A DNA stretch of 21,302 bases from Tolypothrix carrinoi HA7290-LM1. GTDB taxonomy: Bacteria > Cyanobacteriota > Cyanobacteriia > Cyanobacteriales > Nostocaceae. The first letter of the stretch is position 1; each line of letters opens with the position of its first letter. The stretch is taken from positions 1 through 21,302 of the forward strand of contig JAHHIK010000133.1 in NCBI GenBank assembly GCA_019358935.1. The letters run 5' to 3'. The notes beneath the pieces were generated by a model. The model saw nothing but the letters and a program-made list of their open reading frames with translations, was not told the DNA's origin and did no database searches. The position numbers were made by a program, and so were the translations under genes. Below are positions 1 through 21,302 of the stretch, piece after piece.

Positions 1-30
1 GTGGTGGAAAAGTACGGAATACAGCCATAA
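1..30 (+). CDS. 3' end of an upstream CDS (partial, ...VVEKYGIQP*), product unknown
   Basis: Frame 1 is open from base 1 to TAA at 28-30 and is followed immediately by a terminator-like hairpin. Confidence 0.4.
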   Translation: MVEKYGIQP

Positions 31-32
31 AA

Positions 33-66
33 TAAAAGATCCTCAGATGTTTCCGAGGATCTTTTA
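33..66. terminator. Bidirectional intrinsic terminator
   Basis: Perfect 12-bp stem TAAAAGATCCTC (33-44) / GAGGATCTTTTA (55-66) with A- and T-tracts at the ends, between convergent ORFs. Confidence 0.75.
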
Positions 67-115
67 CTATTTGTCTATGTATGTCAATATTTGCCTACAA
101 AATGAGTGAAGTTAT

Positions 116-241
116 TCAATACCTAATCTCAAATCGAGATAAACAGTTTTGGTGATGGCTGATCCGCACAGATTTGTCGATTGCAGAGACAGTGAGCGTT
201 TCGCTCTTTGGTTGCAATACTTTGCATCGCTTGTTAATCAT
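116..241 (-). CDS. Putative 41-aa small protein (MINKRCKVLQPKSETLTVSAIDKSVRISHHQNCLSRFEIRY)
   Basis: Translated by hand. AAGGAG Shine-Dalgarno at 254-249, 7 nt before ATG (241); TGA at 118-116; terminator downstream. Absent from the ORF track, whose shortest entries are 60 aa. Confidence 0.45.
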   Translation of the reverse strand: MINKRCKVLQPKSETLTVSAIDKSVRISHHQNCLSRFEIRY

Positions 242-460
242 GTTGATACTCCTTTATGTTTTTAAGTTTGAGCAAGACGTTAGTAGTTAGCCACCCGGTT
301 CACTTAGCCAGTTATAAAGGTTTCTTGTGGATATGCCAAGCGATCGCAAGCTTCTCGGTCGTTATTGTCAAAACCTCGTTTTTGGGATCGTAGGCAGAGA
401 ATTGACCACACCATCTAATTTCACCCGACAGCGATCGCGTCTGAAAGGGAAAGATAATTT

Positions 461-1312
461 TTATTCTTCTGGTTTACGTCGGCGCCTGGGTCTATCTTGG
501 TCATCAGGCAAGTTGTATTCGAGATTTTCAGTTCTGCGGCGTCTCGGTCTATCTTGGTCATCACGCGAGTTGTATTCGGGATTTTCTACCCTGCGACGCC
601 TGGATCTATCTTGGTCATCACGCGAGTTATATTCAGAATTTTCAGACCTGCGGCGTCTGGGTCTATCTTGGTCATCACGTAAGCGATCGCTCACTTCGTT
701 AAAGAAATCCCGGCGCAAAAAAGGATAATCGCTGACCCACAAATCGCGACTGGGAATATAGATATCGCTGATTTGGTCAATTGTGCTTAAATCCGAGCGA
801 TTGGACATGACGAGCATTTCTGCGATTTGACCGCGAGCGATCGCTTTATGATAAGGGCGTAGTGGTGCTTTAAACTCGGCGGTAAATCCTGTATCATCGC
901 CCAATTCTAAGTTAATCCACTTTTCCCTATTTTCTACAATCACCAATTCACCTCTATTGTTGACTGTTTCCTGTTTACCAATCAACTCTTCTGTAAGCCA
1001 CCAATCCAGCACTCGACCCCGAAAAAAGCCACTATATTTATAACTGCGGTATTTAGCATTACGCACACTTGCCCAAAATACTGGTCCCCAAAACCAGTAA
1101 AGAGATGCCACAAATCCTAGCAAAAATATTATTGCCCCAAAATCAAGTCCGAAAAGGGCTTTTATAAGCAAAAGAACAGCCGCAGATACTACAGAAATTA
1201 ATAGCCGTTGCAATAAATCAGGAAACTTCCCCCAATAGTATTTATATTGCGGAGAACTAGCAATCCAGGGAACGAGTTGTTCAAATTTCTGGCGAGTCAG
1301 TGGGACTAACAT
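461..1312 (-). CDS. Conserved cyanobacterial membrane protein (two TM helices; family often loosely annotated 'phosphate ABC transporter permease'), 283 aa
   Basis: The real start is probably MLVPLTRQKFEQL at 1312, since the ORF-track extension to 1552 is translated tandem repeat. Hydrophobic segments LLISVVSAAVLLLI and FGAIIFLLGFVASLYWFW; charged repetitive C-tail. Confidence 0.85.
   Translation of the reverse strand: MLVPLTRQKFEQLVPWIASSPQYKYYWGKFPDLLQRLLISVVSAAVLLLIKALFGLDFGAIIFLLGFVASLYWFWGPVFWASVRNAKYRSYKYSGFFRGRVLDWWLTEELIGKQETVNNRGELVIVENREKWINLELGDDTGFTAEFKAPLRPYHKAIARGQIAEMLVMSNRSDLSTIDQISDIYIPSRDLWVSDYPFLRRDFFNEVSDRLRDDQDRPRRRRSENSEYNSRDDQDRSRRRRVENPEYNSRDDQDRPRRRRTENLEYNLPDDQDRPRRRRKPEE
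464..680 (-). repeat. 57-bp coding tandem repeat, ~4 copies (19-aa unit DDQDRPRRRRxENxEYNxR)
   Basis: The core TCTATCTTGGTCATC recurs four times with a 57-nt period. Confidence 0.9.
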
Positions 1313-1359
1313 GATTTTGTCATTTGTTGGTTGATAGTTGATGGTTGATAGTGGGCATG

Positions 1360-1467
1360 GGGCCCTATCGCAATGGGCACGCTCGCAATGGGCACGCTCG
1401 CAATGGGCACGCTCGCAATGGGCACGCTCGCAATGGGCCCTATCGCAATGGGCACGCTCGCAATGGG
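1360..1467. repeat. 15-bp tandem repeat x7 (GGGCACGCTCGCAAT / GGGCCCTATCGCAAT)
   Basis: Read directly: five copies of one variant and two of the other. Confidence 0.9.
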
Positions 1468-1496
1468 AATAAAAAGAAGCGATCGCGTATTTCACT

Positions 1497-1550
1497 TGCC
1501 CCATGCCCCATGCCCCATGCCCCATGCCCCATGCCCCATGCCCCATGCCC
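1497..1550. repeat. STRR heptamer (TGCCCCA)n
   Basis: About 7.5 tandem copies; typical Nostocales short tandemly repeated repetitive sequence. Confidence 0.9.
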
Positions 1551-1565
1551 ACTATCCCCTATCCA

Positions 1566-2393
1566 CTAGAGTATTTTTTCTAAGCCATATACTAACGACT
1601 TTAACTGGAGAACTTTGCGAATTGCCAGTAGTACTCCTGGCATATAACAAGCGCGATCGCTTGTATCGTGCCTTAAAGTATAAATTTGACCTGCTGCGCC
1701 AAAAATCACTTCCTGATGGGCAATCAGCCCCGGCAAGCGCACGCTATGAATTCTAATGCCTTCATCTGCTAAACTTCCCCTGGCTCCTTTTAGTTTCTCC
1801 GTTTCTTCCACAACAGCAGGGTTAAATATTTTACCCATTTCTCCTAGCATCTGTGCTGTTTGAATCGCTGTACCGCTGGGTGCATCAGCTTTTTGGTTGT
1901 GATGCAACTCGATAATTTCTACGTGGTCAAAATATTGAGATGCTGTAACGGCTGCTTGTTGCAGCAATACCATACCAATAGAGAAATTAGGAATAATCAG
2001 ACATCCGGTACTTGCTTTTTCGGCAAAATCTGCTATGTTTTGAATTTGTTGGGGACTTAAGCCGGTGGTGCCAACTACAGGACGAATACCGTAGGCGATC
2101 GCACTGCGAACATTGTCATAAACTGAATCCGGATGGGTAAAGTCTATCATTACCCCCGGTTGTTTTTCTTGTGCCGCAAACGCCAGCATCGATTCCAACT
2201 GATTGGTAATTGGTACTTCTAGCGGTTCACTTAAACCCGCTAGTTCCCCAGCGTCTTTGTCTTGATGTTCGGCGGTTGTGTCAATTGCACCGACTAAAAT
2301 CATATCAGGCGCTTGCGCTACTGCTTTCACCACCTCACGACCCATTTTGCCAGCAGCACCGATAACAACAACTGGAATAGAAGCTTGTGCCAT
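1566..2393 (-). CDS. dapB: 4-hydroxy-tetrahydrodipicolinate reductase
   Basis: GAAGKMG Rossmann motif, IDFTHP, VVGTTG, PNFSIG, catalytic [18 protein letters not shown], and [10 protein letters not shown] at 2393 ([10 protein letters not shown]). Confidence 0.97.
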
Positions 2394-2685
2394 AACTTGA
2401 GAAATGCTCGTAAACCTCACAAGCGAATTGTAGAAGAATTTGGTTATCTAGATCGCTTTTCAAATCTAGAAAGTGCGATCGCACTTTTTATTGTGACTTA
2501 ATTTACATGGCGCAGGAACTTGAGTAATGCTAAATTAGTCCCAGTCACAGAACAAAAGCGTTTGCGTATCTCAAGGTTTCACGATTTTGGTTAGGCAGAT
2601 TTGTATAAGTCGTACTAATTAACAACCAAATGATGTGAAAAGATTAATCCCATGTCTCTAGCTACAAACATATTATTCCAAGTAA

Positions 2686-3051
2686 ATGAACAAAAAATTT
2701 GTCCTCACCTTGCTTTCTAGTCCTGTACTGTTTAGCTCCATATTGTCTATAGTCATGATGACTCAGCCTGCTCATGCAAGTCAAACAGGCACCCCACCCG
2801 GAACCCGTCTTTCATGCGTGCGAGATCCCCACACAGCAACTCCTCGTTTTGCGTGTCAAAGAGTTAGCAATAGTAATGCTACTCAAGCTAAACCAGCAGT
2901 CAAAGTAGCACCAGTTCAACCAAATCAGATTACTGAGCTAGAATTCACCGACGCTGAAAGCGATGAGGCGATAAAATTATTTGGCTGTGATTGTCCTGCC
3001 TGCATCAATGCTGTACGTCAGATTCACGGTTTGACTCAGATGGCAAGTTAG
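2686..3051 (+). CDS. Small secreted protein with C-terminal GCDCPAC motif
   Basis: Sec-type signal peptide (MNKK, hydrophobic core, PAHA|S), a Cys pair in the middle, and C-terminal FGCDCPACINAVRQ. Confidence 0.8.
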   Translation: MNKKFVLTLLSSPVLFSSILSIVMMTQPAHASQTGTPPGTRLSCVRDPHTATPRFACQRVSNSNATQAKPAVKVAPVQPNQITELEFTDAESDEAIKLFGCDCPACINAVRQIHGLTQMAS

Positions 3052-3062
3052 CGTGTGAGGTT

Positions 3063-3236
3063 CGTAGTGAGCCAGCGCGGTCTTCTCCCAAAGGCAGAGC
3101 CTTTCCAACGCACTGGCTCCCCATGAGCGACTTCAGAACCCGTTCGCGCAGCGTCTCGTTCGCGCAGCGTCTGGTGAAGGAGAAGAGAAGGGTGAGCGCG
3201 AAGAGCGCTCAAATCAAGGACTTTAGTCCTTACTAC
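3063..3236. repeat. Nest of small dispersed palindromic repeats
   Basis: GAGCCAGCGC (3069-3078) is inverted to GCACTGGCTC (3110-3119); duplicated CGTTCGCGCAGCGTCT; GAGCGCGAAGAGCGCTC and AAGGACTTTAGTCCTT hairpins. Part of it matches the element at 18489-18535. Confidence 0.7.
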
Positions 3237-3554
3237 AAACTTATTCCCAGCTATACATAGGGCAGAATACGAACAATTACTTGAAAAAGAGCCAGAAAGT
3301 AACTTCTCTGGCTCTTATTTTGTCTCAAAACAATTAAAATCAGACTAAATTCGGGAAAAATTTCGAGTTGACCAAGCCCCGTTGGGGCGGGGTGTAGGGT
3401 ATGGGGTGTGGGGTGTGGGGGAAGAGATAGCCCCAACAACCAGTGGGTCACAAGCCCCATTCTTTAGGACGATTGCGTTGGTCGGGGTTTCAAGCCCTGA
3501 CCAACGCCGTCAACGAGACCTGCAACCCTAACCATGCAACCCCACACCCTTCTT

Positions 3555-3735
3555 GTTGACCGAGGTTATGCAACCGTTACATAAGACTTACTCAAAGCTA
3601 TTCAACCATTTGCTTTTCGTTTGGTAGATAACTGGCAAAACGGTTAGCTTTGAAGCTTACTTCCTCTTTCATCCTGGTAGTGTCGGCACTCACCAGTCCA
3701 GAGGCGCGAGCACGGTCTAACTGACCGCTATATGT
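3555..3735 (-). ncRNA. Putative TnpB omega-RNA (reRNA) scaffold plus psaK-derived guide
   Basis: The minus strand GCGGTCAGTTAGACCGTG...GGACTGGTGAGTGCCGACACTACCAGGATGAAAGAGGAAGTAAGC...CTTTGAGTAAGTCTTATGTAACGG reads as a relic IS607-type TnpB C-tail (AVS*TVLA/GLVSADTTRMKEEVS), the region that encodes the omega-RNA. Stems CGGTC/GACCG and CTGGT/ACCAG; -10-like TATAAC at 3747-3742. Confidence 0.6.
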
Positions 3736-4020
3736 GTCGAAGTTATAAAAAAAACTTCTTTTGAGGCGCTACTAACGACCCTCTACGCGAGTTGCTTCAC
3801 TTGGGGAAACCCCAAGACCGCACTCGCTTGTCTATGGAGCCTGCACAACGCCAGTGGCACGTTTATCAAACGCCAGTCTTAGCTGTCAGGGGTTTATCCT
3901 CTGACGGCACGGTTGTTAACCGTTACTATATTGACTATTCTAGCATCTTTTCGCTATATCTACTCAAAATTGACCACTTGTGATTAGGCTTGAATAGCTT
4001 TTAGGTTACAGCTTCTAGCC
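3574..4020 (-). mobile_element. Non-autonomous IS607-like mini-element (~445 bp, no ORF) inserted in psaK
   Basis: GG dinucleotide at both junctions; 12-bp subterminal inverted repeat AAAGCTATTCAA (3594-3605) / TTGAATAGCTTT (3990-4001), 17-18 nt inside each end; psaK coding sequence resumes on both sides. Left boundary uncertain by 1 nt. Confidence 0.7.
3785..3828 (+). repeat. ~45-bp small dispersed hairpin element (copy inside the mini-element)
   Basis: GCGAGTTGC...TTGGGGAAACCCCAA...GCACTCGC; homologous to copies at 7753, 14511, 15529 and 18489. Confidence 0.8.
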
Positions 4021-4531
4021 CTACACCTAATAAATGACCAAAGGAAGTAGTTGCTAACAGCGCAGGTAAACCAAAACCACCAAAAAAATTGGATGAAGGC
4101 AAAGCTGGTTCTGATTGGGGATATTTGATACTGGATTTACCGAAAGCGATCGCTGCGGACATTGGGTGAGAATCATAATTATCCCCTACTGTCGGACTTT
4201 ATTGCAACGGTGTTGTAGGAACAGCAAGCAAGGTGGATGTAATCAACTGATTTTCGACAAAATTTTTATTGATTAAAAATATAATCTGAACTTTGGGTAA
4301 ACAAATTCAACAGTCAACTGGGAATTTGCATCAATAATTTACAGATTTTGTCATAACTTCATATAATCACCGTTTTGCTCTTTCTCACTCGCTTGTTATC
4401 GTATTAGCTTTCCACACCCCACAGGAGAATTGTACGAAAGATAAATCAAAAAAGGTACTCTCAAGGGTACTGTCAGAAAATCTACGGATTACCCAAAATG
4501 AGGAGACAGAAAACTCATTTTAATAAGTCTT

Positions 4532-4933
4532 ATGTTTCTCCAAACCTTTGGCACGGCGATTGTAGACTATAACTTTGCCGCTAGTCCACCGCCCAACATA
4601 GTCTACCTCGCACCCAATATCGGAACGTTCGTTTTAGCCGACAACGGAACCGCTAATTTTGTTTGGCAAAAAGACGAAAATATTGAGTTTTACTGTGAAA
4701 CGTTAAAATATAAGGGAATCCGCACCATCTCAAATGTCAAATATTACGAGTGCGAAATGCTTGTAGAGACATCAATAACCTGCAAGCAGATGATAAAACT
4801 ACTGTTTGGTTGCAAGCGTGCAAGCATTGATGACGGATATCGTATCTTTTACCAACGACCCCAAGATGAAGATTATCAGCTTTGGGCTTGGGATGCTCAA
4901 ACTTTTAAACTGCACAAAAAAGCAAATCACTAG
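4532..4933 (+). CDS. Hypothetical protein, 133 aa, no recognised family
   Basis: ATG-started ORF with protein-like composition, followed by a palindrome at 4955-4983. Confidence 0.55.
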   Translation: MFLQTFGTAIVDYNFAASPPPNIVYLAPNIGTFVLADNGTANFVWQKDENIEFYCETLKYKGIRTISNVKYYECEMLVETSITCKQMIKLLFGCKRASIDDGYRIFYQRPQDEDYQLWAWDAQTFKLHKKANH

Positions 4934-4954
4934 TACAAAAAGTTAGGAAAAGCG

Positions 4955-4983
4955 GTAGAGACGTTCCATTGGAACGTCTGTAC
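4955..4983. repeat. Palindromic dispersed repeat GTAGAGACGTTCC-N3-GGAACGTCT(G/C)TA
   Basis: Near-identical second copy at 12487-12514; both lie just downstream of + strand genes. Confidence 0.8.
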
Positions 4984-5098
4984 AAAAGTTCGGAGTAGGA
5001 GTAGGAGTGTCAAAAACTGCGATCGCCTAAGTTGAGTTTTGCCTACGCAGCGATATCTAGCAACAAATCGCTTTGCGTCTACACCAAACCAACAAACT

Positions 5099-5344
5099 GA
5101 AGCGGTCTGTTTCGTAACGGGAGCGGTCTTTCTCGTGCCGGGAGCGGTCTTTCTCGTGCCGGGAGCGGTCTTTCTCGTGCCGGGAGCGGTCTTTCTCGTG
5201 CCGGGAGCGGTCTTTCTCGTGACGGGAGTGGTCTTTCTCGTGACGGGAGCGGTCTTTCTCGTGACGGGAGTGGTCTTTCTCGTGCCGGGAGCGGTCTCCC
5301 TCGTGCCGGGAGCGGTCTGCCTCGTGCCGGGAGCGGTCTGCCTT
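5099..5344. repeat. 21-bp VNTR, ~12 units (consensus GGAGCGGTCTTTCTCGTGCCG)
   Basis: Contiguous units with no spacers; degenerate at both ends; variant blocks (GTGACG, GAGTGG) in the middle. Confidence 0.95.
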
Positions 5345-5453
5345 AAAACTTTATAAGGCAGATGTCGAAAACCCCGGAAGAACAAGCACGTAGTGCTGTA
5401 TTCTGTGCAATAGATGCGGGGATGAAGGCTGGTTAGCAGGGTTTACCCTGCCT

Positions 5454-5858
5454 TCAAGCTTTTTGTTGTTCTATATACCGCTTCACTGTTTCTGTACAAA
5501 CATTGCCTGCCGTACTTACGAAATAACTAGGTGTCCAGAGAGTTGGGAGCTTCATTAACTCTGGGAATTCTTTTCTCAATACATGAGACGCTCGACCTTT
5601 AATTAGCCGAATAATTTTGCTTGGGTCATCGCTAGGCTTTGCGTTTACAAACATATGTACATGGTCTGGCATAATTTCAAGTGCAATAATTTTCCATCGG
5701 TTTTCAACACAAACCTCAAAAATAATCTCTTGCAGTTTTTCTGCAATAGCCCCTACTAGCACTTTTTTACGGCGCTTCGGAATAAACACAAAATGATAGT
5801 TCAGGAGTGAAACCGCGTTACCCTCATGCCGATACTCATCGGGAGAAAACTTAGCCAT
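5454..5858 (-). CDS. tnpA: IS200/IS605 Y1 (HUH) transposase TnpA, 134 aa
   Basis: LNYHFVFIPKRRK, HUH motif PDHVH, LWTPSYFVSTAG, catalytic Tyr in VKRYIEQQ. Start MAKFSPDEY at 5858. Confidence 0.95.
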   Translation of the reverse strand: MAKFSPDEYRHEGNAVSLLNYHFVFIPKRRKKVLVGAIAEKLQEIIFEVCVENRWKIIALEIMPDHVHMFVNAKPSDDPSKIIRLIKGRASHVLRKEFPELMKLPTLWTPSYFVSTAGNVCTETVKRYIEQQKA

Positions 5859-5948
5859 AACTTTACAATAATACTTGGCAATTTGTATATAGCTATTGTA
5901 TATTAGTAATAGATCGAATACAACAAGTTTAGGGGAAAGGTTAAAGCG

Positions 5949-7092
5949 ATGCTGGTTCTGGAATACAAAGTTAAAGGCAAAAAAGCTCAATATGCAGCTA
6001 TTGATGATGCTATTCGTACCACCCAATTCATCCGCAATAAAGCGGTTCGATATTGGATGGATGCTGATAAAGAGTTGAAAGTTGATAAGTTTGCACTTAA
6101 CAAGTATTCCACCCAACTACGCAAAGAATTTCCCTTTGTCGCTGACTTAAATTCGATGGCAGTGCAATCAGCCGCAGAGCGTGGATGGTTTGCAATCTCA
6201 CGGTTTTACGATAACTGCAAATCTAAAAAATCTGGCAAGAAAGGCTATCCTCGCTTTCAGAAAGATTGTCGTTCGGCTGAGTACAAGACATCGGGATGGC
6301 GGTTACATCCAACTAAAAAACGTATAACTTTTACTGACAAAAAAAGTATTGGTACCTTGCGGCTTTTAGGAAAGTGGGATATTCAATCCTGCGATGTCAA
6401 AGACATCAAGCGGATACGTTTAATTCGTCGCGAGTCGCGGGTATTACGCTCAATTCTGCATCGGCATTGTGTTGAGCGATATTCAACCTAAAACAGGGGC
6501 AGAAATAGGTTTAGATGTTGGTATAGAGTCGTTCTATTCTGACAGCAATGGACATCATGAACCTAATCCTAAGTTTTTGAGAAAAGCAGAAACATCGATT
6601 AAGCAATCTCAAAGACGCATTTACAAAAAGGTAAAAGGTTCACTGGGTAGACGCAAGGCAAGAAAAGTCTACGCCAAAAAACACTTAAGAGTAAGTAGGC
6701 AACGTATAGAACATGCGAGGAGAGTCGCACGTTGCGTAATCAAATCTAACGATTTAGTAGCCTACGAAGATTTAAGAGTTTCTAATATGGTTAAAAATCA
6801 TTGTTTAGCAAAATCAATCAGTGATGCTAGTTGGTATTTGTTCAGGCAGTGGTTAGAATATTTTGCCGTTAAGTTTGACAAAATAGCTGTTGCTGTTCCA
6901 CCTCAATACACTTCTCAGAAGTGTAGTAGCTGTGGTGTAGTTGTCAAAAAATCTCTATCAACTCGCACCCATAATTGTACTTGTGGATGTAGTTTGCATA
7001 GAGATGTTAACGCTGCGGTAAATATTCTAAATCTTGCAAAAGCTAGGGTCGGGCAGACCCAAAGTAACGCTCTTTGGAGTCGGAATCTCTAG
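5949..7092 (+). pseudogene. tnpB: RNA-guided endonuclease TnpB, split by a +1 frameshift at ~6432-6438
   Basis: The N-half (GYPRFQK, SAEYKTSGW) joins the C-half via IRR../GYYAQFCI. RuvC motifs GLDVG, AYEDL and HRDVNAA and the zinc ribbon CSSC...CTCGC are all in the second frame. Confidence 0.92.
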
Positions 7093-7191
7093 GCTAGTTG
7101 GCGAAAGCCTGCTAGCGCAAATTCTGACGTAGATTACAGAATCCCCGTCGCTTTAGCGCGGGGAGTGTCAATTGCTCTACCAGATTCATAA
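7020..7191 (+). ncRNA. Putative omega-RNA of the IS605 element (scaffold to TCAA 7171, guide TTGCTCTACCAGATTCATAA)
   Basis: TnpB omega-RNAs are known to overlap the tnpB 3' end and right end and to take their guide from the flank. Hairpins GGGTCGGGCAGACCC and GCTAG..GGCGAAAGCC..CTAGC are present. The 5' limit is approximate. Confidence 0.6.
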
Positions 7192-7278
7192 CTTACCGAA
7201 TTTTCTTCTTGGCGCGGCAACCAACACCCCAAGGATAATCTAAACTCAAGGTGATAGCGATTATTTCCTGCCTTTGTT

Positions 7279-7719
7279 ATGTCCTCGACTATAGACTCCT
7301 TGCCACCAGCTCTTGCTAAAATAGTCCAACGCTTTCAACGCGCTTCTGAACCGAAGCGACGCTACGAACAGTTAATTTGGTACGGACAAAAGCTCAAAGA
7401 GTTTCCTTTATCTGATAAAATACCAGAAAACAAAGTTCCTGGTTGCGTTTCTCAGGTTTATATCACAGCAAACCTGGATGATGATAAGGTGGTTTTTCAA
7501 GGCGATTCTGATTCTCAGTTAACCAAAGGATTAGTAGGACTTTTGGCTGAAGGGTTGAATGGACTAACACCTACGGAAATTGTCCAACTGACTCCAGATT
7601 TTATCCAAGAAACTGGTTTAAATGTTAGCCTGACACCTTCCCGCGCTAATGGGTTTTACAACATTTTCAAAACCATGCAAAAAAAAGCACTGGAATGTAA
7701 ATTAGATATGTCTAACTAA
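7279..7719 (+). CDS. sufE: SufE family Fe-S assembly sulfur acceptor
   Basis: RYEQLIWYG, ENKVPGCVSQV (active Cys), GDSDSQLTKGL, LTPSRANGF. Confidence 0.95.
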   Translation: MSSTIDSLPPALAKIVQRFQRASEPKRRYEQLIWYGQKLKEFPLSDKIPENKVPGCVSQVYITANLDDDKVVFQGDSDSQLTKGLVGLLAEGLNGLTPTEIVQLTPDFIQETGLNVSLTPSRANGFYNIFKTMQKKALECKLDMSN

Positions 7720-7752
7720 GGGACTGGGGCAATGGGCATAGGGCATTGGTCC

Positions 7753-7796
7753 GGCAGTGCCGTGCGGAGGTTCCCTCCGTTGAGGCACCTGCCGTC
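7753..7796 (-). repeat. ~45-bp small dispersed hairpin element in an STRR tract
   Basis: Reverse complement GACGGCAGGTGCCTCAACGGAGGGAACCTCCGCACGGCACTGCC. Confidence 0.8.
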
Positions 7797-7912
7797 ATCG
7801 GGCATGGAAAGAATCGTATTTATTCACGCATGAGCTAATATCCCTTCTTTAATTCTCATTGCCCGTTGCCCATTGCCCTATGCCCAATGCCCAATTACCA
7901 AAATTTAGTCTG

Positions 7913-8809
7913 ATGTCAACTGATTTATTATCTTCCGCTGTCGGCATTGGTGGTGTAGTTCAAGAATATCTCTGTCTCTTGGAAAACCAGCAATTGCGCG
8001 TTGTTTATGAAACTTTGGGTACAGGTTCGCCGATATTATTGCTTCCAGCTTTCAGTACTGTTTCCATGCGATCGGAAATGGGCGAACTTGCCAAGCTTTT
8101 ATCTCCACATTTTCAAGTTGTCGCTGTAGATTGGCTTGGTTTTGGAGAATCGTCACGCGCCAGTTTAGATTACCGACCTGAATTATATCACCAATTTCTG
8201 CAAAATTTTGTGAAATCGATTTTTAATACGCCAATTGCAGTAATTGGAGCCGGACATGCTGCCAGTTATGTGCTGCAATTAGCTGTTAATCAGCCAGATG
8301 TTGTTTCTGCTGTTGTGTTGTTAGCCCCGACTTGGCGAGGTCCTTTGCCGACGATGGGGGCAAGTCAGCAGATTGCGGGTATGTTTAGAGGATTAGTGCG
8401 ATCGCCTATTCTCGGTCAAGCTCTCTACAAGCTCAACACTACACCTTCTTTCTTAAGTTTGATGTACCGTCGCCACGTTTACGCCGATCCTGCTATACTC
8501 ACACCCAGCTTCATTCAGCATAAGTGGCGCAACACTCAAAAGCCAGGTGCAAGATTTGCTCCCGCAGCTTTCGTCACCGGCAACCTCGACGCAGTACACA
8601 GCCAAGCTGATTTTCTCGCTCTTGCAAAGCGCTTGTCTGTGCCGCTAATGGTGATAATTGGCGAATCTAGTCCCCCCAAATCAAAAGCAGATATGGAAGC
8701 TTTAGCTGCTTTACCAGGAGTTAAAAGCGCTGTTATTCCCGGTTCTCTGGGACTGCATGAAGAATACCCAGAAGTCGTTATAGAAGCAGTTCAGGATTTT
8801 TTGCGCTGA
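7913..8809 (+). CDS. Alpha/beta fold hydrolase
   Basis: ILLLPAFS, VVAVDWLGFGESS, C-terminal GLHEEYP. The nucleophile-elbow position reads GAGHAA rather than GxSxG. Start MSTDLLSS at 7913; the upstream extension is STRR. Confidence 0.88.
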   Translation: MSTDLLSSAVGIGGVVQEYLCLLENQQLRVVYETLGTGSPILLLPAFSTVSMRSEMGELAKLLSPHFQVVAVDWLGFGESSRASLDYRPELYHQFLQNFVKSIFNTPIAVIGAGHAASYVLQLAVNQPDVVSAVVLLAPTWRGPLPTMGASQQIAGMFRGLVRSPILGQALYKLNTTPSFLSLMYRRHVYADPAILTPSFIQHKWRNTQKPGARFAPAAFVTGNLDAVHSQADFLALAKRLSVPLMVIIGESSPPKSKADMEALAALPGVKSAVIPGSLGLHEEYPEVVIEAVQDFLR

Positions 8810-8810
8810 G

Positions 8811-8847
8811 AGATTCGGTGACTTCGCACTCATTTGTCACCGAATCT
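8811..8847. terminator. Hairpin between convergent genes (likely terminator)
   Basis: Perfect 12-bp stem AGATTCGGTGAC / GTCACCGAATCT; the U-tract is weak. Confidence 0.6.
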
Positions 8848-8880
8848 GACCAACCTAACTTATTGATGCGAGACTAAAGA

Positions 8881-9822
8881 TTAATTTAAGCTACTGCTAG
8901 TACGTTTCTTGAGTTGAGAAAGAGAAACTGCTAGTAGACCAATTATGCCAAGACCAAGAATAGCTGACGGTTCAGGCACTTTCTTGACTTGAAAATCTAA
9001 ACTGAATGTGCCAGACTCCTTAAAGGCAGTCCGGTTATTGTCAGTACCTAAATCCACTAGTTTGAATGTTGCTGAGTAAGTTCCTAGTGGTGCAGCCTTT
9101 TCAGTCCAAAAAGTAGGGGTGAACGAAAAATTATCACCGCTGCCGATTGTATAAATATCGCCAACTGACTTGAGGATATCAACCCCTGCTGAATCAACAA
9201 TATTCAATCCACTGCTAATTGAAGCTAATTGTAAACCAATTGTTGCACCCTCAAGCGATCGCTGCCAGCGACCATTAGAGCTATTGTACAAATACTGGTC
9301 TTCTGGTTCTGGAGAATTTTTCAGAGACGCTATAGGTTCTATCTTCAGATTGCTGTACTCGTCGTTTGTTAAACCGCTAATCAAGCGATCGCGATAAATT
9401 CCTGTCCCAGGTAATAATGTCAACGGTGGCTGTTTTGTGGAAATCTCCGGAATTCGATTATTTGTACTGGTTGAATTAATAATTGGGTTATCTACAGTTC
9501 CTGAGTAGCTATAAGCACCAATACCGTGGAAATGGTTCGTTGTCGGGTCTTCTTCCCTATGTGCAAACAAATAGGTCAGACGATTGTAATTCGGGTTGTC
9601 CAATCCAGTGTATGTCCCTCGGTTGAGAACATCTAAATTATCTAACCCGATGAAATAGTCGGTGTGGTCATGGTCGCTATCATTACCATGAGCTTGTGCC
9701 GGTGCAAAAGTAGTAGATAAAACCCCACCAGCAGCCAAAAAGCTGACTGCAATAGATGCGATCGCTTGCCCTGTTTGAGTCCCTGACTTTTTCGAGCCAG
9801 TAGTGTTATTTAAAACCACCAC
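8881..9822 (-). CDS. All3515-family Zur-repressed PEP-CTERM surface protein
   Basis: GGAG plus GTG start at 9822; signal peptide ending APAQA|H; His-rich N-terminus HGNDSDHDH; NHFHGIG; C-terminal VPEPS + TM + KKR (PEP-CTERM); perfect Zur box upstream. The sufE-hydrolase-this gene order matches Anabaena alr3513-all3515 as recalled. Confidence 0.88.
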   Translation of the reverse strand: MVVLNNTTGSKKSGTQTGQAIASIAVSFLAAGGVLSTTFAPAQAHGNDSDHDHTDYFIGLDNLDVLNRGTYTGLDNPNYNRLTYLFAHREEDPTTNHFHGIGAYSYSGTVDNPIINSTSTNNRIPEISTKQPPLTLLPGTGIYRDRLISGLTNDEYSNLKIEPIASLKNSPEPEDQYLYNSSNGRWQRSLEGATIGLQLASISSGLNIVDSAGVDILKSVGDIYTIGSGDNFSFTPTFWTEKAAPLGTYSATFKLVDLGTDNNRTAFKESGTFSLDFQVKKVPEPSAILGLGIIGLLAVSLSQLKKRTSSSLN

Positions 9823-9854
9823 GTATCTCCAGAAAAGTATAATTCCTTGCTTTG

Positions 9855-9869
9855 TGATAATGATTATCA
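9855..9869. promoter_or_regulatory. Zur box (perfect 7-1-7 palindrome TGATAATGATTATCA)
   Basis: Exact match to the Anabaena Zur consensus TGATAATNATTATCA, 32 nt upstream of the PEP-CTERM gene start. Confidence 0.9.
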
Positions 9870-10216
9870 TAGATTTACTCTCCCTGTCAATTAACGATTT
9901 GTTACAAATTGTCAATACTATTTTTCGTAAATTTTTTAATATCTCAGGACTTACGCAAAAACTGCACGCAACTCCTATTCCTCTGTGTACTCTGCGTTCT
10001 CTGCGGTAGCCTTCTCTTCTCCTTCACCAGACGCCAAGGGCGAACGAGAGGCACGCGGCTACGGCAACTTTGCCTTGGGCGAACGTTTTTTCCTGATTGT
10101 GCCCCTATATATATTTCTCTTGGCAGATGTAAAAAAATTAAATTGTTCCAATAAGCTGTTCTGCCAACTCAACAAACAATAAATCACCACAAAAATATAA
10201 AAAGACTTATTATAGG

Positions 10217-10231
10217 TGGTAATGATTATCT
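10217..10231. promoter_or_regulatory. Zur box (TGGTAATGATTATCT)
   Basis: Two mismatches to consensus, 27 nt upstream of the COG0523 ATG. Confidence 0.78.
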
Positions 10232-10258
10232 AAAATGTGAAAAAAAGGCATTCAGAGT

Positions 10259-11227
10259 ATGTTTACGGAAACACCGAATACAGTGCCTGTAACCGTTCTG
10301 ACGGGCTACCTGGGTGCGGGGAAAACGACACTTCTCAATCACATCCTCACCTACGAACACGGCAAGAAAGTCGCTGTCATCGTCAATGAATTTGGGGAAG
10401 TAGGCATTGATAATCAATTAATTATCGATGCAGATGAAGAAATTTTTGAAATGAACAACGGCTGCATCTGCTGTACAGTGCGCGGTGACTTGATTCGCAT
10501 CATCGGCAACTTAATGAAGCGGCGTGATAAATTTGACCATTTGGTAATTGAAACTACTGGATTAGCAGACCCAGCACCGGTGATTCAGACGTTCTTTGTT
10601 GATGAAGATATGCAAACTCAACTGTCTTTAGATGCAGTGGTGACAGTTGTCGATGCCAAGCATATCTGGCAACATTGGGACGCAGACGAAGCGCAAGAGC
10701 AAATTGCCTTTGCGGATGTGATTTTATTGAATAAAACTGATTTAGTAGCACCAGAACAGTTGGATGAATTAGAAAAGCGGATTCGGTCGATGAATGCAAT
10801 GGCGAAAATCCACCGTACCCGCAATTCTGAGTTAGGAATGGACGCTTTATTGGGTGTACAAGCTTTTGATTTGGATCGCGCTTTGGAAATTGACCCGAAT
10901 TTCTTAGGGGAAGATGCTCACGTACACGATGAAAGCGTGTATTCTGTAGCTTTGGTAGAACAGGGCGAAGTGGATGGACAAAAATTAAATAATTGGCTAT
11001 CCGAGTTATTACGTACTCAAGGACCAGATATCTTTCGGATGAAAGGTATTTTGAATATCGCCGGCGAAGATAACCGCTTTGTGTTCCAAGGAGTGCATAT
11101 GATATTTGATGGTAAAGGCGATCGCCCCTGGAAACCAAACGAAACCCGCAAAAACGAACTTGTCTTCATCGGTCGCAATCTTGACGAAGCCAAACTTAGA
11201 GAAAATTTCCGTGCTTGTTTGATTTAA
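10259..11227 (+). CDS. COG0523/CobW-family G3E GTPase (putative zinc metallochaperone)
   Basis: Walker A GYLGAGKTT, VIVNEFG, metal motif GCICC, IETTGLADP, LNKTD, and CobW_C domain (RMKG, FQGVH, LVFIGRNLD). Confidence 0.95.
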   Translation: MFTETPNTVPVTVLTGYLGAGKTTLLNHILTYEHGKKVAVIVNEFGEVGIDNQLIIDADEEIFEMNNGCICCTVRGDLIRIIGNLMKRRDKFDHLVIETTGLADPAPVIQTFFVDEDMQTQLSLDAVVTVVDAKHIWQHWDADEAQEQIAFADVILLNKTDLVAPEQLDELEKRIRSMNAMAKIHRTRNSELGMDALLGVQAFDLDRALEIDPNFLGEDAHVHDESVYSVALVEQGEVDGQKLNNWLSELLRTQGPDIFRMKGILNIAGEDNRFVFQGVHMIFDGKGDRPWKPNETRKNELVFIGRNLDEAKLRENFRACLI

Positions 11228-11283
11228 ATAAGGAGGGGGAGAGGGGGGGAAAGGGAGAGGGGGGCATGGGGAGAAATAATTGT

Positions 11284-11346
11284 CCTCCACTCCCCCACTC
11301 CCCCACTCCCCCACTCCTCCACTCCCCCACTCCCCCACTCCTCCAC
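11284..11346. repeat. Octamer tandem repeat (CCCCACTC)n
   Basis: About 8 copies directly before the WD40 start codon. Confidence 0.85.
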
Positions 11347-11347
11347 A

Positions 11348-12409
11348 ATGAACCCCCTAACCGCCAAATCCAAAGAATTTGACCAGCACTTTTCCGGGAC
11401 GCTTTCAGATTATGTGACAGCGATCGCCTGGTCGCCAAATAGTACAACTTTGGCTGCAACCTCCGCTGCTGGGGAAGTCGCGCTTTGGCTTGATGGCGAT
11501 TTAACAACTTTGCAAGCTGGTAACGGTGAATCATTAAACTGTGTAGCCTTTTCCCCAGATGGGCAATATTTAGCCGTTGGGGGACAAGATGGAAGGGTGA
11601 AAATTTGGCGGCTAAGTGAGTTAATTGCTACTTTGGAAAATGCCCCCGCTTGGGTTGATAAACTGGCTTGGAGTCATACTAGCAACTTGTTAGCTTTTAG
11701 TTTGGGGCGTTACGTACAAGTGTGGGATGCCGACTTACAAGAAACAGTTGTCACGCTGAATTTTGAAAATTCCTCAGTATTGGCTATCGATTGGCGAAGT
11801 GATGGACAATACTTAGCTGTTAGCGGTTATCACGGTGTAAAAGTATGGAATTCTCAAGATTGGGATGAAGAACCATACGTTTTGGAAATGCCTACAGTTA
11901 GTGTAGCTATGGCTTGGTCGCCCGATGGTAAATTTCTGGCTTCTGGCAATATGGATCGCAGCGTCACCGTGTTGGAATGGGATAATCCCGACCCTTGGGT
12001 AATGCGTGGCTTTCCTGGTAAAATTCGCCATTTAGCATGGTCAGAAGCTACTACCCAAGTAGGTGCGCCGATTTTGGCTTCTTCCAGCGTTGAGGGTATT
12101 GTTGTATGGGAAAAGCTGGAGGATGAATCTTTGGGATGGGAAGCGACAGTATTAACAAATCATGTGGATGTCATTCAGGCGATCGCTTTTGCACCCAACA
12201 GCTTTATTCTCGCTTCCGCTGCTAGTGATGGCTGGCTGTGTTTGTGGAATAAAGCCAAACAAGTATCGCAAGTTCTTACAGGTGCATCAGCAGGCTTTTC
12301 CTGTCTAGTTTGGCATCCCCAAGGCAAGTTACTTGCTGCTGGTGGCGAAAATGGCGAATTATTCGTTTGGTCAAAAGTTACGCGCGGTCAAGGATTCGGG
12401 CGAAGTTAA
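11348..12409 (+). CDS. WD40-repeat beta-propeller protein, probably co-transcribed with COG0523
   Basis: Repeated AWSP/AFSPDG..LA.G..DG.VKIW units. Confidence 0.93.
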   Translation: MNPLTAKSKEFDQHFSGTLSDYVTAIAWSPNSTTLAATSAAGEVALWLDGDLTTLQAGNGESLNCVAFSPDGQYLAVGGQDGRVKIWRLSELIATLENAPAWVDKLAWSHTSNLLAFSLGRYVQVWDADLQETVVTLNFENSSVLAIDWRSDGQYLAVSGYHGVKVWNSQDWDEEPYVLEMPTVSVAMAWSPDGKFLASGNMDRSVTVLEWDNPDPWVMRGFPGKIRHLAWSEATTQVGAPILASSSVEGIVVWEKLEDESLGWEATVLTNHVDVIQAIAFAPNSFILASAASDGWLCLWNKAKQVSQVLTGASAGFSCLVWHPQGKLLAAGGENGELFVWSKVTRGQGFGRS

Positions 12410-12486
12410 GCGGACTGGGGACTGGGTATTTTGAAATATGAAGAAAGAAATTTTGACGCATGATTGTAACATTAAAACCCGTTTTT

Positions 12487-12514
12487 GTAGAGACGTTCCG
12501 GTGGAACGTCTCTA
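12487..12514. repeat. Palindromic dispersed repeat (second copy)
   Basis: GTAGAGACGTTCCGGTGGAACGTCTCTA; matches 4955-4983. Confidence 0.8.
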
Positions 12515-12643
12515 GCAAGAATTAGGAATTTCATATTAATATTCAGCAACGCCCAAATTCTTAACATTCACGTTTCTTAGTTGATGGTAAACAATTGATT
12601 GGGATATGCTGTATCTGCAACCCCCTCTGTAATCTATAAATTT

Positions 12644-12910
12644 ATGAAGATAGCAAAACTGATTTTGCTTGCCTTTCCTGTAGTTGTGGCTTCAGCATTC
12701 ATGCTTGCCTTACCTGCCGCAGCGTCGATTGTGAATGCACCTGCTAAAGCCCAAGTTACTTTGGTGTCTACACAACCAATTCCCCAATCGGTAACACCAT
12801 TAACTCAAGAATCTAATCCTATCACAGATCAACTCGGTTGTAATTGCCCTACTTGCGTTAAAGCGAATTCTCAGCTACTGCAAGGTAAGCTACCATTTGC
12901 AAGCATTTAA
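12644..12910 (+). CDS. Small secreted protein with GCNCPTC motif, 88 aa
   Basis: ATG 12644; signal peptide MKIAKLILLAFPVVVASAFMLALPAAA|S; C-terminal LGCNCPTCV; terminator downstream. Confidence 0.78.
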   Translation: MKIAKLILLAFPVVVASAFMLALPAAASIVNAPAKAQVTLVSTQPIPQSVTPLTQESNPITDQLGCNCPTCVKANSQLLQGKLPFASI

Positions 12911-12931
12911 AAAGTTATAAGTTATGAGTAG

Positions 12932-12972
12932 TAGGGGTACAACGTCGCGCTGTACCCCTATTTATTTATTTT
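12932..12972 (+). terminator. Intrinsic terminator
   Basis: 10-bp stem TAGGGGTACA / TGTACCCCTA followed by TTTATTTATTTT. Confidence 0.7.
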
Positions 12973-13286
12973 GCTTGCGTATGAATGGCACTGCTACAAT
13001 TTCCAACAGATGCCCGACTTGGTTTGTCAAATCAACTTGTATGAGTAATACGCGCCATATCACCACATTGCCAACATTAGCTGCGTTATTTCAGTCAATT
13101 TGGGATTTTTGCGCCACATTAGCTTTCTTCAGCATAATTGCTGTTTGAACAAACGGGAATTATGCTTTACACGCTTTCATTATCTTATTCTCACCCTCAC
13201 CCTCAGCTAAGATGAGTGCGAGTGCGTTAACGCTTCAGTATTTGGCAACCAAGTCTTCAAAATGCTGGGATTTCACTTCACGCTCA

Positions 13287-13301
13287 TGATAAAGATTATC
13301 G
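13287..13301. promoter_or_regulatory. Zur box (TGATAAAGATTATCG)
   Basis: Two mismatches to consensus, ~27 nt upstream of the metal-binding lipoprotein start. Confidence 0.78.
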
Positions 13302-13328
13302 TTATGGGAACGCAGATAGGAGTTAGTG

Positions 13329-14309
13329 ATGTCAAAAAAAACACCATCAAATAATTCCCTGCGACTTGCCGTTCTTGCTCTAGCGATTGGATTCGCTGGG
13401 TGTAATCAAAATACAAACACCGCTTTCACGCAAACCAGTACGAGAAATAATAATTTGCCTCAAGTAGTAGCGACTACAAGCGTACTGTGTGATTTTACTA
13501 GACAGGTGGCGGGAAACTCAGTTAATCTGACTTGCTTGATTCCCCCAGGAGCAGATCCGCACGTTTATCAACCTAAGCAGCAAGACCGGGAAGCGATGCA
13601 GACGGCTTCCCTTATTTTATATAACGGTTACAATCTAGAACCGAGTTTGATTAGATTGATTAAAGCTAGTAAAAACCGTACACCGAAAATTGCAGTAGGT
13701 CAAGTTGCGGTTCCCAAACCACAGCAGGTTCAGCAAAATAGCAAGATAAACGATCCTCATGTTTGGCATGATGTCAAAAATGCGATCGCAATGGTGGATG
13801 TCATCAGCCGCAACCTAGAAAAAGTCTCACCAGAAAACGCAACGCTTTATAGCAGTAATGCCCGACAAATCAAAAGTGAGCTAACTCAGCTCGATAGTTG
13901 GGTTAAGTCAACAATTACAACTATTCCCGCCAATCAACGCGAATTAGTTACCATTCATAATGCAATGGGTTATTATGCTTCTTCTTACGGACTTTCATTA
14001 AAAGGCACTTTGTCAGGCATCAGCACCGAAGGAAAACCAACAGATGCACGAGTCAAAAACTTAGTAAATAATATCAAGCAAGCGAGAGTGCCGACAATTT
14101 TTGCCGAAACGACAATCAACCCCAACTTAATAGAGTCTGTAGCAAGACAAGCCAGAGTCAAAGTTTCCCAAAGAGAACTTTTTACCGATAGTTTGGGTGA
14201 ACCAGGAAGCGAAGGGGAAACCTACCAGAAAATGATGACGGCAAATACCCGCACAATTGTCGAAGGATTGGGAGGTACTTACCTGATATTTGTACCAAAA
14301 ACTAGATAG
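13329..14309 (+). CDS. Cluster A-I metal ABC transporter substrate-binding lipoprotein (ZnuA-like)
   Basis: Lipobox FAGC; VVATTS; ligand motifs DPHVY, DPHVW, VTIHNA and FTDS; Zur box upstream. Alternative GTG start at 13326. Confidence 0.92.
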   Translation: MSKKTPSNNSLRLAVLALAIGFAGCNQNTNTAFTQTSTRNNNLPQVVATTSVLCDFTRQVAGNSVNLTCLIPPGADPHVYQPKQQDREAMQTASLILYNGYNLEPSLIRLIKASKNRTPKIAVGQVAVPKPQQVQQNSKINDPHVWHDVKNAIAMVDVISRNLEKVSPENATLYSSNARQIKSELTQLDSWVKSTITTIPANQRELVTIHNAMGYYASSYGLSLKGTLSGISTEGKPTDARVKNLVNNIKQARVPTIFAETTINPNLIESVARQARVKVSQRELFTDSLGEPGSEGETYQKMMTANTRTIVEGLGGTYLIFVPKTR

Positions 14310-14419
14310 GGGAATGGGTAATGGGGAATGGGGAATGGGGAATGGGTAATGGGGAATGGGGAATGGGGAATGGGTAATGGGGAATGGGGAATGGGGAATG
14401 GGGAATGGGGAATGGGGCA
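14308..14419. repeat. STRR heptamer tract (GGGAATG / GGGTAAT variants)
   Basis: About 16 tandem heptamers; complementary-type CAATTAC/CAATGCC tracts at 14480-14600. Confidence 0.9.
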
Positions 14420-14510
14420 TCGTCCAAGTGGGCATCGGGCATGGTCTATGTGTGGCTGTGAAATACGTCTAGCTTCTTTTTATTGCCAATGCCAATTCCC
14501 AATGCCCAAT

Positions 14511-14554
14511 GACGGCAGATGCTCCACTTGGGGAGACCCCAAGACCGCACAGCC
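14511..14554 (+). repeat. ~45-bp small dispersed hairpin element
   Basis: GACGGCAGATGCTCCACTTGGGGAGACCCCAAGACCGCACAGCC. Confidence 0.8.
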
Positions 14555-14596
14555 AAACCTATGCCCAATTACCAATTACCAATTACCCATTACCTA

Positions 14597-15184
14597 TTAC
14601 CTAGTGTTCGGTGGAGGTGGTGGAACTAAGGGAATATTGGTAGGTTGTGGTGTTTTGTTCAAATCGGGAGTTGGGGGTGCTGGTGGGGTTGGCGTCGGGG
14701 TAGCAGGAACTGCTGGAGGAGAATTTGTGGTTGTGGAATCTCGTCCAAAAAATAAAAGCGATCGCGCAGTTTTAAAGTAAGTTGCCCAAACTTGCGGATC
14801 GGGGCGATTTCGCCATTGCAGACGACTAACTTCTAATGCCAAAACTGGAGCGATCGCCCCATAATTTTGGGCGGATACAACTACGGAAACGTCTGTAACT
14901 AAAATATCTTGGTCAAAGCTGCGTTGAGCCGCTGCCCTAGCTGCCGCTTCCGCCCTTCTGAGGATGGTTTCGTAGTTTTCCTCTGGTAAGCTGTCAATCG
15001 CTAAGTCAACTCTCGCGGTATAAGCTTGCACACTCTGGGGCGCGATCGCTTCACACACAACCCACGCTGGAATTGCAGTACCAAGCAAAACAATTAAAGG
15101 AACTATCCGGATTTGTTTGGCAATTTGGCTAATAACTGGAAAGGGAATGATGGATGATAGTTGGTGAGCAACACTTCTGCTCAT
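14597..15184 (-). CDS. Conserved cyanobacterial exported/membrane-anchored hypothetical protein with Pro-rich tail
   Basis: TAAGGAG RBS (15200-15194) before ATG 15184; hydrophobic segment ending VQA|Y; globular core LRRAEAAARAAAQRSFDQDIL; PPAVPATPTP tail. Confidence 0.8.
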   Translation of the reverse strand: MSRSVAHQLSSIIPFPVISQIAKQIRIVPLIVLLGTAIPAWVVCEAIAPQSVQAYTARVDLAIDSLPEENYETILRRAEAAARAAAQRSFDQDILVTDVSVVVSAQNYGAIAPVLALEVSRLQWRNRPDPQVWATYFKTARSLLFFGRDSTTTNSPPAVPATPTPTPPAPPTPDLNKTPQPTNIPLVPPPPPNTR

Positions 15185-15248
15185 AACTTTATGCTCCTTA
15201 CTGATGATTTGTAATTTGAAATAAGCCAAGGTATTTTCGGATAAAAAA

Positions 15249-15264
15249 TGTAATAAAAATTACA
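15249..15264. promoter_or_regulatory. Candidate NtcA-binding site TGTA-N8-TACA
   Basis: TGTAATAAAAATTACA fits the extended NtcA consensus and lies in a divergent intergenic region. No TAN3T box was found at the canonical 22-nt spacing. Confidence 0.4.
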
Positions 15265-15528
15265 CATAATCAGAAGACCCATTCAGAATCACCTGAACTA
15301 TATGACATAGGTTAGCCTTGTTTTTTCAGCAAAGCCAACCGCAATTTTATGCAATTCAGAGGGTGTAGGGGGCAGGGTTTAGGGTGTAGGGACTCACGTT
15401 TTAAAACGCGAGACTTAGACTGTGGACACCTTGCTTTATCGGGCTGCTTTCTCAAAGCAATTCTTTTTTTTACGCTCGCTTAAAGCCACAAAGTAAGTTT
15501 TCTCCCCCCCCACACCCCACACCCCACA

Positions 15529-15573
15529 ACGCCAGATGCCTCAACGGGGGGAACCCCCGCACGGCACTGGCTC
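15529..15573 (+). repeat. ~45-bp small dispersed hairpin element in a CCCCACA STRR
   Basis: ACGCCAGATGCCTCAACGGGGGGAACCCCCGCACGGCACTGGCTC. Confidence 0.8.
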
Positions 15574-15616
15574 CCCCACACCCTGTTTTTTGTAAACAAT
15601 AAGTAGAAAAAGCGCG

Positions 15617-17521
15617 ATGGCAAATCATTGGGCGATCGCTATAGGCATCAATCAATATCAATTCTTTCAGCCTTTAGGTTGCGCTCAAGCAGATGCTGAG
15701 GCAGTCTTAGATTTTTTCGTTACACAAGCGGGTTTTTCATCGCAACAGTGTTTGTTGATGACAGATACTTCGCCACCTATTGGCAATAGATCGACCTATC
15801 CCAGCAAAGAAAATATTCTCGTTTTGCTTGAGGATTTGCTAGCCAATTTTTGGCAACCGCAAGACTATGTATGGTTATTCTTTAGCGGTTACGGAGTTAA
15901 TTACAACGGCAACGATTATTTAATGCCAGTAGAAGGAAATCCGGCTCAGGTGCTTCATACTGGGATTCAAGTGCGATCGCTGATGCAAAGTCTGCAATTT
16001 GCGAACTTGAATGTTGTTCTAGTGTTCGATATCAACCGCACTTTTGGCGCTCAAGGAAATACTCTTGTTGGGCAAGAAACTTTAGACCTAGCGCAAGAAC
16101 TACAAATTGCCACAATTCTTTCTTGTCAAAGCGAACAATTCTCTTACGAAAGTAACGAACTCGGTCACGGAATATTTACCGAAGCGTTGTTAGCAGCTTT
16201 GCATTCCGGTCATGGTAGCAGCTTAACAGAGCTAAAAAATTATTTGAGCCTCCGCACGCCAGAATTTTCTCAACACTACTGGCGTCCGACACAAAATCCT
16301 GTTGTGATTATTCCATCAAAACCGCAACAAATCTTACCTTACCAAGCTCAGACAAGCGACAGTGACGAAGCCTCAATTTTTCCTACAGAAGAAATCTTTG
16401 CTGTTGCTGTTTGTGCTCCCTCGCTCCAAGAAAATTCTTTCAGAGATTCGGCTCAGTTACAAGAATTTCCAGTCTCACAGCCAACCTGGGGAGAAGCCCC
16501 AAGTATAACTTCTATATCACGCAGCTTCGGAGGAGGTCAAGCAACATCAGAAGATATTTCTACCCCAAATTCGCCACAGATAACTACAGGTAGAAGATTT
16601 ATCCCTTCACCTGAACCCTACGTCTCTCAATTATCTGCTTCTCACACAACGAACTTTCCCCAAAAAAGAAGGAGATATGCTCGATTGTGGAAACAGCTTG
16701 TATTGTGGGGTGTCGGCACCACAATGGTACTAACTTCAATCGTGCTAATTTGTGTCCGCAATAAGACAGGATTTAGATTTGCGGAAATATTGCCAAAAGC
16801 ATCTAATACTGCCAATAGTGACATAAATGTGGTCAAAACACCAGATGTCCGCTCTATTTCCGAGACAATCGCCCCAGTTACACCAAAAAATCAACCAAAC
16901 TCGCAAACAGCTTTCATTTCCAAGTCGCAACAGCGAAACCAAGCTGTATTAGACTTGGCGAAAAAGTCGCTAAGACTTACTCAAGCTAGCGACTTAAGAA
17001 TGGCGATTCTTACTGCTCGGAAAATCAAAGCTGGTGAACCGCTTTACGAGCAAGCTCAGGAGAATATTAAGATTTGGAGCCAGATGATTTTAGATTTAGC
17101 GGAGGGTCGAGCCAAGCAAAAACAATATGCGAGTGCGATCGCAGCAGCTGCATTAATCACCAAAAGCGAGCCGTTTTATCCCAAAGCTCAAGCTGCAATT
17201 ACTCAGTGGCGGTTAGAAGCAAAGCAGTATGTTAGTAATAGCACCGTTTTAGACGCAGCTAACGGCTTAATTCAACCCGGACAAGCATCTACCTACAATC
17301 GGGCGATCGAAGTAGCGAAGAAAGTATCACCCGGTCAACCGGGCTTCGATGAAGCACAAAAATCGATGAATAAATGGAGTCAAATAATTTTATCTCTCGC
17401 CAAAAAGCGTGCCGCTAGAGGCGAATTTAAAGCCGCAATTGAAACCGCTCTTTTAGTTCCAGAGGTAACAGCACCTTACGAAGAAGCTCAAACAGCGATT
17501 CAAAAATGGCAAAAAAAATAA
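15617..17521 (+). CDS. Caspase-family (peptidase C14) pseudo-orthocaspase with TM helix and C-terminal helical repeats
   Basis: WAIAIGINQY, LGCAQADA, FFSGYG (His replaced by Tyr), VFDINR (Cys replaced by Asn), HGIFTEALL; TM LVLWGVGTTMVLTSIVLICV; repeated AI..A..I...P.Y..AQ..I..W units. Confidence 0.88.
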   Translation: MANHWAIAIGINQYQFFQPLGCAQADAEAVLDFFVTQAGFSSQQCLLMTDTSPPIGNRSTYPSKENILVLLEDLLANFWQPQDYVWLFFSGYGVNYNGNDYLMPVEGNPAQVLHTGIQVRSLMQSLQFANLNVVLVFDINRTFGAQGNTLVGQETLDLAQELQIATILSCQSEQFSYESNELGHGIFTEALLAALHSGHGSSLTELKNYLSLRTPEFSQHYWRPTQNPVVIIPSKPQQILPYQAQTSDSDEASIFPTEEIFAVAVCAPSLQENSFRDSAQLQEFPVSQPTWGEAPSITSISRSFGGGQATSEDISTPNSPQITTGRRFIPSPEPYVSQLSASHTTNFPQKRRRYARLWKQLVLWGVGTTMVLTSIVLICVRNKTGFRFAEILPKASNTANSDINVVKTPDVRSISETIAPVTPKNQPNSQTAFISKSQQRNQAVLDLAKKSLRLTQASDLRMAILTARKIKAGEPLYEQAQENIKIWSQMILDLAEGRAKQKQYASAIAAAALITKSEPFYPKAQAAITQWRLEAKQYVSNSTVLDAANGLIQPGQASTYNRAIEVAKKVSPGQPGFDEAQKSMNKWSQIILSLAKKRAARGEFKAAIETALLVPEVTAPYEEAQTAIQKWQKK

Positions 17522-17682
17522 TCCTTAATTGCCCTCAGGCTGGAAGCCTGGAGCGTTGCGCGTACAGAGCTGACCTAGCCTTTGGCAACGAGAGCATAAT
17601 CGCGAACGTGGGCTAATTAATCTTATTATTATGGATAAATGGTATTAGGAGCTAAGAGACGCAAAGTTACGAGTGTTTATTC

Positions 17683-17748
17683 ACTCCTAACTCCTAACTC
17701 CTAACTCCTAACTCCTAACTCCTAACTCCTAACTCCTAACTCCTAACT
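17683..17748. repeat. STRR heptamer (ACTCCTA)n
   Basis: About 9 perfect copies. Confidence 0.92.
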
Positions 17749-17751
17749 TTA

Positions 17752-18129
17752 TTAGCAATATTGTGATATATCCTCGCCGCAATCATCGGCTAGATAGCAC
17801 AGCGCTCGGAAGCGTAATCCAACCACTTCTTCATATAAGGGGTTGAGCTTACACATCGGTGGGATATGAAATAAGGTTTTGCCGAATAATTTCACATCGC
17901 GCTCAAACGGACATTGAGCAGGAATCAATTTGCACAAGCGGTGAGCAAAAGTGCGATCGCTTACTTTAATATTGTCTATCCACAGCCGCAGTGGTTGAAG
18001 AATGTCACGGTCAGGCTCTGAGGAACGACTGTACAGCGCGGTTACATTAGTGTCAGATGCATTTGCTGGATTTAACGATACCCAGCTTGCTAAAAAAATC
18101 TTTGGCGTGGTACTATCAAATACCTTCAT
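17752..18129 (-). CDS. Mo-dependent nitrogenase C-terminal-domain protein (conserved cyanobacterial family; not a nitrogenase subunit)
   Basis: LCKLIPAQCPFERD...HIPPMCKLNPLYEEVVGLRFRALCYLAD; AGAGGAG RBS before ATG 18129. Confidence 0.88.
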   Translation of the reverse strand: MKVFDSTTPKIFLASWVSLNPANASDTNVTALYSRSSEPDRDILQPLRLWIDNIKVSDRTFAHRLCKLIPAQCPFERDVKLFGKTLFHIPPMCKLNPLYEEVVGLRFRALCYLADDCGEDISQYC

Positions 18130-18488
18130 GGTTCGCTCCTCTGTGTTTGTGAAAGTCACAGAATCCGATGACTCTCTACAAGGTGTAAATGGCTTTTACT
18201 TTGAAAATCGTGTTTTGACTTAGACACACTCTGATGTTTATGTAGCTACTTAAATCAGAATCTATTTGTTACTACGTCAAGTTAACCGCACTTTTCCAAA
18301 AATAGGAACTGTACTAGTCCTATCTTGTTGATAACTTGACACAGTTTAAATTTTAATAAAGACATCTGCCTTTAGACAGGTTTTATTGTAACATTCACAA
18401 AATTTAATGCAAGTCATTTGTGCCAGTATTTTTACTGGAATTTGCAAATTGGGAATTGGGAATTGGTAATTGGGCATTGGGCATTGGG

Positions 18489-18535
18489 GAGGCAGTGCGT
18501 TGGAAAGGCTCTGCCGACTTGAAGCACCTGCCGTC
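18489..18535 (-). repeat. ~45-bp small dispersed hairpin element in an STRR tract
   Basis: Reverse complement GACGGCAGGTGCTTCAAGTCGGCAGAGCCTTTCCAACGCACTGCCTC. Confidence 0.75.
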
Positions 18536-18553
18536 ATTGGTAATAATTCTTTC

Positions 18554-18598
18554 CCCTTGTCTCCCTTGTCTCCCTTGTCTCCCTTGTCTCCCTTGTCC
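18554..18598. repeat. Nonamer tandem repeat (CCCTTGTCT)x5
   Basis: Read directly from the sequence. Confidence 0.88.
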
Positions 18599-18652
18599 CC
18601 CATTCCTTAGTCCCCAATTCCCAATCGGTTGTTCCCAGTCTTCGGTAAAAAA

Positions 18653-19849
18653 GTGATTGTTCTTAAATATGGGATTTATAGCGTATTAGGGTTGACTTAC
18701 TTAGGGTTAGCGTTGGGTAGCCTACCTGGGTTACGGATGAACCGTGCCACGATCGCTTTAGTTGGATCTGCCTTTCTGATTGCTTTGGGTGTGGTGACTT
18801 TACACGAAGCGTGGGAAGCAATTGATGCCAAAACCATCGTGTTTCTTTTGAGCATGATGGTAGTCAACGCTAATTTAGCCTATGCAGGATTTTTTCCACA
18901 GGCACTCTCGGTGTTGTTGAGTTTTACCCGCAGTCCTCTAGGTGTATTAATAGCCTTAACTTTTGGCAGTGGTATCCTCTCGGCGATTTTTCTCAATGAC
19001 ACGATAGCGCTGATTTTTACACCATTAACATTGAGCTTGACTCAAGCTTTGGGTTTAAATCCGATTCCTTATTTACTAGCAGTTGCGGGAGCAACTAATA
19101 TTGGCTCGGTAGCAACTTTGAGCGGGAATCCGCAAAATATATTGATTGGCTCGTTTTCCGGTATCGGCTATTTAGAGTTTTTACGGGCATTAATTCCAGT
19201 TGCCCTGATTGGCTTGATAATTCAGATAGGATTGCTGTGGTTGCTTTATCCAGAAGTGCGATCGCTTCAAGCGTGCGATAATTTATTCACCACAAAAACA
19301 CGTATTTTCAAACCGCTATATCAAAAAACTTTAATCATCACCACCGGATTACTCATTGCCTTTGTTGCCGGCTTACCTCTAACAGAATCTGCCTTAGTCG
19401 CTGCTAGCTTATTGCTAATTACTCGCCGAGTAAAACCACAACGCATCCTCAAAAAAGTGGATTGGAATCTGTTAGTAATGTTTTCTGGACTCTTTATCTT
19501 GACAAGAGTGACACAAAAGTTAAATTTATTGCAGCCATTCACTCATGCAATTAACTCTGCTGTTTCTTTGTTAGGGGTGACAGCTATCTTGTCTAATTTG
19601 ATTTCTAATGTTCCAGCGGTACTTCTACTGCAACCGTTGATTCCTAAAGATGACACACATTCCTGGCTGTTACTAGCAGCCGGATCAACTTTAGCTGGTA
19701 ATCTAACTTTATTTGGTTCCGTTGCTAACTTAATAGTCGCAGAAGCTGCAAATGAGTTAGGTTACAAGCTGACTTTTTGGGAGCATTTGCGCTTTGGGGC
19801 GCCGCTGACTGTATGTACTTTATTTCTGGTTTATTTGTGGGTTCATTAG
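18653..19849 (+). CDS. Anion transporter, ArsB/NhaD (IT superfamily) permease
   Basis: Multiple TM helices; LSAIFLND, ATNIGSVATLSGNPQN, VDWNLLVMFSGLF, SNLISNVPAV, STLAGNLTLFGSVANLIV. Probable GTG start at 18653. Confidence 0.92.
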   Translation: MIVLKYGIYSVLGLTYLGLALGSLPGLRMNRATIALVGSAFLIALGVVTLHEAWEAIDAKTIVFLLSMMVVNANLAYAGFFPQALSVLLSFTRSPLGVLIALTFGSGILSAIFLNDTIALIFTPLTLSLTQALGLNPIPYLLAVAGATNIGSVATLSGNPQNILIGSFSGIGYLEFLRALIPVALIGLIIQIGLLWLLYPEVRSLQACDNLFTTKTRIFKPLYQKTLIITTGLLIAFVAGLPLTESALVAASLLLITRRVKPQRILKKVDWNLLVMFSGLFILTRVTQKLNLLQPFTHAINSAVSLLGVTAILSNLISNVPAVLLLQPLIPKDDTHSWLLLAAGSTLAGNLTLFGSVANLIVAEAANELGYKLTFWEHLRFGAPLTVCTLFLVYLWVH

Positions 19850-19947
19850 TACTTTACAAGGTCACGTTTTTAAACGCAGAGGAGCGCGGAGGTAAGCGCA
19901 GAGTGACGCAGAGTTTTCGTGAAAAATTTTCGTCATGAATGCGTGTA

Positions 19948-20508
19948 CTAAGCTGAAAGCACTTGTTGAGTATTCAAGGTTAGTTGGGGAAAAATTTGAG
20001 AAATAATTAGTTGGTTTCCGGTAAAAACAGTTTGCTTGTAACTACCTTGATCTAGCAAACACACCGTCACCTTATTTTCCAGAGGGTCAACAATCCAATA
20101 CTCTATAACACCAATAGCCGCATACTCAGAAGTTTTTTGGTTATAGTCACGGTCAACAGATTCGGGACTTACTACCTCAACTATTAGCGGTGGAGCAATC
20201 TTGAGGATAGCTGAGGTACTCTCAATACTTTGTGCCTGTTCGTTAGTAATCACACAAACATCAGGTCGTCTGGGTTGTTTGTTAGTCAGCACCTCTGTAC
20301 CGTTGGGACGGGGTTGTAAAGGCAATCCGCTTTTTTGAATTTCTAAAAAGAAGCGAACTAACACTAGGGTGATAATCGCTTCATGTTTGCCAGTACCAGG
20401 AGGCATTTCTATCAGCACCCCATCCTCAAGTTCATAGCGCTTGTCCGTACCGTCATCAAAATTTAGGTAATCCTCAAGAGTGGCAATTTTGATTGGTGTT
20501 TTCGTCAT
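19948..20508 (-). CDS. Uma2/DUF820 family putative endonuclease
   Basis: RYELEDGVLIEMPP, RRPDV, PLIVEVVSP, DY..KTSEYAAIGVIEYWIVDP. Confidence 0.95.
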   Translation of the reverse strand: MTKTPIKIATLEDYLNFDDGTDKRYELEDGVLIEMPPGTGKHEAIITLVLVRFFLEIQKSGLPLQPRPNGTEVLTNKQPRRPDVCVITNEQAQSIESTSAILKIAPPLIVEVVSPESVDRDYNQKTSEYAAIGVIEYWIVDPLENKVTVCLLDQGSYKQTVFTGNQLIISQIFPQLTLNTQQVLSA

Positions 20509-20527
20509 AGCGATCGCCTTTTCAGTA

Positions 20528-21100
20528 TCAAGCGGCAGGTTTTTTGGCTTTATCTAACATCGTAGCCAGAAGCTGATCGCGCTCAAGCTGCGAACCGTCG
20601 AACCATGTAACCTGTCCAAACGTGTCATCTACAATCTTCCTTTTTTCTTGGTAGATGTGGACGTGAATACCTGCCTCTTGAGGCAGATCGCTAGTCCAAA
20701 GAACAGCTGGTGTCGATGACCACACCTTGACTTGACAATTTTGGTAGTCTCTCAGGTCAAGGATGCGATCGCTATCAACAAAGTCTGGGTTTTTTGTGAG
20801 TTTGTTTGCTAATTCGCTGAGGGGACTGCTGACAATAGGTTCCTTTGACCAGTTAGAATCAACGCCACAGTTGCCGCAGAAGTGCTTTTTGTGTGGGTTT
20901 TTAGCGAAATCACCAAGGTCTAGGTGTGGGTGTTGGCAGGTGTGACAGTATAGTGTTCCTAGAGGCAGATTATTAATCAATGCTTCTAAATATGCCAGCG
21001 CCGAAGGTGGAGCTATAACAACCCTTTTTATCAGTGCATTACCAAATAACGGCAGTGAATCACACGATGTTACTACTACCGCCGGGGTTTTTAATCTCAC
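20528..21100 (-). CDS. Hypothetical Cys/His-motif (probable Zn-binding) protein; N-terminus uncertain or disrupted
   Basis: YCHTCQHPHLD...PHKKHFCGNCG and GIHVH motifs. The GTG start is weak, and an out-of-frame ATG mini-ORF (MIIKREIKNPGGSSNIV*) overlaps it. Confidence 0.65.
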   Translation of the reverse strand: MRLKTPAVVVTSCDSLPLFGNALIKRVVIAPPSALAYLEALINNLPLGTLYCHTCQHPHLDLGDFAKNPHKKHFCGNCGVDSNWSKEPIVSSPLSELANKLTKNPDFVDSDRILDLRDYQNCQVKVWSSTPAVLWTSDLPQEAGIHVHIYQEKRKIVDDTFGQVTWFDGSQLERDQLLATMLDKAKKPAA

Positions 21101-21177
21101 GCTTGATAATCATATCCGACCCTTTATTTAAACCAGTTTCCATATACGGAACAGGAATATTTTAAAGCAAGTCTCGT

Positions 21178-21302
21178 TTGACACTCCCCTGATTGTACAA
21201 ATTTCGCTATCGCTCATTTGTACAGAAAATCAGGGGATTCTACATTCTTCCTAGTTACTTGCTCTACTAGGGTTTCCCCAAGTAGAGTAGAGGTCACTAG
21301 TC
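21178..21302 (-). mobile_element. Right end / omega-RNA region of a second IS200/IS605 element (continues beyond the window)
   Basis: The minus strand ...CTCTACTTGGGGAAACCCTAGTAGAG...AGAATCCCCTGATT...AATCAGGGGAGTGTCAA is colinear with 7075-7171 and ends in the same GGGGAGTGTCAA. Confidence 0.85.
21214..21300 (-). CDS. tnpB: C-terminal tail of a TnpB (partial): LVTSTLLGETLVEQVTRKNVESPDFLYK*
   Basis: Typical cyanobacterial TnpB tail (STL.GE.L.EQV...N.ESP) overlapping the right end. The ORF body lies outside the window and cannot be checked. Confidence 0.55.
   Translation of the reverse strand, partial: LVTSTLLGETLVEQVTRKNVESPDFLYK

What the first reader, a model, noticed from the sequence alone, without database searches (positions are those of the whole stretch)
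3555..4021. Protein-free, omega-RNA-only IS607-like element inserted in psaK; its predicted guide is the psaK 3' end
Seen in sequence: psaK coding sequence stops at ...GHLLGVG (GGG 4021-4019) and resumes about 445 nt later, right after a GG, as TTG CAT AAC CTC GGT CAA (LHNLGQ, 3573-3556). The insert has GG at both junctions and a 12-bp inverted repeat (AAAGCTATTCAA) 17-18 nt inside each end. It has no transposase or nuclease ORF. Its last ~160 nt read as a relic IS607-type TnpB tail (AVS*TVLA/GLVSADTTRMKEEVS) and are preceded by a -10-like TATAAC (3747-3742). Established: IS607 elements recombine at a GG core, and TnpB omega-RNAs are encoded by the tnpB 3' end/right end and take their guide from the adjacent flank. 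Inference: this is a MITE that lost its proteins but kept, and may independently transcribe, the guide RNA. Loaded into a TnpB supplied in trans, the guide TTGCATAACCTCGGTC would direct it to uninterrupted psaK, with a TAM near TAGGG/AGGG. That could drive homing among polyploid chromosome copies, or repress a photosystem I gene if the partner is nuclease-dead. A simple join of the flanks lacks about 4 codons (xILG) of typical PsaK, suggesting a small deletion at the site.
Basis: partly seen in the sequence, partly recalled or inferred. Interest (0 to 1): 0.85.

Follow-up and report, generated by a model that had tools for sequence, protein, structure and literature searches.

The report
Gene-less IS607 with extra RNA leader
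A small gene-less jumping element sits in an already broken photosystem gene; it does not regulate that gene, but its family pairs a TnpB guide RNA with its own promoter and an uncatalogued, strongly conserved folded RNA leader that is found joined to the guide RNAs of several different transposon lineages.

Summary
The insert (4018-3574, minus strand) is real: a protein-free IS607 derivative with a GG core after a TAGGG motif, single-copy here but with 60 distinct related loci in other cyanobacteria (44 with both ends; 51 of 52 guides differ). It keeps a TnpB omega-RNA scaffold (3728-3574) with the nexus pseudoknot. The psaK story fails: this psaK also has a premature stop, three single-base insertions and a second inserted element, no intact target exists in the genome, and the proposed TATAAC is not conserved (6 of 22). 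This module is not found in tnpA/tnpB loci, has no Rfam match, is the best-conserved part (91%), covaries, and is joined to the scaffolds of four TnpB subclades in four cyanobacterial families. Most likely a selfish cassette that borrows resident TnpB to cut its own empty site, with a leader that matures or protects the RNA (inferred). This copy looks decayed. The scan noted similar architectures on other DNA before.

The parts
4019..4246 (-). 5' part of psaK pseudogene (TTG start at 4246; TAA at codon 16, 4201-4199; three single-base insertions; 3-nt deletion)
4019..4023 (-). TAGGG: transposon-adjacent motif ending in the GG core
   Evidence: CboIStron TGGG in 10.1101/2023.11.20.567912 section 7
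3574..4018 (-). protein-free IS607 mini-element, 445 nt including one GG core
3990..4018 (-). IS607 left end, with the left arm of the 12-bp repeat at 4001-3990 (probable transposase-binding repeat, inferred)
3937..3945 (-). extended -10 promoter element (TGnTAnnnT); predicted start about 3930
   Evidence: 20 of 22 full copies, 10-15 nt before the first hairpin
3762..3930 (-). conserved structured 5' RNA module (about 130 nt without the inserted repeat), not found in tnpA/tnpB loci, no Rfam match
3784..3828 (-). 45-nt dispersed repeat inserted into the module (21 hits of 30 nt or more in the genome); same site also hit in L103 and L165
3574..3728 (-). TnpB omega-RNA scaffold and right end: nexus hairpin 3728-3712, loop GTTA pairing with TAAC 3579-3576, right arm of the repeat 3605-3594
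3555..3573 (-). predicted guide (psaK codons LHNLGQ); matches only the element's own empty site, which is not in the assembly
3369..3560 (-). second, unrelated gene-less element (8 hits of 150 nt or more in the genome) inserted in the last psaK codons, GTCA at both ends

Best explanation
The insert is one, probably ageing, copy of a family of non-autonomous IS607 cassettes built as left end - internal promoter - conserved 5' RNA leader - omega-RNA scaffold - right end. A serine transposase from an autonomous IS607 moves it in trans at RGGG sites (GG core). The promoter makes one RNA of about 300 nt plus flank; TnpB made by a resident IS607 binds the scaffold and takes the right flank as guide, so it cuts the element's own empty site and biases repair towards keeping or restoring the element among chromosome copies. 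The leader stands where tnpA-tnpB stand in the parent and most likely decides the fate of the RNA's 5' end (matures it or shields it from decay) so that an RNA without its own tnpB message can compete for TnpB. Shown: anatomy, ends, mobility, scaffold, conservation and covariation, pairing with resident TnpB lineages. Inferred: transcription from this promoter, loading in trans, cutting, and the leader's role (about 0.45 on its own). psaK is a bystander: the element survives there because the gene is dead.
For: Ends shared with autonomous tnpA+tnpB elements L176 and L180. 26 of 26 left ends called on GG alone read RGGG; an empty site reads AAGGG joined directly to the right flank. 60 distinct loci, 44 with both ends, 50 with a recognisable scaffold, 51 of 52 guides distinct. 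Nexus hairpin predicted in 22 of 22 full copies and loop/3'-end complementarity in 22 of 22; the pseudoknot letters change together in other end types (GATT/AATC, GCTC/GAGC). Extended -10 in 20 of 22. Module 91% mean identity against 83% for the scaffold and 62-76% for promoter and ends; 6 of 21 pairs change on both sides, 0 of 500 shuffles reach this. In three distant genomes the scaffold and right end match a tnpB element of the same genome at 87-94% while the module matches none of 42 tnpB loci; the partner TnpBs are 39-61% identical between subclades. Cognate TnpB in 18 of 24 module-bearing genomes against 82 of 365 others. Contigs of homologues in 4 of 4 RNA libraries laid, from 4 studies (weak).
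Against: No RNA data for this strain; contigs cannot show strand or start and some run into the promoter or flank, so may be DNA. This genome has no cognate tnpA (best 43%), and its cognate tnpB is split by a group II intron at contig ends, the joining of the two halves being unproven. 6 of 24 module-bearing genomes gave no cognate TnpB hit (only 5 candidates scored per genome). The window's module is damaged (87.8 bits against 107-149 for most family copies). Most covarying cells come from few distant sequences, the structure was drawn by me from the same sequences, and kin are not independent. Nothing tested bears directly on what the leader does.
Confidence: 0.62

Rival explanations
1. The leader is a regulatory switch: it pairs with the scaffold's second stem and holds the omega-RNA off until a ligand, a protein or TnpB's own RNA processing releases it.
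For: An 8-nt stretch of the leader is fully complementary (G-U allowed) to the scaffold in 15 of 22 copies and is predicted paired with probability 0.8 or more in 15 of 22. PMC10278001 (passages read) reports inhibition of a TnpB by a 5' region of its own mRNA.
Against: No covariation: where the scaffold changes, the leader does not follow; the pairing is mostly lost in distant end types (read) and in the window copy (6 of 8, probability 0.00). An 8-mer of this kind can arise by chance between sequences of these lengths (my estimate).
Confidence: 0.15
2. The module is an independent small RNA (selfish, or useful to the host) carried as cargo between IS607 ends; the omega-RNA only comes along as part of the right end.
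For: The same left end carries other cargo in this genome (an unrelated TnpB at C105, a small divergent ORF at C85). The module does not follow TnpB clade. Truncated copies persist upstream of one gene in five related genomes.
Against: No intact module was found apart from an IS607 right end (the exceptions are cut by contig ends or are truncated). Scaffold stems and the pseudoknot stay intact. No conserved neighbour gene.
Confidence: 0.13
3. A neutral deletion relic; conservation only reflects recent spread of one element, and no RNA is used.
For: One copy in this genome, damaged, without a transposase. Low copy numbers per genome (1-5).
Against: The interior is more conserved than the ends that transposition needs; compensatory changes; the same module on four end and scaffold types in four families; no source for it in parent elements.
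Confidence: 0.07
4. One reading: the guide is used to repress or home into intact psaK as a photosystem I control.
For: The guide does match the psaK 3' end behind a TAGGG in the orthologous empty allele, as any IS607 flank does.
Against: psaK here carries a stop, three insertions and a second element; 0 target sites in the assembly; the two other psaK genes are divergent paralogues; no relative among 17 aligned has the insertion; 51 of 52 guides differ; catalytic motifs of the cognate TnpB are intact.
Confidence: 0.03

Closest known systems
IS607-family elements with serine TnpA and TnpB (CboIStron; 10.1101/2023.11.20.567912, sections 5 and 7 read)
   Same: GG core, G-rich TAM (TGGG there, RGGG here), scaffold ending in ..CGG, nexus stem-loop pairing with the scaffold 3' end, guide from the right flank, cutting of the empty donor joint.
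   Different: No tnpA, no tnpB, no group I intron; own promoter and an extra RNA leader.
Protein-free omega-RNA elements: PATEs of IS200/IS605 (PMC10055086, passages) and standalone omega-RNAs (PMC10691335, passages)
   Same: No protein gene, both ends kept, guide RNA that needs a nuclease in trans.
   Different: IS607 ends rather than IS200/IS605 hairpin ends; not a plain deletion product, since a foreign conserved module replaces the genes and recurs with four TnpB subclades. The passages I saw mention no such leader.
RAGATH-18 reRNA of IS607 TnpB (PMC11061315, passages)
   Same: IS607 TnpB guide RNA with pseudoknots; GAGGG is one of the TAMs reported.
   Different: No Rfam match for this element; reRNAs there lie behind their tnpB.
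MITEs
   Same: Short, gene-less, moved in trans.
   Different: No family-wide terminal inverted repeat (3 of 22) and no target duplication beyond the GG core.
TldR repressors (10.64898/2026.09.22.753285, passages; PMC10705468, search listing only)
   Same: TnpB-type guide RNA could in principle direct repression.
   Different: No nuclease-dead cognate protein seen, no fixed guide, no intact target.

Membership tests
IS607 family (non-autonomous derivative) | GG core at both junctions, no target duplication | tested here: met
IS607 family (non-autonomous derivative) | ends shared with an autonomous serine-TnpA + TnpB element | tested here: met
   L176, L180
IS607 family (non-autonomous derivative) | copies at different sites, empty sites in relatives | tested here: met
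IS607 family (autonomous) | encodes TnpA and TnpB | tested here: not met
IS607 family (non-autonomous derivative) | excision or integration by TnpA in trans | not testable with these tools
   no cognate tnpA in this assembly
TnpB omega-RNA | nexus stem-loop with pseudoknot to the scaffold 3' end | tested here: met
   22 of 22; letters change together across end types
TnpB omega-RNA | homology to the 3' region of tnpB elements | tested here: met
TnpB omega-RNA | expressed as RNA | tested here: inconclusive
   homologues in RNA-library contigs, no strand or start, not this strain
TnpB omega-RNA | binds TnpB and guides cutting | not testable with these tools
   bench test needed
MITE | terminal inverted repeats and target-site duplication | tested here: not met
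IStron | group I intron core, insertion inside genes restored by splicing | tested here: not met
   no Rfam hit; an ORF of 120 codons or more spans the joined flanks in 1 of 42 elements tested
TldR system | nuclease-dead TnpB with a fixed guide against a host gene | tested here: not met
Known riboswitch, ribozyme or small RNA (5' module) | match to an Rfam model | tested here: not met
   five searches, only chance-level hits
Self-cleaving ribozyme of a new class (5' module) | site-specific self-cleavage | not testable with these tools
   in vitro transcription needed

The most novel reading that the evidence does not exclude
The 5' module is a new class of functional RNA, a self-processing ribozyme or a ligand- or protein-operated switch, that forms with its promoter a portable guide-RNA expression cassette. 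It has been re-joined to the omega-RNAs of at least four IS607 TnpB subclades, letting gene-less elements capture whichever TnpB the genome makes: an RNA-only parasite of OMEGA transposons.
Probability: 0.3. Interest if true: 0.85.

Novelty: new variant of a known kind. Interest (0 to 1): 0.6.

Why it matters
Protein-free omega-RNA elements are known, but their role is described as unknown (PMC10691335, passage) and TnpB normally makes its guide from its own mRNA (PMC10278001, abstract). How a guide with no tnpB message gets made and loaded is open. This family offers a concrete, testable answer: a dedicated promoter plus a conserved leader. A leader that works with several TnpB clades could also be a part for expressing guide RNAs, or a new ribozyme or riboswitch class. 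The psaK link itself does not matter.

Tried and rejected
Rfam: five searches over the window, five whole loci and three short stretches gave only chance hits. Sigma-70 scan found nothing inside the element (it needs both hexamers at 16-18 nt). Other copies in this genome: none by BLAST or model. Antisense pairing of the module with the cognate tnpB message: no better than resampled controls in 4 of 4 pairs (3-13 of 20 controls as good). IStron-like splicing: rejected. Coding role: no conserved ORF; indels of 1, 2, 26 and 45 nt. Module in viruses, phages, plasmids: none (one plasmid hit covers the scaffold only). Outside the order: model searches of 151 phylum and 151 class genomes gave only weak hits; the four I opened (L134, L138, L222, L223) lie in protein genes and are chance; the other weak rows were not opened. 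One search used a mis-indexed structure and the nexus column was mis-indexed; both were redone. The GGG counts are by construction and are not used as TAM evidence. For the co-occurrence count I dropped 10 of 34 genomes with weak hits (E 1e-8 or worse). Depth differences among RNA contigs are not used to rank expression. Resemblances of the module to riboswitch, ribozyme and tracrRNA classes that I recalled did not hold in order or in the divergent copies and are not claimed. Literature: nine searches; none of the listings or passages I saw describes such a leader; most subscription papers and all bioRxiv supplements were out of reach, and I opened no supplements (the MITE table of PMC3542288 could hold such an element).

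Full report
Observation. On the minus strand psaK runs from a TTG at 4246 to ...GHLLGVG at 4019, then 445 nt of insert (4018-3574) end in GG and psaK resumes at 3573. Seventeen aligned orthologous loci are uninterrupted; against them the window lacks the 12 nt between two TAGGG motifs, which removes VILG. How this arose is not shown; loss between the two 5-nt repeats, or recombination between insertions at the two neighbouring sites, would both give it. The same alignment shows that psaK is broken independently of the insert: TAA at codon 16 and three single-base insertions (I could not check these against reads, but the assembly is 99.65% complete by markers). A second gene-less element of about 190 bp, with 8 long hits in the genome, starts at 3560 in the last codons. 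Two divergent psaK paralogues lie on another contig.

What the element is. It is single-copy in this genome but belongs to a family. BLAST found it in 34 of 389 genomes of the family, 24 of them strongly; pattern scans found 31 genome and 16 metagenome stretches, with record titles in Brasilonema, Scytonema, Calothrix, Rivularia, Nostoc, Westiellopsis, Desmonostoc, Richelia and Anabaena. After removing duplicates there are 60 distinct loci, 44 with both ends, 50 with a recognisable scaffold, and 51 of 52 right flanks differ. Both ends are those of autonomous IS607 elements with a serine transposase and TnpB (L176, L180). All 26 left ends called on GG alone read RGGG, and an empty site shows AAGGG joined straight to the right flank. 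This fits the TGGG motif and GG core of the CboIStron (10.1101/2023.11.20.567912, sections 5 and 7).

The guide RNA. From 3728 the element matches the 3' region of tnpB elements. The apparent stop in AVS* is the native stop in 9 of 11 intact cognate tnpB loci, so what follows is the omega-RNA, not a decayed gene. The nexus hairpin is predicted in 22 of 22 full copies and its loop is complementary to the last bases before the GG in 22 of 22; in other end types both sides change together. This is the pseudoknot described for omega-RNAs in the paper above. The guide would be the psaK 3' end, but the assembly has no NGGG site followed by the 16-nt guide at up to 3 mismatches. The only possible target is the element's own empty site.

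TATAAC is present in 6 of 22 copies; an extended -10 at 3945-3937 is present in 20 of 22, 10-15 nt before the first hairpin, while the bases around it vary. Behind it lies a module of about 130 nt (3930-3762, with a 45-nt dispersed repeat inserted here; the name SDR for such repeats is recalled). It is the best-conserved part: 91% mean pairwise identity, against 83% for the 5' scaffold, 76% for the left end, 65% for the promoter region and 62% for the right-end repeats; only the last 17 nt equal it. A covariance model found it in three further families of the order (G442 and G487, G415, G477, the last at E 0.009 but with the full element around it). On 37 aligned copies, 6 of 21 proposed pairs change on both sides and none of 500 shuffles reaches that; slid partners give 0-4. 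I drew the structure from these sequences and few distant copies carry most of the signal, so this is supportive, not proof. Five Rfam searches found nothing. In G387, G442 and G415 the scaffold and right end behind the module match a tnpB element of the same genome at 94, 89 and 87%, while the module matches none of 42 tnpB loci; the partner TnpBs of the four subclades are 39-61% identical. So one module is joined to at least four scaffold and end types. Among family genomes, a cognate TnpB was found in 18 of 24 with the module and 82 of 365 without (kin are not independent).

Expression. No run holds this strain. Contigs of homologues, mostly 80-95% alike, cover module and scaffold in 4 of 4 RNA libraries laid, from four studies, and three contigs bridge the two parts. 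Contigs show neither strand nor start, and some reach into promoter or flank. This is a weak hint only.

State of this copy. The module scores 87.8 bits against 107-149 for most family copies. The genome has no close tnpA (best 43%). Its cognate tnpB keeps the three catalytic motifs but is split by a multi-copy group II intron at two contig ends, so TnpB would need splicing; another copy is a 3' fragment. This copy is probably stranded. Family members avoid genes: an ORF of 120 codons spans the site in 1 of 42 tested, which fits an insertion tolerated only in a dead psaK.

Mechanism. Most likely the cassette is moved by TnpA in trans, is transcribed from its own promoter, loads a resident TnpB and has it cut the empty site, as shown for IS607 and IS605 elements (10.1101/2023.11.20.567912; PMC10055086, passages). 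TnpB normally trims its guide from its own mRNA (PMC10278001, abstract and passages); the leader occupies the place of that mRNA. Its unpaired bases are conserved and do not follow the TnpB clade, and it is not antisense to tnpB, which points to a self-contained fold or a host partner acting on the RNA's 5' end. That step is inference. A switch that sequesters the scaffold is possible but lacks covariation; an independent cargo RNA is possible but no intact module stands apart from a right end.

Comparison and novelty. Protein-free elements with omega-RNAs are known (PMC10055086, PMC10691335; passages). An added, conserved leader that recurs across TnpB lineages was not in the listings or passages from nine searches. 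Two earlier notes of this scan describe a similar layout in other genomes; sequence look-ups found no link, so I cannot say whether it is the same RNA. Verdict: new variant of a known kind, interest 0.6; the psaK regulation idea is rejected.

Noticed in passing
G000:C56:16067-16440 and L024:2588-2973: The same GGG site just upstream of a gene that looks like protochlorophyllide reductase holds the module element in G001 and a different gene-less IS607 element (other ends, other interior, also with an extended -10) in this genome; it is empty in the relatives read. A hotspot, and a second candidate leader type.
   Followed up: partly
G000:C85:37138 and C146, C123, C151: A multi-copy group II intron sits in tnpB genes, with identical 3' ends in front of three different tnpB C-terminal pieces: an intron that may target a conserved tnpB site.
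   Followed up: partly
window 3369-3560: Second gene-less element of about 190 bp with GTCA at both ends and strong hairpins; identical or near-identical copies on C16, C52, C2. Looks like an IS200/IS605-type PATE (recalled, not tested).
   Followed up: partly
G000:C105:26044 (minus): The same IS607 left end carries a TnpB of another clade; several tnpB-only elements have a short divergent ORF of about 50-70 aa in place of tnpA, perhaps the Arc-like protein of 10.1101/2023.11.20.567912.
   Followed up: no
window 3784-3828; L103; L165: The same 45-nt dispersed repeat has entered the same site of the module in elements with different left ends, which suggests a sequence-specific target.
   Followed up: no
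L063-L067: A truncated module with its promoter stands upstream of a WecB/TagA-like glycosyltransferase gene in five related genomes; possibly a promoter taken over by the host.
   Followed up: no
G000:C89:22350: A further very short gene-less IS607 element (left end, scaffold, right end of another type) without the module.
   Followed up: no
window 5454-7092: An IS200/IS605 element with divergent tnpA and a frameshifted tnpB, unrelated to the insert.
   Followed up: no
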